A DNA stretch of 64,000 nt from Candidatus Geocrenenecus huangii (lineage in GTDB: Archaea; Thermoproteota; Nitrososphaeria_A; Caldarchaeales; Wolframiiraptoraceae). The notes under the pieces are model-generated. The model had not been told where the DNA came from and did no database searches. It worked only from the letters and a program-made list of their open reading frames with translations. This document shows positions 1-64,000 of the stretch, piece after piece. The translations under genes and the position numbers were made by a program. Location: positions 64,001 to 128,000 of the forward strand of contig JALNLM010000001.1 of NCBI GenBank assembly GCA_023254095.1, in the 5' to 3' direction. The stretch's first letter is position 1. The number at the start of each line of letters is the position of its first letter.

Positions 1-893
1 TCCTTAAGGTGTTCTTTTGCTTCGAAGAAAAATGCTTCTAGTAAGTTGGTTAAAGAATAACCTAGTACCGTTGTTGACCTTCCATAGGGCGGGTCTGTAA
101 CCACACTATCAAAGAATCTCCTAAACATTAGTTTCCTAGCGTCTCCTACAATTATGTTTTCTAGACCCGGAGTGTAGTATCTTAGATTTCTTAAAGATCC
201 CAAAGCTATCCACTTCTTCAGTTCTACGCCGTAGACTTCGTATCCGAGAAGTATCGCTTCGACCATTATTCCTCCTGTCCCAGAGAATGGATCTAGTATC
301 CTACCACCGATCTTCGTTCGACTTAGATTGACTAAACATCTTGAAAGGTCGGGTTGCATAGCAGAGGGTAGTGTGAATGGCCTTCTCCCCGCAACCCTAT
401 AGTAGAAGAATCTTTTAGGTTTAGTCTTTCTTATTACTCCTATGTATGTTTTTTCAGGAGATGAAATGAACGTTACTGTGTAATCCGGATTTCTTAGATC
501 TACTTTTAGATCAGGTATGCTATCGATTATTAGGCTTCCAATCTCTTTCTCAAGCTCTGTTTTTCTAAGGCTTACACCATCTATGGTTACCCCCCTCACG
601 AGTATGGTCGAATCGGATTGGACAATATCTTTAATTGTGGAAATATCAACTGCAGATAAGATGTCTTTTTCAGTAGTCTCCGTCTCGAATAGTAGCTGAG
701 CCGACATCTTCGTATACGCAGTTCTATCCACGACCTCTCCTGCAACGCTGCCTAATGTTTCCGCGATGAGTATTCTTCCTTCTCTCTTGAGTATCTTATG
801 CTGTGGGTGGAGTAGAGATAATACTGCTTTAATCTCTCCGAAAGGTAATTCTTTATCAACACCTGATAACAAGAAAAGATATCTTTCATCCAT
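1..893 (-). CDS. tRNA (guanine-N2)-methyltransferase Trm11/TrmG10 family (THUMP + MTase), runs off the window
   Basis: Not in the ORF track. ATG at 893 reads MDERYLFLLSGVDKELPFGEIKA; downstream motifs RRPFTLPSAMQPDLSRCLVNL, ILDPFSGTGG (SAM binding) and VVTDPPYG. Overlaps the prs stop. Confidence 0.85.
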   Translation of the reverse strand, partial: MDERYLFLLSGVDKELPFGEIKAVLSLLHPQHKILKREGRILIAETLGSVAGEVVDRTAYTKMSAQLLFETETTEKDILSAVDISTIKDIVQSDSTILVRGVTIDGVSLRKTELEKEIGSLIIDSIPDLKVDLRNPDYTVTFISSPEKTYIGVIRKTKPKRFFYYRVAGRRPFTLPSAMQPDLSRCLVNLSRTKIGGRILDPFSGTGGIMVEAILLGYEVYGVELKKWIALGSLRNLRYYTPGLENIIVGDARKLMFRRFFDSVVTDPPYGRSTTVLGYSLTNLLEAFFFEAKEHLK

Positions 894-1761
894 ACTTTTT
901 CTTTAGTTCCTCGGAGATTATGCCTGCAACCGTGTATTCCGTAAACCTGTTCGGGACGGTGTCCGATGCTATTATCCTATCAGCGCCTGCGTTAAAGATT
1001 CTCTCGACTGCGTTACCAACTAACAGAGCATGAATACATGTTGCATAAATCTTCTTGAAGCCTCGCCTTTTCAGGAGCTTGATTAATTCAACCATCGTCC
1101 CACCCGTACTTATTATGTCGTCGACCACTATTGCTTCTATTCCTGGAAGACCGTCAAGTTCTACTTTTACCTGACCTGTGACCCTATCCCTTTCGGATTG
1201 AGCTGAAGCATATTCTACTCCTAGTTGTTCTGCTACCATCTTGGCCATATCTAGACCTTTCTTCCCGACGGAGATTACGACTGGCTTACTAAACCTGTGC
1301 TCCTTAATATGAGCCGCCAGAGGTTTCTCCCCTCTCAGGTCTATGATAGGGGTCGGCGATTCCTGGATTATCCAAGGACAATGAATGTTTACCGTGTATG
1401 TTTTCTTTAATCCTAGCTTGTGCAGTATCTTCAACAATGTCTTGAAGCTAACTGCTTCGCCATCTAAGAATCTCTTATCCTGCCTGGTATAAGCGAGATA
1501 AGGTGAAACTAGCTCAACTGAACTCGCCCCCAAGTCTAGTAAGGTATCAATAAGCAGAAATGTCTGGATTATGTGTGTATCCTGCGGTGGATGCATGCCT
1601 TGTATTATGACTACGTCCTCATTTTTCACAGATTTTTTTATCCTAATATAACTTTCAGAGTCTGGGAAGAATTTCTGTTCAACTTCTATAAGGTCTGCTT
1701 TCAAGATATTTGATATCTTGTAAGCGATTTCAAGAGATGATGGGCCAGCAACTAGCTCCAT
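886..1761 (-). CDS. prs: Ribose-phosphate pyrophosphokinase
   Basis: FPDSESYIRI, PYLAYTRQDKRF, VVDDIISTGGT PRPP-binding motif. ATG at 1761 follows a GGAGA SD; GTG at 1776 is the alternative. Confidence 0.93.
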   Translation of the reverse strand: MELVAGPSSLEIAYKISNILKADLIEVEQKFFPDSESYIRIKKSVKNEDVVIIQGMHPPQDTHIIQTFLLIDTLLDLGASSVELVSPYLAYTRQDKRFLDGEAVSFKTLLKILHKLGLKKTYTVNIHCPWIIQESPTPIIDLRGEKPLAAHIKEHRFSKPVVISVGKKGLDMAKMVAEQLGVEYASAQSERDRVTGQVKVELDGLPGIEAIVVDDIISTGGTMVELIKLLKRRGFKKIYATCIHALLVGNAVERIFNAGADRIIASDTVPNRFTEYTVAGIISEELKKKYG

Positions 1762-1780
1762 ACAATATCTCTCCACGGAT

Positions 1781-2485
1781 TTACATTAAAACTATTTCTA
1801 ATCTCTTATTGAACTTTCCTTTGTTGACGGTTTTTAATATCTTTATTCTCCCCACTTCTCTGGTATTCGATACGTGTGTTCCACCATCTAGTTGAGCGTC
1901 GAATCCTTCTATCTCAACTACTCTCAAGACAGGCAGATTCGGTATAAGCTCAGGTCTTATCCGAATCAGCTGGAGATTATTCACTAATTCTTCCCTCGGT
2001 ATAAACTTAATCTTGACATCTCTACCTTCATCTACAATCTTGTTCGCCTCAAACTCTATCCTCTCAACTTTTTCTTTACCTAGATCTTCTAAAGTGAAGT
2101 CTATTCTAGCTTTATCTTCACTGATCTGGCTTCCCGTTATGGTGGAATTGTATAAATGGTATACGACTCCTGCAAGAATATGTAACGCTGTATGATAACG
2201 CATGTGCTTGTATCTTTTCTCCCAATCTATTATGCCTCTCACTAACGTACCCTTACTAGGCATCAGCCCTTCTACTACGTGATATACATGCTCGTCTTTC
2301 TTTAAGACATTCTTGACCTGCGACCGATGCATCCCCCATTTTATCCAGCCTGAATCACTCGGTTGACCACCGCCTTCAGGATAAAATGCCGTCTTATCAA
2401 GTACGATACCTTCATCCTTCACGTTTATTACTATTGCTTCGAACTCACGAAGATAGCAATCTCTCAAGTAAAGAAGGTCGGTCAT
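1781..2485 (-). CDS. alaX: Alanyl-tRNA editing protein AlaX-M
   Basis: LDKTAFYPEGGGQPSD, RYHTALH (HxxxH), DGGTHV. Probable start MTDLLY. Confidence 0.92.
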   Translation of the reverse strand: MTDLLYLRDCYLREFEAIVINVKDEGIVLDKTAFYPEGGGQPSDSGWIKWGMHRSQVKNVLKKDEHVYHVVEGLMPSKGTLVRGIIDWEKRYKHMRYHTALHILAGVVYHLYNSTITGSQISEDKARIDFTLEDLGKEKVERIEFEANKIVDEGRDVKIKFIPREELVNNLQLIRIRPELIPNLPVLRVVEIEGFDAQLDGGTHVSNTREVGRIKILKTVNKGKFNKRLEIVLM

Positions 2486-2589
2486 TCCAGAAAATGTTGT
2501 TAAAGCTGGATGAAAAATATTTCCCACACATAGTCACTACAGCATGGAAAGAGATATTATATTTTAGTACCTTCTCTAAAAGATAATCT

Positions 2590-3090
2590 ATGAGCTTGGC
2601 GGGAGACGTATATAGAAGGATAAGATCCATCTTTGAAGATACGCCACACCGTTTCGGCTGGATAGATGAATATGTTGCAGGCTCAGGTAGACCCATAAAC
2701 TTCGACCAAGTTAAATGGGTGAGGGAAAAGGGAATCACCATGATAATATCATTAACTGAGTCGCCTTTACCGGATGAATGGACGAGAACTCTTAGCATAA
2801 AGTATATGCATTTTCCGATAAAAGATCACTCGGCTCCTTCCGTAGAGGTCTTGGAGAGGATAGTCAATGAAGTAATAAAGGAGGTTGAGGCTGGGGGCAG
2901 AGTGCTAGTTCATTGTGCAGCCGGTCTAGGTAGAACAGGGACGGCTCTTGCATCATACTTGATAGCTAAGAAGAAGATCCCGCCTGAAGAAGCTATAAGC
3001 ATTATTAGAAAGATTAGACCTGGTTCAATTGAACAGAATCAAGAGAAATCGGTATACGAGTTCTATAGGAGATTGAATGAGCTTAGATAA
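2590..3090 (+). CDS. Dual-specificity protein phosphatase
   Basis: VHCAAGLGRTG (CX5R) signature and FPIKDHSAP acid loop. Confidence 0.9.
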   Translation: MSLAGDVYRRIRSIFEDTPHRFGWIDEYVAGSGRPINFDQVKWVREKGITMIISLTESPLPDEWTRTLSIKYMHFPIKDHSAPSVEVLERIVNEVIKEVEAGGRVLVHCAAGLGRTGTALASYLIAKKKIPPEEAISIIRKIRPGSIEQNQEKSVYEFYRRLNELR

Positions 3091-3104
3091 TCTATCGATC
3101 TTGT

Positions 3105-5240
3105 CTAGACCTGTTCAAGTATCTTCTCAGCTATCCTTCTACCTATTCCCAAGACTCTCGTTAAGTCTTCGACTGTTACAGCTCTAAGCTTTTCTATAGA
3201 TGTGTATCCAGCTCTGTATAATGCTCTCGCTCTAACTCTTCCTATGCCCTTCAATCTAGTAAGAGGTAAGAGTTCTTCTCTAACACCGTGCTTGATCCTC
3301 TCCGACAGCTTCTCGAAAGGTATGACGAACCTTGTATTTCCAGAAACCTTAGCTATCTGAGATGCTGAGTATGCAATCCATTCAGCGGTTTCTCTTAAAG
3401 CGGCCATGTCTCCAGGCTGTACACCGAATCTATCGTATAGCTCCGCTTCCGGAAGTTCTTCTATCCATCCTTCTAGCACCATTGATAGCCTTACGGCATC
3501 GAGGTATTCATCATAATTGGGGTCATCGGCATCTGCTGGAGGAATAATCATCCCATCTCTATATTTCTCTACATACTCTTCTAGAATTGAGGTGCTTAAT
3601 TTCTTCATGGGTATTCTTGGGACCTCAGGAGTAAAAGCAATTAGATGCAGCATCCCGAACGTGTTCACTATGGAGCCGGCTTTCTCAAAATTTTCAAGCA
3701 ATATCTTAGCTGTTAGAGGATCAATGTACAGTTGGGAGACCCTAACTCCAAGCTTCGTAGCTCTTAAGCGATTTCCATCTATCTCAATAAATCTATATGA
3801 CTTCAGAAACTCTAGAGTTGACTCTATCTTGCTCCTTACAACCCTTGAACCGTATAGGTAACCTAGGTAGGTTTCTTCAAAGAATCTCAGCAGGTTGGAG
3901 ATACTTTCAACCTCAGCCGAAGATATTATCGCCAGAACATGTGTTCTCAAATGCTTTTCTGAAGATAATCTAGAAACGATCTTCTCAAGCTCGCCGTTGA
4001 CGTATTCTTGGATAATGTAGTTCTTTTCCTCTTCCGTCCTAGATATTGTTACAGCGTATCCTATCTCATCGTATCTAGGTCTACCAGCTCTACCGCAGAA
4101 TTGTTTATACTCTATCACGGGGATCTTCTGGTATCCATATCCGGGAACATACCTCTTAACCTCAGTTATCAAGACCATTCTAGCAGGGAGGTTTACTCCC
4201 GCAGCCAGAGTTGGCGTGGCTACGACGGTTTTCAAAACCCTGTTTCTGAAAGCTTCTTCAATTATCTTTCTATGATAAGAGGCCAACCCAGCGTGATGGA
4301 ATGCTGCACCCGCTTCTACAAGCCTAGCTAGATTTTCAGTAAAGCCGCTTCTCTCTTCCGATATTAGTTCAGTTGAATATTCTCTAAGCATCTCTCTTTC
4401 CTCCCATGAAATTATGTCTAGTCTTTCATTAAATGCTTGAGCTATCTTGTATGCGTAGTCTTCAGCTTTCTTTCTCGTGGAAGCGAAGACTAAGACTTGA
4501 CCACCCTCCTCGACTATGTTTAGGATAGCATTTACAACCACATTCTTGTGGAGGACATTCAATTCCTTGATTTCTCCATCTTCGAATTCGATCGTAGAAT
4601 CAGTCAATACTCCTTCCTTCAACGGGACAGGCCTCCAATCTGACTTGATAACCTTTGCGTTTAACCATTCACCTAAGTCCTCTGCATTGCTTATCGTTGC
4701 GCTTAACCCAATATACTGAGCTTTAGGCAGTATTCTTCTAAGTCTCGTTATTACGATCTCTAATGTGGGGCCACGTTCACTATCATTTACTAGGTGGAGT
4801 TCATCTAATATAACAAGTGATATATCTTTGATCCATTGAGCTCCATGCCTTAAGAGGCTGTCAGCTTTCTCGTTCGTTGATACAATAATATCGAATGTTT
4901 GAAGCCATGGATCTGAAGAATCATAATCACCTGTAGAGATGGCTGACTTAAAACTTGAGCCAGTACATAAGATATCGTTAATCTCTACGATTTTCTCAGA
5001 TGCTAGAGCTCTTAGAGGGACTAGATATAGGACTTTACCCCCTCTAGATAGATGGGTCGATGCAGCGAGGAGAGCGGCTAAAGTCTTACCTGAAGCGGTT
5101 GGAGTAGAAAGTATGATATTCTCTCCTTCAAGTATTCCTGCTTTAATAGCTTCTTCCTGAGGGGGATAAAGTTCGGTAACGTTTTTCTTAGCGAGATTGT
5201 CCAATACGTATTTCGGGACAGGCAGTTCTCTTAGGTTCAA
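3105..5240 (-). CDS. hel308: Ski2-like DNA helicase Hel308/Hjm
   Basis: PTASGKT, DELH, SAT, FHHAGL, GRAGRP motifs and C-terminal HhH (GIGRVRARAL). TTG start. Confidence 0.95.
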   Translation of the reverse strand: MNLRELPVPKYVLDNLAKKNVTELYPPQEEAIKAGILEGENIILSTPTASGKTLAALLAASTHLSRGGKVLYLVPLRALASEKIVEINDILCTGSSFKSAISTGDYDSSDPWLQTFDIIVSTNEKADSLLRHGAQWIKDISLVILDELHLVNDSERGPTLEIVITRLRRILPKAQYIGLSATISNAEDLGEWLNAKVIKSDWRPVPLKEGVLTDSTIEFEDGEIKELNVLHKNVVVNAILNIVEEGGQVLVFASTRKKAEDYAYKIAQAFNERLDIISWEEREMLREYSTELISEERSGFTENLARLVEAGAAFHHAGLASYHRKIIEEAFRNRVLKTVVATPTLAAGVNLPARMVLITEVKRYVPGYGYQKIPVIEYKQFCGRAGRPRYDEIGYAVTISRTEEEKNYIIQEYVNGELEKIVSRLSSEKHLRTHVLAIISSAEVESISNLLRFFEETYLGYLYGSRVVRSKIESTLEFLKSYRFIEIDGNRLRATKLGVRVSQLYIDPLTAKILLENFEKAGSIVNTFGMLHLIAFTPEVPRIPMKKLSTSILEEYVEKYRDGMIIPPADADDPNYDEYLDAVRLSMVLEGWIEELPEAELYDRFGVQPGDMAALRETAEWIAYSASQIAKVSGNTRFVIPFEKLSERIKHGVREELLPLTRLKGIGRVRARALYRAGYTSIEKLRAVTVEDLTRVLGIGRRIAEKILEQV

Positions 5241-5432
5241 TTAAGTCTTCCTCCAAATATTTTCTGAGTTGCTATGAGTAGATAAAGTATTTCCATCGTT
5301 TCTCATATAGTCTTCTACCGGAAGTTCCTCATGCTCTCTCGGTAAGTAATCTGAGAAGACGCTGGCCAGAGTTTTATCCAAACTATTAAGAACATGGATG
5401 TCTCCATTCTCAGAGAATCCCAGTATTTTTGT

Positions 5433-7454
5433 TTATGTCAATCTGTATATTCCAGGTTTAGGAGTGAATAGTTTTCCGTCGCTAAGCAACCTGTTTAAGA
5501 TCATCTTGATCTCTTGATCATCTATTCCGTACTCTTTTAGAGCTTCTCTAAGTTCGGCATCTTCCACGTATCCTTTCTTTTCCTGGATCTCTCCTATGAT
5601 CTTCAGGACAGTGCTAAACTTGTCTCTAATGCTCTTCGGCTTCCCGGTCAATATAACATCTATATCTGGTTTTCCCGTCTCGACATCTATGCCAACCTCT
5701 GACAAGCTTTTCTTCATTAGGTCAATAACGTCTAGTGCATCTTCTTCGGTAACGTAATCTCTTAGAGCGGCTCTAGCTCTTGCTTCAGCTAACCGGATCA
5801 AGGATTCGAGTTGACGAGCTGTAATAGCTATGGTTGAAGTCTGCTGGTATATGCTTCTCATCTGAAGATAGAAGTTTTCTATGAGTTTAGCTGCACGTGG
5901 AGATAACTCAGGCTGAATCCTCTTAGCGTATGCAATATATTTTTTCAAGACTTCAGGTTCTATCGGAGGCTCCGAGGATGGCGTAGACCTACTCTGTAAG
6001 CTGAGAATATGTGTAGCGATTTTCTGATCCTGCTCTGGGATAGGCTCATCCCTAAGCACGAATATCAAATCGAATCTTGACAGTATCGTGATTGGTAGAT
6101 TGACGTTGACGGTGAAGGATTCGTAGGGGTTGTATCTTCCAAGCTCTGGATTCGCTGCTGCAAGTATGGAGGTTCTAGCATTTAAGGTGGCCACGATTCC
6201 TCCTTTCGCGATGCTGATCGTCTGCTGTGCCATCGCTTCATGTATAGCGACTCTATCTTCAGGCCTCATCTTGTCGATTTCATCTACGCAGCAGACACCC
6301 ATGTCGGCTAAGACCAGAGCGCCAGCCTCCAAGATCATGTTTCCTCCCTTGTCTTTTACAACAGCTGCTGTTAATCCGGCTGCTGTAGACCCTCTACCTG
6401 ATGTGTAGACTCCTCTGGGCGCTATCTGTGCTGCGTATCTTAATAGCTGGCTCTTACCTGTTCCAGGATCTCCGACTAGTAGAACATGTATATCTCCTCT
6501 TACTTTTACACCATCTGGGAATTGTTTCGTCCTTCCACCGAAGAGTGCTAGCATTATTGCCTTCTTGATGTGTTCTAAACCATATATGGATGGAGCTATG
6601 CTTTCTATAAGTTTTTGATGTATGTCTGGAGAACGGGACATTTCTCTAAACATTTTTTCTTCTTCGGGAGTTATCTGGAGTGCCTCAGGTTCCTTGCTTG
6701 CTGTCTCTATACTTACTGCTTCAAGATACATTTTCGAGGTCCTTAATGGTGCTTCGACCGCCCTCTCTTGTATTGCATAAAGTATTCCCGTTACTATTAC
6801 TCTGTCGCCTGGTCTAGCTTTATCTACTAAGTCCCCCCTTAACCCTATGTCCAAACTTCTAGGCAGCTGGCCAGGCGGCAGGTCTTCCGGCTTCTCCTGA
6901 ACACCAATTATTTGGTAGTCATAGTATTCACTCTTATCTTCTAGTAACTCGAATTTCTGCTTTCTTCCTCTACACTTTATACTATTACATGATTCGGGTA
7001 GGATTAGTCTCTGACCATCTTGTGAGATAGTCTGTTCAGTGCCGCATGCTCTACATTTGAAGACGGCGGTCTTTATGATAGGCTTAACTGAGCTGGCTCT
7101 CACAACCAGTCCATCGACAGCGATGAGTTTTCTCAAATGTGATGTTCTTATATCTCTAATCAACATAACCTCCGGGATATTGTATATTCTTACTTTGAAT
7201 TCCTTGACCTGACTAGCGTACTCGGGATCTTCTATTCTCAGTTGATTCCATGCGGCCTTCTCGAGTAGAGGCAGGTACTTCAATGGTTCGTTCACGACTA
7301 GGTGACTTAATTCTTCATCGAAGATTATTAAGTCGTTGAAGTCTAGAGCTATACTCGTCGCTCTCTGAGCTGCAGACCTCGCTATTATTGAACGGTATTT
7401 CTCCTGCTTGAAGAACTCATTAATCCTGTCTTCAATACGTGCGATGCTACTCAT
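5433..7454 (-). CDS. mcm: Replicative helicase MCM (no intein)
   Basis: GDPGTGKS, VDEIDKM, SRFD arginine finger, Zn finger. ATG at 7454 follows a GGGGTGA SD. Confidence 0.97.
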   Translation of the reverse strand: MSSIARIEDRINEFFKQEKYRSIIARSAAQRATSIALDFNDLIIFDEELSHLVVNEPLKYLPLLEKAAWNQLRIEDPEYASQVKEFKVRIYNIPEVMLIRDIRTSHLRKLIAVDGLVVRASSVKPIIKTAVFKCRACGTEQTISQDGQRLILPESCNSIKCRGRKQKFELLEDKSEYYDYQIIGVQEKPEDLPPGQLPRSLDIGLRGDLVDKARPGDRVIVTGILYAIQERAVEAPLRTSKMYLEAVSIETASKEPEALQITPEEEKMFREMSRSPDIHQKLIESIAPSIYGLEHIKKAIMLALFGGRTKQFPDGVKVRGDIHVLLVGDPGTGKSQLLRYAAQIAPRGVYTSGRGSTAAGLTAAVVKDKGGNMILEAGALVLADMGVCCVDEIDKMRPEDRVAIHEAMAQQTISIAKGGIVATLNARTSILAAANPELGRYNPYESFTVNVNLPITILSRFDLIFVLRDEPIPEQDQKIATHILSLQSRSTPSSEPPIEPEVLKKYIAYAKRIQPELSPRAAKLIENFYLQMRSIYQQTSTIAITARQLESLIRLAEARARAALRDYVTEEDALDVIDLMKKSLSEVGIDVETGKPDIDVILTGKPKSIRDKFSTVLKIIGEIQEKKGYVEDAELREALKEYGIDDQEIKMILNRLLSDGKLFTPKPGIYRLT

Positions 7455-7456
7455 TT

Positions 7457-7987
7457 CTACTTCACCCCTACAGGCGAGGCCGACTTCAACCATTCGTCGA
7501 TTATATTCCTTAAAGTATCATAGAGCAGCTCTTCTTCTCTCGTAAGATTTTCAACCAAGCTTACGTCAATCCTCTTAGATGCGAATCCAAGTATCTTGTT
7601 AAGCCTTAAAGAGATTATATCAACTATTATGTTCTTTGTATTCTGGTCTAGCCTATCCATGTCTTCTCTGGACATTAGATAGAAATATCTGGGTAGTTCT
7701 TGTAATTCTCCAGGATTGTTTTTCTCCTTCCATTCTAACTGTATCAGGGTCTTCAAATCCATGATCTTGTCTCCACACTCTACTATCCCTGCTTCCTCGA
7801 GTTTAGATGCCGCCCACTTGCTAATCGTCAAAGTGGCCCCCTTCCTCAGGTTCTCGAAGACTTTTCCAGGTAGAACGAGCCGCTGAACATCCTTCAGTAA
7901 CGTAACCTTCTTTTCAGAATTATCGTATTCCAGTTTTACTAACTCGAGCTGTTTCCTGAATTCTTGTATAATGGCTTCGACCCCCAT
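7457..7987 (-). CDS. GINS subunit Gins23 (Psf2/Psf3-like)
   Basis: B-domain W..A..L...G followed by LQELPRYFY and NLTREEELLY; directly upstream of mcm, the usual synteny. Confidence 0.8.
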   Translation of the reverse strand: MGVEAIIQEFRKQLELVKLEYDNSEKKVTLLKDVQRLVLPGKVFENLRKGATLTISKWAASKLEEAGIVECGDKIMDLKTLIQLEWKEKNNPGELQELPRYFYLMSREDMDRLDQNTKNIIVDIISLRLNKILGFASKRIDVSLVENLTREEELLYDTLRNIIDEWLKSASPVGVK

Positions 7988-8149
7988 CTTCCCTGTAAAA
8001 AGTTGTAGGCAGTAGGATTTATCTAAGAGAGAGTACGCTGAAAATGAATTAGACAACAGTATTCGCTAAGAAATACTTTGAAATGACTTGGAATCCCAGA
8101 TAGAATAAAGTTAAACAAAAATACAGGCTTTACATAGAATATTCGTAGT

Positions 8150-8246
<97 letters not shown>

Positions 8247-8464
8247 TCCACTTCTGTAACCTATTTTGACATCTAAAATCACTCAAGAGATGATCTTTTG
8301 TCTACTTACTTCCATGATCTACCTCTACGAGGTCTTCCGGTAGAATATGTTTTATCGCTTTTTCATGATTTTCCATGCTTTATTTTATTGAGTCAGGGTG
8401 CATTTAGGGCATTCTACATAGTTTTCTCATGATATTGGATATAAGCAGGCTTGCTATCTATTTA

Positions 8465-8520
8465 GTTGATGATTGGAGTCCGGGTTCTGAAGAAGATGAT
8501 GAAGCCTGAAAGGGATGAAC
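8465..8520 (+). ncRNA. Candidate C/D box guide sRNA
   Basis: TTGATGA (8466-72), 14-nt guide, CTGA (8487-90), ATGATGA (8496-8502), 12-nt guide, ATGA (8515-18). Intergenic between two tRNAs. Confidence 0.45.
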
Positions 8521-8599
8521 CACATATTAGAAGACAAAACTCCTACTTAGCCTTTTTCCAAGCCAGTTAATCATTGAAGAGACATAGATATATTGAATG

Positions 8600-8715
8600 C
8601 GGGCCCGGCGGGCTTTGAACCCGCGACCCCCGGGTTTCTTCAACTCTAGGTTAAAAGCTTCACCAGAAGCTTCCCAGCTTCTTCCGGTGCTCTATCCTGG
8701 CTGAGCTACGGGCCC
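8600..8715 (-). tRNA. tRNA-Lys(TTT) with two introns: 30/31 (8659-8683, 25 nt) and 37/38 (8636-8651, 16 nt)
   Basis: Removing both inserts gives GGGCCCG...GAGC-A-CCGGG-CTTTTAA-CCCGG-GGGTC-GCGGG-TTCAAAG-CCCGC-CGGGCCC-G. A strict BHB flanks the first insert and a relaxed one the second. Confidence 0.9.
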
Positions 8716-8852
8716 CATCTACAATGCTAGATATAATGATTCAAATAAATATTTCTCTACATGGATCTGTTATGAATCTGAGATGTCAAGAATCTTAGGA
8801 TTATCTGGTTGAGGCTATTCGAAAAAATAGGGACTATAGTAAGTGTTTAGGG

Positions 8853-9347
8853 ATGAACGTTATATCGTATAGCCCTCGAGCTAGACCTGAAGATGCTGCG
8901 AAAATAGGTGTCAAGCTCGTGTCACTGGAGGAACTCCTAAAAAACTCCGATATCATAGTGTTAACTACATCATACTCTCCTGAAAAGTATCATTTAATAA
9001 ACGAAGAAAGACTAAGAATCATGAAGAAGAATAGCTATTTAATAAATGTAGCACGAGGCGAGCTAATTGATGAAGAAGCATTAGCTAAAGCATTGCAGGA
9101 GAATTGGATAGCTGGAGCTGCATTAGATGTCATGGAGAAAGAACCTCCTTCACCCGATAATAAGCTATTACAGCTTGACAATATCGTCATCACGCATCAT
9201 ACAGCATCTCATACACTAGAAGCTCTTAAGAATATGGGAGACATAGTTACTGAGAATATCCTTCTAGCCCTGGAAGGGAAAACACCAAAGAATATCGCTA
9301 ACCCAGAAGTTCTCGAAAAGCCTAATCTTAGAATAAAAATAAGGTAG
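8853..9347 (+). pseudogene. 5'-truncated D-isomer-specific 2-hydroxyacid dehydrogenase fragment
   Basis: LINVARGELIDE and GAALDVMEKEP are present, but the ORF is only 164 aa. The N-terminal substrate domain and intact GxGxxG are missing and the upstream sequence looks degenerate. Confidence 0.75.
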
Positions 9348-9815
9348 AACATCTTCTCTCATTGCTTTACTGGGAGAGAACATGCGCTCCGGATAAATGT
9401 CTAAGTTAACAGTTTAGAAGAAATTTGGAGAAGACCACAGCCTGATGAAATTTAATTGTAGTTACGCATGAATCAAACAACTACAACACATGCGTGAAAA
9501 ATACTGTTATCAACACTGTGGAAAATGCTGATGATGCAATCTACTTGTATACCCTGGAATATTCAGGCCTATAGTATTCCACCGTCATAACCAGACAAGG
9601 ATGAAAAGGGCTAAGAAGGTGGCCTACATATACTCCTAGGAATGGGTAGATGAATAGTTGGGCTGGTAAAGAAGTCCCTAATATCGAGAAAGATAAAGCC
9701 ATGCTAACCAACTCTATTCCTATTACAAACTGGGTTTGAATATATCCTTATTATCGGATTTCTATAGCATGTCATTGAATTTTGAATCTGTGTCAATTAT
9801 GTGAGGGTTAGAATT

Positions 9816-10109
9816 TTATGCTTTCTGAATCATTTTCGAGATATCTATCATGATCTCATCTAAGGTCTTTGAGAACTCTTCCTCATCTGCCAGCACTAGG
9901 CTTCTGGCTTTTTCTATCTTTTTTCTTATTTCAGAGAGTTCTTGTATCTCCCCGAATTTTCTTATGATTATGTTGATTGTCTTCTCGGCTGCATCGATCA
10001 ATCTGAGAGAACCATATATTGGAGGTTCATCTAGGCATCCTCTAGCAGACGCTAACAGGAAGGCTAGTAGCTGGAAATTTTCATCTTCCAGGATGTTTTC
10101 CGTAGCCAT
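9816..10109 (-). CDS. Small helical protein, DUF6092-like
   Basis: F.LLAFLL.SARG...EPP.YG..RL.DA pattern recalled for this family; overlaps the nitroreductase 3' end. Confidence 0.6.
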   Translation of the reverse strand: MATENILEDENFQLLAFLLASARGCLDEPPIYGSLRLIDAAEKTINIIIRKFGEIQELSEIRKKIEKARSLVLADEEEFSKTLDEIMIDISKMIQKA

Positions 10110-10608
10110 TTAGATGCACCACTTCTTCTAATGGTCTCCTAGCGGGAGGACTTGGCCATTCACTTGGGTAGCCTAAACTGATCATTAAAACTGGGTCGAC
10201 TTCTTCAGATATATTGAGTAGATGTTTTAAGCCCAGCTTATTAAAAGATGCGATTGGGCAAGACCCTAAACCTAGAGAATAAGCCATCAACATCATGTTT
10301 TGCGCAGCCATCGAGATATCCATAACGGCTAAGCTTTCACCCTGCCTCCCAGCTTTCTCTGATTTCTTCTTGTTGACACATAAGATCACTAAAGCCTTCG
10401 GGAAACCATACAGTCCAGGAGATAAAAGCTTAATCTTCTTAATTAGTGTAGCATCATCAATTAATATGAATTCCCAAGGCTGAATATTGCTTCCTGAAGG
10501 CGCCCATATCCCTGCTTCGAGAATAGTTATCAAATGTTCACGGCTTACCTCCTTATCTAGGAAGCTTCTAACAGATCTTCTACCCTTTATAATATTCATC
10601 AAGTCCAT
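10081..10608 (-). CDS. Nitroreductase family protein
   Basis: RRSVRSF, APSGSNIQPWEF, AAQNMMLMAYSLGLGSC. Confidence 0.92.
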   Translation of the reverse strand: MDLMNIIKGRRSVRSFLDKEVSREHLITILEAGIWAPSGSNIQPWEFILIDDATLIKKIKLLSPGLYGFPKALVILCVNKKKSEKAGRQGESLAVMDISMAAQNMMLMAYSLGLGSCPIASFNKLGLKHLLNISEEVDPVLMISLGYPSEWPSPPARRPLEEVVHLNGYGKHPGR

Positions 10609-10813
10609 ACCGTAAACCTCATCGAGTTACTTTATTTCTGACAAGATAAACATTTCCAATATTCTGATTTCGACGAAGCTGGAATATCCTATTCTAGTAC
10701 GACTAAATACTAAAATGTCCTAAATGTTTCTTCTCAAAAAGACTTATTAGAAGCAGAGAAACATCTTAAGAGTGTTGAGAGGTAAGGATAAGGAGTGTAG
10801 TCGAGGTTCCAGT

Positions 10814-11065
10814 ATGAGTAGCTCGGCTTTACCTAGTAGGGAACAAGCAAAGACCATTCGTGATTTAAGGGAGAGCCTTGAATTGATAGTTTCTGGAACG
10901 GGCTTGGTTCATACTGAGTATGGAGGATTCATGATTGAAGTCATAGATTTCGCACGTTTCCCCTACGGTGATGTTATTACAACCTTGATAAAACATGGTT
11001 TCGAGATTTGGATCACTCTAAGAGATGACAGGCCACAAATAATTGCTTGTGTCAAAGGAGATTAA
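10814..11065 (+). CDS. Small hypothetical protein
   Basis: 83-aa ORF with a GAGGT SD before ATG 10814; no recognised motif. Confidence 0.55.
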   Translation: MSSSALPSREQAKTIRDLRESLELIVSGTGLVHTEYGGFMIEVIDFARFPYGDVITTLIKHGFEIWITLRDDRPQIIACVKGD

Positions 11066-12462
11066 GCAGACATTAAAGGAAGCTGGATCAACACGATTAA
11101 CATAGCAAGTAAGACTGTAGGTATTGTGACCGCGACCCCGTAGGGTATCCAGTATCTTAAAGTAAGATGTACACCTATTCTTTTCTCCAATGTACCGATC
11201 GCGACGATGTTAGCCGTACTACCAATAAGCGTTAAATTACCCCAGAATGTCCCCGTAAATAGAAGTGACCACCAAAGTGGATAATTATTTACGCCTAGCT
11301 CTCCTATTGTTTGGATAATCGGTATCCATGTAGCAACTGCTAGAACATTATCCATGAAAGCTGTCATTATCCCCCCAGCAAGAAAAACACTCAATATAAT
11401 GTTTTCGAGCACCCCGTTTGTCGAATTATATATTATCTCTGCTAATACTTTTACGGTTCCAACATGCTTCAATGTGCCTACACTTGCAAAGAATATCAAA
11501 AAGAAGATTAGCGTCCACCAATCAATCCTTCTCTCTACGATCTCCCTCGCATGCTCCTTCTCTAAGAAGAGTACTATTCCAGCAAAGAAGAAAGGTATTC
11601 CTAGTAGCATGGAATTCTTAGTAAGTCCGAGTAATTCTTCTAATGGTGTATGGAATACTAGACCTAGGATGGTGGCAAGAAATATTAAAGCAGGTATACG
11701 TATATCAGGCGCCTCTTTAACAACCTCTTCCATTTCCTCAATTTTGGCTCTTTCATTTCTTACCGCCTTCTCCAGTTCCGTTATCTCTTTCTTGAACACT
11801 ATACGGCATATGACTAAAACCAGGAATAAAGAGATTATAGCTGTCGGCGTAGCCCATCTGAGAAACTCCGTGAAGCTTAATTTTGCATTGAAAGCTATCA
11901 TTACTCCTACAGGGTTTCCGACGACTGTCGCAGAACTTCCTATGTTTGTTGCAAATATAGACATGACAATGAAGGGGACGGGATTAATCTTATACCTTGA
12001 AGTATAGTCTAGGATCACTGCAACCATTATTAATATAGAAGTAACCTCATCTACTAGCGCAGCGAGAAGAGCTGACATCACCAAGAAAAAGATCATGACT
12101 ATGTTAGGTCTATCTCCAGTAAACCTCACGACCCTATCAATTAGCACTTCGAAGAATCTTTTTTCCTCAAGGTATCCGACTATAACCATCATAGAGGCAA
12201 GGAAAAGAATTGTATCGAGTTGCGCGAAATCCTTAATCGATCTTACATCTATCAAATTTACACCTAACATGAAAGATAAGGCAATAAACGCGAAGAGAAC
12301 TCTATATCTCCAAAACATCAAAGTTGCACCGACCATACTTCCTAACACTAGGAGAGAGAACATCTGTAGATTATTCAAGCCTAAAAGATTCGAAAGTAAG
12401 ATTAGACTTATAAGCAGGCCTACAAACTTAACCACCTGACCAGGGAACTTCATGCTCATCAC
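11062..12462 (-). CDS. ArsB/NhaD (SLC13/CitMHS-like) ion transporter
   Basis: Many TM helices; repeated TNIGSSATVVGNP / GNLTLIGSTAN and DEV / DNV motifs. Confidence 0.88.
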   Translation of the reverse strand: MMSMKFPGQVVKFVGLLISLILLSNLLGLNNLQMFSLLVLGSMVGATLMFWRYRVLFAFIALSFMLGVNLIDVRSIKDFAQLDTILFLASMMVIVGYLEEKRFFEVLIDRVVRFTGDRPNIVMIFFLVMSALLAALVDEVTSILIMVAVILDYTSRYKINPVPFIVMSIFATNIGSSATVVGNPVGVMIAFNAKLSFTEFLRWATPTAIISLFLVLVICRIVFKKEITELEKAVRNERAKIEEMEEVVKEAPDIRIPALIFLATILGLVFHTPLEELLGLTKNSMLLGIPFFFAGIVLFLEKEHAREIVERRIDWWTLIFFLIFFASVGTLKHVGTVKVLAEIIYNSTNGVLENIILSVFLAGGIMTAFMDNVLAVATWIPIIQTIGELGVNNYPLWWSLLFTGTFWGNLTLIGSTANIVAIGTLEKRIGVHLTLRYWIPYGVAVTIPTVLLAMLIVLIQLPLMSA

Positions 12463-12513
12463 TTAGTAACTATAATCATTCAGACACCTTATCTCTTAAT
12501 TTTACTTATGAGA

Positions 12514-12587
12514 TGGGCCCGGTGGGATTCGAACCCACGACCAACGGGTTATGAGCCCGCTGCTCTACCAGGCTGAGCTACGGGCCC
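12514..12587 (-). tRNA. tRNA with CAT anticodon, most likely tRNA-Ile2 (agmatidine-modified)
   Basis: GGGCCCGTAGCTCAGCCTGGTAGAGCA GCGGG CTCATAA CCCGT ... CGGGCCCA. The GGGCCC acceptor is typical of archaeal Ile(CAU) rather than Met. No intron. Confidence 0.88.
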
Positions 12588-12718
12588 TATTCTCTACATG
12601 TTTACTGGTTGAATTTAATTGTTATCCGTATCCTACCGAGGTAGCGTCCCTATTTTACTTTTCCATCGTTTTAGCTTGTTGAAGTTTAAATTTGGATGTT
12701 TCAACATAATTTTCAAAG

Positions 12719-13768
12719 TTGAGAATCGCTGTAGTAGGGGTTGGTGTAGCAGGTTCATATCTTCTATCCAGGCTTAGAGACCAGTATAGAGTTGATGGAT
12801 ACGAGATGCTTGCCCGTTCCAGGTACTTCCCTATCTGCGCCTGGGGTACTTCAAGAAACATGATGAAGAATTTCGCGAACAAAGTTGGTTTAAACTTTGA
12901 AGAATATATACTACATACCGGTAAAGAGTTGATAGTTGATCTCGGTAGAGAACTCCACCACATAAAGTTGAGAGGACTTTGTACATTTGATAAGAAGAGA
13001 TTCGAGGAAGACTTGTTAGAAGACTGTGAAGTAAGATTTGGGAGTAGAATAACATCTATGCCAGACGGATATGACTTAGTAATCGATTCAACTGGATTCA
13101 ATAGATCTCTTTTACCAAAAGTGAAGAATGATTATTTTATCCCAACAGTAGAATATCGTGTTAAATTCAGTAATCCACCTTTCGACGATTTCTACATCAA
13201 GCCATTTAGAGAACTTTCTGGATATCTTTGGTACTTCCCTCTAGGTGGAAACCTGTATCATGTCGGCGCAGGCGACTACTTCAAAAGACATTCCAGAACT
13301 GTTGATGAATTCGTTAAGAAGTATGGTGGAGAAGTTCTAATGAAGATCGGTAGACCAGTAAGGATTACTCCTCCTTTGTATTGTCAGCCAATATATATGG
13401 AAAAGATAGTAGGAGTAGGTGAATCGATCGGAACAGTATTTCCAATGTTGGGAGAGGGAATAATTCCAAGCCTATATTCTGCGGAGGCCTTGGTCGAGAA
13501 CCTTTACAATATTGAAAGATACAGGAAAACCATTCTACGGATGTTTAAGCCATTTGGCACAGTCTTCGAGTTCATCCATAGAGCATTGACTCGAAACATA
13601 GACCTTAAGAGGGATTGGTTCATCCTATTCAAGATATATCTACATATGCGGTTTAGAGAGGAAAGATATGGCGTTCAAGCAAGGATAAGAGACTTCCTAA
13701 AAGTAGTTGGCGCTGCACGTCAAAGTAATATAATGTTTTGTGAGAAGCGTTCATCAGTAGAAGTGTAA
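12719..13768 (+). CDS. FAD-dependent oxidoreductase, geranylgeranyl reductase-like
   Basis: GVGVAG Rossmann motif, GYLWYFP, VGESIGTVFPMLGEGI. Confidence 0.8.
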   Translation: MRIAVVGVGVAGSYLLSRLRDQYRVDGYEMLARSRYFPICAWGTSRNMMKNFANKVGLNFEEYILHTGKELIVDLGRELHHIKLRGLCTFDKKRFEEDLLEDCEVRFGSRITSMPDGYDLVIDSTGFNRSLLPKVKNDYFIPTVEYRVKFSNPPFDDFYIKPFRELSGYLWYFPLGGNLYHVGAGDYFKRHSRTVDEFVKKYGGEVLMKIGRPVRITPPLYCQPIYMEKIVGVGESIGTVFPMLGEGIIPSLYSAEALVENLYNIERYRKTILRMFKPFGTVFEFIHRALTRNIDLKRDWFILFKIYLHMRFREERYGVQARIRDFLKVVGAARQSNIMFCEKRSSVEV

Positions 13769-13777
13769 GAGTGATAT

Positions 13778-14914
13778 TCATCCTGACAAGATCCTCTCTA
13801 ATATCCTGGAATATATCTTTGAGGCTCTATCTAGCTCACATATTTCGATAGATTCATCAATAGTGTGTGCTTGTTCTATTCTTCCTGGACCTAGAATAAT
13901 TGTAGGTATTCTTGCTTGATTGACTATGAAGCTCATATCACATGTAGCTTTGAAACCTTTCACATTTCTTCTCATTCCTAATATTTCTAATATCGATTGC
14001 TGCGCTACTTTTACTAAGAAGTTCCTTCTCGGAGTTTCCGCTGATGGAATGTAATTCACCACTCTGATATGATAGTTATCTCTAGGTACGTCTCTCCTTA
14101 CTATCTTCTCCAAACTTCTAATTGTTTTGTCGAGCTTCATCGATGGAGGCATCCTCACGTCTAGGGTTATCGTACATTTATCTGGGATAACGTTATCCTT
14201 AATCCCGCCTCTAATCATGGTGACAGTATAAGTTGGATATCCTAAGAGAACGTGTTTCTCTCCAAGTTTTACTGTTTGAATTCTTTCTATAAATCTAGAC
14301 GCATAATATATTGCATTTACGCCCTTAGAAGGTGTACTCGCATGCGTTGAACGTCCATGAAAATCTACTTCAATCACTAGTCTACCTTTGTGAGCTGTAC
14401 AAACACTCAATGAAGTTGGTTCTCCAACTATTGCGTAGTCTGTTCTTAAACCGCTTGCAACCAACTTCTTAGTACCTTTACCTTCGACTTCTTCATCTGC
14501 TACAGCAGCAAGGATTATCCTACCTTTAATCGGCCAGCCTTTATCAGCGAGCTCTCTTAATGCCCCGAGAAAAGCGGCCAAGATACCTTTAGCGTCTACG
14601 GCTCCTCTACCATATATTCTGCCTCCTCTTATTTCTCCACTAAATGGGGGGAAACTCCATTTTTCTCTATCTCCGGCTGGAACAGTATCTAGATGGGTAT
14701 TCAGCATTATGGAGGGGTGCTGATATTCTTCTCCATATACTCCAATAACATTGGCCCTAGACTCTTCAAATCTATCGATCGTAGTCTTCATGCCTATTTT
14801 TGCTAATTCATCTGCTATGAAGCTAGCTGTTTCAAATTCTCTTCCGGGAGGATTCTCACTATTAATCCTAATCAATTTAGATGCGATGTTTACGACGTAA
14901 TTAAGTGCAGCCAT
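13778..14914 (-). CDS. M20 family metallopeptidase/deacylase (ArgE/DapE-like)
   Basis: THLDTVP, GRGAVDAKG, DEE, GEPT, AHTIDE metal ligands. Confidence 0.9.
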   Translation of the reverse strand: MAALNYVVNIASKLIRINSENPPGREFETASFIADELAKIGMKTTIDRFEESRANVIGVYGEEYQHPSIMLNTHLDTVPAGDREKWSFPPFSGEIRGGRIYGRGAVDAKGILAAFLGALRELADKGWPIKGRIILAAVADEEVEGKGTKKLVASGLRTDYAIVGEPTSLSVCTAHKGRLVIEVDFHGRSTHASTPSKGVNAIYYASRFIERIQTVKLGEKHVLLGYPTYTVTMIRGGIKDNVIPDKCTITLDVRMPPSMKLDKTIRSLEKIVRRDVPRDNYHIRVVNYIPSAETPRRNFLVKVAQQSILEILGMRRNVKGFKATCDMSFIVNQARIPTIILGPGRIEQAHTIDESIEICELDRASKIYSRILERILSG

Positions 14915-15016
14915 ACCCTTATTCGCATATAATATAAAGAATTATTCGTAGAAATATATTGTTCCCTGGTAATACTGATGTTCTCCGACCTTTTCTGAAT
15001 TTGTCGATAAAGTCCT

Positions 15017-15259
15017 TTACTCTCGTCTTGTCTCTACGGTTACTTCTAATTTACTAGCTTCTTTCTCGATCTCCGGTGGAACCCTCACAACTTTCGTATT
15101 TCTTAGAGATTTCTTCTTTCTAGGCGAATTTCTCAATAATATTCCACAGTAAGGACATCGTACACTTTCTGTCAAATAGTAGACTCTACATCTTGAACAG
15201 TACTTGTAGCCGTTGGCGTAGCTCCTTCTTAAAGACATTTTCGGTTGCTCCAACAACAT
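15017..15259 (-). CDS. Small zinc-ribbon (CxxC...CPxCG) protein
   Basis: YKYCSRC...RCPYCG followed by a basic stretch. Confidence 0.7.
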   Translation of the reverse strand: MLLEQPKMSLRRSYANGYKYCSRCRVYYLTESVRCPYCGILLRNSPRKKKSLRNTKVVRVPPEIEKEASKLEVTVETRRE

Positions 15260-15317
15260 TCTTCTCCCGCCTCCGCTATATGAGTGTAACTACACTCTCA
15301 TAAATCTTATCTAATAG

Positions 15318-16385
15318 ATGTATATAGGTCTATATAGGCGAAGGAGCTTGGAGGCCAGTAAACAATATAGGAGAATCCAGCAAGTAGGTGAGGGAACATA
15401 CAGTATAACGCTCCCTAAGCATTGGATTGTCGAGAAGGGATTAAAGAAAGGTGATCTACTGACTGTTATTGAAGAATCTGATGGTTCTTTGAAGATCCAG
15501 CCGCCGGTCAAATTTCAGAAAGAGTTATCGGCGACCATTAACGCTGAGCTATGTACTTCATCTGTACAGCTTACCAGGATGATAATTGGATGCTACGTCC
15601 AAGGATACGATGTTGTTAAGATACAATCGATGAAAGGTTTTACAGGGGAGCAGCTAGAAGAGATATCGAAGACTATTGATAGATTGCCAGCTTTCGAGAT
15701 AGTTGAACATAACCCTCAGAGAATAGTGATCCAGAGCTTCATAGATCCTGGGAGATTCCCGATAGAAGGATTGTTGAAGAGGTTCCAAGTTATGGTTTCA
15801 TCGATGTTGAGCCAACTTGCAGACTTGCTAAGCATGGGTGATGAAAACATTATAAAGAGTATCGAGAAACAGGAAGAAAGGGTAGATGAATTATACTTCC
15901 TTATAGTAAGACTGCTCTTTACTTATCTGAGGAGGAGGGAACTGGGGAAGGTTCTCGGCATAGATAGCCCAATCTACGTAGTCGGAGCGAGATTGGTGAC
16001 CAAGTCTCTTGAAGAGATCGCAGATTATGTCTATGATGTTTCAATGGAATGCTTAAACTTGAGGAGAAGAGGGTTATGGCTTGATAAGAACACTACTGTG
16101 GAGCTTTCCAAGAATGCAGAGAGAATTCAAGATATATTTGATAAGTGTATGACGGCTTTCTTCAGCTTAGAGATCAATGTTGCTGATGAGGTGCTCAACG
16201 AGATCAGTGAAAGTATTACCTTAAGTAAGGCTGGTCAAGTACTGGCAGGAGATCCAAGAATTCTCCCATCGGCCAGATATATCTCATGGGCTCTTGGATA
16301 CATAGCTAATGAATGCAAAGTTATCGCTGAAATAGTCTTTAACAGATTTGTTAGAGAAGATACACCTATATGCAGTACTAGCTAA
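15318..16385 (+). CDS. AbrB-PhoU phosphate uptake regulator
   Basis: RRIQQVGEGTYSITLPKHW AbrB domain plus PhoU repeats (VDELYFLIVR, KSLEEIADY). Start may be TTG at 15348. Confidence 0.88.
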   Translation: MYIGLYRRRSLEASKQYRRIQQVGEGTYSITLPKHWIVEKGLKKGDLLTVIEESDGSLKIQPPVKFQKELSATINAELCTSSVQLTRMIIGCYVQGYDVVKIQSMKGFTGEQLEEISKTIDRLPAFEIVEHNPQRIVIQSFIDPGRFPIEGLLKRFQVMVSSMLSQLADLLSMGDENIIKSIEKQEERVDELYFLIVRLLFTYLRRRELGKVLGIDSPIYVVGARLVTKSLEEIADYVYDVSMECLNLRRRGLWLDKNTTVELSKNAERIQDIFDKCMTAFFSLEINVADEVLNEISESITLSKAGQVLAGDPRILPSARYISWALGYIANECKVIAEIVFNRFVREDTPICSTS

Positions 16386-17518
16386 TGAGGCCTGTTAGAG
16401 ATCTTCATTAGGAATATTAACGGTGAAGCTGACAAGATTATGAGAGAGGTAATGGTGAAAGCAATCGAGACATTGAGATGATCTAATAGTAAGCCGATGA
16501 AAGGTGGTACAACGATAAAACTTAGACCTATTATACTCTCGAGAAAACCAATCGATATACTTCTATATCCTGATTCTACTTTTTTACTTATTAAGCTGAA
16601 GGATGCTACAAAATAAGCTCCATTAATGAGTCCCGCAATCGTTAAAGTGGGGAAAATTATCTCTGGTAGAGCATATACGTGGAGGAATATCACAAGAGAC
16701 TGCAAAACTAGTGATAGAATCAGGATTTTAGCTTCATCTATTATTTCAAGCCTGCTCACCAGCATGTATGCAGCCGTCCTCGCTACCCCGAATACCGTGA
16801 ATAATGCTCCAACCATGAAGTTACTCCATCCAGATTCATATAAGTATGAAGGAGAGATGAGAATATAGCAAGCCATACCTATCGTAAAGAAGAAGACCAT
16901 AACATATAGAGGCCAGATACTAGTTAATCCTCCTGCTTTAAAGCTGATCTTGATACTTTCCCTCAAACGTAGCTCCCCCATCAAATAGATAAATGGGATA
17001 GCCAGAGCACATACTATTCCCGAAATAGCGAATAACATTCTAAGGCTAGTTAATTCAGCGATTACTCCTCCTAGAATAGGGCCTACAAAGTAGGCGGTAG
17101 ACCATGAAGTCGAAAAACTGGAGTATACTTTCCACCTCGAGTTCTCTGGGAAGAATTCAGCTATGATAGATTCTGCAATAGGCCAGTAGAACACTAACGA
17201 TACTCCGAGCAGAAAGTTTGCTATTCCTATCTCTATGTAGTTATGCGAAAAAGCTAGAGATAGGAGCCCTATGAAGGATAGAAATGAGCTGAAAAGATAC
17301 AATTTCCTCATATCATGTTTACCCATGACCAGTCCTATCAGTATTGGCAGAACTGCGTAGGGAGTTGACCTAACACTTCCAATAACTCCGACTATAGTAT
17401 AGCCGGCTCCGAGTCCCTGAAGAAATATTGGTATGAAGTAAGCTGGGCTGGATAATCCAAGCCCTATTATAAAAGCGGAGATATGTAATTTTAATTCAAG
17501 AGAAGACATCTTTCTCAA
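16382..17518 (-). CDS. MFS transporter
   Basis: About 12 TM helices; GPILGG motif C. Confidence 0.85.
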   Translation of the reverse strand: MRKMSSLELKLHISAFIIGLGLSSPAYFIPIFLQGLGAGYTIVGVIGSVRSTPYAVLPILIGLVMGKHDMRKLYLFSSFLSFIGLLSLAFSHNYIEIGIANFLLGVSLVFYWPIAESIIAEFFPENSRWKVYSSFSTSWSTAYFVGPILGGVIAELTSLRMLFAISGIVCALAIPFIYLMGELRLRESIKISFKAGGLTSIWPLYVMVFFFTIGMACYILISPSYLYESGWSNFMVGALFTVFGVARTAAYMLVSRLEIIDEAKILILSLVLQSLVIFLHVYALPEIIFPTLTIAGLINGAYFVASFSLISKKVESGYRSISIGFLESIIGLSFIVVPPFIGLLLDHLNVSIAFTITSLIILSASPLIFLMKISNRPH

Positions 17519-17558
17519 GGACGATCTCTCCCTGACATGTCTCCGTCAGACCTACCAA

Positions 17559-17702
17559 CTAGTACAATTCACATAATATGTATGCTAGGAAAGCAGCGAT
17601 AATCATTGCTGAATAATCAGATAAGGTACTCCAGTTAACTAATACTCCTACACTTATTATGGTGACTGCGATTAACCTCTTCAACAACTTTGAAATATTC
17701 AT
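17559..17702 (-). CDS. Putative 47-aa two-TM microprotein
   Basis: MNISKLLKRLIAVTIISVGVLVNWSTLSDYSAMIIAAFLAYILCELY; fills the gap upstream of the MFS gene. Confidence 0.4.
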   Translation of the reverse strand: MNISKLLKRLIAVTIISVGVLVNWSTLSDYSAMIIAAFLAYILCELY

Positions 17703-17792
17703 GAATTATCTCAGATTTCTTCATCATATAAACTTATAAAGGAAAAACCTCTATTAACTCGAGGATAATGAAGAGATTTATAAATAGTCGAT

Positions 17793-18452
17793 CTACATCT
17801 TCTCGCTCTCTCTATACAATCCCCTATCACCGACAAATGGGTTATAGATTTTCTCTACACCTATAGTTGTTGATGGGCCATGACCTGGATATACCGAGTA
17901 ATCTTCTGGCAGACTTAGCAGTTTATTTAATGAGTTGAGAAGCTGCCTTAGATTTCCTCCAGGTAGATCATGTCTACCGACTGCGCCGGCAAATAGTGTA
18001 TCTCCCGTAAACACTGCGCCATCTAAGACGTAAGACACGCTTCCAGGAGTATGTCCTGGAGTATGCAAAACCTTTATCTCGCTACCGCCTATTTTCACTA
18101 TATCTCCATCCTTTATGTATTCATCAGGAGCAGGGGGTTCAAGGCATCTTTCTCCAGTGATCTCTTTACAGGCTATCGTGGCCTTCATGAGTATGTCTAA
18201 GTCTTCTCTATGGATATAGAACTTGCATTCCAGGTATTCTTTGAGTTCTCTAACCGCTAATACATGGTCGAAGTGCCCATGTGTAGCATATATCGCTTTT
18301 ACCTCAACCCTGTTCCTTTCAATATTCTTGAAAATCTTTTCTGCTTCATCTCCAGCATCTATCAAGATACCTTCTCTTATTACTGGATCAAAGACCAAGT
18401 AGGAATTACTCATCAATAGCCCAACTATTATCCTGTCGACCATCAACATCAA
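17793..18452 (-). CDS. MBL-fold hydrolase (glyoxalase II-like)
   Basis: THGHFDH, HTPGHTPG, FTGDTLF, PGHG. Confidence 0.92.
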   Translation of the reverse strand: MMLMVDRIIVGLLMSNSYLVFDPVIREGILIDAGDEAEKIFKNIERNRVEVKAIYATHGHFDHVLAVRELKEYLECKFYIHREDLDILMKATIACKEITGERCLEPPAPDEYIKDGDIVKIGGSEIKVLHTPGHTPGSVSYVLDGAVFTGDTLFAGAVGRHDLPGGNLRQLLNSLNKLLSLPEDYSVYPGHGPSTTIGVEKIYNPFVGDRGLYRESEKM

Positions 18453-18557
18453 TTGGCGCCCCCTAATGACTACGTTATCATCGAGATTTATTCATTTACC
18501 TTGATTAAAACGTGTGTGGGTAGTTCGACAAAGCTTAAATTCCGAGTAGAGATATCG

Positions 18558-19124
18558 TTGGTGGATGTTTTGAAGCCTACTGATATTTTGAAGAATGAGC
18601 ATGTCGAGATAAAGAAGGCACTCTCAATATTGAACGTCATAGTAGAGAAGATAGAATCATCGGAAAAAGTCTCTATAGAGGACCTAGAGAAGATCATCAA
18701 TTTCATCAGAATATTCGCTGATAAGTGTCATCATGGAAAAGAAGAGAAGATTCTTTTTCCAAAGCTAGAGGAGGCCGGCATTCCCAGATATGGCGGTCCG
18801 ATCGGCGTGATGTTGATGGAGCATGAAGAAGGTAGGAGATACGTTAAGAATATGGTTGAAAACATTGAGAATCTCAAGAAAGGAGTGGAGACGGCTCTGG
18901 ACATTTTTAAGGATAATGCAGTAAATTACGTGGCCTTACTAGAGAATCACATCTGGAAAGAAGACAACATACTGTTCCATTTAGCTGACCAACATATTTC
19001 TCCAAGCAAGCAAGAAGAGTTACTCCTCATATTTGAAGAGTTTGAAGAAAAAATCATTGGGGAAGAACACGAGAAGCAGCTCGAAGCACTCAGGAAGCTC
19101 GAGGAAACATATCTGAAAAAATAG
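18558..19124 (+). CDS. Hemerythrin-domain protein
   Basis: EH...DKCHHGKEE...EHEEGR...HIWKED. Start placed at TTG 18558. Confidence 0.88.
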   Translation: MVDVLKPTDILKNEHVEIKKALSILNVIVEKIESSEKVSIEDLEKIINFIRIFADKCHHGKEEKILFPKLEEAGIPRYGGPIGVMLMEHEEGRRYVKNMVENIENLKKGVETALDIFKDNAVNYVALLENHIWKEDNILFHLADQHISPSKQEELLLIFEEFEEKIIGEEHEKQLEALRKLEETYLKK

Positions 19125-19284
19125 TTATCAAATTCTGATAATCAAATTCTACGATTACGTTCATAAAATATTGCTGAGAACATGTTGAAGACTTTATCCC
19201 AGCTGGTAAAGGTATTATCCAGCATCGCATGTTTCTCACTAAATAGAGAAACTTAATAATCACTGAGTATGTGATATTTCCAGT

Positions 19285-19563
19285 ATGAAGGTCCCAGAGT
19301 CCATTAATACTTATTGTCCGAGATGCCGTAAATATACTGAGCATAAGGTAACATTATATAAGAAGGGTAAAGATAGAGCTTTAGCTGAGGGTGCGCGAAG
19401 ACATGAGAGAGAACTGCACGGGTATGGTGGTCAGAAGTATCCTCTACAAAGGAAGAAGTCGAAGACTACTCAGAAGCAGACTCTTAAGCTAATCTGTAAA
19501 GAATGCAATTACACTATCCACAGGGAAGGCGTGAGATTGAAGAAACTAGAGATAACACGTTAG
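19285..19563 (+). CDS. rpl44e: 50S ribosomal protein L44e (eL42)
   Basis: TYCPRC..TEH, GYGGQ, KLICKEC. Confidence 0.96.
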   Translation: MKVPESINTYCPRCRKYTEHKVTLYKKGKDRALAEGARRHERELHGYGGQKYPLQRKKSKTTQKQTLKLICKECNYTIHREGVRLKKLEITR

Positions 19564-20894
19564 AGTTTCTCCCTAGCCTTATACAATTCGTCCAGCTTAG
19601 CTTCTAGAATCTCCAAGCCTCTCTCTAACAATTCCTCTCTCATATTTAGAGGTGGGGAGAGAACTATGATAGATTCTCTTTCTAGTCTCAGCAGCAAGCC
19701 ACTCCTAAAACATTCATTGATAAATTCCTTGGCAAGAGCTCTTGAAGACCTATATTTATCGACAAACTCGAAGCCTACATACATCCCCTTCCCATTCACT
19801 TTAGTTATGAATTCAAGTTCCTCGGCAATTTCTTCGATCTTCTTCTTTATGTTTCTACCAATCCTTTCTGCTCGTTCAATCAAACCCTCATCTTTCAATA
19901 TCTCTAGGACTGTAGATGCCATGGTTATTGTAAGAATATTTCCACCTATCTCAGGGTCAATATATTTTGGCTCGAGGTCAAGTAGTCTACTTCTAGCTAC
20001 TAGGAGACCCAGAGGCTGTCCTTGAGAAATCTGCGAACCGAGAATTACGATATCTGCGTCAACGTCATAATAATCGAGGATAAACCATCTACCAGTCCTA
20101 GCCGGAGCAGATATAGATTCATCGATGATTAACAATATTTTATTCTGTTTACAGAATTTCTTTAAGTCCTTTAGATATTCTTCAGGAGGTGATACACCAT
20201 CACTCCTCAATGGTTGCATGATTATGGCCCCGGCATTCTCTAGGATGCCTTGGGATAGCATGTCCTCTAGGTAGCCAAGGCAATCTACTTCACATCTACT
20301 TCTTCCATGTTTTAGGAGACATCTTGAACATTCAGGGTAAGGAACACGTACGAAGCCGGAAGCTTCTTCAAATCTTCTCCACTTAGTAGCTATATCAGTC
20401 GATATAGATTGGGCTCCAAGAGTTAAACCATGGTAAGATCCTGTGAAGCCTACTATTATTCTCCTGCCAGTATTTAGTCTAGCTATCCTTATAGCTGATT
20501 CTACGGCCTCGGACCTTGAATCAAGCATCAGTATACGACCTTCATCTCTTATAGGGGAAATTCCAAGCAATCTTTCTGCGAACTCTATGAATTCTTCACT
20601 ATATGATTTCTGGAAAGTAAAGAATCTTCCATCCTCTATTAATCTTGAAATAGCTTCGGAAATTCTTGGATGACTCCCACCTAGTAGTAGGCTTCCTCCC
20701 CCTGATGTGAAGTCTAGGTAAGTGTTCTCATTCGGGTCTGTTACAACTCCTTCATCTATCTTCTTAACAATTAGAGGATATGGAGGTTGAAAAGAACGAG
20801 AAAAGAGCTTACATGTTTTCTCAATAATTTTAGATGAATCATTCGAGGAAAACTTTTTAAATCCTTCATTGTTTTCCCGAGTCATTTCACTCAA
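19560..20894 (-). CDS. Class III aminotransferase homolog lacking the catalytic lysine
   Basis: Fold motifs YLDFTSG, SYHGLT, LLIIDE...RTG are present, but the Lys site reads ILGSQISQG. Confidence 0.85.
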   Translation of the reverse strand: MSEMTRENNEGFKKFSSNDSSKIIEKTCKLFSRSFQPPYPLIVKKIDEGVVTDPNENTYLDFTSGGGSLLLGGSHPRISEAISRLIEDGRFFTFQKSYSEEFIEFAERLLGISPIRDEGRILMLDSRSEAVESAIRIARLNTGRRIIVGFTGSYHGLTLGAQSISTDIATKWRRFEEASGFVRVPYPECSRCLLKHGRSRCEVDCLGYLEDMLSQGILENAGAIIMQPLRSDGVSPPEEYLKDLKKFCKQNKILLIIDESISAPARTGRWFILDYYDVDADIVILGSQISQGQPLGLLVARSRLLDLEPKYIDPEIGGNILTITMASTVLEILKDEGLIERAERIGRNIKKKIEEIAEELEFITKVNGKGMYVGFEFVDKYRSSRALAKEFINECFRSGLLLRLERESIIVLSPPLNMREELLERGLEILEAKLDELYKAREKL

Positions 20895-20960
20895 CTAGTA
20901 AGCCTCTTCTAAATCTATAACCATTTGCCTATATGATGTAAGAAACTTAAATGTTCCAGG

Positions 20961-21230
20961 CTATTTTGTTATAAGTATTTCGATGAAGCTTACATATCTT
21001 TTCTTATTCTCGTCTAACTCTGCTTCATCATATCCTATGGCGATATCCTTTATTTTCAGGTTTGAATAGAAACTTTTTTTGAGAAGGAATGCAACGTCTA
21101 CACAATTACTGATACTTCTCCCCCGGGCTCTGAGGAGAATTTCCTTCTCACCTCTATTAAATAAGGTTATGCATGCCGTAACATATCTCATCTTAGGCTT
21201 TTTCCCAACTATGACCATGGCTCTACCCAA
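20961..21230 (-). CDS. albA: DNA/RNA-binding protein Alba
   Basis: VGKKP.MRYV, LRARGRSIS..VDVA, VSFIEI. Confidence 0.92.
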   Translation of the reverse strand: MGRAMVIVGKKPKMRYVTACITLFNRGEKEILLRARGRSISNCVDVAFLLKKSFYSNLKIKDIAIGYDEAELDENKKRYVSFIEILITK

Positions 21231-21315
21231 GACTTCCTAACCTCTTCTAACAAATCCGAATTGAGCGAAATAAAATTTATCCTTTATCCAGAAACTCCTG
21301 ACTCAAAGACTCAAG

Positions 21316-23085
21316 CTATAATAATAGAAGAGTAATTATCCCTGAAAAGATTAAAGAAGCCAGTATTGCTAATAAGAACAGTCTAAGAGATTTGAAAGAT
21401 TTTTCTGCTGCTTCTGCTAGAAAATCATTCGACATAACCTTAACGTTCTCGAATCTCATCGAAACTCTTGAGACCTCCATATTCTTCAAATTTGATAAAG
21501 CTTTCTTCAATGCCTCGATTGCAGAAGATGATATAACTTCAACTGGTATCACCTCGCCGAGAGGATGATAGCCTCTACCTCCAAGCTTTAATCCATTCAC
21601 TATATGAGTATCAGTCGTCAAGACTTCGCAGTAATCGAAGCCTAGCTTTCTAGCTTCTTCACTTATCATGCCTCTAACCTCGGGCACAGCGTTATTACTA
21701 TCAATAACGATAAGGGCCGTCGATAGACCATCCTCGTTCCTGAATGTTAAGACTCTTATTCCTAGCGGACCTATTCCATCTTCTAGACCATAGTCTTCTA
21801 TCATGTTTTCACCGTACCCGACCAGTAGCAGAGACCTTCCATGAATAGTCATCTTCAAAGCTTGAGCTACTACGTTTTTTATATCTCTAAAACCATCTCC
21901 ATCAAGTTCTTTGACGTCTTCCGAGAAACTGTTATGCGCATCCACTATGATTACGTCATCCCTCTCTATCCCATCCATTACACTCGGAGGTATATCTTCC
22001 ATACCTTTAGGATGGAGAGTTACTACTACCAGTGTGGAGCTGCCTACTTGGATAACGGAAGCTGTGGCAGACCCATACTTTAAGATCTTCGTGGAACCAA
22101 TTAACTCAGAATAGCTAGAGTCGTGGGTTAATATTTTTCTCGAGATCTCTTCAGCTATAAATTCACAATCTCTCCTGGATATAATATTCTTTGAATGATC
22201 TGAGAGCCCTCTGGCGATGACCACTTTTACCCCTTTCCGTGAAAGCCTTTCTTCAATCAAATATGGTAGTATACTGCTACCGAAATCTCTGAACGGTCCA
22301 GGATGAAAACCTGGAATTATAAATGCTATCTCTACATTCTTCCTTCCTGCTTCTCTGAATATTAGACAGTCAACTTTAATTTCGGAGGTGTTATTTAGCT
22401 TCTCAGCTAATTTTTCTAGAGAGTCTTTTCTACCATCAAGGAATATCGCTAACATTGCTGATAAGAGTTTTAGAGGCTTCAATCCATGAATTTTGTAAAA
22501 ATAATTTATGTAGGAAGAGTAGAGGAGGTGTAGAGCATTTCCGATCACTTGCCCAATGATCATCGGGGTTAGAAGATAGTTTAAGGCAGGATCGAGAAGA
22601 GGGGATGTCATGAGCGTTGAGATGATGCACGTATACTTTAACGTGTAGGATAGATCATCTTCTGTGAGGACCCTTATTATTAAGCCTCTAAGTAGTGTAG
22701 CTAATGCTATAAGTGATGAGAAGAATACCAGGCCGATTACTCGGGAGTTCGCAAGCGCGTCCGCCATATACATGATTGATAGCCCGATGCTATTCAGTAG
22801 CATTTCTACTATTGTTAATCCATTAAGTCTCCTAAAATTTACTAAGCCTACTCTAATACTAGAGAATAGAAAGTTAACGATGATTATCGAGTAGAAAGAT
22901 AAGGCAGGTATCCATATTCTCGACAAGTCGGTCAACGATAAAAGAACTACCGAAAGAGCGATAAACAGTGTAAGTAAATGTAACAGATTCCCTCTACCCG
23001 GCAGTCCTTTTATATACGGGTAGAGCGAGGCCAACCTCGATGTATGATTTAACTTCTTCAAACTTTTCATGATTCCTCTAGGCAT
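21316..23085 (-). CDS. DUF2070 family membrane protein
   Basis: N-terminal TMs, HPGPFRDFGSS, VDAHN, DSNN, TTDTH. Confidence 0.85.
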   Translation of the reverse strand: MPRGIMKSLKKLNHTSRLASLYPYIKGLPGRGNLLHLLTLFIALSVVLLSLTDLSRIWIPALSFYSIIIVNFLFSSIRVGLVNFRRLNGLTIVEMLLNSIGLSIMYMADALANSRVIGLVFFSSLIALATLLRGLIIRVLTEDDLSYTLKYTCIISTLMTSPLLDPALNYLLTPMIIGQVIGNALHLLYSSYINYFYKIHGLKPLKLLSAMLAIFLDGRKDSLEKLAEKLNNTSEIKVDCLIFREAGRKNVEIAFIIPGFHPGPFRDFGSSILPYLIEERLSRKGVKVVIARGLSDHSKNIISRRDCEFIAEEISRKILTHDSSYSELIGSTKILKYGSATASVIQVGSSTLVVVTLHPKGMEDIPPSVMDGIERDDVIIVDAHNSFSEDVKELDGDGFRDIKNVVAQALKMTIHGRSLLLVGYGENMIEDYGLEDGIGPLGIRVLTFRNEDGLSTALIVIDSNNAVPEVRGMISEEARKLGFDYCEVLTTDTHIVNGLKLGGRGYHPLGEVIPVEVISSSAIEALKKALSNLKNMEVSRVSMRFENVKVMSNDFLAEAAEKSFKSLRLFLLAILASLIFSGIITLLLL

Positions 23086-23172
23086 GGGGATTTATTAATT
23101 GTTCGTTATCTCTACTAAATAAATTGTTAGAAGAAAATATTAAGAACATCCACTAAATTAATAGAGCATAGA

Positions 23173-24162
23173 TTGAATGCATTAAGGATACGCGGAGGTA
23201 GCGGTCTCACTCTGGAAACCAAGAATTCAAGACTAGTCTTCGATACTAAGCCACTCGGCAACAGTATCCAGTTTATCTCCCACGCACATCTCGACCACGT
23301 CTACAATCTGTCTATGAAGGACGTAGTAATGAGTGAAGAAACCGCCTCTATACTGAAAGCTGTGCATAGGAGAGGTGAATGGACTAAACTAAAGTACAAA
23401 GAAAAATTTAGAATTGGAGACTGCCTGGAAATATCGATGGAGCCGGCTGGACACGTTCTAGGCTCAACCCAATACATAATCGACGTTAATGGTTTAAGGA
23501 CAGTCTATACAGGAGACTTCAACATCTATGATAGCTTGATACATCAAGGAGCTAAACCAGTGGAATCCGATATACTCATAATAGAATCAACATATGGGAT
23601 TCCCTACTATAGATTCCCAGCTAGGGAGAAAACATATGCTGATATTGTTAGATGGGTTCTTAAGACTATTTCTTCAAACGAGATACCCGCATTCAAAGTC
23701 TACTCACTTGGGAAGAGTCAAGAAATTATACGGGTTATAAATACCTACCTAGATATTCCAGTGGTTGTAAGCAAGCCGGTTTCGAAGATATCTGATAAAT
23801 ACAACGAACATGGCATACCTCTCGAATACGTCCCGATAGATAAAGTTGAAGGCTTAGAAGTTTTAAAACAAGGGGAATGCGTATACGTTTCAAGCTATAG
23901 AGAAAATGTACCGACGAATAAGAAGGTTCGATGGGCTGTGGCCACTGGATGGGCCTTAAGATACCGTCACTCAAATTATGACATCTCTTTTCCCCTTAGT
24001 GGACACTCCGACTATTATGGATTAGTAAAGTATATCTTGGAGAGCCGGCCGAAACAAGTATACACGATTTACGGCTATGCTAAAGAGTTCTCCACTAATC
24101 TTAGAAGAATAGGGATCAACGCTAAACCCGTTTATGAAGCAAGCCAATCCACTCTTGACTAA
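23173..24162 (+). CDS. MBL/beta-CASP ribonuclease (aCPSF2-like)
   Basis: SHAHLDH, AGHVLGS, YTGDF, IESTYG, LGKSQE, LSGHSD. Confidence 0.85.
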   Translation: MNALRIRGGSGLTLETKNSRLVFDTKPLGNSIQFISHAHLDHVYNLSMKDVVMSEETASILKAVHRRGEWTKLKYKEKFRIGDCLEISMEPAGHVLGSTQYIIDVNGLRTVYTGDFNIYDSLIHQGAKPVESDILIIESTYGIPYYRFPAREKTYADIVRWVLKTISSNEIPAFKVYSLGKSQEIIRVINTYLDIPVVVSKPVSKISDKYNEHGIPLEYVPIDKVEGLEVLKQGECVYVSSYRENVPTNKKVRWAVATGWALRYRHSNYDISFPLSGHSDYYGLVKYILESRPKQVYTIYGYAKEFSTNLRRIGINAKPVYEASQSTLD

Positions 24163-24242
24163 CGTCGAATCTCCCATTATGTTAAAGGTGAATGAAAGTA
24201 TTTATTAGCGAGTTGTCAATTCTAGTAAGTGGTGTAGAGTAG

Positions 24243-24410
24243 ATGAGTGTTAGGAGGAGGCGGAGAGAAGCACCAATGCCTCAATCGGCTGCAGGGCTCT
24301 TAAGATTCTTTGAAGAAGAAATTAAAGGTATAAAGATTAGAGCCGAGCTTGTCCTAATACTTGCAGCTTTGATGGTCGCTATTGTAATCATTGCGAACAT
24401 CTTCTTCTAG
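24243..24410 (+). CDS. secG: Preprotein translocase subunit Sec61beta
   Basis: Not in the ORF track. MSVRRRRREAPMPQSAAGLLRFFEEEIKGIKIRAELV plus a C-terminal TM; AGL.RFF is the family signature. Confidence 0.92.
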   Translation: MSVRRRRREAPMPQSAAGLLRFFEEEIKGIKIRAELVLILAALMVAIVIIANIFF

Positions 24411-24417
24411 TACTTAA

Positions 24418-24684
24418 CTATGCTTCTTCAATAGCTTTTTGACCTATACCCGTAACCATCCACAAGAGTCTCCCCTTGTATTTCTGCGATCTAACTATTC
24501 CTTCAGCCTCCATATTCTTTAAATGTCTCCTTATCGATGAAGCACTTCTACCAACTCCTTCCGATATTTTCCTGATCGTTAATGGTTTCGATTTTATCAA
24601 GTGGAGGATTCTTGAACGAGTATCCAGTCCCTTCTTGACATTCCTTATTCTGTATAGATACGCTCTTGGATTAACCTCTGACAT
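24418..24684 (-). CDS. Winged helix-turn-helix protein (ArsR-like)
   Basis: TRSRILHLI...TIRKISEGVGRSASSIRRHLKNMEAEGIV. Confidence 0.8.
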   Translation of the reverse strand: MSEVNPRAYLYRIRNVKKGLDTRSRILHLIKSKPLTIRKISEGVGRSASSIRRHLKNMEAEGIVRSQKYKGRLLWMVTGIGQKAIEEA

Positions 24685-24736
24685 CCAAACTAGAATGCGT
24701 TAATCCTCTAGATAATCGTTATCTGGTTTGGCCATA

Positions 24737-27700
24737 CTACATGAACTTTTCAAGCGAGACTTGTCTTCCAGCTACTTCACCATCTTCTTCTTTTGTAAAC
24801 ATTTTCTTTACACCATCTATAGCTAGGAGAGCTTGTTCTCTTAGATACTGGTTTCTAACATACTTTCCCAAGAGTTCTTCAGCGAGCTCAACATATTTTT
24901 CTATAGCTCCTCTGAAGACTGTTTGTTTTAGGTCGGCTCCACAGTTATGACATCTCCTAGTTAATGGAGGCCTACGGTATTTTGACCCGCACTTCTTACA
25001 TCTAAACTCTTGTGTAAAGAATGCTCTAGCATTCCCAACTATATCTGGGAGTAGATGAGTCTCCATAATCTTCTCCACCATATGGGTTACATCTACTCCG
25101 GTCAATTTTTCAACAATATCTATCTGCCCAGCAATCTTGCTCAGCATAGATGAATGTTTCTTGTAAGACGATTCCTTCACAGTGGATATCAACGAATTCA
25201 ACGGGTGGGTGAATTTACATCCAGCAAACGCTTCAGGTCTCCCCAAGTAGTTCTTAATAGTTGGGATTATACTGGCGATGGTAGATATGTGTTCACCATT
25301 CTTCGCTTTTCTATAGAATTCTAGAGGATACCTATCTATTACATCTAGGTTATGTGCTTGTTCATCAACTTCTTCTGGGTATACTATAGAGGTTATCAGG
25401 AGGGGGGAATCCATCTTACCGCCAACTCTATTCGGCAAATAGAGTCTTGAAAAATTGATCAGAGGGTCTAGTAATAACATAATACTATCTTCGTCTCCAT
25501 CGCAATCTCTTCTCTTCGCTGCATGGAGGACTGGATGAGCAAAGCATACGAGCCCATCGATTATACCTATCACTCTCGTAACCGACCCGACGTACGTGTG
25601 TGGAGAAAGCACCAGCACGAGTTCTCCTATAATGTCCTCAGGTTTCTCGAAGTTGTAATAGGTGTCCATGCCTGCAAGCTTCTTAAGTTCATCATCTATG
25701 AACTTAGATACTCTAAGTAAGTGTTCTGCGGCTCTACGGGGGATAATTATGTCTTGGATTCTAAGTTCTAGAATTTGGTTGGGAGATGTAAGAGGCTCCC
25801 CAAATATATCGTGAGTATAGCCTAGTTCTCTTAACTTATCTATAGGTGTTCCTATCTGGCTTGGTTTGAAATGTGTTAGTGGAGCATTAGTCGCATCAAA
25901 TCTTATAGTTCCATCTTTATATACATAGAGTTCGTATCGAGCTCTTAGGATACCTTTAGCTAAATCTTCAGGGGTTTTTGTCAAACTATTCAATCCCTTA
26001 ACGCCTTTGATCCTTCCTGGAAGAGGCATATTGATCTCCCTAGACACTTCGTATAGTTTCTCTGCGACATTTATCACGAATTTCTCATAGTAGCTAACGT
26101 TGCCACCACATTTTTCACATATCGTTTCTTCATCGTATTTCTTCTCGGACCCACATGAATCACATTCTCCAATTATATCTGTAGGTATTCTACATTCAGG
26201 GCATTTATGAATCCACGTCTTCTTACCACAGTTCGGACACCTTCTCCTCACAAGCTCGACTACAATCTTCTCATCTTCATTCAATACGTTTATCAAGTCT
26301 CTCGAGGGGCCACCGCTCGATCCTGCTGGGAACAGGATATTGACCGGCGGGCTCATCTCTCTCATAGCAGCTTTTTCCGGCCTACCCATCCTAGCACCTA
26401 TAAATGTTCCAGCTTTGTCTTCGATGATTATTCCTGAAAGCTTGCTCAAAATATCTAGAATATCTCCTCTTGCTGGTTCAACATGATCGAACGGTCTAAG
26501 TATTGCCATTAGGGTCTTGAGCCAGTCAATCGATAGAACTACCTTGTCTAATTCAACTCTATGCTCTATGAGTAACCTTGTTAGTATGTCTTTGGCTTTT
26601 TCCGACTTCGGCAGATACACTTCTCCATTCTTATGTATTAGATTCTTTACGGAATTCTTTAACCATTCTCTCAGGATGAACGCTTCCTCTATCACGATAT
26701 TTCTCCAGAATGGCGTATATTTTGGATGAAGTGGAACGCCGAGCTTTAAGCTAATCAATAATGCCTCTCTCACTGTCGGCGTGCTATTGAAGGGATCGCT
26801 CAACACTCTCTCAATCTTTTCATACAGTTCTTTACCGATATTTGATGAGGCGTTCCTAGATATCCTTAGTCGGAGCTCTTCACACCACCATTCTTCGCAA
26901 AATCCAGGTCTATGAATTTTCACATTGTTTTCGATTAAATCTCCTACAGATACTAGTATATCTCCTAGAAAGAGTATTTTCTCTATCTTATCCTTGATTT
27001 TTTCATATTTCGTATGATTTTCTAATCTGGCTACTTCACCATCTACAGTCAATACGACAGGTGGCTCAATATATTCCACTACGGATACTATCCCTCCCTT
27101 CCCCGGGTAGTCGAGCTTCAGCTGAGTTCCAGAAACGATATACCAATTGAGGATCTCAAGTGTCACGGGGTGAAGTCCAACTGAGGCTAACCCGGTAGAT
27201 GCAGTTCTCCCATATCTAATCCTCAATCCCCCAAATCTGTCTTGCACAGATATTACTGGTCTTCCACCAACTACTTCATCAAGGTATCCTTCATCTTCAT
27301 TCTTGACGGAATCCATTATTTCTATTACCCTTCCAATCCATTCCCATCCATCTAGGCCTATCTTCTCTACGAATTTTAGAACCTTCTTGGCTCTCCCTGC
27401 AATCCCGTCATTTATAACTCTGAGGGCTCCACCTCTTAGATAATTTGTCTCGATCCTCGGTAGATTGCGGAAAGATGAAACAAGTATTTTGTCTGTGGGA
27501 ATACCTGTAACTTCTACGGGCAGGTTCTTCAAAACATACTCTATTACATCGTCTGGGACATTATACTGGAATCTTGAGACCTTCCGTTTATACAATCTTA
27601 ATTCTTCTATGAATCTCATCACTTCTTCATAGGTAGGCTTGTATCTATCTAGGCCTACAAGCCTTCTAACATAATCCGCTAAGACTACTACTGCTGCAAG

Positions 27701-28162
27701 CTCGGTTCCTCCTGCAGATCTTATCGGTCCAGCGAAATATATTGCTAGATACCTTGAGCCATCGAAGTTCTTCTTTATCTTTACATCTACAACCCCCTCG
27801 GTTGGAGCAGCAGTTATACATGGTGGAGTCAATATAGCCAAGGACGTCCTAATGGCTTGTAGCAGTATCCGATTATCGATTTTCTCTTTTCCATGTTCTT
27901 CAATTATGTCTTTCGCGAGTTTTAATGCTAGCTTCTCTAACGACATTTTACCGAGTGAACTTCTTATCTTATCAGCCACCCCCCTCGGTCCAACTAGGAG
28001 TTCGACTCTCTCCGCTAAATCCCTAGCGAAGAATACCTCGATGTAGGGTGTTGGAGAAGCTATTCTCTTCCTAGCTTCGATAGCTATCTTCTTCTGATGA
28101 ATTATCTTATCCGACAATTCTTTATAGTATTTAGCTAATTCTTTAGAGCCCCTTTCACTCAT
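24737..28162 (-). CDS. polC: DNA polymerase D large subunit DP2 (no intein)
   Basis: FAGPIRSAGGT, GARMGRPEKA, KDGTIRFDATN, catalytic AAKRRDCDGDED, C-terminal Zn finger. Confidence 0.97.
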   Translation of the reverse strand: MSERGSKELAKYYKELSDKIIHQKKIAIEARKRIASPTPYIEVFFARDLAERVELLVGPRGVADKIRSSLGKMSLEKLALKLAKDIIEEHGKEKIDNRILLQAIRTSLAILTPPCITAAPTEGVVDVKIKKNFDGSRYLAIYFAGPIRSAGGTELAAVVVLADYVRRLVGLDRYKPTYEEVMRFIEELRLYKRKVSRFQYNVPDDVIEYVLKNLPVEVTGIPTDKILVSSFRNLPRIETNYLRGGALRVINDGIAGRAKKVLKFVEKIGLDGWEWIGRVIEIMDSVKNEDEGYLDEVVGGRPVISVQDRFGGLRIRYGRTASTGLASVGLHPVTLEILNWYIVSGTQLKLDYPGKGGIVSVVEYIEPPVVLTVDGEVARLENHTKYEKIKDKIEKILFLGDILVSVGDLIENNVKIHRPGFCEEWWCEELRLRISRNASSNIGKELYEKIERVLSDPFNSTPTVREALLISLKLGVPLHPKYTPFWRNIVIEEAFILREWLKNSVKNLIHKNGEVYLPKSEKAKDILTRLLIEHRVELDKVVLSIDWLKTLMAILRPFDHVEPARGDILDILSKLSGIIIEDKAGTFIGARMGRPEKAAMREMSPPVNILFPAGSSGGPSRDLINVLNEDEKIVVELVRRRCPNCGKKTWIHKCPECRIPTDIIGECDSCGSEKKYDEETICEKCGGNVSYYEKFVINVAEKLYEVSREINMPLPGRIKGVKGLNSLTKTPEDLAKGILRARYELYVYKDGTIRFDATNAPLTHFKPSQIGTPIDKLRELGYTHDIFGEPLTSPNQILELRIQDIIIPRRAAEHLLRVSKFIDDELKKLAGMDTYYNFEKPEDIIGELVLVLSPHTYVGSVTRVIGIIDGLVCFAHPVLHAAKRRDCDGDEDSIMLLLDPLINFSRLYLPNRVGGKMDSPLLITSIVYPEEVDEQAHNLDVIDRYPLEFYRKAKNGEHISTIASIIPTIKNYLGRPEAFAGCKFTHPLNSLISTVKESSYKKHSSMLSKIAGQIDIVEKLTGVDVTHMVEKIMETHLLPDIVGNARAFFTQEFRCKKCGSKYRRPPLTRRCHNCGADLKQTVFRGAIEKYVELAEELLGKYVRNQYLREQALLAIDGVKKMFTKEEDGEVAGRQVSLEKFM

Positions 28163-28349
28163 CTACCGACCTTTACTTCATCTTCCACATTATTATATCT
28201 GATTACTGACAGATGGTAAAATATTATCTTAATACTTTTAATGACGTTTAGGTAGACTTATTTGGCCATGTCAAGCCTAACCAGCATGGATATTGCTCGA
28301 TAATCTAAATCTCCTTGGGTCTAAACAAGATAGTAACACCATCGTGAAA

Positions 28350-28730
28350 TCAACGGCTTGGAGAAGTAGCTTTCATCCATTCTTCTACTAAATCGTAGCC
28401 GAGTAGCTTCTTTAATGCTTCGCGACCTTCCGGCGTTATTCTTAGAGGCGTCCATGGAGGATCCCACACAAGACCTACATGGACTTCTCTTGCCTCAGGC
28501 ATGTTTTCCTTGATAGCTAATTCAGCGGATGCTAGTACCATTCCAGCTATGGGGCATCCGGGAGCTGTCAACGTCATTTGAATATTTACTCTACCTTCTT
28601 CATCTACATCTACATCGTAGATTAGACCCAGATCATACACGTTTACCGGAATTTCAGGATCATACACTGTCTTCAAAACTTCTATAACCTTGTTTCTTAT
28701 AGCTTCTCTTTCTGAATCTGTTAAACCCAT
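28350..28730 (-). CDS. DUF59/SufT-MIP18 Fe-S assembly protein
   Basis: VYDPEIPVNVYDLGLIY, MTLTAPGCP, VWDPPW. Confidence 0.92.
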   Translation of the reverse strand: MGLTDSEREAIRNKVIEVLKTVYDPEIPVNVYDLGLIYDVDVDEEGRVNIQMTLTAPGCPIAGMVLASAELAIKENMPEAREVHVGLVWDPPWTPLRITPEGREALKKLLGYDLVEEWMKATSPSR

Positions 28731-28932
28731 TTTCTCCTCTCTCAAAGATAATCAAGCAAATACCCCCTTTTATCTATATCCAACTTACAAAAGGATCAAA
28801 CTAGAAGCAGTTAAATGAGTATCATCTATATCAAATTTTATCTTCTCATCGAGGGGCTTCTCGAGTATTAAATCACGTGGTTGGATTCAATATAGAAGTA
28901 TTCACGGATATCTATGCTATAGGATAGGGAGT

Positions 28933-29739
28933 CTATAATTCGAGAGATGCTGTATCTATGTATTCGGAGAGTGGCTCTTTTATGACTATTCCTTCTTCAG
29001 GTCTTATCTCGAAGGTATAAATCGCGGAATCAGCTAGAGACCACCGCATCTTTCTCACATAGATCGTTTTCAAGAGTTTGCCTCTAAACCTTACCACACC
29101 TAAGACTATTACTCCAGACGATAGAAATTCTTCAAAACCGAATCTGCTTAGTTTCTTAGAGGCTGTCGGTATATCACATGTTAAAAGTGTTGTTGCACCC
29201 ATTTTTTCCTCTAGCATATTTATGATCTCTCTTAGATATTCTCTGACGATGAATTCTTCTTTTGCCCCTAGAGCTAATGCGGATATAGGGTCTAGAACGA
29301 TTCTGCTTATAGGCCTTCCTTGTGCAATCTTCTGTATCGCCTCTACGAAGGCTCTACTCTCTTTCCCGAATCTCTTTAAATCTGATGTAAATAATCTAAA
29401 TTCAAATGGATGGAATAGCCCCATCTGTATGTACTCCCATAAATCCCATCCAAGAGATAGTGCTCCATTAAGGACGCCGTCAATTCTCTCATCTAGAGAT
29501 ACGTAGATAGCAAACTCATTCTGCCTTAAACCTTCTAGTATGAATTGTAGGCTTAGTATAGTCTTGCCTACTCCCGTCTCACCTGTAACCAAATAAGTTC
29601 TGCCTTTAATCAATCCGCCTCCAAGCATCTGGTCAAGCTTCACTATCCCCGTAGAGACCCTATCAAAGTATCTAGACAAATCTCCTCTACCCGATATAGA
29701 AGTTAAAGTCTTCAATATATTTTTTACCATTATCAACAA
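28933..29739 (-). CDS. KaiC-like RecA-superfamily ATPase (single domain)
   Basis: STGIVKLDQMLGGG, GETGVGKT, RIVLD, VRKMR. Confidence 0.88.
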   Translation of the reverse strand: MLIMVKNILKTLTSISGRGDLSRYFDRVSTGIVKLDQMLGGGLIKGRTYLVTGETGVGKTILSLQFILEGLRQNEFAIYVSLDERIDGVLNGALSLGWDLWEYIQMGLFHPFEFRLFTSDLKRFGKESRAFVEAIQKIAQGRPISRIVLDPISALALGAKEEFIVREYLREIINMLEEKMGATTLLTCDIPTASKKLSRFGFEEFLSSGVIVLGVVRFRGKLLKTIYVRKMRWSLADSAIYTFEIRPEEGIVIKEPLSEYIDTASLEL

Positions 29740-29771
29740 TATTCGAGAAGATCGATGATCTCCCTAAGATC

Positions 29772-30542
29772 CTACTCTCTTCTAAAACTCTTCACCGTGG
29801 CAATAATCTTCTCTAATTTTTCGGGATCTTCCTCTGCAATCGTGCCTGTCACTATGATATCCGCACCTGACTCTAACGTCTGGCGAACATGTTCTACTGT
29901 TCTTATTCCTCCCCCAACGATTAGCGGTATGTTTATAGAAGATTTTACAGTTTTGATTACGTTTGGAGGGATTGGTTCAGCTGCTCCCGACCCTGCTTCT
30001 AGGTAGACAAATCTAAATCCGAGAAATTGTGCTGCTAAGGCATATGCTACGACTACTTCTGGATGGTTGGTGGGGATAGGTAGGACTCTACCTATAGCTG
30101 AGACGGCGGTATCTCCTCTGAAAACAATATACGCTAAAGGTATCGCTTCGATCTGGTATTTCTTGATAAATGGTGCAGCCTGCATCTGTGCTCCAATAAT
30201 ATAGTACCATTCCACAGAGTTTAGTAGAGACATATACCATACAGCATCAGCATGTTTAGTTAACGCTTGAACGTTATTCGGGAAAATTATTACAGGTATG
30301 CTTATACTCTTCTTCAGAGTTGCTATGAATTCATCCATCTCGTTTTGAGAAGCGATAGTTGAACCTCCAACCATGATTGCCGAGCTCCCACAAGATTCAA
30401 CCTTCTTAGCAACTTCAACAGCTTCCTCTATTACCATATTTTGAGGATCTAACAACGTCATATGTATTGGTCCTTTTTCAAGCCTCTCCAATAGGTAACT
30501 CTCTGTTTTCCCTACTCTGAGAGTCTTAACCGATGAAGGCAT
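29772..30542 (-). CDS. Geranylgeranylglyceryl phosphate synthase (group II)
   Basis: HMTLLDP, IMVGGS, YLEAGSGA, VGGGIR, IVTGT. Confidence 0.95.
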   Translation of the reverse strand: MPSSVKTLRVGKTESYLLERLEKGPIHMTLLDPQNMVIEEAVEVAKKVESCGSSAIMVGGSTIASQNEMDEFIATLKKSISIPVIIFPNNVQALTKHADAVWYMSLLNSVEWYYIIGAQMQAAPFIKKYQIEAIPLAYIVFRGDTAVSAIGRVLPIPTNHPEVVVAYALAAQFLGFRFVYLEAGSGAAEPIPPNVIKTVKSSINIPLIVGGGIRTVEHVRQTLESGADIIVTGTIAEEDPEKLEKIIATVKSFRRE

Positions 30543-30599
30543 TATCGATCACTATTATATCCATCCATAAATATATTGCCCATCCTTGAAAGTGACAAC

Positions 30600-30986
30600 T
30601 CAAATTTCATCTGTCCTGCCATCTTCATCGGATTTTCCCAACTGCTCAACATCGACACTCCCTGAGTCAACACTGTTTTCATTAGTACCTTGCAAATCTT
30701 CTTGTCGTGTACTCTGAGTTTCTGCAACTACCTCGAGTTTCTTCCTACCGGTAACTGTATCATAGAACTCAGAGTATGCATCAACTTCACTATACGCAGG
30801 ACACCATTTAACTTTTACTTTTGTCTTACAGTTTGTGCATACCACTTCGGCATGCTCATCTCCTTTCTGATGAAGAACCGTGACTGCTTCAACATTACAT
30901 ACTGGGCATAGGAAGATCTTTGGAGGGGGCTTCACAACTTTCTTTTTAACAATCTTCCTCCGTCGACGACCCACTTTAACCACCAT
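30600..30986 (-). CDS. elf1: Transcription elongation factor Elf1 with acidic C-terminal tail
   Basis: GRRRRK..., FLCPVCN...CTNC, VDAYSEFYD. Confidence 0.88.
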   Translation of the reverse strand: MVVKVGRRRRKIVKKKVVKPPPKIFLCPVCNVEAVTVLHQKGDEHAEVVCTNCKTKVKVKWCPAYSEVDAYSEFYDTVTGRKKLEVVAETQSTRQEDLQGTNENSVDSGSVDVEQLGKSDEDGRTDEI

Positions 30987-31270
30987 ATCTAAGTTGGAAC
31001 AGAACCTATTAAGTTATTAATTCAAGACAGCGTCAAGCATCTTAGGTATAGACTAATCTTTCTTGAAGGAATTTCTAGAAGAGGGGCGAACAAAACATCA
31101 CATATAGAAACTTTGAATGAAGTCCGGGGATAAGCAGGGAAGAATTATGATAATGATCTGATTGAGAAAAAATAGAATAAGACGGCGAGAGGTTCGGGAA
31201 TCTTTTAAAGAAGGCTTTTGAATTTATGAAGTTGAGGGTTATTAAAGGCTTATCCCATGAGTTTGATAGA

Positions 31271-31927
31271 ATGAAGAGGGTTGTCGGGCTTGTAACGATG
31301 GACATGAAGTTTGCAAGCTTATTTAGAGAGTCAATGTCTAAAATGGGTGTAAAGACGATCCATACGCTAAGTACAGACGAGTTACCGTTCTCCGTGGATG
31401 TCGTGGTCACTAAGAAGGGAGAGCTTCGTGGAGAAATATCAAACCGAAAGATACTTTACTTAGAAGATTATCGAGACCTAGATGAACTTGCCGAGAAAGT
31501 CTTAGAGATATTGAAGGGCGTTGAATCGTATCGAAGCATATTGATAGGAATAGACCCTGGTAAGACTATTGGTGTAGCATTCTCTGTCAACTATAAAATT
31601 ATAAGGACTCTGAAATATTTTCATGAAGAGAAGATGATTGAAGATGTAAAAGCATTTATTGAAAGACATAGAGAGGCAGAAGAAAAAATCATCGTGGTGG
31701 GCTCGACGACAACCGAGGGAGAATCATCGAGATTACAAAAAATCTTGACAAAACGACTTGGAGATATTGAGAGGTTGAAGATCGAATTTATAGATGAATC
31801 TAGAACCACTAGAGGATTAGTTCCCAGAGAGAAAAATTTAAGCAAAGACGAATATTCAGCGATATTGTTATCGCTTAGGAGGTCTAGATTCAAGAAAGGT
31901 GGGAGTTTATGCCGGTACATCAATTAA
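31271..31927 (+). CDS. RNase H-fold (YqgF/RuvX-like) putative nuclease with an N-terminal alpha/beta domain
   Basis: ILIGIDPGKTIGVAF, IIVVG, FIDESRTT, DEYSAILL. Confidence 0.6.
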   Translation: MKRVVGLVTMDMKFASLFRESMSKMGVKTIHTLSTDELPFSVDVVVTKKGELRGEISNRKILYLEDYRDLDELAEKVLEILKGVESYRSILIGIDPGKTIGVAFSVNYKIIRTLKYFHEEKMIEDVKAFIERHREAEEKIIVVGSTTTEGESSRLQKILTKRLGDIERLKIEFIDESRTTRGLVPREKNLSKDEYSAILLSLRRSRFKKGGSLCRYIN

Positions 31928-33111
31928 GAGCTGAGAAAACACTGGTTGTTAATGGTCCAGCATCGATAAAGCTTCTAGAAGGTAAAGCATCAATCCTCGG
32001 ATGCATCCTTCCTGCGAAGAAGCAGATAGTGGTTAAGAACTGGAGATCTAGACCTGTGTACGCAATCGAAGATTCTATAATAGAGTATACGTTCGGCGAA
32101 GGCGGATCGATTGAAGAGGTCGATGGTAACACTATACCGGACCAGTGGTCTAAAGCTGTTCAAGAAATCTCCGAATCAGATTACTCCATCGTAATGTTCA
32201 TGGGCTCATCAGATTCAGGCAAGACCTCTCTAGCTACTTTGGGTGCAAACACTTTTCTAAATGCGAAGAAAACATGCGTCTACGTGGACCTAGATGTAGG
32301 TCAATCAAGTATCTGCCCGCCTACGACCATAGGATACGTATACTTGAAAAATCCTCTTCCCGACATTTCATACGTTAAGGCTGAAACCATGGAGGCTGTA
32401 GGATATACATCCCCTATGCCTGTGATGGCTAAGCACATAGAGTCTTCGCAGAAACTACACAGTAGCTTATCATCTAAGTATGTTGTCCAGAATCTCGTAA
32501 TAGATGTTGATGGATGGATAAACGGTGAAGGAGCAATCAACCACAAGAAAGAATTAATGAAAGTGTTCAAGCCAACTCATCTACTCATCATAGGTGATAC
32601 CAACCGTGAAATAGAAGATATCTGTAAGGAATTCTCAATAGACGTTCGTAGATTGCCTCCTCCAATAATGGTTAGAAAGAGAAGTCTAGAAGCTAGGAAG
32701 AAGCTTAGAGAAATGATGTATGAAAAATTCTTGAGGAAATCTGTTACTAGAACTATACCGATATCCTGGCTTGAGTTAAAATATGTTACGGGCGAAAACA
32801 GAATTCACCGGATTGCGTCAATGATAAACAAGCTCATAACGGCTTTCGCTGAAGATAAGGGGGTCGTAATCGAAGAAGGATTAGAAGAACTCTGTAGAAC
32901 ATATAGGGCAGGGATACTATGCCACCTGTATGACGTCAACTATACGTTTACGGGTATTGGGTTGCTTACGATGTTTAGTCTTAAGAAGAATCTACTAAAA
33001 ATCTATACGCCTTTCCAATCTCAGATCAAGCAATTAGTCCTAACGAGCTTGATAATCACGGCCGAAGGCTCAGAGCTATTCTCTACCTCTCCCCAAGTTC
33101 TGGAGTCATGA
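31909..33111 (+). CDS. Clp1/Grc3(Nol9)-family polynucleotide 5'-OH kinase
   Basis: N-terminal VNGPASI beta-domain, GSSDSGKT, DLDVGQS, IDVDGW, RxxxR lid. Confidence 0.88.
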   Translation: MPVHQLRAEKTLVVNGPASIKLLEGKASILGCILPAKKQIVVKNWRSRPVYAIEDSIIEYTFGEGGSIEEVDGNTIPDQWSKAVQEISESDYSIVMFMGSSDSGKTSLATLGANTFLNAKKTCVYVDLDVGQSSICPPTTIGYVYLKNPLPDISYVKAETMEAVGYTSPMPVMAKHIESSQKLHSSLSSKYVVQNLVIDVDGWINGEGAINHKKELMKVFKPTHLLIIGDTNREIEDICKEFSIDVRRLPPPIMVRKRSLEARKKLREMMYEKFLRKSVTRTIPISWLELKYVTGENRIHRIASMINKLITAFAEDKGVVIEEGLEELCRTYRAGILCHLYDVNYTFTGIGLLTMFSLKKNLLKIYTPFQSQIKQLVLTSLIITAEGSELFSTSPQVLES

Positions 33112-33664
33112 TAGTTATCCTGTACGCCAACCCTCTAACTATAAGTGTTTGAGCATTCGCTCTTGGTAGAACAGCTATATCCCCTTTCTTGAAGGGGCCA
33201 TAGGTTTTCAAATCTTCTCCAACAATCTGGGGGAAGTCCTGCTGGAAGCATACTACATCATAGTTGGATTCTATGATCCTCCAACCACTATATGCTGTCG
33301 CCATAATGATTGATTCAACATATTTCCTGTAGTCTGTTATGATTCTATGCAGAGACATGTAGATGTTTTTCTCGAACGCAGACATCGTTTCAGGATATTG
33401 ACCTAACTCCACTGCTCTAATAATCTTCCCAAGCCTAGTATCGAATAATGATCTGAGAAGTTTAGCTACTGCATCTACCTCTGCTTCCCGCAAGCTCGTT
33501 GAAAGCATCATTTTATCGGAGACTCTGAGATAGCTTTTCAATCTTGAGAAATATTCCCTTAATTTATCCTCGAACCCTTCTGGAAGCTTTCCTAACTGTT
33601 CTGTAGAATTCTCCAATCTCCAAAGCTCGTATACCAGCTCATATATCGATACTTCGCCTGACAT
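33083..33664 (-). CDS. GINS subunit Gins15/Gins51
   Basis: Helical A-domain followed by B-domain FPQIVGEDLKTYGPFKKGDIAVLP..NA; next to priS. Confidence 0.88.
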   Translation of the reverse strand: MSGEVSIYELVYELWRLENSTEQLGKLPEGFEDKLREYFSRLKSYLRVSDKMMLSTSLREAEVDAVAKLLRSLFDTRLGKIIRAVELGQYPETMSAFEKNIYMSLHRIITDYRKYVESIIMATAYSGWRIIESNYDVVCFQQDFPQIVGEDLKTYGPFKKGDIAVLPRANAQTLIVRGLAYRITIMTPELGER

Positions 33665-33726
33665 CTCCTACAATTAAATATACAGTTCATGTAATAAAAT
33701 TGTTTCCACCATCTTACCCTATAAGG

Positions 33727-34971
33727 CTACAATGCATACGGCTTCGATACAGTGGCTAAGTTCTTTAATATTAAGAATATGGCCACAGCCATGGGAAGCT
33801 TAGCCATAGTATTCTCTAGGGGGCCATATTCTTCTCCCAGCATTCTGAATTTCGGGGCTTTGAGAACACGTACTTCAACCATCTTGTCGTAGGGCAGTAC
33901 GACGGTCTGAAGAAATGGATCGAAATCTTCAAGTTCATCAATATCGATTACTCTCGCTAGTAATCCAGACTTTCCGTTAATAGTATTACCAAGTCTGATC
34001 AATCTGTGAATATCAGAAGTGACGACGACATCGATCTTCGCTGAAGCATGGTTAACCGCTGCCTTCGCCAACAGTTTCACGACGTTTCTTGGGAGTAAAT
34101 CCCATGCGCAACGCTCACTCCACTCTTCCGAGAATTGCCTCAGTATAGCAGCACACTTATCGGCTAACTTGTAGGATGTAGATGTTAATTCAGAAAATTC
34201 AATAGGATCCGCTCTTAAAGCCAATTGAATTGAGGCTCTTGCGATCCTACCTCTCCACCCAGGGTCGGAGATATCTGGCCCTCTAATCTTTAAAGCTTTT
34301 CCCTTAACGGTATCTTCAACTAACCCCATAAGCCTCATCGAAATACCTGTCCCAGTGATGTAGTCTACTATTTCTTTTCTTTCTATCTGTCCGAGCTCCG
34401 AGATCTCTTCATCCTTGACTACTACGTGGTAGCCTCTATTGCCTGAGAAAGCAACCTTGAGATTCTTGAAGCCTAGGTCCTCTTCTAAGAAATCTAGCAG
34501 TTTAAGAGTTTCCTGCTTTGCCGATTCTAGACATAGTTCGCAGATCCATTCTGAATCGATTAATGCCCCACCACAATTACTACATACTTCTTTTTGGGTA
34601 GAATAAGCGGTGAAGCATTTCGGGCATACCTTGAAGTCATGTTTCCCCTTGCATGGTGTTTTAAGATGATCTGCATCTATATCAAAAGCAAGCTCTGCAC
34701 CCATCCATTCCTTCTCCTCCATTGGAGCACTAGGATACTTGTAAAATGCCAATGAATGATATACGTGGAGAGGGTTATTCTTTACGAGGAATTCTCTTAG
34801 CTTTTCAGGGGAATCTATATAGAGATGCCTAACCATTATCCTCTCTTGAAATGTGAAATACCCGAATTCTCTCTCACTTATTCTTTCGGGAACATAGACG
34901 GTGTCAGCTTTCTCTAAATAGTATTTCTTAAAAGACGATTCAACAAGTCTCGAGTCGGCTTGAGTCAACAA
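33727..34971 (-). CDS. priS: DNA primase small (catalytic) subunit
   Basis: REFG, ELAFDIDADHL, FSGNRGYH, IDVVVTSDIHRLIRL. Confidence 0.95.
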   Translation of the reverse strand: MLTQADSRLVESSFKKYYLEKADTVYVPERISEREFGYFTFQERIMVRHLYIDSPEKLREFLVKNNPLHVYHSLAFYKYPSAPMEEKEWMGAELAFDIDADHLKTPCKGKHDFKVCPKCFTAYSTQKEVCSNCGGALIDSEWICELCLESAKQETLKLLDFLEEDLGFKNLKVAFSGNRGYHVVVKDEEISELGQIERKEIVDYITGTGISMRLMGLVEDTVKGKALKIRGPDISDPGWRGRIARASIQLALRADPIEFSELTSTSYKLADKCAAILRQFSEEWSERCAWDLLPRNVVKLLAKAAVNHASAKIDVVVTSDIHRLIRLGNTINGKSGLLARVIDIDELEDFDPFLQTVVLPYDKMVEVRVLKAPKFRMLGEEYGPLENTMAKLPMAVAIFLILKNLATVSKPYAL

Positions 34972-35013
34972 AGCTTATTCTAGAACCTTGCTCGTCAACC
35001 TTATTGTTAAATC

Positions 35014-35127
35014 TTATTTCTTTGATACTTCCTTATAAAGAATATAAGCTACGATGAGTAAGAAGGTTAAAACAGAAAGCCAGAATAATGAACCGTAAAG
35101 TAAATCTATGAAGCCCTCAATACTCAT
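35014..35127 (-). CDS. Putative 37-aa single-TM microprotein
   Basis: MSIEGFIDLLYGSLFWLSVLTFLLIVAYILYKEVSKK, with a GGTGAGG SD and TTTATAA TATA-like box upstream. Confidence 0.55.
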   Translation of the reverse strand: MSIEGFIDLLYGSLFWLSVLTFLLIVAYILYKEVSKK

Positions 35128-35256
35128 GTCTTCTTAGACCTCACCCTTAACTTATAAAAGCTATTTTTAAGGTTATCCCGTATATTCGGCTGTCTCGTGC
35201 TTGGCCAGGAAGAGATAGAAATCGTTTTATGAAGCTCTAATATAATCTAAATCGGG

Positions 35257-36678
35257 ATGCCTACACCGATCGGCATTGTATGTAGTGGTGCAAGTGAATC
35301 CAGTGCTACAGTCGTCCTGTATGATGGAATGGAGAAAGAGGTAAAGAATGAGAGCCTAGTCTTGATTAGGAACAGGAATGGGGGAAATGTTTTAGCAGTA
35401 TGTAGGGGAGGTCTAGGTATAAATGAGAGCCTAAGAACTGGAGCGTTCACGCCGGGTGTAGCATATGCGAAGAGTAGGAGAGTACCGAGTAGTGTAAAAG
35501 AATATTTCCTATTCAAGCTACAGGTTATTGGAGAAATAAACGATAATGGGATCTCCCAGAATAAGATTATTATTGCTCCAACATCTACCGTTGAATTATT
35601 CACAGATGAAGACAGCCCTATGCAATATCTTAGCAAAAGCGATCTATACATAGGACACTACTGGGGGAAGCCGAGCTGGAGGGTTCCAGTCTTGAAAGAA
35701 TACATAAACTATCACATAGGAGTATTCGGTATAACAGGTTCAGGCAAAAGCTATCTAACAAGATACGAGATAATTCCTCTACTCCGGAGAGCTGGATATG
35801 ACGTGATAGTCATGGACTGGAAAGGGAGCGACTACGCTACATACTTTGAGTATGTCTTAGCTCTCAACGAGATAAAGGTAGATAACCAGACTGTTGTAAA
35901 ATACTTTAGCAGTATAACTAGAAACTTCGGATACATCGATAGAGAAGAAAACCCTGTGGCCGCAGCAGTTGAAACGTCTTTAAGGCAAGTCGATTGGAGA
36001 GGCAGAAACCCTGAACAAAGCCGTCAACTAGTTCTACAAAGAGCCAAAGCAATCTTAAACGAGTCATCTGGTGTAAAAGAGGAAACTAGGAAGCTCCAAG
36101 TGAGTAGGCTTGAATCGTCTTTCGAAATAATAACCGAGGAAGAATTCGAGAAATTTTTAGGAACAATAGAGCCTTGGGAGATCTTTGCAAAAGCGAAAGA
36201 CAAAGGGATACTCGTTATAGATATGAGTAGGGGGATCAAAGAGCAGAAGCTTGCAGTCTTTCTTGCTATAACGAAGTATTTGAAGCGATTAATGGAGAAT
36301 AAACAAGTCTTGAATATCGCCATAGTTATAGATGAGGGACCACAGTATGCTCCATGGCAACCTAGAGGTATGGAAAGGGATACAACGGACATGATCATGG
36401 AGCTATGTGCTCTAGGTAGAAGTTATGGTCTATCCATAGTAATTTTATCTCAAGGAATGGCTGGAGAGATAGGGTTGAATGCAGCTGTAAGAAGAAATCT
36501 GAATACACAGTTTATTGGGAGGATACATCCATTAGACGTAGAAGAAGCTCAGAAGCTTGCAGCATCATACTATATCTCTCCGGAGACCATGTTGACTCTC
36601 CCCGAAGGACATTTCTACTTCTTGGGTAGAATGAATCCATCTCCAATACCTTTATTGATAAGCTTCCAGATAAGGTAG
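35257..36678 (+). CDS. HerA/FtsK-family ATPase (HAS barrel + DUF87)
   Basis: HIGVFGITGSGKS, IVIDEG, GRSYGL..LSQ. Confidence 0.88.
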   Translation: MPTPIGIVCSGASESSATVVLYDGMEKEVKNESLVLIRNRNGGNVLAVCRGGLGINESLRTGAFTPGVAYAKSRRVPSSVKEYFLFKLQVIGEINDNGISQNKIIIAPTSTVELFTDEDSPMQYLSKSDLYIGHYWGKPSWRVPVLKEYINYHIGVFGITGSGKSYLTRYEIIPLLRRAGYDVIVMDWKGSDYATYFEYVLALNEIKVDNQTVVKYFSSITRNFGYIDREENPVAAAVETSLRQVDWRGRNPEQSRQLVLQRAKAILNESSGVKEETRKLQVSRLESSFEIITEEEFEKFLGTIEPWEIFAKAKDKGILVIDMSRGIKEQKLAVFLAITKYLKRLMENKQVLNIAIVIDEGPQYAPWQPRGMERDTTDMIMELCALGRSYGLSIVILSQGMAGEIGLNAAVRRNLNTQFIGRIHPLDVEEAQKLAASYYISPETMLTLPEGHFYFLGRMNPSPIPLLISFQIR

Positions 36679-36751
36679 AACGATTAGAAGAATAATTTCT
36701 AAGAACTTTAATAAGTACGTCTACCTTTCTTAGTATCAGTGAAGTATAGAT

Positions 36752-38038
36752 ATGTTCGAAGAAGAAAAGCCTTCTGCGATGAGTAAGCTTCCCTTCAAAC
36801 TACAAGTTGACCTATACGAGCATGCCAGACAAGCTGCTAGCAGGGTTTTCAAGGAGATCGAAATTGAGAGGGAGAAACTTTCTAGAGTCAACAACTTATT
36901 AAAGTTTAGAGATATACCTGAAGTTTTAAGTAGTAAGGATCTAAGGGTCGGAGCCGTAGATGGGTCTTCATCACCTACGTTCAGCGATAGATTAGGCTAC
37001 AGAATAGGGGTTTATGCAGCATGCTACATTGTCTTTGATGGAAACGAGATAATATCTGACAAGGATGATGAAACGATGGAGGCAGGATACATGATGGTTA
37101 ACCAGGTGGGCGATATAGAGCAGACTAGAAAGATACTTACACTCTTGATGACTGTTAAGGAAAGGGAGAAAGCTCTAAGATGTATTGAAAAATATGATGT
37201 TGACATACTTCTTATCGACGGCTCATTCTACGGTTTCAGGACAAGATGTAGTGAGATAAAGAAGTTAGACTTAGCGGAAATAGGGATAAGCGAGTATAAG
37301 ACTGGGTGGGAATTGATAAATCATGTCTTAAAATCCACTAGGAAGCTCGTCAAGTCAGGTAAAGCCGTAGGTGTAATAAAAAGACTTAGATCATGTGCGA
37401 TAGACGGATGGATCTTATCCAAAACATGGAGTAAAAAATCCATCGTAAATCGTAACGATAGATCTGTACTCCGATCTCTCATGCCCTGTGGGAAATACTT
37501 TGACTATAGAGACATCCATGAAGATGAATGGACCTATCTACACTACAGTAACTTAGTAACATGGTATAAGGAATTAGTCAGGAATCATATAATCAGAGAA
37601 GATTGTACACCAGAAGACAATGTAAAACGTGCTTTCGAGTATGTTCACAGTAAGCTCAAAACTCAGATCGCTACAGATCTCACTCCCCCAAATTCCCACA
37701 ATGAACCGAAGAGCAAGGTAGGCGAAGACCTTGTCAAAGAAATAACTAGTAGACCTAGAATACATGCTAGGCTATCAAGATATGCAGCACCGATCTGCCT
37801 AGAACTAGGTGAGGGGGTAGACCTCGACATAGTATTATCATATAGTTTGAAGAATGTAAACGTAGTGACTGGAATACCTTTCCCGATAGACCTAGTTGAT
37901 GAACAGGTTTCCCTGGAAAAAGAGATAGCGAGAGAGTTCGCGGAAGAGATAGAGACAAGACTGCTACTAGAATCAGAGATATCCTCTGAAGAAGTAGAAG
38001 CTAGACTTGAACCTTTAAATCCCCAGAAAGGAGGATAA
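36752..38038 (+). CDS. NurA-family nuclease
   Basis: VGAVDGS, LLIDGSF, VGVIKR, G.PFPI motifs; directly after the HerA-like gene. Confidence 0.82.
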   Translation: MFEEEKPSAMSKLPFKLQVDLYEHARQAASRVFKEIEIEREKLSRVNNLLKFRDIPEVLSSKDLRVGAVDGSSSPTFSDRLGYRIGVYAACYIVFDGNEIISDKDDETMEAGYMMVNQVGDIEQTRKILTLLMTVKEREKALRCIEKYDVDILLIDGSFYGFRTRCSEIKKLDLAEIGISEYKTGWELINHVLKSTRKLVKSGKAVGVIKRLRSCAIDGWILSKTWSKKSIVNRNDRSVLRSLMPCGKYFDYRDIHEDEWTYLHYSNLVTWYKELVRNHIIREDCTPEDNVKRAFEYVHSKLKTQIATDLTPPNSHNEPKSKVGEDLVKEITSRPRIHARLSRYAAPICLELGEGVDLDIVLSYSLKNVNVVTGIPFPIDLVDEQVSLEKEIAREFAEEIETRLLLESEISSEEVEARLEPLNPQKGG

Positions 38039-38090
38039 ACATAGATTAAATATTTGCTCTCTACGTAAGTAGAGATAGGGGTGATGCGCT

Positions 38091-39770
38091 CTCGGAAAAT
38101 ATCTAATTACAGCAGCTCTTCCATATTCTTACGCTCCTAGACACTTTGGACATTTAGCTGGGGCGTACCTACCAGCCGACATATTTGCAAGATTCCGTAG
38201 ACTCGTGGGAGATCAGACCGTATTCGTATGTGGTACAGATGAGAACGCAAGCAGCATCGTATTGGAAGCTATTAAACAGAATATGACGCCTAAAGAATTA
38301 TGTGACAAATACTATCCAATACAGAAAGAAGTTTTCGAAAGGCTTGGAATAAGCTTCGACATTTTTTCACGTACTAGTAAGCCTATACATTATGAAGTGG
38401 TTAGAGAATTTTACAAGAAGCTCTGGGACAAAGGGTATATCTATCCCAAAGAGATTAAACAATGGTGGTGCCCTAAAGATAGAATGGTTTTACCCGATAG
38501 ATTTGTGAAGGGAACATGTCCGAGATGCGGCGCAGAAGACCAGTATGGAGATGTATGCGAAGTATGCGGTTCATGGTATGAGTCTTTTGAGCTACTAAAT
38601 CCGAAATGTACATTATGTGGAGGCAAGCCCGAGATAATAGGTAAGACGCACTTCTTCCTAAAGCTCAGCGAATTAACATCTAGGGTACTAGAATATGTTC
38701 GAGATAAGAAACACTGGAGGAAGGCAACATATAATAAGACGATCTCATGGTTAGAGAAAGAAGGATTAAGAGACAAAGATATTACAAGAGATTATGAATG
38801 GGGTCCTCCAGCTCCTTTCCCTAATGCGGAAAACCAGGTTATATACAATTGGGCTGAAAATCTTCTCGGATACGTATCTGCTACAAGGGATTGGGCTGAA
38901 AACGTCTCAAACCGTCCGGATGCATGGAAAGAGTTCTGGATGGATAAAGAGACGAGACTATACTGCTTCATCGGTAAGGATAACCTCTTCTTCCACACTA
39001 TTCTATTCCCAGCTCTACTGATAGCCCATGGAGAATACATTCTACCATACCACGTAGTAGTAAACGAGTTTGTAAACCTAGAAGGTGAGAAACTCTCAAC
39101 AAGCAGAGGATGGGTCATATGGTTACATGACCTACTAGCTGAATATGATCCAGACATTATACGATACTACGCAGCCGCAATCGCTCCTGAAACAAGAGAT
39201 ACAGATTTCAAGTGGCAGGACTTCGCAGAAAAAGTAAATGGAGAATTGATAGGAACCTTAGGCAACTTTATACATCGTGTATTAACATTCCTGCATGAGA
39301 AGATGGGTGGAGTCGTTCCAGACCCGGGAGAACTCGATGAAAGAAGTAAAGAGATGATCAATACATGTTATAGAATAGTTGAAAAATTCAGGAATCATGT
39401 TGAGGCATGCGAATTCAAGGATGGTTTGAAGGAGATACTCCATCTTGCACAGCAAGGAAATAGGTACTTTAATGAAAAATCTCCTTGGAAGAATCTCGAT
39501 GAGGCTCCTAGAACACTATACGTGTTGATACAGATTGTTCACGCTCTGGCTTTAATAATGTCTCCGTACCTTCCATTTACGTCTCAAAGATTACTAGAAT
39601 ACCTTAACATAGACAAGAAAGTTGAAGAACTTAGATGGGGCGATGTCGAGAAGACGATTCCACCGGGCCACAAGATAAGGGAACCAAAACCATTGTTCAA
39701 GAAGGTTGATGAAAAAGATATACGTGAAAAAACAAAAAAGTTGGAAGAAATAAGGAAGAGCTTCAGCTGA
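38091..39770 (+). CDS. metG: Methionine-tRNA ligase (no canonical in-frame start; see findings)
   Basis: In-frame upstream extension (L)GKYLITAALPYSYAPRHFGHLAGAYLPADIFARF (HIGH motif); CGTDE, Zn knuckle, GKDN, KLSTS. Confidence 0.95.
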   Translation, partial: LGKYLITAALPYSYAPRHFGHLAGAYLPADIFARFRRLVGDQTVFVCGTDENASSIVLEAIKQNMTPKELCDKYYPIQKEVFERLGISFDIFSRTSKPIHYEVVREFYKKLWDKGYIYPKEIKQWWCPKDRMVLPDRFVKGTCPRCGAEDQYGDVCEVCGSWYESFELLNPKCTLCGGKPEIIGKTHFFLKLSELTSRVLEYVRDKKHWRKATYNKTISWLEKEGLRDKDITRDYEWGPPAPFPNAENQVIYNWAENLLGYVSATRDWAENVSNRPDAWKEFWMDKETRLYCFIGKDNLFFHTILFPALLIAHGEYILPYHVVVNEFVNLEGEKLSTSRGWVIWLHDLLAEYDPDIIRYYAAAIAPETRDTDFKWQDFAEKVNGELIGTLGNFIHRVLTFLHEKMGGVVPDPGELDERSKEMINTCYRIVEKFRNHVEACEFKDGLKEILHLAQQGNRYFNEKSPWKNLDEAPRTLYVLIQIVHALALIMSPYLPFTSQRLLEYLNIDKKVEELRWGDVEKTIPPGHKIREPKPLFKKVDEKDIREKTKKLEEIRKSFS

Positions 39771-40821
39771 GATTCTTTATACCCAGTTCTTCCATTATCT
39801 TTTCTAAGTCTTCTTCATTGAAAGCTTCCTCTTTCTTCTGGGGTAGTTGGACTTCAGATTCTCTCCGATTTACGCCCGTCAGTATTAACGATACTTGAAG
39901 TCTAGAATCTAGAGAACTATCTATTCTTGCACCCCATATTACTAATGCTTCTTCTCCCATAAGCTCTGAGACTATCTCAGCCGGTCTAGCTGCTTCGCTG
40001 ATCTTCATGTCTTCTCCTCCAGTTACATGTATTATCGCTCCAGTTAAACCATCATACGTTACGTCTAGTAAGGGGCATTCTAATGCATTAAAGGTTGCTT
40101 CTTCTGCTCTATTCGGTGTTGAAGAGACCCCTATGCCGAGCGCCGCTAGGTTTCCTCTCATCATTATTGTTTTGAAATCTGCATAGTCGATGTTGATCAA
40201 GCTTGGCTTAAGTATTGACTCCGTGATACTGAAGATCATGTTGCTTATTACTTCATCGGCTATTGCGAAAGCATTTTTCAAACTATACTGTGGATAGAGT
40301 TCAAGAAGTTTATTATTGTCGATCGCGACGACAGTATGACAGTTACGTTTCATTTCTTCTAAACCTTGTAAAGCTATCCTCTTTCTAACATTCCCTTCGA
40401 ATTTAAATGGGAGAGTTACGAAACCTATAACTACAGCGCCTTCTTCTTTAGCTACTTCAGCCACCAGAGGCGCAGCACCTGTCCCCGTTCCACCTCCTAA
40501 ACCAGCTGAGATGAACACTATATCTGACCCTTCAAGTACTTCTCTAATCTCGTCTATGGATTCTTCAGCCGCTTCCCTTCCTCTTGCGGGGTCTCCACCT
40601 GCACCTCTGAACTTCGTTACGGTTTTTCCAAGGATTAATTTTCGTGGAGCTTTAATTATTTCCAGATGTTGCGCATCTGTATTTGCTGCGATTAGGTTTA
40701 TCCTAGCTAGCTCTAAGCTTGATAACCTATTGACTGTATTACATCCTGCTCCTCCTACGCCTATCAACGTTATCTTTACATCGTTTAAAAACCCTGCATC
40801 AATTAAGATTTCGTCATTCAC
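39763..40821 (-). CDS. ftsZ: Cell division protein FtsZ
   Basis: GVGGAGCN, NTDAQHL, GLGGGTGTG, INIDYAD T7 loop. Confidence 0.95.
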   Translation of the reverse strand: MNDEILIDAGFLNDVKITLIGVGGAGCNTVNRLSSLELARINLIAANTDAQHLEIIKAPRKLILGKTVTKFRGAGGDPARGREAAEESIDEIREVLEGSDIVFISAGLGGGTGTGAAPLVAEVAKEEGAVVIGFVTLPFKFEGNVRKRIALQGLEEMKRNCHTVVAIDNNKLLELYPQYSLKNAFAIADEVISNMIFSITESILKPSLINIDYADFKTIMMRGNLAALGIGVSSTPNRAEEATFNALECPLLDVTYDGLTGAIIHVTGGEDMKISEAARPAEIVSELMGEEALVIWGARIDSSLDSRLQVSLILTGVNRRESEVQLPQKKEEAFNEEDLEKIMEELGIKNLS

Positions 40822-40960
40822 TTATGTTTGCCTCCGACTGTATAAAATCTCTTACAGCCATTCTGATTGCTTCAGCTCTATTCGGGTAGATTTTTCTTCT
40901 AACCAACTCGTCTATTGCTTCTAAATACGCTTCAGGAAGATGAACTGTAACTACTTTCAT
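40814..40960 (-). CDS. cdrS: Ribbon-helix-helix regulator, CdrS-like (48 aa)
   Basis: Not in the ORF track. MKVVTVHLPEAYLEAIDELVRRKIYPNRAEAIRMAVRDFI with a GGAGGTGA SD; stop overlaps the ftsZ start. Confidence 0.85.
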   Translation of the reverse strand: MKVVTVHLPEAYLEAIDELVRRKIYPNRAEAIRMAVRDFIQSEANISE

Positions 40961-41245
40961 TTATTTCTCACCTCCAATCCTGAGACCTAGTTGAAATTGT
41001 GATTGTAAAAAGGATTTGTAATACGAGCGTATTGACAATCGATGTACGAGATCCAGTTTCCACTCGAAAAAGCCGTCAAAAAATGATAAAAGCAGTACCG
41101 ACGATACTCATTTATCCTTAAACTATGGGAGAAGCATTATTACGCTGAATCTTTCAGAATTTTCGAAAATTCACTTAACAAACAAGTATACCGATGAATG
41201 ATGATTAGTCATCTTTTATATACTATAGTTGTAGTAATATGTGAG

Positions 41246-41647
41246 GTGACAACTACGAAGAAGCATAAACATGCTCAAGAATACGAAGAAATCGTCGAGA
41301 TAGTTAAGAGGATGGTCAGGGAATCGGAGGAGGGTTCTCTTATAATTGTTGAAGGTGAAAGAGACCTAAAAGCATTAAGGTCTCTGGGCATAAATGGAGA
41401 TATCCTAATCTACAGGTCACGTAGAGACCTTCTAGATAAGATCAATATGTTGAGACCCGCCCACATAATACTTTTGCTTGATATGGATCATGAAGGGGAA
41501 GAAAAGGCATTGTATCTTAAAAAGTTCCTAGAAGGGTCGGCGGAGAAGATTGATTTAACATACTGGAATACGTTGAGGAAATTTAGGAGATTAGGACTTA
41601 CTACTATTGAGTCGCTACCGAAGATATTAGACAACATGGTGAAGTAA
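41246..41647 (+). CDS. Small TOPRIM-domain protein (RNase M5-like)
   Basis: IIVEGERD...L..LG and LLLDMDHEG (DxD). Start uncertain: GTG 41246 or ACG 41255. Confidence 0.85.
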   Translation: MTTTKKHKHAQEYEEIVEIVKRMVRESEEGSLIIVEGERDLKALRSLGINGDILIYRSRRDLLDKINMLRPAHIILLLDMDHEGEEKALYLKKFLEGSAEKIDLTYWNTLRKFRRLGLTTIESLPKILDNMVK

Positions 41648-41650
41648 GTA

Positions 41651-42562
41651 GTGATCGAGAACGACTTAGACTGGGTAGCTTCTAGATGTGTTTCAGCTCT
41701 TCTCCTAGAGGTCTCCACTACGCCTAAGCCGGGGTTGGTCGATATGTACCACGATTTCAGAGAGACATTATTCGAACATTTTTTGATATCTTCTTCAACA
41801 TTGTATTCTTGTTTCAATAAGTCTGCAGAGATTGGATATACGAAACATGGCAAAGGTTTAGGGAAAGTAATCTATGAAGGAGTTGAAAACATGCTATCGT
41901 GCCAGAAGGGAGGAAACACCCATCTAGGAGCACTACTGTTAATCTCCCCTATTGCAGCTGCAACTCCATTATCGAGATCTAAGCCTGTCGACCCCGTGGT
42001 CCTCAGGAAGCATTTGAAGACAATACTATCTAGGATGGATTGGAGGGATACCATTTACATATTTAATGCAATAAAGCTCGTTTCTCCTCGAGGTCTCGGT
42101 AGGATATCTTTCATGGATGTTTTTAGAGAGGAAACCTATACGGAGATAAAGGAAAAAAAGCTAAAACCGATAGATGCACTTAAACCCTTCATAGATAGAG
42201 AGACCGTAGCTTGTGAATGGGTTAAAATATACCCTAGGACGATGTATGGGGCTACGAGATTATTAAGAAACCTTAAAAGAATGCCGATGCGTCAAGCACT
42301 TGCTCAAACATTTCTTGAACTCCTCTCAAAGTATCCAGATACGCATATTGCTAGAAGAGGGGGGAAGGCATTAGCTTATCAGGTGTCATACATGGTATCC
42401 GAGATTCTAAGACTAGGAGGAGTAAGCAGTAGAGAGGGGTTGAAAGCGTTGAATGAGCTGGATGAAAGAATGAGGAGAAGTTGGAGGATGAGACCCGGAG
42501 CAACAGCAGATCTGCTTGCTTCCTCCATCGCTGTTGTACTCTTATCAGGATGGAATCCATAA
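41651..42562 (+). CDS. CitG-family (triphosphoribosyl-dephospho-CoA synthase-like) protein
   Basis: LLEVSTTPKPGLVD, GGNTHLG, PDTHIAR, PGATADL. Confidence 0.88.
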   Translation: MIENDLDWVASRCVSALLLEVSTTPKPGLVDMYHDFRETLFEHFLISSSTLYSCFNKSAEIGYTKHGKGLGKVIYEGVENMLSCQKGGNTHLGALLLISPIAAATPLSRSKPVDPVVLRKHLKTILSRMDWRDTIYIFNAIKLVSPRGLGRISFMDVFREETYTEIKEKKLKPIDALKPFIDRETVACEWVKIYPRTMYGATRLLRNLKRMPMRQALAQTFLELLSKYPDTHIARRGGKALAYQVSYMVSEILRLGGVSSREGLKALNELDERMRRSWRMRPGATADLLASSIAVVLLSGWNP

Positions 42563-42594
42563 TAATGTATTTATAAGTTATCTTAAAACATATC

Positions 42595-43311
42595 TTGCGG
42601 AACGATGAACCTTCATGTATGGAGAAGAAAACCGTATCCGTTAAGAAGGTGCTCCCTCATGCATCTCCGAACATAACCTATGAAACTGTTTTAACAACAA
42701 AGTCTAGCAATGGTGTAGTAAATGCTGCACCTATAGGGGTTAAGTTTCTAGATGAGGAGCTTTCATGTTTTCTTTTAAGAATCTATAAGAAGAGTAGAAC
42801 GTACAACAACCTCTTAGAAACACGTGTTGGCGTAGTAAATATCACCCGTAACCCGATTGTCTTTATCAAGTATCTCCTAAGAGATAAGAAGAGATACTTG
42901 GAGAGGGAAATCGAGGATGCGTTAAATGTAGATGCTCCTAAATTGAAGGATGCCGAAGCATATATCGAGTTTACTGTGGAGAGCGTTCATCATAGGATAA
43001 ATCTGGGAGAATTCTATTGCCTAGCTGTAAATGCGTATGAGGGGGTAAAGACAGCCCAACCATATAGTAGGGCCGAGTATGCATTGGTCGAGTTATCCGT
43101 GAACATCAGTAGGGTGGAACCGTATCTTGAGCAGGGTCTCGACTTATCTGAGCTACTTAATTCTATAGCTTATTGCTTGAAGGTTATTGATAAGACCGCC
43201 GCCAAAACCGTGATAGAAGACTATTCTAGGCTTCTACTGTCTTCTCTCTCCGACCACTCTTCTTTACTCTTGAAAAGACATCTTTCACGATTAGGAATAC
43301 ATTTACAATAA
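42595..43311 (+). CDS. DUF447 family protein
   Basis: YETVLTT....VNAAPIGV, S.TYNNL, SRAEYALVE. Confidence 0.8.
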   Translation: MRNDEPSCMEKKTVSVKKVLPHASPNITYETVLTTKSSNGVVNAAPIGVKFLDEELSCFLLRIYKKSRTYNNLLETRVGVVNITRNPIVFIKYLLRDKKRYLEREIEDALNVDAPKLKDAEAYIEFTVESVHHRINLGEFYCLAVNAYEGVKTAQPYSRAEYALVELSVNISRVEPYLEQGLDLSELLNSIAYCLKVIDKTAAKTVIEDYSRLLLSSLSDHSSLLLKRHLSRLGIHLQ

Positions 43312-43786
43312 TTAAGATCACCAATACAATTCTTCCATACGGAGGGTATATTTCTCCTCTGAGGAATAATGAGAGATAGCCGAGGCCTGTCCAGTAAGGG
43401 ATCTTTACTCCGGTCCATCTACCAACAATATATTCTGGTGGGACTGGTGAAAAATAGTCGGAGCCCGTATTTGCATCTCCCTTCGTAATGAAGCCTGCGT
43501 CAACTTCACGGATAGCCCTATGAACGATCAATATGCTTGTCCCAGGTTTGTAGAAGACTATAACATCACCGTTAACTGGGTCAGCTCTAATCTCTTCTGG
43601 TGTGACCTTCTCTATGATTATTACGTCGCCCCTATACAGGACCGGCTCCATGCTTCCACTCTTAACGACAAGTATTGGGAAGACCTCTCCTTTAACACTG
43701 TATACTGCTGCGAGAATGAGGAGCCCGAATAGGAGTATCAACAAAACAATAACGAACGTATCTAGTATTCTACCGAGTCTTTTCAA
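43226..43786 (-). CDS. Signal peptidase I (Sec11/SipW type)
   Basis: SGSMEP, GDVI, IVHR, TKGDAN. Confidence 0.92.
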   Translation of the reverse strand: MKRLGRILDTFVIVLLILLFGLLILAAVYSVKGEVFPILVVKSGSMEPVLYRGDVIIIEKVTPEEIRADPVNGDVIVFYKPGTSILIVHRAIREVDAGFITKGDANTGSDYFSPVPPEYIVGRWTGVKIPYWTGLGYLSLFLRGEIYPPYGRIVLVILIIVNVFLIVKDVFSRVKKSGRREKTVEA

Positions 43787-43798
43787 TTATTCCACCTT

Positions 43799-46555
43799 CT
43801 ATATCTTCGGTATCTTCATAATTCTTTTCACTGTTTTCTTTTTCCGATGAGTACTTTTAAGTTTGATCTTTCTAGCAAGATGCGAGAAAATCATTACGAT
43901 ATTGACTAACGGGAGTAGCATTAGGATGACCGGGTTGACAAATTGGACCGGAAGCATGAAACTTAACTTGGTTTCATCTATTATCTGGATTGATGAAAAG
44001 TATTCTTCGCCGTCGTAGAGTATGCCGACCTTGTAGGCTCCGCCAGGCATATACGATTCTACTACCCCATTCTCATCCGTCTCCAGTTCTTCTATTAGAA
44101 TATTATCACGCTCCATTCTCAATCTTAATCCTTTCAACTTCTCGCCTAAAGTGTTGTAGAATGTGCTCACAAATTTATATACATCGACTTGCATCGTCAA
44201 ACTCTTAGGAGAATCTAAGGTAAAGGTCTTAGACCCTACCTTCACATTCTTGAATACTACTTCTATGGTTAATTCGCCTCCCGGAAGCTTCTCAGTAAAT
44301 GGGTTGTTTTCAGAGATAGAGATCTCTGACGTTTTCTTCCCGCTCACGTATATGTTGACTTTCCCGAATTTCATTGTTTCCCCATTCTTCAGTTTTACAG
44401 ATGCTTCCAATGTGTAGATGCTCGCACTAATTGTTACGGGCATCTCGTCTGTTACCAGATTTATTTCACGTGTATCCGTCTTTACCTTAACGTCCTTGTA
44501 ATATACTCCTACAATATAGAGGGTTATATTCGGAAGGTTAGGGATCCTCGCTTGTCCATTCTGGTTTAAGTCTACTAAGACCTCTTTATCTCCAACCGAA
44601 ATAATGACTCTTCCACCATCTATCGCTTGTTTCTCTGCATCTACTACGTTTAGTCTTAAATCTAGAATTCCAGGCGCGACTACTTCTAGAAGATTTCTAT
44701 CTATTTCGATAGGTGCTTCTCCTTCTCCAACTTTAAACCCGTAAAGATATACCTTGTAAGAATATGTTGTGAATGGTATATTCCTGAGAAAAGCAATACC
44801 TGAAGTATTTGTCATACTGTTTGTCTTCGACGCTCCCACCAGTAATTCTATCAACGCATCTGGGATGACTGATTCCTTATCTTTATCATAAAGTTTTATG
44901 TAGGCGTCTCCGACTCTTAGATTAATCGTGTAGGATGTCGACGACTGAGGCTGGACGACGACTTGACCAGATTCTACACCCATAACATAAGCTACAAAAT
45001 TATATTTTATGGGTAGAAACTCTCCTACCTCAGCTAGACCAGAGTTATCAGTTTTGAATATAAAGTATCTTGCACCATTCTCTAGATAGGCTACGACGTC
45101 TGCTGACAAAGGCTCATCATAGATATTCAGCGTGGCCACAGTAATGTTCTTTCCTCTAATCTTTATAGATAGTTCTTGCTCGTCTCTCGTAATGCCTACC
45201 TTTGTTTCTGCAACCTCTTGCTCCCCTATGTAGAGTTTTACCAAGTATTCTTCGTATGCTGGAATATTTTCTAGAGAAACGTATCCAGCTGAGAAGTCTA
45301 GAGGTATTTCTAGAACTTCTTTCTTTAATATTCCTTTCAGATATCTGGTTATAGATGAGTTTGCGAGAGATGATCCATCAATAGTTAATCTTGAATCAAA
45401 GAAGTTTGCCCTGATGCTTCCTTTAGCTGTCTGCGGAGTTATTTCATACTCTTTAGAGTAGACAGTTATCCCCGCCACAGAAACGGTTAACTTGAACTCT
45501 CCGAGGGGAACGTGGCCGAATCTCAATTCTCCCTCTAACGTTGAAGTTCTTGATACAAGCCTATTCATGTTGTCTCTTATCTCTCCATTAATCTCTGTTC
45601 CCAGATTTGAAACGATACTTTCACCATCGAAATCGTACACTGTAATGTTAAGTCTCACGGCCCGAGTAGTTACAGAGGCCGTTTCATCTCCATCTTTCAC
45701 CTTGACTAATCTGTCATCTGATCGATAAACTTCGTACTCTCCTAACTTAGCGATTAGATAGTATTGACCGTTTGGGATAAGCTTCAAGACAGCATAGCCT
45801 GTCGAGTTCGATACGGCTTTAAAGGCAACGCCTTCTTGTATGTCTTCTCTAAGCTCGGTCACTACCCCTTCGATAGGCCTATCCATTACATCGGAGATCT
45901 TTACGATGACTCTGTAGAGGTTTAGCTTTATATCAATGCTCTTAGCGTCTTCGGAGCACGTAGTCGTAATCTCGAATTTTCGATTAACATAACTAATATT
46001 TACTAGGTAGTCTGCAGAGGGGGTAGTATCGATTAGAGGTACAAAAGTGAATTGCACTTTACCATCTTGGTCAGTTGTACTGCTAAATCTCAACGTTTCG
46101 TTTTCTCTATGAGTAATCTCTACTTTAACATTCTCCAGAAAGTCTCTACCATACTTATCAGTGATTCTCAATGTCCACCTACTTAGTACGTTGACACGTA
46201 TCTCTTTTTTCGGGAGAGCAGAGTAGTTGAAGTTCTCAGTAATATTTACTAAGAACCCAGCTGGATAATATACTTCGAGTCTATAACTTTTCGTATCGCT
46301 GATAGATAGAGTAACCTTTCCATCACTACCTGTTCGCTTTGTATCGTTCAGATACTTGTTTCCATCTTGAACTGTGTAGGCTTTCACTACAGCGTTTGGT
46401 AAAGCTACACCATCGAATGTCTTAACAGTTATAGTTATATCGGGATAAGCGTTTGCCAGGTATACATCGTTCTCGCCACAGTACTGTAGAAAAAGTATAG
46501 AAAGAAGGAGGATAACTACGAGACTTTTTAATCTTAGTGAGTAAAGGTTGGGCAT
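43799..46555 (-). CDS. Large secreted, C-terminally anchored surface protein with tandem beta-sandwich (carboxypeptidase regulatory-like) repeats
   Basis: Signal peptide; recurring D..G..L..A.V....T...G....P...Y pattern; C-terminal TM and basic tail. Confidence 0.75.
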   Translation of the reverse strand: MPNLYSLRLKSLVVILLLSILFLQYCGENDVYLANAYPDITITVKTFDGVALPNAVVKAYTVQDGNKYLNDTKRTGSDGKVTLSISDTKSYRLEVYYPAGFLVNITENFNYSALPKKEIRVNVLSRWTLRITDKYGRDFLENVKVEITHRENETLRFSSTTDQDGKVQFTFVPLIDTTPSADYLVNISYVNRKFEITTTCSEDAKSIDIKLNLYRVIVKISDVMDRPIEGVVTELREDIQEGVAFKAVSNSTGYAVLKLIPNGQYYLIAKLGEYEVYRSDDRLVKVKDGDETASVTTRAVRLNITVYDFDGESIVSNLGTEINGEIRDNMNRLVSRTSTLEGELRFGHVPLGEFKLTVSVAGITVYSKEYEITPQTAKGSIRANFFDSRLTIDGSSLANSSITRYLKGILKKEVLEIPLDFSAGYVSLENIPAYEEYLVKLYIGEQEVAETKVGITRDEQELSIKIRGKNITVATLNIYDEPLSADVVAYLENGARYFIFKTDNSGLAEVGEFLPIKYNFVAYVMGVESGQVVVQPQSSTSYTINLRVGDAYIKLYDKDKESVIPDALIELLVGASKTNSMTNTSGIAFLRNIPFTTYSYKVYLYGFKVGEGEAPIEIDRNLLEVVAPGILDLRLNVVDAEKQAIDGGRVIISVGDKEVLVDLNQNGQARIPNLPNITLYIVGVYYKDVKVKTDTREINLVTDEMPVTISASIYTLEASVKLKNGETMKFGKVNIYVSGKKTSEISISENNPFTEKLPGGELTIEVVFKNVKVGSKTFTLDSPKSLTMQVDVYKFVSTFYNTLGEKLKGLRLRMERDNILIEELETDENGVVESYMPGGAYKVGILYDGEEYFSSIQIIDETKLSFMLPVQFVNPVILMLLPLVNIVMIFSHLARKIKLKSTHRKKKTVKRIMKIPKI

Positions 46556-46640
46556 ACCTCAATGCACTAATGATAATAGCGGTCTTTGTAGGATATATTT
46601 ATGACGTTCTCTAGAAATCTCTTCAAATAGGTGGAATAGC

Positions 46641-47060
46641 TTGAAATTGTATCGGGGAGAAATAAATGTTAAGACTTATGGAGAAGGAGACTTAGTAGAT
46701 TTAAATGGGAAGCTTGAAGAGCAAGTAAAGAAGTCTGGAGTTAGAGAAGGCATCGTACACGTGTTTGTTGTAGGATCGACGGCCGCGTTGACAACCATTG
46801 AGTATGAAGAAGGCTTGAAAGAAGACTTATTCAACATATTGGAGAGAATTGCTCCACGGGATATTGATTACAAGCATCATCTCCGGTGGGGAGATTATAA
46901 TGGGCATAGCCATGCCAGGGCTTCTATAATCGGTCCAAGCATATCTATCCCTATTGGAGATGGGAAACTTCTTCTCGGTACATGGCAACAAGTCGTTCTG
47001 GTAGAGTTGGATACTAGGCCAAGGTCTAGAAAGATAATAACGATGATTATTGGCGAGTAG
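46641..47060 (+). CDS. YjbQ/UPF0047 family protein
   Basis: STAALTTIEYE, NGHSH, LLLGTWQQV..ELD. Confidence 0.9.
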   Translation: MKLYRGEINVKTYGEGDLVDLNGKLEEQVKKSGVREGIVHVFVVGSTAALTTIEYEEGLKEDLFNILERIAPRDIDYKHHLRWGDYNGHSHARASIIGPSISIPIGDGKLLLGTWQQVVLVELDTRPRSRKIITMIIGE

Positions 47061-47673
47061 ACTTAGACTGTTTCTCTATTATCGTTTCTAGAGTCCATCT
47101 AATCGCATTAACTATCTCTCTAAGCCTATACTCTTCTCTAAAATTCCTTATTACTATCTCCTTGACCCTATCGCCTTCCTGAACTATGTTGTAGACTAGT
47201 TCATGACCAGGTGGAAGCCTCCCCTTCTCAACTCTCTCTGAATCTGTCTTCGCCATCGATTCTAAGACCTTCTTGACTAGAAAGGATGAGAAAGGTTTCA
47301 TGTCGTACGTAACGTTTATGCTTGGATCGATAATGAATCTCAACTCGGTTGGCGAGATGTAAACGGTGGCTAGAGTATCGCCCGTCCTAGATTTGAGAAT
47401 CCTAATCCTACCTTCCTCGACTTCCTGCGGAGCAGGTGCTTCAGGTTTGACAGGTACTGCCTTCTGGGCTTCTTTGACGACTTCTCCTACTTCTTCTTTC
47501 GTCTCTATAGATATAGAAGGCTTCCTGAAGCTCTTCTCTACAAGCTCTCTATCAACTAGTTCAACCATCTGTTTTAGAAGATTTAATTCTTTCTCTAGCT
47601 CGCTGATCCTTTCCTCCAGATATTCTTTTACTTTCGCTAGATTCTTTAATTGTTCTTTTTCTTCTTCAGACAT
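47047..47673 (-). CDS. Conserved hypothetical protein with N-terminal coiled coil
   Basis: Heptad-rich N-terminus, C-terminal PF..FL..KVL...IRWTLE domain; GAGGTG SD. Confidence 0.7.
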   Translation of the reverse strand: MSEEEKEQLKNLAKVKEYLEERISELEKELNLLKQMVELVDRELVEKSFRKPSISIETKEEVGEVVKEAQKAVPVKPEAPAPQEVEEGRIRILKSRTGDTLATVYISPTELRFIIDPSINVTYDMKPFSSFLVKKVLESMAKTDSERVEKGRLPPGHELVYNIVQEGDRVKEIVIRNFREEYRLREIVNAIRWTLETIIEKQSKSTRQ

Positions 47674-47686
47674 ATTCTCCACCTCA

Positions 47687-49459
47687 TTAACTGCTAGGCG
47701 TCTCAACTATTTTCTTCAATTGAGAATTATACATTTCTATAAGTTCATTAACTGTTGTTGCGTCTTCTGGACTTTTATCGAGTCTATACTTGCCGGTAAA
47801 TCTTGGAAACCGTATAGCTAGTCCTGTATTTTCTTTTATGACATTCCATCCTGCACGATGTATGGGGCTGAGAGTTATTTCCGCACCTATAATCTCTAAT
47901 ACTAGCCTAGGTTCGAACCATACGTCTGCCTCCATACCTGTCTCTACTCTTGCATGTCTATGATGTATCTTACACTGCTCGAGGATACTTGGAAGTTTTT
48001 CTAGGTCTTCATCTGTAAACCCGCTTCCAACTTTACACACTGAGGGAAAAACATCTTTTTCAGGATCATATGCGGCCATGAGTAGCGCTCCATATTTTCC
48101 ACTTCTTCTACCTCTTCCATGAAATGCTCCGACTACAACGAGGTCCACTGTATCGATCATCTCACTCTTATAGTCGCGTTTATACTTGATCCAAAGCCAA
48201 CCTCTAGCCCCAGCTCTATATATGGCCTCTTTACCTAATGCTTTAACAACTACTCCTTCGCAACCTACCTCGACCGCTTCATGGAAAAATCTCTCAAGTC
48301 CTTCAGAACTATCCGTATACACTGCTTTGCTCAAGTTTATCCTCTCACCTATCTTAACTATTTTTTCAAGTATCTTTCTTCTTTGTTCAAGTGGTTCAAT
48401 GGTTAGATCTCTTCCATCTACATACAAGACGTCGAAGAAGTATAAGCTTACAGGATATTCTTCTATAGCCTTGTGTATTTCATGCTTCCTCTTACGGTGC
48501 ATTAGTTCTTGGAAAGGAAGCATCTCCCCAGTCTCCTTCTCTATTGCTACAGCTTCACATTCGAGTATTGCTTCATCCGCTAATACCGATTCCTGAACGA
48601 GCTTTACAACGTCTGGATACTGTGAAGTGATGTTCTCCTGTCTTCTAGAGAAGATGATGACGTCGCCGCCTTTCTTATGAATCTGCATTCTCTCCCCATC
48701 ATACTTGTATTCCACTATACATTTTCCTCCAACTTTATCTAGGATTTCTGTAGCAGAGGATAACCTTTCAGCCAGCATAGGTCGGACCGGTCGACCTATG
48801 GTTATCTTGATATTCTTTATACCTTCCAAGCCTTCACTAACTGCAATCTTTGCCACATACCCGATGTCTGAAGTTAGGTTGTATGCTCTCTCAAAAGATT
48901 CTCTTGCTTCTTTTCCCCCACCATACAGTATTGCGAGCGCATCGAGGATAGTCATATCGGCCACTCCTAGTCTTAGTTTGCCTGTAACTATTCTAAGAAT
49001 GTATTTAGCCTCCTTTGGTGTAGCTGATGCTAATAATCCCACGAGGATCTGTACCTTCATCTCCATAGCTCCTTCTCCAACAGCTCTAGCAATCTTCTCC
49101 AGTGATTGGTAAACCTCCTGAACTGTTAATTCATGCATATGAAGAGTTATCTGACTGCGCTTCTGTAGAAGCTTTTCAGCCACTAGCCCTATATCTCCTA
49201 GCCTACTATATTCTTCTTTAACAAACTTCTCATGTTGTCCTGAAGCGAGCTTAACAGCCCTGAGAGCTAGTTTATCAGCTACGCCTAACTCAATCCCCGT
49301 AAAGGGTGGATAGATCTCTCCAACCGTAAGGTACACGATCTTATCTATAATTTCAGGGGGGCTTTTCTTCAATAACTCTACTAAGAGATTCGTCATCTCT
49401 ATTCTACTAGTAGTCGCTTCAATCTTCTCATAGTAATCTGTAAGTTGAGAGAAATGCAT
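47687..49459 (-). CDS. lig: ATP-dependent DNA ligase
   Basis: EYKYDGER, FDVLY, EGVVVK, WIKYKRDY, IRFPRF. Confidence 0.97.
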   Translation of the reverse strand: MHFSQLTDYYEKIEATTSRIEMTNLLVELLKKSPPEIIDKIVYLTVGEIYPPFTGIELGVADKLALRAVKLASGQHEKFVKEEYSRLGDIGLVAEKLLQKRSQITLHMHELTVQEVYQSLEKIARAVGEGAMEMKVQILVGLLASATPKEAKYILRIVTGKLRLGVADMTILDALAILYGGGKEARESFERAYNLTSDIGYVAKIAVSEGLEGIKNIKITIGRPVRPMLAERLSSATEILDKVGGKCIVEYKYDGERMQIHKKGGDVIIFSRRQENITSQYPDVVKLVQESVLADEAILECEAVAIEKETGEMLPFQELMHRKRKHEIHKAIEEYPVSLYFFDVLYVDGRDLTIEPLEQRRKILEKIVKIGERINLSKAVYTDSSEGLERFFHEAVEVGCEGVVVKALGKEAIYRAGARGWLWIKYKRDYKSEMIDTVDLVVVGAFHGRGRRSGKYGALLMAAYDPEKDVFPSVCKVGSGFTDEDLEKLPSILEQCKIHHRHARVETGMEADVWFEPRLVLEIIGAEITLSPIHRAGWNVIKENTGLAIRFPRFTGKYRLDKSPEDATTVNELIEMYNSQLKKIVETPSS

Positions 49460-49600
49460 TCCAATGAAATCTTACGCAACGTCTAATTAAAGTTTTAAAG
49501 ATGTGGATGGATGCATCTTACTTGAATATTTCTCCATTAGATTTACAAGGAATCTCCTAAATCATAATTCCGTGATCGTTCCTTAAGTATATAAGGAGGA

Positions 49601-52318
49601 TTGAAAAAGGTTTATTCGATGAATTCTTCAAATGTTTCCGAATTATTAAGAACTTATAAAGGTAGCGCTAGGATATGGAATCCGGCAAGATTAGAAAAGG
49701 TAAATCTATCATCGATGCCATACTCTATAAGAATTCTCCTCGAGAATGTTCTCAGGAATCTGGATGGAAAGGTTGTTACTGAAGAAGATGTCAAGACGTT
49801 AATAAATTGGAGAGATAACATCGGAAGAGAGATCCCATATTTTCCCAGTAGAGTAATCTTACAGGATTTCACAGGTGTTCCCGCATTAGTTGACCTTGCA
49901 GCTATGAGGGATGCAGTAAAGAAAGTCGGCGGGAACCCGAAGATCGTTAATCCACTCGTCCCTGTACACTTGATAATAGATCATTCTGTCCAGGTAGATT
50001 TCCACGGTACAAGCTATGCCCTCGAACGAAACATGGAACTGGAAATAGAAAGAAACATCGAAAGATATAGATTTCTTAAATGGGCTGAGAAGGCCTTCAA
50101 GAATCTTAAAGTTGCATCTCCGGGTTTCGGTATAATACATCAGGTTAACTTAGAGTATCTAGCACAAGTTGTGCATCTAGCTAGAAGTAATGGTAGGCTT
50201 ATAGCTTATCCAGACACTGTTATAGGTACTGACTCACACACCACGATGGTTTCTTCTCTGGGAGTACTCGGATGGGGTGTAGGAGGTATAGAGGCTGAGG
50301 CAGTAATGCTCGGTCAACCATATTATATCTCGATACCGGAAGTGATAGGAGTAAGGCTGATTGGAGAACCGGGAGAGGGGGTGACACCTACAGACATAGT
50401 CTTAACAATCACCGAGATACTTAGGAAGAGGAACTTAGTAGATAAGATTGTTGAATTCATCGGTCCAGGCGTTAGCAGGCTTTCCACACCAGATAGAGCA
50501 ACGATTTCTAACATGTCTCCTGAATATGGTCCTCGAACCGCATATTTCCCAATAGACAAGGAAACATTGAGATATCTTTCCTTGACTGGTAGAAAGTCGG
50601 AACATGTTAAATTTGTTGAAAAGTATTCGAGGAAGATTGGGATATTTAGAGAAGAGTCATCTCCAGAACCAGAATACATAAACGTGGTAGAGATAGACCT
50701 AGGCGAGGTTGAACCTTCTATCTCGGGTCCATCGAATCCTGAAGACAGGATTCCACTACGCATGGTAAAAGAAAAATTCATCCAGATGCTTAATGAATAC
50801 ATTGAGGAATTTAAGAAGGCGGGAGCATCCGTAGACTTTTACGTTAAAGCTCCACTGGAATTAGATGGCTTGAAGATGGAGCTAACGCATGGAAACATCG
50901 TTATAGCTGCTATAACGAGCTGTGTAAATACTTCTAATCCCACATTGATGATCGGTGCAGGTCTACTTGCTAAGAAAGCTGTAGAAAGGGGATTATCTCC
51001 TAAACCGTGGGTTAAAACTAGTTTCGCACCGGGAAGCCCCGTAGTGGTAGAGTATCTCAAGAAAGCGAATTTACTCCAGTATCTCGAAGCTTTAAGATTC
51101 CATGTAGTAGGATTTGGTTGTACAACATGTATAGGGAATACTGGGCCACTCCCCCCAAAGATCGCGGAAGCAATTAAATCTAATCATCTTTACGCTGTAA
51201 GCATACTAAGCGGTAATAGAAACTTCGCTGGGAGAATACACCCATTAACTAGAGGAAGCTTCTTGGCATCTCCTCTATTGGTCGTAGCATACGCCTTAGC
51301 AGGTAGACTCGACATCGACTTATACAATGAGCCGCTGGGATTAGACCCGAATGGCCAGCCAGTATATCTCAAAGACATATGGCCCAATATAAGAGAGATC
51401 AGGGAAATAATGGAAAAGGTTATTAACCCATCAGACTTCAGGAAGAAGTATAGCAAGATATTTAAGGGAAGTGAGAAGTGGAGAAAGATCCAGGTTGAGG
51501 AGTCAGACCTCTATCCATGGGATGAAAAATCAACTTATATTCGTAAGGCTCCATTCTTCGAAGACTTAACACTTGAGCCTCCAGAACTGAAAGACATAAC
51601 GAATGCTAGAGCCCTAGTTCTGCTAGGAGACCGGATAACTACCGACCACATATCGCCTGCTGGGTCCATACCAGTAGATAGTTTAGCAGGAAAGTATCTA
51701 ATCGAGAAAGGAGTTAAACCTGAAGAATTCAACACGTATGGATCGAGGAGAGGAAATCATGAGGTAATGATTAGGGGAACTTTTGACAATGTCCGGTTAA
51801 GAAACTTGTTAACGCCTGGAAAAGAAGGCGGATGGACCATACATATTCCCACTGGACAATTAATGAGGATATATGAAGCCTCCCAGAAATACAAGGAAGA
51901 AGGTACCCACATGATTGTAGTTGCTGGAACACAGTACGGTGCAGGAAGCTCAAGAGACTGGGCAGCCAAAGGTCCATACCTGCTTGGAGTTAAAGCAGTC
52001 ATTGCTGAAAGCTATGAAAGCATACATAGAAGTAACCTAGTAGGCATGGGTATACTACCGCTACAATTTGAAGAAGGACAGAGCTGGAAGACCCTAGGAT
52101 TAACTGGGAAGGAAATATTCCACATAGAGGGTATACAAGAGGGGTTGTATCCGAGAAAGAAGCTTAGAGTGAGAGCAGTAAGAGAAGACGGCTCAGAAGT
52201 TGTTTTTAACGTGATCGCTAGATTGGATACAAATACTGAGGTCGAATATTTCAAACATGGTGGCATACTAAAATACGTATTGAGAAAGCTACTCAAAAGT
52301 TCAAGAAAGGCGGAGTAG
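49601..52318 (+). CDS. acnA: Aconitate hydratase AcnA
   Basis: QDFTGVP, DHSVQVD, GTDSHT, ITSC.NTSNP, GCTTCIGN, GSSRDWAAKG. Confidence 0.96.
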   Translation: MKKVYSMNSSNVSELLRTYKGSARIWNPARLEKVNLSSMPYSIRILLENVLRNLDGKVVTEEDVKTLINWRDNIGREIPYFPSRVILQDFTGVPALVDLAAMRDAVKKVGGNPKIVNPLVPVHLIIDHSVQVDFHGTSYALERNMELEIERNIERYRFLKWAEKAFKNLKVASPGFGIIHQVNLEYLAQVVHLARSNGRLIAYPDTVIGTDSHTTMVSSLGVLGWGVGGIEAEAVMLGQPYYISIPEVIGVRLIGEPGEGVTPTDIVLTITEILRKRNLVDKIVEFIGPGVSRLSTPDRATISNMSPEYGPRTAYFPIDKETLRYLSLTGRKSEHVKFVEKYSRKIGIFREESSPEPEYINVVEIDLGEVEPSISGPSNPEDRIPLRMVKEKFIQMLNEYIEEFKKAGASVDFYVKAPLELDGLKMELTHGNIVIAAITSCVNTSNPTLMIGAGLLAKKAVERGLSPKPWVKTSFAPGSPVVVEYLKKANLLQYLEALRFHVVGFGCTTCIGNTGPLPPKIAEAIKSNHLYAVSILSGNRNFAGRIHPLTRGSFLASPLLVVAYALAGRLDIDLYNEPLGLDPNGQPVYLKDIWPNIREIREIMEKVINPSDFRKKYSKIFKGSEKWRKIQVEESDLYPWDEKSTYIRKAPFFEDLTLEPPELKDITNARALVLLGDRITTDHISPAGSIPVDSLAGKYLIEKGVKPEEFNTYGSRRGNHEVMIRGTFDNVRLRNLLTPGKEGGWTIHIPTGQLMRIYEASQKYKEEGTHMIVVAGTQYGAGSSRDWAAKGPYLLGVKAVIAESYESIHRSNLVGMGILPLQFEEGQSWKTLGLTGKEIFHIEGIQEGLYPRKKLRVRAVREDGSEVVFNVIARLDTNTEVEYFKHGGILKYVLRKLLKSSRKAE

Positions 52319-52324
52319 ATCTCA

Positions 52325-52337
52325 CCCCTTTTTTTAC
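52325..52337 (+). terminator. Oligo-T archaeal terminator after acnA
   Basis: CCCCTTTTTTT about 10 nt after the stop, between convergent genes. Confidence 0.45.
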
Positions 52338-52353
52338 ATTCCTTTCAAAAAGC

Positions 52354-53265
52354 TTACAGTTGTGATATCTCTGCACCAATATTACGTGCGGTTGTGAAGA
52401 TGAACCTAAAACCCTCTACGCTTCCGAGTTTCCTACCTACCTCTTCAACCCCTGATCTTTCCACGAACCCATATATTGTCGGACCCCATGAACTTTGACC
52501 AATACCTCTTACTCCAATTTTTCTTAGCAGCTCAACAACTTTTACGGAGTCTTTGAAGTATCTGCCAGATTGAGCGGTCTCGAAGAATCTGGATGTCATT
52601 GCATCGATTTCTTCAATAGCTTGCGAGAATCTCTGAAAATTCTTCTCAATTAGAGATGGTAGAAGTTTCATCAAGATTATCAAGGATGTTTCTCTAGGAT
52701 CTCCGCTATCAGGTCTCTTCAATGCCTCAAATTCTATTCTCCCATGCAAGCCTATTCCTTCTTCTGTCGGAATTGCTAACAAGATCATCCATTCCTGAGG
52801 GAAGTCAGCTCTGAACAGTAATGGTGGAATATCTGTATCAGATTCTTTACCTCCGTCAATAGTCAATCCACCCCTCTGGAATAACCAGTAGCCTGCACCA
52901 GATACTGTACATCTGTTAAAGATCAAAGCTATATCTCTAGACGTTAGATCAAGGTCATAGAGTTTAGAAGCTGCTAATCCGATCGAGAGAATAGTCTGAG
53001 TCCCAGATCCTAATCCAACGTGTCTAGGAATATAGTTAAGGCATCTAACCATTAAACCGTTTATTCCCAGTTTCCCAACGACATCTTCAACAAGCATTTC
53101 CAACCATTTAGGACCATCGACAATGATACTGTCGCATTTAGAGACAATCATAGACAGCCTAGGATCGTTCAAGTAAAGTCCTACTGAACCCCATCTACGT
53201 CCAAGAACCCCCAATGGATCAATAAATCCTAAATGGATTCTTGATCCAGCTTCTACCTTAATCAT
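52354..53265 (-). CDS. mptG: Beta-ribofuranosylaminobenzene 5'-phosphate (RFAP) synthase family
   Basis: SRIHLGFID, IPRHVGLGSGTQ, GQSSWGPTIYG. Confidence 0.88.
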   Translation of the reverse strand: MIKVEAGSRIHLGFIDPLGVLGRRWGSVGLYLNDPRLSMIVSKCDSIIVDGPKWLEMLVEDVVGKLGINGLMVRCLNYIPRHVGLGSGTQTILSIGLAASKLYDLDLTSRDIALIFNRCTVSGAGYWLFQRGGLTIDGGKESDTDIPPLLFRADFPQEWMILLAIPTEEGIGLHGRIEFEALKRPDSGDPRETSLIILMKLLPSLIEKNFQRFSQAIEEIDAMTSRFFETAQSGRYFKDSVKVVELLRKIGVRGIGQSSWGPTIYGFVERSGVEEVGRKLGSVEGFRFIFTTARNIGAEISQL

Positions 53266-53433
53266 CGATCTTCAGAACCTTAAACCATAATTTCTGCGTA
53301 TTCTTTTATAATTTTAAAGTCTGTTTACTATGTTCCGAGCTGGAAAATTTAATGATGCTTATCAAGACGCTATCTTTGTAGGAATAGTAATAGTTATATG
53401 GGAGCCGCCTGGACTGAAACTGTAGTCTATAAT

Positions 53434-54312
53434 ATGTCGATGAGTAACGTTCCTAACGTTCAAGATGAAGAACCGAAAGTACAAATTCCGATAAATAGGG
53501 TCGGGTTCAAGAATATAAGGATACCTGCAGGTAAAATGCTTTTAAATGGGTTAGAGATATTTTTCATACCCAGGTTTCATATATCGGTAGATTTGCCTAA
53601 AGACAAACGTGGTGTTCATGCATCTAGAATATATGGTATCGTCTCAGAAATAGTTAAGGAGTATTGGGGGAAGAACGTAGAGCTCGAGGAGATTGGGGAG
53701 GAGATCGCTAAAGGATTATTGAAAGCACATCCGTACTCGAGTAAGGCATATGTTGTTATAGAGTCTTCAGCATACTATAAGGCTGAAGCACCTATTACGA
53801 AATCCACCTCCTACGAACGCTTCAAAATATATGTAAAAGTTAAAGCATACAGGAACTCGAAGAGTATAAAATATTTTGGAGTGGAGGTCGAGGGATTAAC
53901 AGCCTGTCCATGTGCTAGAGAAGTCGTAAAGAAAGCTTTCCCTGGAGCGGATACAACACATATGCAGAGGAGTAGAGCCAAAGTCATTCTTAGATTGTTT
54001 GGAGATACGAGAATAGACCTGGTCGACCTACTGGACATAGTTAAGTCATCTTTCAGCTCTCCACTATATTCATACTTGAAGAGAACAGATGAGGCGAAAG
54101 TGGTTATTGACGCATTAGAGTCGCCTAAATTTGCAGAAGATACTCTCAGAGAAATAGTAGAGAAGATTGCTCAGAGGTGGATAGACCTGCCCGATGATTC
54201 AGAGATATACGTAAGTGTTGAAAGTAAAGAGAGCCTCCATCCTCAAGATATCGTAGCATTCATCAAATTGAAGTTAAGCGATGCGAGAAACCTGCTAAAC
54301 AAGAGGGTGTAG
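53434..54312 (+). CDS. mptA: GTP cyclohydrolase MptA/FolE2 family
   Basis: VDLP...RGVHASR, GLTACPCA, THMQRS, ESLHPQD. Confidence 0.9.
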   Translation: MSMSNVPNVQDEEPKVQIPINRVGFKNIRIPAGKMLLNGLEIFFIPRFHISVDLPKDKRGVHASRIYGIVSEIVKEYWGKNVELEEIGEEIAKGLLKAHPYSSKAYVVIESSAYYKAEAPITKSTSYERFKIYVKVKAYRNSKSIKYFGVEVEGLTACPCAREVVKKAFPGADTTHMQRSRAKVILRLFGDTRIDLVDLLDIVKSSFSSPLYSYLKRTDEAKVVIDALESPKFAEDTLREIVEKIAQRWIDLPDDSEIYVSVESKESLHPQDIVAFIKLKLSDARNLLNKRV

Positions 54313-54315
54313 GCT

Positions 54316-55113
54316 TTGAGATGGGAAGAGTGGGAGCCAATCTATCTTGAGATAGTTAAAGAGATGGGCTATTCCATAGAGAAAGATCTTACGGCAGCCT
54401 ATACATTAAGTCACCTGATAACTGACAGAGCTTTAACCACCGAGGAATTAAGAGAAGAGTTAGATGAAAGAAAAACTGCGGTAGTCTTCGGGGCGGGACC
54501 ATCACTTAAAGTAGACATAGAAGAATTCGTTAAGTCGGGCATAATTGATGACGTCGTTGTTTTTGTAGCCGATGGAGCTTCAAGAGCATTCCTAGAAAGA
54601 GGATTAAAGATTGATATTATTGTAACCGATCTGGATGGAGGTGACGAGACTCTAATAGAATCTTCTAGGGTATGTCTAGCAACAGTGGTACATGCTCATG
54701 GAGATAATATTGAAAAGATAAGAGAACTTGTACCACGACTTTATGGAAAGATACTTGGTACAACGCAATGCAAGCCATGCGACCTCCTATACAACTTTGG
54801 AGGATTTACTGATGGAGATAGAGCAGTATTCTTGTCGGATGCTCTAGGATTTGAAAACATAGTTCTAGCAGGAATGGATTTCGGAGAAGAAATAGGTGAA
54901 TACTCTAAGAGCATCAACAAGCATGATTTTGAGCGGCTTAAGGTTAAGAGAAAGAAGCTACGCATAGGTAAGAAGCTACTCGAAATCTACGCATCCAAAT
55001 CTACTAGGAAACTGTTCAATGCAACTTCTAGAGGTGAGGAAATAAAAGGATTTATTCAAACATCTTTCGAGGAAATAGAAGATGTGCTAAGACAACATGT
55101 GCTAGAATCATAG
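54316..55113 (+). CDS. mptE: 6-hydroxymethyl-7,8-dihydropterin pyrophosphokinase MptE
   Basis: GAGPSL, ADGA, VTDLDG, VHAHGDN, NFGGFTDGDRA. Confidence 0.92.
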   Translation: MRWEEWEPIYLEIVKEMGYSIEKDLTAAYTLSHLITDRALTTEELREELDERKTAVVFGAGPSLKVDIEEFVKSGIIDDVVVFVADGASRAFLERGLKIDIIVTDLDGGDETLIESSRVCLATVVHAHGDNIEKIRELVPRLYGKILGTTQCKPCDLLYNFGGFTDGDRAVFLSDALGFENIVLAGMDFGEEIGEYSKSINKHDFERLKVKRKKLRIGKKLLEIYASKSTRKLFNATSRGEEIKGFIQTSFEEIEDVLRQHVLES

Positions 55114-55175
55114 AAGCTAGCCGGTCGTTAAAGGTTTATGTCTAAGCATACTTTCAGTAACTTTTGTGATGGAAC

Positions 55176-55973
55176 ATGACCGGAAATAAGAAGTGTAAAA
55201 TTGGCATTATAGGTGGATCCGGAATTTACGATCCCGGTCTCTTAAAGAATGTAGAGAGAGCAAAAGTTTACACACCCTATGGCTCGCCAAGCTCTCACAT
55301 CACTATCGGAGAATACTCTGGGATAACGGTAGCCTTCATCCCAAGGCATGGAGAAGGCCACATTATTCCACCACATGCGATAAACTATAGAGCAAATATC
55401 TGGGCTTTAAAAGAGCTTGGAGTCGAGAGGGTGCTTGCTCCAAGCGCTGTGGGAAGTCTCCAAGAAGGGTATAAGCCAGGGGAACTTGTTCTCCCAGACC
55501 AGTACATTGATAGGACTTGGGGGCGCGCCGGAACATTCTACGAGGGGGGTCAGGTAGCGCATGTAAGCATGGCCGACCCATTCTGCCCAGAGCTTACAGA
55601 CATAGTATATGATGTTGCGGTCTCACTCGGTCTACCCATACATAAGGGTGGAACGTACATCTGTATCCAGGGGCCACGATTCTCAACTAGAGCAGAATCA
55701 AGACTCTACAAGAGCTGGGGTGCACATATAATAGGTATGACTTTAGTCCCAGAAGTGAATCTGGCTAGAGAAGCAAGAATGTGTTATCTAACAATAGCGA
55801 TGGTAACAGACTATGATGTATGGGCTGAGAAACCTGTAAGCGCTGAAGAAGTAGCACGGACTATGAGGGAGAACGTTGAGAAAGTTAAGAAGCTATTAGA
55901 GAAGACGATCCCGAAGATACCTGAGGATAGAAGATGTCTATGTAAAAAGTATCTGGACGAGGCACTTATGTAA
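55176..55973 (+). CDS. mtnP: S-methyl-5'-thioadenosine phosphorylase
   Basis: GIIGGSG, TPYG.PS, PRHG, GPRFST.AES, VTDYD. Confidence 0.94.
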
Positions 55974-56258
55974 ACTTCATCTATTTATATGAAATTTCTC
56001 AATAATTCTAAAACTTGTAGATTCGATAATAGAACAATGTTCATGAAAAGTTTGACTCTTACTGAGATCTCAGGCTGCTGTAATAAGTTTACCTTCTAGT
56101 CGGGTCTCTTCCCTCAATTATCAGGTTATATCTTTAATAGTAGTCGTCTTAAATCTCCAAGTATCTATGGAATTCTTGTAGGTGTAGTCGAACCCTAAAA
56201 TTCACCTCAACATTTAAATCTAGCTGGATTGACTAGATATGCTTTAGAGGGATAGATT

Positions 56259-57797
56259 ATTGTTTCAGAGATTACGCTTCACTGGCTTGAGAAGAGCCTA
56301 GTCAAGTTATTGAGAAGAGAGGGGAGGGCTCTAAGTTTTGAGGAGGCTGCAAATCTTCTTAACAGAGATGTCGGTACGATAGCTAAAACTGTTCAATGGC
56401 TTAGGGAGAAAAACCTTGTAGAGGTCGAAGTAAGAACATCGAATCTTGTATCTTTAGGATCGGAAGGTCAAATCTATTCCGCTGATGGACTTCCTGAGAG
56501 GAGGTTGATAGAGATGCTTTCAGAGGCAGGAGGCGTAGCTAGCATAGATGAGCTGAAGAAAAGTCTTGGCGAAGACGTCTTCCAGATAGGCTTAATCTGG
56601 GCAAAGAAGAATCAATGGATAAATATAGAGTCTACTGGCCCCCAGAAATCTGTCAAGCTAATACATTATCCGGGAGAAACATCTGAGGAAAAACTTCTTA
56701 AACATTTAAGAGAGAGGGGAGTAGTTGAATTCGAAGACCTCGGTGAAGACTTAAAGAAGGCTTGCATGAACCTTAAAACTAGACAATCTGTCATCAATAT
56801 AGATGAAGTTAAGAGATATTACGTGAGGCTTACAGATAAAGCCTTGCAGATCCCAGAAGGAGAACTGCATATACAGGAAGTTACCAGGTTGACGAAGGAC
56901 ATGCTTACCTCGGGCTCGTGGAGACAGTATAGGTTCAGCAGATTCGATATCAGCGCTCCCTCGAAACCAATCTACGCTGGGAAGAGGCATCCTCTCCAGA
57001 GATTAATAAAAATTGTTAAAGAGATATTTGTCGAGATGGGGTTCGAGGAGATACGCGGACCCATTGTAGAACTTGCTTTCTGGAATTTCGATGCTTTATT
57101 CCAGCCTCAAGACCATCCTGCAAGAGACATGCATGATACCTTCTACCTAAATTATCCTAGCACTGGCCAGTTGCCTGAAAACCTAGTAGAAAGGATAAAA
57201 GATGCGCATGAAACAGGTGGTTCGACGGGGTCGCTTGGATGGAGATACAGATGGAGAAGAGAAGAAGCTGATAAACTAGTTCTCAGAACTCATACTACTG
57301 CTACCACCATCAGATATCTTGCTGAGCACCCTGACCCGCCTGTAAAAGTGTTCTCAGTAGATAGGATATACAGGAATGAAAAAGTAGACTGGAAGCATCT
57401 AGCAGAATTTCATCAGATTGAAGGAATAGTAATGGATAAGAATGTATGCTTCAGAGACCTCATAGGATTGATTAAAGAATTCTACTCCCGTCTAGGCTTG
57501 AAAGATGTGAGGTTTAGACCAAGCTACTTTCCATACACTGAGCCTTCGGCTGAAGCGATAGTATATCTTAGAGAGAAGAACACATGGCTAGAATTGATAG
57601 GGATGGGGATCTTTAGACCAGAGGTCACTCAGCCTCTAAATGTCAAGTACCCAGTTCTAGCTTGGGGAGGTGGACTTGAACGCCTTGCACTAGCATTGTA
57701 CAATCTAGAAGACATAAGAACATTCTACATGAATGATCTTAGATGGATTAGAAGCATCCCAAGCACTTATCTTGATAAGAAAATCGGATTATCGTAG
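56259..57797 (+). CDS. pheS: Phenylalanine-tRNA ligase alpha subunit (start probably ATT upstream of TTG 56310)
   Basis: WNFDALFQPQDHPARDMHDTF, LRTHTT, EFHQIEG, FPYTEPS; the N-terminal wHTH extends in frame to LHWLEK. Confidence 0.95.
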   Translation: MVSEITLHWLEKSLVKLLRREGRALSFEEAANLLNRDVGTIAKTVQWLREKNLVEVEVRTSNLVSLGSEGQIYSADGLPERRLIEMLSEAGGVASIDELKKSLGEDVFQIGLIWAKKNQWINIESTGPQKSVKLIHYPGETSEEKLLKHLRERGVVEFEDLGEDLKKACMNLKTRQSVINIDEVKRYYVRLTDKALQIPEGELHIQEVTRLTKDMLTSGSWRQYRFSRFDISAPSKPIYAGKRHPLQRLIKIVKEIFVEMGFEEIRGPIVELAFWNFDALFQPQDHPARDMHDTFYLNYPSTGQLPENLVERIKDAHETGGSTGSLGWRYRWRREEADKLVLRTHTTATTIRYLAEHPDPPVKVFSVDRIYRNEKVDWKHLAEFHQIEGIVMDKNVCFRDLIGLIKEFYSRLGLKDVRFRPSYFPYTEPSAEAIVYLREKNTWLELIGMGIFRPEVTQPLNVKYPVLAWGGGLERLALALYNLEDIRTFYMNDLRWIRSIPSTYLDKKIGLS

Positions 57798-57825
57798 AAG
57801 ATTATCAATTGTAGAGAAAGATCAT

Positions 57826-58416
57826 CTATCTATCGTCTCCGTAGGGTGTGGGGAGAGCCTCCAAACTAGTAATCCATTCTATGAATTTTTTCGACGATCT
57901 TCCTCTATGTGATATCTTGTTCTTTTCATGTACCTCCATCTCCGCGAATGTTCTCCCATCTCCCTCATCTGGTATGAAGATTGGGTCGAATCCGAAACCA
58001 CTCACACCTCTAGATTCATAAGATATACTTCCTCTAACTTCTCCAGCGAAGAATTTAATCCCAGTATACGGTGAATAGAAACCGATCACCGATTTGAAGG
58101 AAGCTGACCTTTCTTCTATGTTATTCATCAACTTCAATAAACCTCCCACCCCTATTGTCTTATAGACGTAGGAAGAATACGGGCCGGGAAAACCATTAAG
58201 AGAATCTATGAATAAGCCAGCATCCTCAACTAGTACTGGTTCTCTAAGAATATTATAAGCGTAGAGTACACTCTCCTTAGCTATCTCTCTAAGATCAGAA
58301 GATTGTATTTCCTTTGTCTTCAATAATTCAACCCGGTATCTTAGATTGTATTGCTTGAAGATCTGCTCGAATTCTTCGAGCTTTCCCTTATTCGTGGTAA
58401 CGACCGTGAACCTCAT
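57826..58416 (-). CDS. rdgB: XTP/dITP diphosphatase (Ham1/RdgB)
   Basis: TTNKGK, EDAGL, GFPGPYS, GFGFDPIF, SHRG. Confidence 0.95.
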   Translation of the reverse strand: MRFTVVTTNKGKLEEFEQIFKQYNLRYRVELLKTKEIQSSDLREIAKESVLYAYNILREPVLVEDAGLFIDSLNGFPGPYSSYVYKTIGVGGLLKLMNNIEERSASFKSVIGFYSPYTGIKFFAGEVRGSISYESRGVSGFGFDPIFIPDEGDGRTFAEMEVHEKNKISHRGRSSKKFIEWITSLEALPTPYGDDR

Positions 58417-59057
58417 CTCCTTCTCTCCTCCACATATCTACCCCTCCTCCTTATTTCTCTTATCTTAGAAATCAAATCTCTCGTAAAGTCTCCACCTACT
58501 ACTTCTGAGTATCCTTGAAAGAAGCTGTGCATAAATAATTCTCTTACACCATAGTGTCCGCTTTCCAAACTCCTATCCAATAGATGTATATCTACTGCAA
58601 AATCTTCTAATTCATCTGTGAATATGCTTAATCCAAAGTCCACTAGGTACAGTTTACCTGAATCGTCAACTATGATGTTGGATGTTGTTAAGTCGCCGTG
58701 AGCTATCCCCGCCATATGCATTCTCCCAACAAGCCTACCTAGAGAATCTGAAACTTCCATTACCTCTCTTTCATTTCTTGCCTCCAGCCATCTTTTAAGC
58801 TCTACACCAACAATATACTGCATATATATTGTTGTCTCCTTCCTATCAATCAACAATACGGCTGGACATGGAACACATGCTTTCTTCAAAGCTAGCATAA
58901 CTTTAACTTCATGAATCATCCTAGATTCTCTGATCTTCTCATCTAAGTTAGAGATTCTATAAGGCTTAGGGATTCTATGCTTCGAGAGGACATCGAACCC
59001 TATTAGATGAGTTCTTGAAATAATGGCTTCAGCACCAATTCTAATAACATTGCTCAT
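58413..59057 (-). CDS. bud32: KEOPS kinase Bud32
   Basis: GAEA, K.R.PK.YR, HGDLTTSN, VDFGL, RRRGRY. Real start is likely MSNVIRIGAEA. Confidence 0.93.
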   Translation of the reverse strand: MSNVIRIGAEAIISRTHLIGFDVLSKHRIPKPYRISNLDEKIRESRMIHEVKVMLALKKACVPCPAVLLIDRKETTIYMQYIVGVELKRWLEARNEREVMEVSDSLGRLVGRMHMAGIAHGDLTTSNIIVDDSGKLYLVDFGLSIFTDELEDFAVDIHLLDRSLESGHYGVRELFMHSFFQGYSEVVGGDFTRDLISKIREIRRRGRYVEERRR

Positions 59058-59229
59058 CTTCCAGCTATACAATCTATATAGAAGTAAGTAAAAAATATGA
59101 AGGAACAAGACTGCCAACGTCATAAGAACCGACTCATGTAGGGTGAACATGATATACAATCTCTCAACCCAACTTCCAGACACCAACAAGCGAAAATATC
59201 TAGAGTATGACAAATATCGGCTTCTCAGA

Positions 59230-59541
59230 TCATGATACCAGAACAGTAGCTGTAAGTATCTTGAGATGAGAGATCTTGTTATTTGATAAGCCCGGGGAGA
59301 AGATTGTTTCAATAAGCTCTGAGTAAGATACGTTATATAGTTCTGCTAGATGCTGTAAGTAGTCTATTGGGTCTCCCCAAGCCCACTCCCACTCCATGAA
59401 CCCGCATCTGAAGCACCTACTATAAACGTCTCCAGCAGCCGAGACTATCAGCCTCCTAGTATTCTCACCGCCACATTCATAACAGTTTCTAAACCCTAAA
59501 ACCTTCTTAACCACGATCATTCCAGCCATCATATAAAACAT
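59230..59541 (-). CDS. Small zinc-finger hypothetical protein
   Basis: CYECGG...CFRCG motif pair. Confidence 0.55.
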   Translation of the reverse strand: MFYMMAGMIVVKKVLGFRNCYECGGENTRRLIVSAAGDVYSRCFRCGFMEWEWAWGDPIDYLQHLAELYNVSYSELIETIFSPGLSNNKISHLKILTATVLVS

Positions 59542-59736
59542 AGTATATATCAGTCTTCGTGGCCTAACGGTTTAGTCTATGGTTCTATGAATCTAGCTCT
59601 CTCAGTACACAAATCCTTCTTCCTCCTACGTTTCTCACTCAATGTATAATACAGTATGAGGAGGATGCAGTATGTAATGAGTGTAACGGTTAGAAATATT
59701 AGCCTTAACAATTCTACGGGTTCTCCTAGAATATTT

Positions 59737-59961
59737 CTACTCTGCAACTCTTATCCTCTCAACCCTCTCAAGATTTATGAAGAGCTTATTACTGTTCGAG
59801 GAGATGACTATCATGGCAGGCTTTGTATCGAGGCTGAATGCTATTAGCCTACCATATATCGGCTCCCCCCTAACCGTTACTACCTCCACCTGCTTCTCCA
59901 GGACTGACTGGAGTTGGGCTTTAATCCAGCTCCTACTCTTTACCTCTCCTTTTAACTCCAA
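59737..59961 (-). CDS. Sm/LSm-like fold small protein
   Basis: LQSVLEKQVEVVTVRGEPIYGRLIAF resembles Sm1; LFINLERVERI resembles Sm2. Confidence 0.5.
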   Translation of the reverse strand: MELKGEVKSRSWIKAQLQSVLEKQVEVVTVRGEPIYGRLIAFSLDTKPAMIVISSNSNKLFINLERVERIRVAE

Positions 59962-60446
59962 GAGAACCACCAAAACCGATACGAAGAAAGAAGAAATCTA
60001 ATGCATTCATGGTAGAAGTCGAATCTAAAACTCTATATGAGCTACTCAGGAAACTAATAGACATAAATAAAATAGCGCCTTTCGTTGAGTACTGTGAAGA
60101 GTGTATGAGGAGGTTTGCAAGAAGTTTCTTTGACAGTGAAGGGTGCGTAAGTAAAAATGGACAAATTTCCTGCTCCAACAGCGATCTACAGCTTCTTCAG
60201 TATGTCAGGAAGATTCTAAATCTTCTTGGGATAAGAACGACTGAACCAAAGATATGTGTGAAGAAGGAGACTGCATTATTCGACAGAAGAAAAGGGAAGA
60301 CATATACTGCAAAGAAGGATGTATATCGCATTTATGTTAGAATGTCAGACGTATTAAGGTTCTATCAATTGATTGGATTTACTATATAGAGAAAGTAGAA
60401 AAGACTCGAAGAATATCTTAAGACACATGGACTACTAACAATATAG
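59961..60446 (+). pseudogene. Decayed free-standing LAGLIDADG homing endonuclease
   Basis: RFARSFFDSEGCV motif, NSDLQLL, F...IGFTI. 5'-truncated, with in-frame TAG stops at 60387 and 60396 (GFTI*RK*KRLEE). Confidence 0.82.
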
Positions 60447-60494
60447 CCCCCACAACCCCACTCTATTTTTTAACCCACTCATAATATAATATAC

Positions 60495-60570
60495 TGGAGC
60501 CCGGGGAGGGATTTGAACCCCCGTGTAGCGGGTCTGCAGCCCGCCGCCTAAACCACTCGGCCACCCGGGC
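60495..60570 (-). tRNA. tRNA-Cys(GCA), CCA encoded, no intron
   Basis: GCCCGGG...GCGGG-CTGCAGA-CCCGC...TTCAAAT...CCCGGGC-T-CCA; U73 discriminator. Confidence 0.95.
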
Positions 60571-61177
60571 ATCCTTTAGGGTTCCTGATTCTCTATATAT
60601 TTAGAGATACTTAAAAATTTTAACTTGGTTTATCCCAGGTAGATCTATCTAAGATACTCAAATGGTTGAGGTTTTGTAGTAGTTTAGATGAGATTATAAT
60701 CGCTAATCTTGAAATCATATCTATGGCCTCAGAGACAGATAAGAATATACACAGGTTTAAGTTGAGTACCTTATTTTTCAGATAACAACATTTATATACT
60801 AAGTTTTCCATGAAATTACTACAAATATAAACAGCAGAAACGCTATTCTACAACTTTGTTTAATATATGCTATCAACAATAGAGGACAACATTATTGGTA
60901 GGCTCTCCGGGGATAGATAAAAGCGTATCTGATGTCTCTATAGCAGATCTTAGAACCTCCCGAGAATGTTAAGTCTCTCCAAGACTCTGTAAGTTAGTCA
61001 GGGGAAACAATCTAGGAAGCACAGAGTAGAATAGCATCATCTGTTAAGAAAGTGGACGTAATGGGCCGACCGGCGTATCTTTACGTATAGGGTGTCACGG
61101 TGGCTTTTCTCTATGTGTTTCTCATTAAATTTAAAGAGTAGACTATCGGATAATTTCTCGGTAGTGGTGGAGGCAGA

Positions 61178-61951
61178 TTGAGTTTCGTTAGGAGGAGGAG
61201 TGTTATCAATTTATTGAAGTCTAGGAGAAGTATCAGGGTATTTAGTCCTGTAAGCATCCCTGATGAAGTAGTCAAACTACTTGTAGAAGTAGGTGAGAGA
61301 GCTCCAACATTTTTCCAAATGTACTCGATTATCTGGGTTAAGAGTCAGGAGAAGAAGGAGAAACTAGCTGAACTCTGCAGGGGAGAGATTGTAAAAAATG
61401 CATCGATAATCTTACTGGTATGTGGAGATTTGAGGAGAATGTATAGGATGCTGAATCTGCTCGAGCATAAGCATGTCCTAACATCAGATAAACATCCAGT
61501 TGAGACGATAATGTCTATATTTGATGCAGCTTTAACTGTCGAGAATATAATAATTGCTGCTGAATCTCTAGGCTTAGGGTCAGTCATACTTGATTGCCCC
61601 ATACTATACGCTCCAGCCATTACACAATTATTCCAGCTTCCTAAAGGAGTTGTGCCGCTCACTCTGATATGCATTGGTGTTAGAGGGGAATCACCACCAC
61701 TGAGACCTAGACTCCCATTAAATATCGTCCTGCATGAAGACATGTATAGAGAGCCAACTGATGAAGAATTGAAAAATTTCTTATCCACTCTAGAGAAACA
61801 CATGGAATATGAAAATTACGTCAAGAAGTACACCGGTAGGGAAGTCAAGTACATTGATTATATTAAGGCGAAGACGGAGCTAACTAAGGAGACGGAGAAA
61901 GAAAATGAAGCATTAATCAAGTATCTGAGAGAAAACATGTTTAGGATCTAA
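61178..61951 (+). CDS. Nitroreductase (NfsA/FRP-like)
   Basis: RRSIRVF, APT...Q.YSII, AAESLGLGSV, RPRLP..VLHE. Confidence 0.88.
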   Translation: MSFVRRRSVINLLKSRRSIRVFSPVSIPDEVVKLLVEVGERAPTFFQMYSIIWVKSQEKKEKLAELCRGEIVKNASIILLVCGDLRRMYRMLNLLEHKHVLTSDKHPVETIMSIFDAALTVENIIIAAESLGLGSVILDCPILYAPAITQLFQLPKGVVPLTLICIGVRGESPPLRPRLPLNIVLHEDMYREPTDEELKNFLSTLEKHMEYENYVKKYTGREVKYIDYIKAKTELTKETEKENEALIKYLRENMFRI

Positions 61952-62002
61952 TCAGTAAACTTATTTAACTAATTTTTCCAAATTATAGCCAGTGTTAAGA
62001 GA

Positions 62003-63070
62003 ATGGAAGCAGGGAAAAATATTCTTAACTTCTTAGAAGATTATGGTAAGAGAATTACAGCTGAGATAGAAAGATTAGTACCTAGGAGGATCGATCAAGA
62101 AGGAATATCTAAGTTCTTAGGTGAACCATTCTTCAAGTATGAGCCGAAGTCAATAAATGTCTCAATACTAGATCCTTTCTGGGACCTTATAGATAGAGGT
62201 GGAAAGAGGTGGAGACCGGCGTTAACAATCATCATTTACGAAGCTCTAGGCGGGAAGATGGAAGATATCCTACCATTAACGGTTATCCCAGAGATCATAC
62301 ATAATGGGACTCTAGTGGTAGATGATGTAGAAGATGAAAGCGATTACAGGAGGGGCAAACCATGTATCCACAAGATCTATGGAGTAGATATAGCGATAAA
62401 CATGGGGAACACTATGTATTTCCTCCCATTACTAGCGCTCTCAAAGGTCAATATCTCAGATGATAAGAAGTTGAGGATACTCGAGGAATACATTAAAACG
62501 ATGATGGAGCTTAGCTTTGGCCAAGCAATGGATATCGCTTGGCACAGAGGTCTAGTGGACGATGTCACGGAAGAACAGTACATGCAGATGACATTACTTA
62601 AAACTGGGGCACTAGCCAGATTCTCTGCAAAAATAGCATGTATAGTAGCAGAAGCATCGAGAAAAGTTGAAGAAAAGATCTCGAGATTCTCTGAATCTCT
62701 TGCAGTCGCTTTTCAGATTCAAGATGATGTACTAAACATTGCTGGAGAAGAATCAAAGTACGGAAAAGAGATAGGTGGAGATATAAGAGAGGGAAAAAGA
62801 ACTCTATTAGTAGTGTATGCTCTCAGAAACCTACCTTTGGAAAAAGCTGAGCGTTTAAGAAGAATACTCAAAATGAGAACAAATGATAACAGATTGATTC
62901 GGGAAGCTATAGAGCTCTTGAAGGAGTCGGGAGCTATAGAGTATGCTAGGAAGACATGTATAGAGCTTGTATCAAGATCGTGGAATGAGCTTAACGAAGT
63001 TCTACCGGAATCTCCGGCTAAAGAAAAACTAAAAGCCTTATCAGACTTCCTAATCACTAGAGAATTCTAA
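62003..63070 (+). CDS. Polyprenyl (geranylgeranyl) diphosphate synthase
   Basis: GGKRWRP, VVDDVED...RRG (FARM), GQAMD, KTG, FQIQDD (SARM). Confidence 0.93.
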   Translation: MEAGKNILNFLEDYGKRITAEIERLVPRRIDQEGISKFLGEPFFKYEPKSINVSILDPFWDLIDRGGKRWRPALTIIIYEALGGKMEDILPLTVIPEIIHNGTLVVDDVEDESDYRRGKPCIHKIYGVDIAINMGNTMYFLPLLALSKVNISDDKKLRILEEYIKTMMELSFGQAMDIAWHRGLVDDVTEEQYMQMTLLKTGALARFSAKIACIVAEASRKVEEKISRFSESLAVAFQIQDDVLNIAGEESKYGKEIGGDIREGKRTLLVVYALRNLPLEKAERLRRILKMRTNDNRLIREAIELLKESGAIEYARKTCIELVSRSWNELNEVLPESPAKEKLKALSDFLITREF

Positions 63071-63113
63071 TTTTCGCTCCAAGGATCCTAGGATATTTGA
63101 ATATCCACTATTC

Positions 63114-64000
63114 TCATGGATATAGTTTTCTTTCGAGCTCTGCTAATCTTCTAAATGCTTCAAGTTTCTCTTCTCTATCCACTGAGGTTGATTCCAAGAT
63201 CGATCTTAGGAAGTTTATCGACTCATCCATTCTCTTTCTTGATACCGGGTAAGGGACTCCATCTTTTCCACCATGAGCGAAAGTGAATCTTAACGGATCT
63301 CTCCAATCTATCTGTGACCCGTAGATCAGCGTAGAGATTAGAGCCAAAGCCCTCAGGGTTGAGGGGCCGAGCCCTTCTATCTGGATTAATTCTTCATAAT
63401 CGCTAGGCTTTATATTGTATGCTTTATTGACCGCTTTCCAGTTTATCTTTCTAGGCATTTCTAGGTGAGGAGGTAGCTGTAACTCGTGGTCAGCTTCAAT
63501 CCATCTCGTTAATGTCTCCTGCTTATTCAATGAGAGATTTATTAATCTAACTAGCTTTCCAGGATTTTCACAGATAAGGTCAACTGAGGTCTTCCTAGCT
63601 TCTCTGCTTCTACTGGATGTTAGGTTGAGAACAGTTTCTTCTACTCTATCTCCAGCTATTCCACTATGCGGCTCTTCTACGAAGCTTGATACTTTTTCGC
63701 CGATCCAATGATATCTTCTAGCATACTTACTATTCAGATTCATCCCCTGTTGTACTATGCCCCAGTCTCCATCTTCAGTAAATATTATTGCATGATGATA
63801 TATGCTGTAGCCATCTTGAAGAACAGCGTTATCTACTTTGGCTGAGAGTCTACTCACCTTAACGAGCTTGGCCTTTACTTCTTCAGGTATATTTAACTTG
63901 TAGATCATTTCAGGAGTCTTAACGCCCATAGCTCCTTTACCTCCAACTACTGCTAATCCATGGGTATCTATCTTAATCGATTCTCTAAGCGCTCCCATTA
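63114..64000 (-). CDS. DUF763 family protein (5' end outside the window)
   Basis: AKVDNAVLQDGY, VQQGMN, ARRYHW, FAHGGKDGVPYPV. Confidence 0.9.
   Translation of the reverse strand, partial: MGALRESIKIDTHGLAVVGGKGAMGVKTPEMIYKLNIPEEVKAKLVKVSRLSAKVDNAVLQDGYSIYHHAIIFTEDGDWGIVQQGMNLNSKYARRYHWIGEKVSSFVEEPHSGIAGDRVEETVLNLTSSRSREARKTSVDLICENPGKLVRLINLSLNKQETLTRWIEADHELQLPPHLEMPRKINWKAVNKAYNIKPSDYEELIQIEGLGPSTLRALALISTLIYGSQIDWRDPLRFTFAHGGKDGVPYPVSRKRMDESINFLRSILESTSVDREEKLEAFRRLAELERKLYP

Follow-up and report, generated by a model that had tools for sequence, protein, structure and literature searches.

The methionyl-tRNA synthetase gene (metG) of Candidatus Geocrenenecus huangii is probably translated from a CTC codon at 38091–38093, with no normal start codon, in an arrangement that comparison with relatives indicates is conserved over almost the whole order Caldarchaeales; we put the probability of this reading at about 0.72. 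The gene lies on the forward strand of the window, the 64,000-nucleotide stretch of DNA that was analysed, in a genome of 1.61 Mb and 32 contigs that is 96% complete and was probably built from a metagenome. The original prediction had offered two explanations for the missing start, initiation at CTC or a +1 slip at CGG-AAA-A. Motif spacing, the relatives and the onset of the coding signature all speak for the first, and the second is not supported.

The start region of metG

The sequence was rechecked and the predicted layout was borne out. The metG frame is closed by TGA at 38082–38084 and then reads TGC GCT CTC GGA AAA TAT CTA ATT ACA GCA GCT CTT CCA TAT, and the first in-frame ATG, GTG or TTG is the GTG at 38205–38207, downstream of HFGH at 38142–38153. 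From CTC, the coding sequence (38091–39770) comprises 559 codons and a TGA stop, and it includes KLSTS at 39090–39104; we take KLSTS to be the KMSKS motif and HFGH to be the HIGH motif of the family. Upstream lie the TATA-like box ATTAAATA at 38045–38052 (TTAAATA, 38046–38052), a putative metG promoter element, and the Shine-Dalgarno motif GGGGTGAT at 38078–38085 (GGGGTGA, 38078–38084), which is complementary to the 3′ end of the genome's own 16S rRNA (...GGATCACCTCCT). CTC 38091 follows GGTGA by 6 nt. The spacing claimed for cdrS is likewise as described, its ATG (40958–40960, minus strand) being preceded by GGAGGTGA and then 7 nt.

The predicted out-of-frame ATG at 38084 is also present, opening an ORF of 18 codons (38084–38140; MRSRKISNYSSSSIFLRS) that ends at TAG 38138–38140. 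GGGGTGAT itself contains an out-of-frame GTG at 38081 as well as the A and T of this ATG. We regard the mini-ORF as no gene but a side effect of the ribosome-binding motif, because in relatives the same frame stops after 2–6 codons or differs completely (L028, L032, L048, L049, L055, L062 and L065).

On the reading we prefer, GGGGUGAU would pair with the 3′ end of the 16S rRNA and set CUC in the ribosomal P site, while the two out-of-frame triplets, GUG and AUG, would be mere letters of the motif, too close to it for use. The initiator Met-tRNA would then be used at CUC with low efficiency, and so weak a start may serve to regulate or limit the synthetase. The protein would begin (Met or Leu)-Gly-Lys-Tyr-Leu-Ile-Thr, with an N-terminus of the length seen in the solved Pyrococcus abyssi enzyme, and the expected N-terminal peptide would be (M)GKYLITAALPYSYAPR or LGKYLITAALPYSYAPR.

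The spacing between motif and CTC is the one most frequent in this genome. Among first start codons of 1450 long ORFs, for which the first canonical codon of each was crudely taken as the start, the commonest distance from GGTG is N7 (56 cases), against N5 (24), N8 and N10 (21 each), N6 (16) and N4 (5); CTC 38091 sits exactly 7 nt past GGTG. The motif offers 8 contiguous pairs to the rRNA and its position is kept in relatives, with GGTG exactly 7 nt before the start-position codon in 52 of 66 sequences of the order by script. Both the anti-Shine-Dalgarno sequence and the initiator tRNA of the genome are normal, the latter with A1:U72, three G:C pairs and the anticodon CAU. The control gene rpoA′ has GGTGA-N6-ACG in this genome, and five relatives of the same genus carry ATG (4) or GTG (1) at exactly the place of ACG. 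For a sulfite-reductase-like gene (L119) there are two candidate starts, a CTC preceded by GGTGA-N6 and a TTG that follows 12 codons downstream.

A TATA-like 8-mer, matching TTTAAATA in 6 or more of its 8 positions, is present in 46 relatives, and in 32 of these it stands 40–47 nt ahead of the start-position codon; the box at -46 would predict a leader of about 12–16 nt. With such a promoter the mRNA would begin almost directly with the ribosome-binding motif, so that on geometry alone a leaderless type of initiation near the out-of-frame GUG or AUG is conceivable. Leaderless archaeal mRNAs have their start codon at the transcript 5′ end or a few nt from it and carry no ribosome-binding motif; here the 8-pair motif is present. 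Histograms of TATA-to-start distance in this genome are too sparse to part leaderless from leadered geometry. An Rfam scan of 37000–39000 at E up to 1 gave no match, and the fold of 38074–38160 (-11.8 kcal/mol, z +1.38) speaks against a leader structure. A small hairpin can be drawn between the ribosome-binding motif and the start region.

Identity of the enzyme and its annotated starts

The product is a class I methionyl-tRNA synthetase. Its best match of solved structure is 1rqg_A (E 2e-57, query residues 5–163), the window's truncated product on record (P0001, 521 aa) carries PF09334 (tRNA-synt_1g), PF08264 and PF19303, and both HFGH and KLSTS are present. Residue 3 of 1rqg_A pairs with the Lys two codons past CTC, so that Met1 of the P. 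abyssi enzyme (PDB 1RQG) falls on the CTC codon. The two enzymes also share a Zn-knuckle insertion (CPxCG...CEVCG), but differ in length (722 residues in P. abyssi, 559 here). A search of the 32 contigs found one metG in this 96% complete genome; beyond it there were just two weak matches, at E 8.8e-6 and 5.3e-4, within open frames of 1060 and 975 aa.

Automatic callers start the gene at GTG 38205, and the resulting 521-aa product is devoid of the HIGH motif. Of the three clusters nearest in sequence for the genus, two (P0001 and P0004, 520–521 aa) lack this catalytic motif, as do further family-level clusters of 516–525 aa, and another set of entries, with NCBI among its sources (P0002, P0003 and P0025–P0028), begins inside the first beta strand. 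Both kinds of annotated start are probably wrong, and they affect a universal marker gene.

Conservation across the order and beyond

Relatives were surveyed in 76 genomes of the order, and widening the search to the class added none. A match came from 67 of them, and 66 metG 5′ ends were compared; start-codon counts over these were scripted, with L024 corrected by eye. The order holds two MetRS types, A and B, that are only about 40% identical. The layout of the metG start recurs in 65 of the 66, which is far beyond chance. Aligning the 5′ ends, as the original prediction had proposed, yields not ATG or TTG throughout but a conserved non-canonical codon, CTA in 33 sequences, CTC in 31 and TTA in 1, with GTG in the one that remains. 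In 46 of the 66, the stretch from the upstream stop to this codon is free of in-frame ATG, GTG and TTG; the other 20 (genera g2, g5 and g15 and sporadic cases) have one a few codons upstream, and in these the start may be different.

Canonical starts fall on the same codon. The order member with GTG (L059) reads GGGGGG CCGGAA GTG GGC AAA TGG, and outgroups from the phylum have ATG (L110, L100, L115), GTG (L098, L104–L106) or TTG (L103, L111, L114) at the position. CTG is seen only in two outgroups (L084 and L108), three more (L101, L109, L113) have CTA or CTC behind GGTG-N7, and one (L092) has TTC.

The coding signature also sets in at CTC. Positions +1 to +12 allow few amino acids and use many synonymous codons; in the type-A sequences (n=11), Gly/Ala, Lys/Arg and Tyr are encoded by 4, 5 and 2 codons. 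At position -2, three of these 11 have a stop codon. Position -1 holds 8 different amino acids across 31 type-B sequences, and Ala (7), Gly (3) or Ser (1) in type A.

The choice of leucine codon is strict. Over the 40 codons that follow in these 66 genes, internal leucine is encoded by CTT (71), CTC (64), CTA (62), CTG (43), TTA (32) and TTG (18), whereas CTT, CTG and TTG are all absent at the start position. CUC and CUA make two mismatches of three to the initiator anticodon CAU and are not near-cognate; CTC, CTA and TTA each differ from ATG at two positions. By the codons compared here, the order has kept CTC or CTA and avoided the single-step changes to CTG, TTG, ATG and GTG, and such shunning of stronger starts suggests selection in favour of a weak or special one. 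That the synthetase is translationally autoregulated, as was originally proposed, is speculation by analogy.

What is known of initiation elsewhere counts against a CTC start, as do the two mismatches. Codons other than near-cognate ones reach only about 0.01–0.2% of AUG initiation in E. coli (preprint 10.1101/063800), and archaeal aIF1 is reported to discriminate against non-canonical start codons (PMC6237735, PMC8211752).

Alternative explanations

A start at another in-frame codon close by is a further candidate, be it GCT 38088, GGA 38094 or, deeper in the gene, a near-cognate such as ATT 38106; we consider this improbable. The records that begin within the first beta strand would fit such a start, GGTG-N10 occurs 21 times genome-wide, and the residue at -1 is mostly small in type A. 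Conservation of Gly/Ala, Lys/Arg and Tyr/Trp at +1 to +3 through synonymous changes, however, indicates that these codons are translated, which excludes ATT 38106 (22 nt from GGTG) and anything further in. On the other side of CTC, position -1 is variable in type B and GGTG-N4 is rare, with its 5 cases, and L059 and the outgroups have their canonical starts at the Leu codon itself, not beside it. The NCBI annotation of relatives implies starts further in, as MITAALPY, MLITAALPY or MTAALPY.

A leucine tRNA could start the protein at CUC, carrying either Leu or Met mis-attached by MetRS, and this would couple synthesis of the enzyme to its activity or to the supply of initiator tRNA. A Leu codon is indeed kept in 65 of 66 sequences through several CTC/CTA changes, other NUN codons not being seen. 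Two biochemical results point the same way: at 75 C, Aeropyrum pernix MetRS charges tRNALeu (UAG, CAG, GAG) with Met to about 1.5% of the Met signal (PMC4705672), and P. abyssi aIF2 binds elongator Met-tRNA with a Kd of 450 nM, against 90 nM for an initiator mimic (PMC6237735). Yet such a tRNA leaves the absence of CTT, CTG and TTG unexplained, the outgroup L092 has TTC at the position, single-step descent from TTG or CTG accounts for the bias towards Leu codons, and aIF1 disfavours elongator tRNA in the P site (PMC6237735). We give this reading only a slim chance.

Slightly wider, and likewise unlikely, is the idea that in Caldarchaeales, and patchily in other Thermoproteota, the MetRS mRNA is initiated without normal codon–anticodon pairing. 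A Leu codon would be held in the P site by the motif, possibly through tRNALeu with Leu or mis-attached Met, and synthesis of MetRS would sense its own activity or the supply of Met-tRNAi. If so, the strict use of CTC and CTA without CTG, TTG or CTT would be the signature of the mechanism.

A programmed +1 frameshift would have translation start at the out-of-frame GUG 38081 or AUG 38084 and slip forward within the first codons. Nearly all sequences without an in-frame start carry one of two triplets in the frame one base off, GTG at -10 or ATG at -7, and the two that lack the GTG (L008, L009) have the ATG; the TATA-like box lies 36–39 nt before GTG or ATG, a distance also seen in genes without a ribosome-binding motif. 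These triplets are, however, part of GGTGAT, which is complementary to the 3′ end of 16S rRNA, and the canonical starts of L059 and the outgroups lie in frame at the Leu position. A programmed shift should show a conserved slippery site with both frames open, and stops are found in 7 + 5 sequences: in the metG frame at -6..-4 (L006, L009, L017, L022, L025, L038, L041) and in the -1 frame at -4..-2 (L048, L049, L055, L062, L065). In L028 and L032 the -1 frame stops just past the Leu codon. The stops in both frames leave a single possible shift site, the codon at -7..-5, and since this codon is not conserved (ATG, GTG, ATA, AGG, AGA, TGG, TTA, TCA, CTT, AAA, ATC, AGT, GTC, AGC and others), the frameshift is practically excluded. 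The particular slip first proposed, at CGG-AAA-A, is not supported: within the genus the A4 run is confined to 3 of 8 sequences (L001, L004, L007), the -1 frame ends at or before the site in L028 and L032, and it is already closed upstream in the five with stops at -4..-2. Taken jointly, the variants are very unlikely, both this model with its MRSRKYL product and one in which the slip occurs on the start codon. A hungry-AUG shift, with GUG in the P site and AUG in the A site, was also rejected: L009 and L017 have a stop as the following 0-frame codon, and the GUG is missing from L008 and L009.

That the AAAA run holds a spurious A, from assembly or sequencing, or that the gene is a decaying pseudogene, has next to no probability: the assembly is in 32 contigs and probably metagenomic, with a homopolymer at the proposed slip site, but contigs from three runs of three studies (X11, X12, X13) cover 38010–38246 with 0 gaps and no indel, so the AAAA is real, the frame layout is the same throughout the order, metG is single in the genome, and the 38 codons before GTG 38205 are under strong purifying selection. 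Two further candidates were dismissed, reading of TGA as a sense codon, as TAG stops lie just upstream (38070, 38076 region), and translational coupling to the upstream gene (ends 38038), as that neighbour differs in L008–L010 and the layout persists.

Significance

Reviews of archaeal initiation give only AUG, GUG and UUG as start codons (PMC7531240), and a literature search limited to the articles proper returned no description of CUC/CUA or other non-canonical starts for Aigarchaeota or for archaeal metG. If true, a two-mismatch start on an essential gene, kept across an order and in two MetRS types about 40% identical, would be unexpected: either a strong ribosome-binding motif can override start-codon proofreading in these archaea, or another tRNA starts the protein. 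The avoided better start codons would point to selection for limited or regulated synthesis of MetRS, and the system is a testable one.

Comparison with known systems

The closest known parallel is bacterial infC, which encodes IF3. It starts at AUU, a near-cognate codon with one mismatch, and IF3 discriminates against AUU, which results in feedback. Like metG, infC is a translation gene with a long-kept non-AUG start behind a ribosome-binding site that callers miss, and metG shows the same combination of a conserved non-canonical codon where relatives start canonically and a normal motif spacing. The analogy is loose, because the CUC or CUA of metG has two mismatches where AUU has one and is not near-cognate, and because IF3 is a fidelity factor whereas the product of metG is a synthetase with no such role at the start codon.

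In prfB, the gene of RF2, a +1 frameshift takes place at a conserved slippery CUU-UGA site with a motif 3 nt upstream. It resembles metG in being a translation gene with a Shine-Dalgarno-like element just before the meeting of two frames; unlike prfB, metG lacks a conserved slippery site, and with both frames interrupted by stops there is nowhere for a shift to work.

Starck et al. are said to have described, in 2012, eukaryotic CUG initiation with a leucine tRNA. There, as proposed for metG, a leucine codon acts as the start, but that codon is CUG and the factors are eukaryotic, and CTG is conspicuously absent from metG of the order.

In E. coli, artificial reporters show that a strong ribosome-binding site allows initiation from codons beyond AUG, GUG and UUG, at 0.01–3% of AUG (preprint 10.1101/063800). 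The metG start, by contrast, would be natural and conserved, on an essential gene, in an archaeon with initiation factors of the eukaryote type.

The 5′ end of metG

The genome of Candidatus Geocrenenecus huangii (1.61 Mb, 32 contigs, 96% complete) carries one copy of metG, the gene for methionyl-tRNA synthetase (MetRS); the second copy elsewhere that the original prediction named as evidence against itself is absent. A TGA at 38082-84 ends the metG frame; beyond it the frame reads TGC GCT CTC GGA AAA TAT CTA ATT ACA. Its HIGH motif (HFGH) lies at 38142-53, and the earliest in-frame ATG, GTG or TTG is the GTG at 38205. A GTG at 38081 and an ATG at 38084 are one base off the metG frame, the latter opening an 18-codon ORF that stops at TAG 38138-40. 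The sequence had been described accurately in all these respects, as rechecking of the frame, stop, HFGH, GTG 38205 and out-of-frame ATG confirmed. Upstream lie a TATA-like box, ATTAAATA (38045-52), and GGGGTGAT (38078-85), a strong Shine-Dalgarno motif because the 3′ end of this genome's 16S rRNA is ...GGATCACCTCCT. The two genes immediately 5′ of metG (35257-38038, plus strand; 473 and 428 aa) resemble, judging by sequence, a HerA-type ATPase and a NurA-type nuclease.

Evidence for a start at CTC

Five independent lines of evidence converge on CTC 38091 as the metG start, and this alternative of the original prediction is supported by spacing, relatives, a solved structure, the coding signature and an internal control, RNA polymerase A′. 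When the first start codon was taken from each of 1450 long ORFs in the genome, the commonest spacing was GGTG-N7-start (56 cases; N4 5, N5 24, N6 16, N8 21, N10 21), and CTC 38091 stands at N7 from GGTG. The Lys that lies two codons past CTC is matched by residue 3 of the Pyrococcus abyssi MetRS structure (1rqg_A), so that Met1 of the P. abyssi enzyme corresponds to the CTC codon. Among metG sequences of type A from the order Caldarchaeales (n=11), each column from the first codon after the conserved Leu codon (+1) onward holds one to three amino acids in several synonymous codons, and position -2 has stop codons in 3 of 11 sequences; in type B two columns are looser, +1 having 6 amino acids, and position -1 has 8 different amino acids among 31 sequences. 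Purifying selection is clear on the 38 codons preceding GTG 38205, and same-genus relatives retain LGKYL(I/V)TAALPYSYAPRHFGH despite many third-position changes.

The relatives were surveyed by searching 76 genomes of the order, of which 67 matched at E<=1e-60, yielding 66 metG 5′ ends. In 46 of these the stretch from the upstream stop to the conserved N-terminus contains no in-frame ATG, GTG or TTG. The codon homologous to CTC 38091 is CTA in 33, CTC in 31, TTA in 1 and GTG in 1 (script tally, one locus, L024, corrected by eye), so the non-canonical codon, CTA or CTC in 64/66, is conserved in the alignment that had been proposed as a check; by script, 52/66 lie exactly 7 nt after GGTG. Only L059 lacks a Leu codon here; a canonical GTG takes its place exactly, with the same Gly-Lys-Trp behind it. 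Outside the order, 39 of 40 members of the phylum gave a match; the same position is occupied by ATG (e.g. L110), GTG (L098, L104-106), TTG (L103, L111, L114), CTG (L084, L108), TTC (L092) or, behind GGTG-N7, again CTA or CTC (L101, L109, L113). In loci of two genera, g2 and g5 (L011-L013, L015, L018-L020, L027, L033-L037), the ribosome-binding motif is either doubled or displaced (GGTGGTG, GGGTGNGTG) and an in-frame GTG precedes the conserved Leu codon, still CTC or CTA, by 2-3 codons; either may be the start there.

The order has two MetRS types, only ~40% identical, and both share the proposed unusual start. They are marked by YLITAALPYSYAPRHFGH (first) and KWVVCGAWPYINxxPHxG (second) and are scattered over the order's families without tracking them: one g2 genome (G024) has the second, genera g11, g13 and g15 the first. 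MetRS of two families outside the order (f12, f17) shares 59-64% identity with the first type, a hint of gene transfer or of ancient paralogy.

The RNA polymerase A′ gene of the same genome (Pfam Rpb1 domains 1-2; contig C2 60113-60128, about 214-229 of locus L117, outside the window) is built in the same way, as GGTGA-N6-ACG. Exactly at the ACG codon, four of the five same-genus relatives have ATG and the fifth has GTG; in each of the 29 relatives compared, a canonical start lies at this position or at most 3 codons from it. This ACG, behind GGAGGTGA-N6, appears to be a near-cognate start peculiar to the species, in a gene that is essential; the ATG-TAG that stands there out of frame forms the end of the upstream gene.

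Two further genes on contig C1, both on the minus strand, may have odd starts. The Rossmann N-terminus (LRILLAGFGIVG) of a homoserine dehydrogenase (PF00742, PF03447; 100304-101320, L118:55-1071) is encoded 38 codons (65 when counted from the upstream stop) ahead of the earliest canonical start, and a CTG lies 7 nt past GGAGGTG. A nitrite/sulfite-reductase-like gene (110045-111520, L119:46-1521) has two candidate starts, CTC 6 nt past GGTGA and, 12 codons on, TTG, the first canonical one.

Alternative explanations

A later start, inside the MITAALPY region or at GTG 38205, is not favoured. Proteins for which NCBI is one of the listed sources do begin MITAALPY, MLITAALPY or MTAALPY, but such starts fall within the first beta strand, their codons are ~20 nt from the ribosome-binding motif, and the Gly/Ala, Lys/Arg and Tyr/Trp ahead of them are conserved via synonymous changes. 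Other gene callers give 516-525-aa products without HIGH.

A +1 frameshift from the out-of-frame GTG or ATG into the metG frame, for which the original prediction had pointed to an A4 run, is rejected. The run occurs in only 3/8 sequences of the genus, and the GTG and ATG are simply letters of GGTGAT(G). Stops in the metG frame at -6..-4 (L006, L009, L017, L022, L025, L038, L041), in the -1 frame at -4..-2 (L048, L049, L055, L062, L065) and directly past the Leu codon (L028, L032) leave only codon -7..-5 for a shift, and this codon varies freely.

An assembly error, such as the extra A once suspected, is likewise rejected: three public runs, each from a different study (X11, X12, X13), have contigs that span 38010-38246 without gaps, although X11 and X12 do depart from the window sequence at two other bases, and the start layout is conserved across the order, which is the stronger argument.

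A possible mode of initiation

A TATA-like box lies 40-47 nt upstream in 32 of the 46 relatives having such a box, and from its position the mRNA leader would be short, with little beyond the ribosome-binding motif. The ribosome may be positioned by this motif alone; this fits a reported P. abyssi 30S:aIF1 toeprint on SD-bearing mRNA that is independent of AUG presence (PMC6237735). Initiator Met-tRNA would then be accepted on CUC, inefficiently. The initiator tRNA of this genome is ordinary (A1:U72; contig C13 54551-54626, outside the window); an elongator-type tRNA with anticodon CAT (G1:C72) lies at 12514-12587, minus strand. Removal of Met is expected before a small second residue, and since residue 2 of MetRS is Gly or Ala in most sequences, the N-terminal Met would probably be removed.

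A bolder reading, that a leucine tRNA starts MetRS, seems to us quite improbable. In its favour, Aeropyrum pernix tRNALeu is reported to be charged with Met by MetRS itself (PMC4705672), and P. abyssi aIF2 to bind elongator Met-tRNA only five-fold less well (PMC6237735).

The choice of codon points to selection for a weak or special metG start. Internal Leu codons (next 40 codons, same 66 genes) are CTT 71, CTC 64, CTA 62, CTG 43, TTA 32 and TTG 18; the start position, in sequences that are related and hence not independent events, is never CTT, CTG or TTG, although genera g1 and g14 each contain CTC as well as CTA. The absence of CTG and TTG suggests such selection because both would be stronger starts. 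CTT followed by G would make an out-of-frame TTG. A weak start might serve to regulate MetRS, as in the autoregulation that the original prediction proposed.

Comparison with known start codons

CTC and CTA each have two mismatches to anticodon CAU, and codons of this kind are reported to give 0.01-0.2% of AUG in Escherichia coli (10.1101/063800). Archaeal aIF1 reportedly rejects non-canonical starts (PMC6237735, PMC8211752), and AUG, GUG and UUG are the only start codons listed where a review of archaeal initiation treats them (PMC7531240). Our search of the literature on archaea found no description of a CUC or CUA start or of a non-canonical metG start. The non-AUG starts known to us are near-cognate, whereas the metG start supported here belongs to an essential gene and uses a conserved codon outside the near-cognate set.
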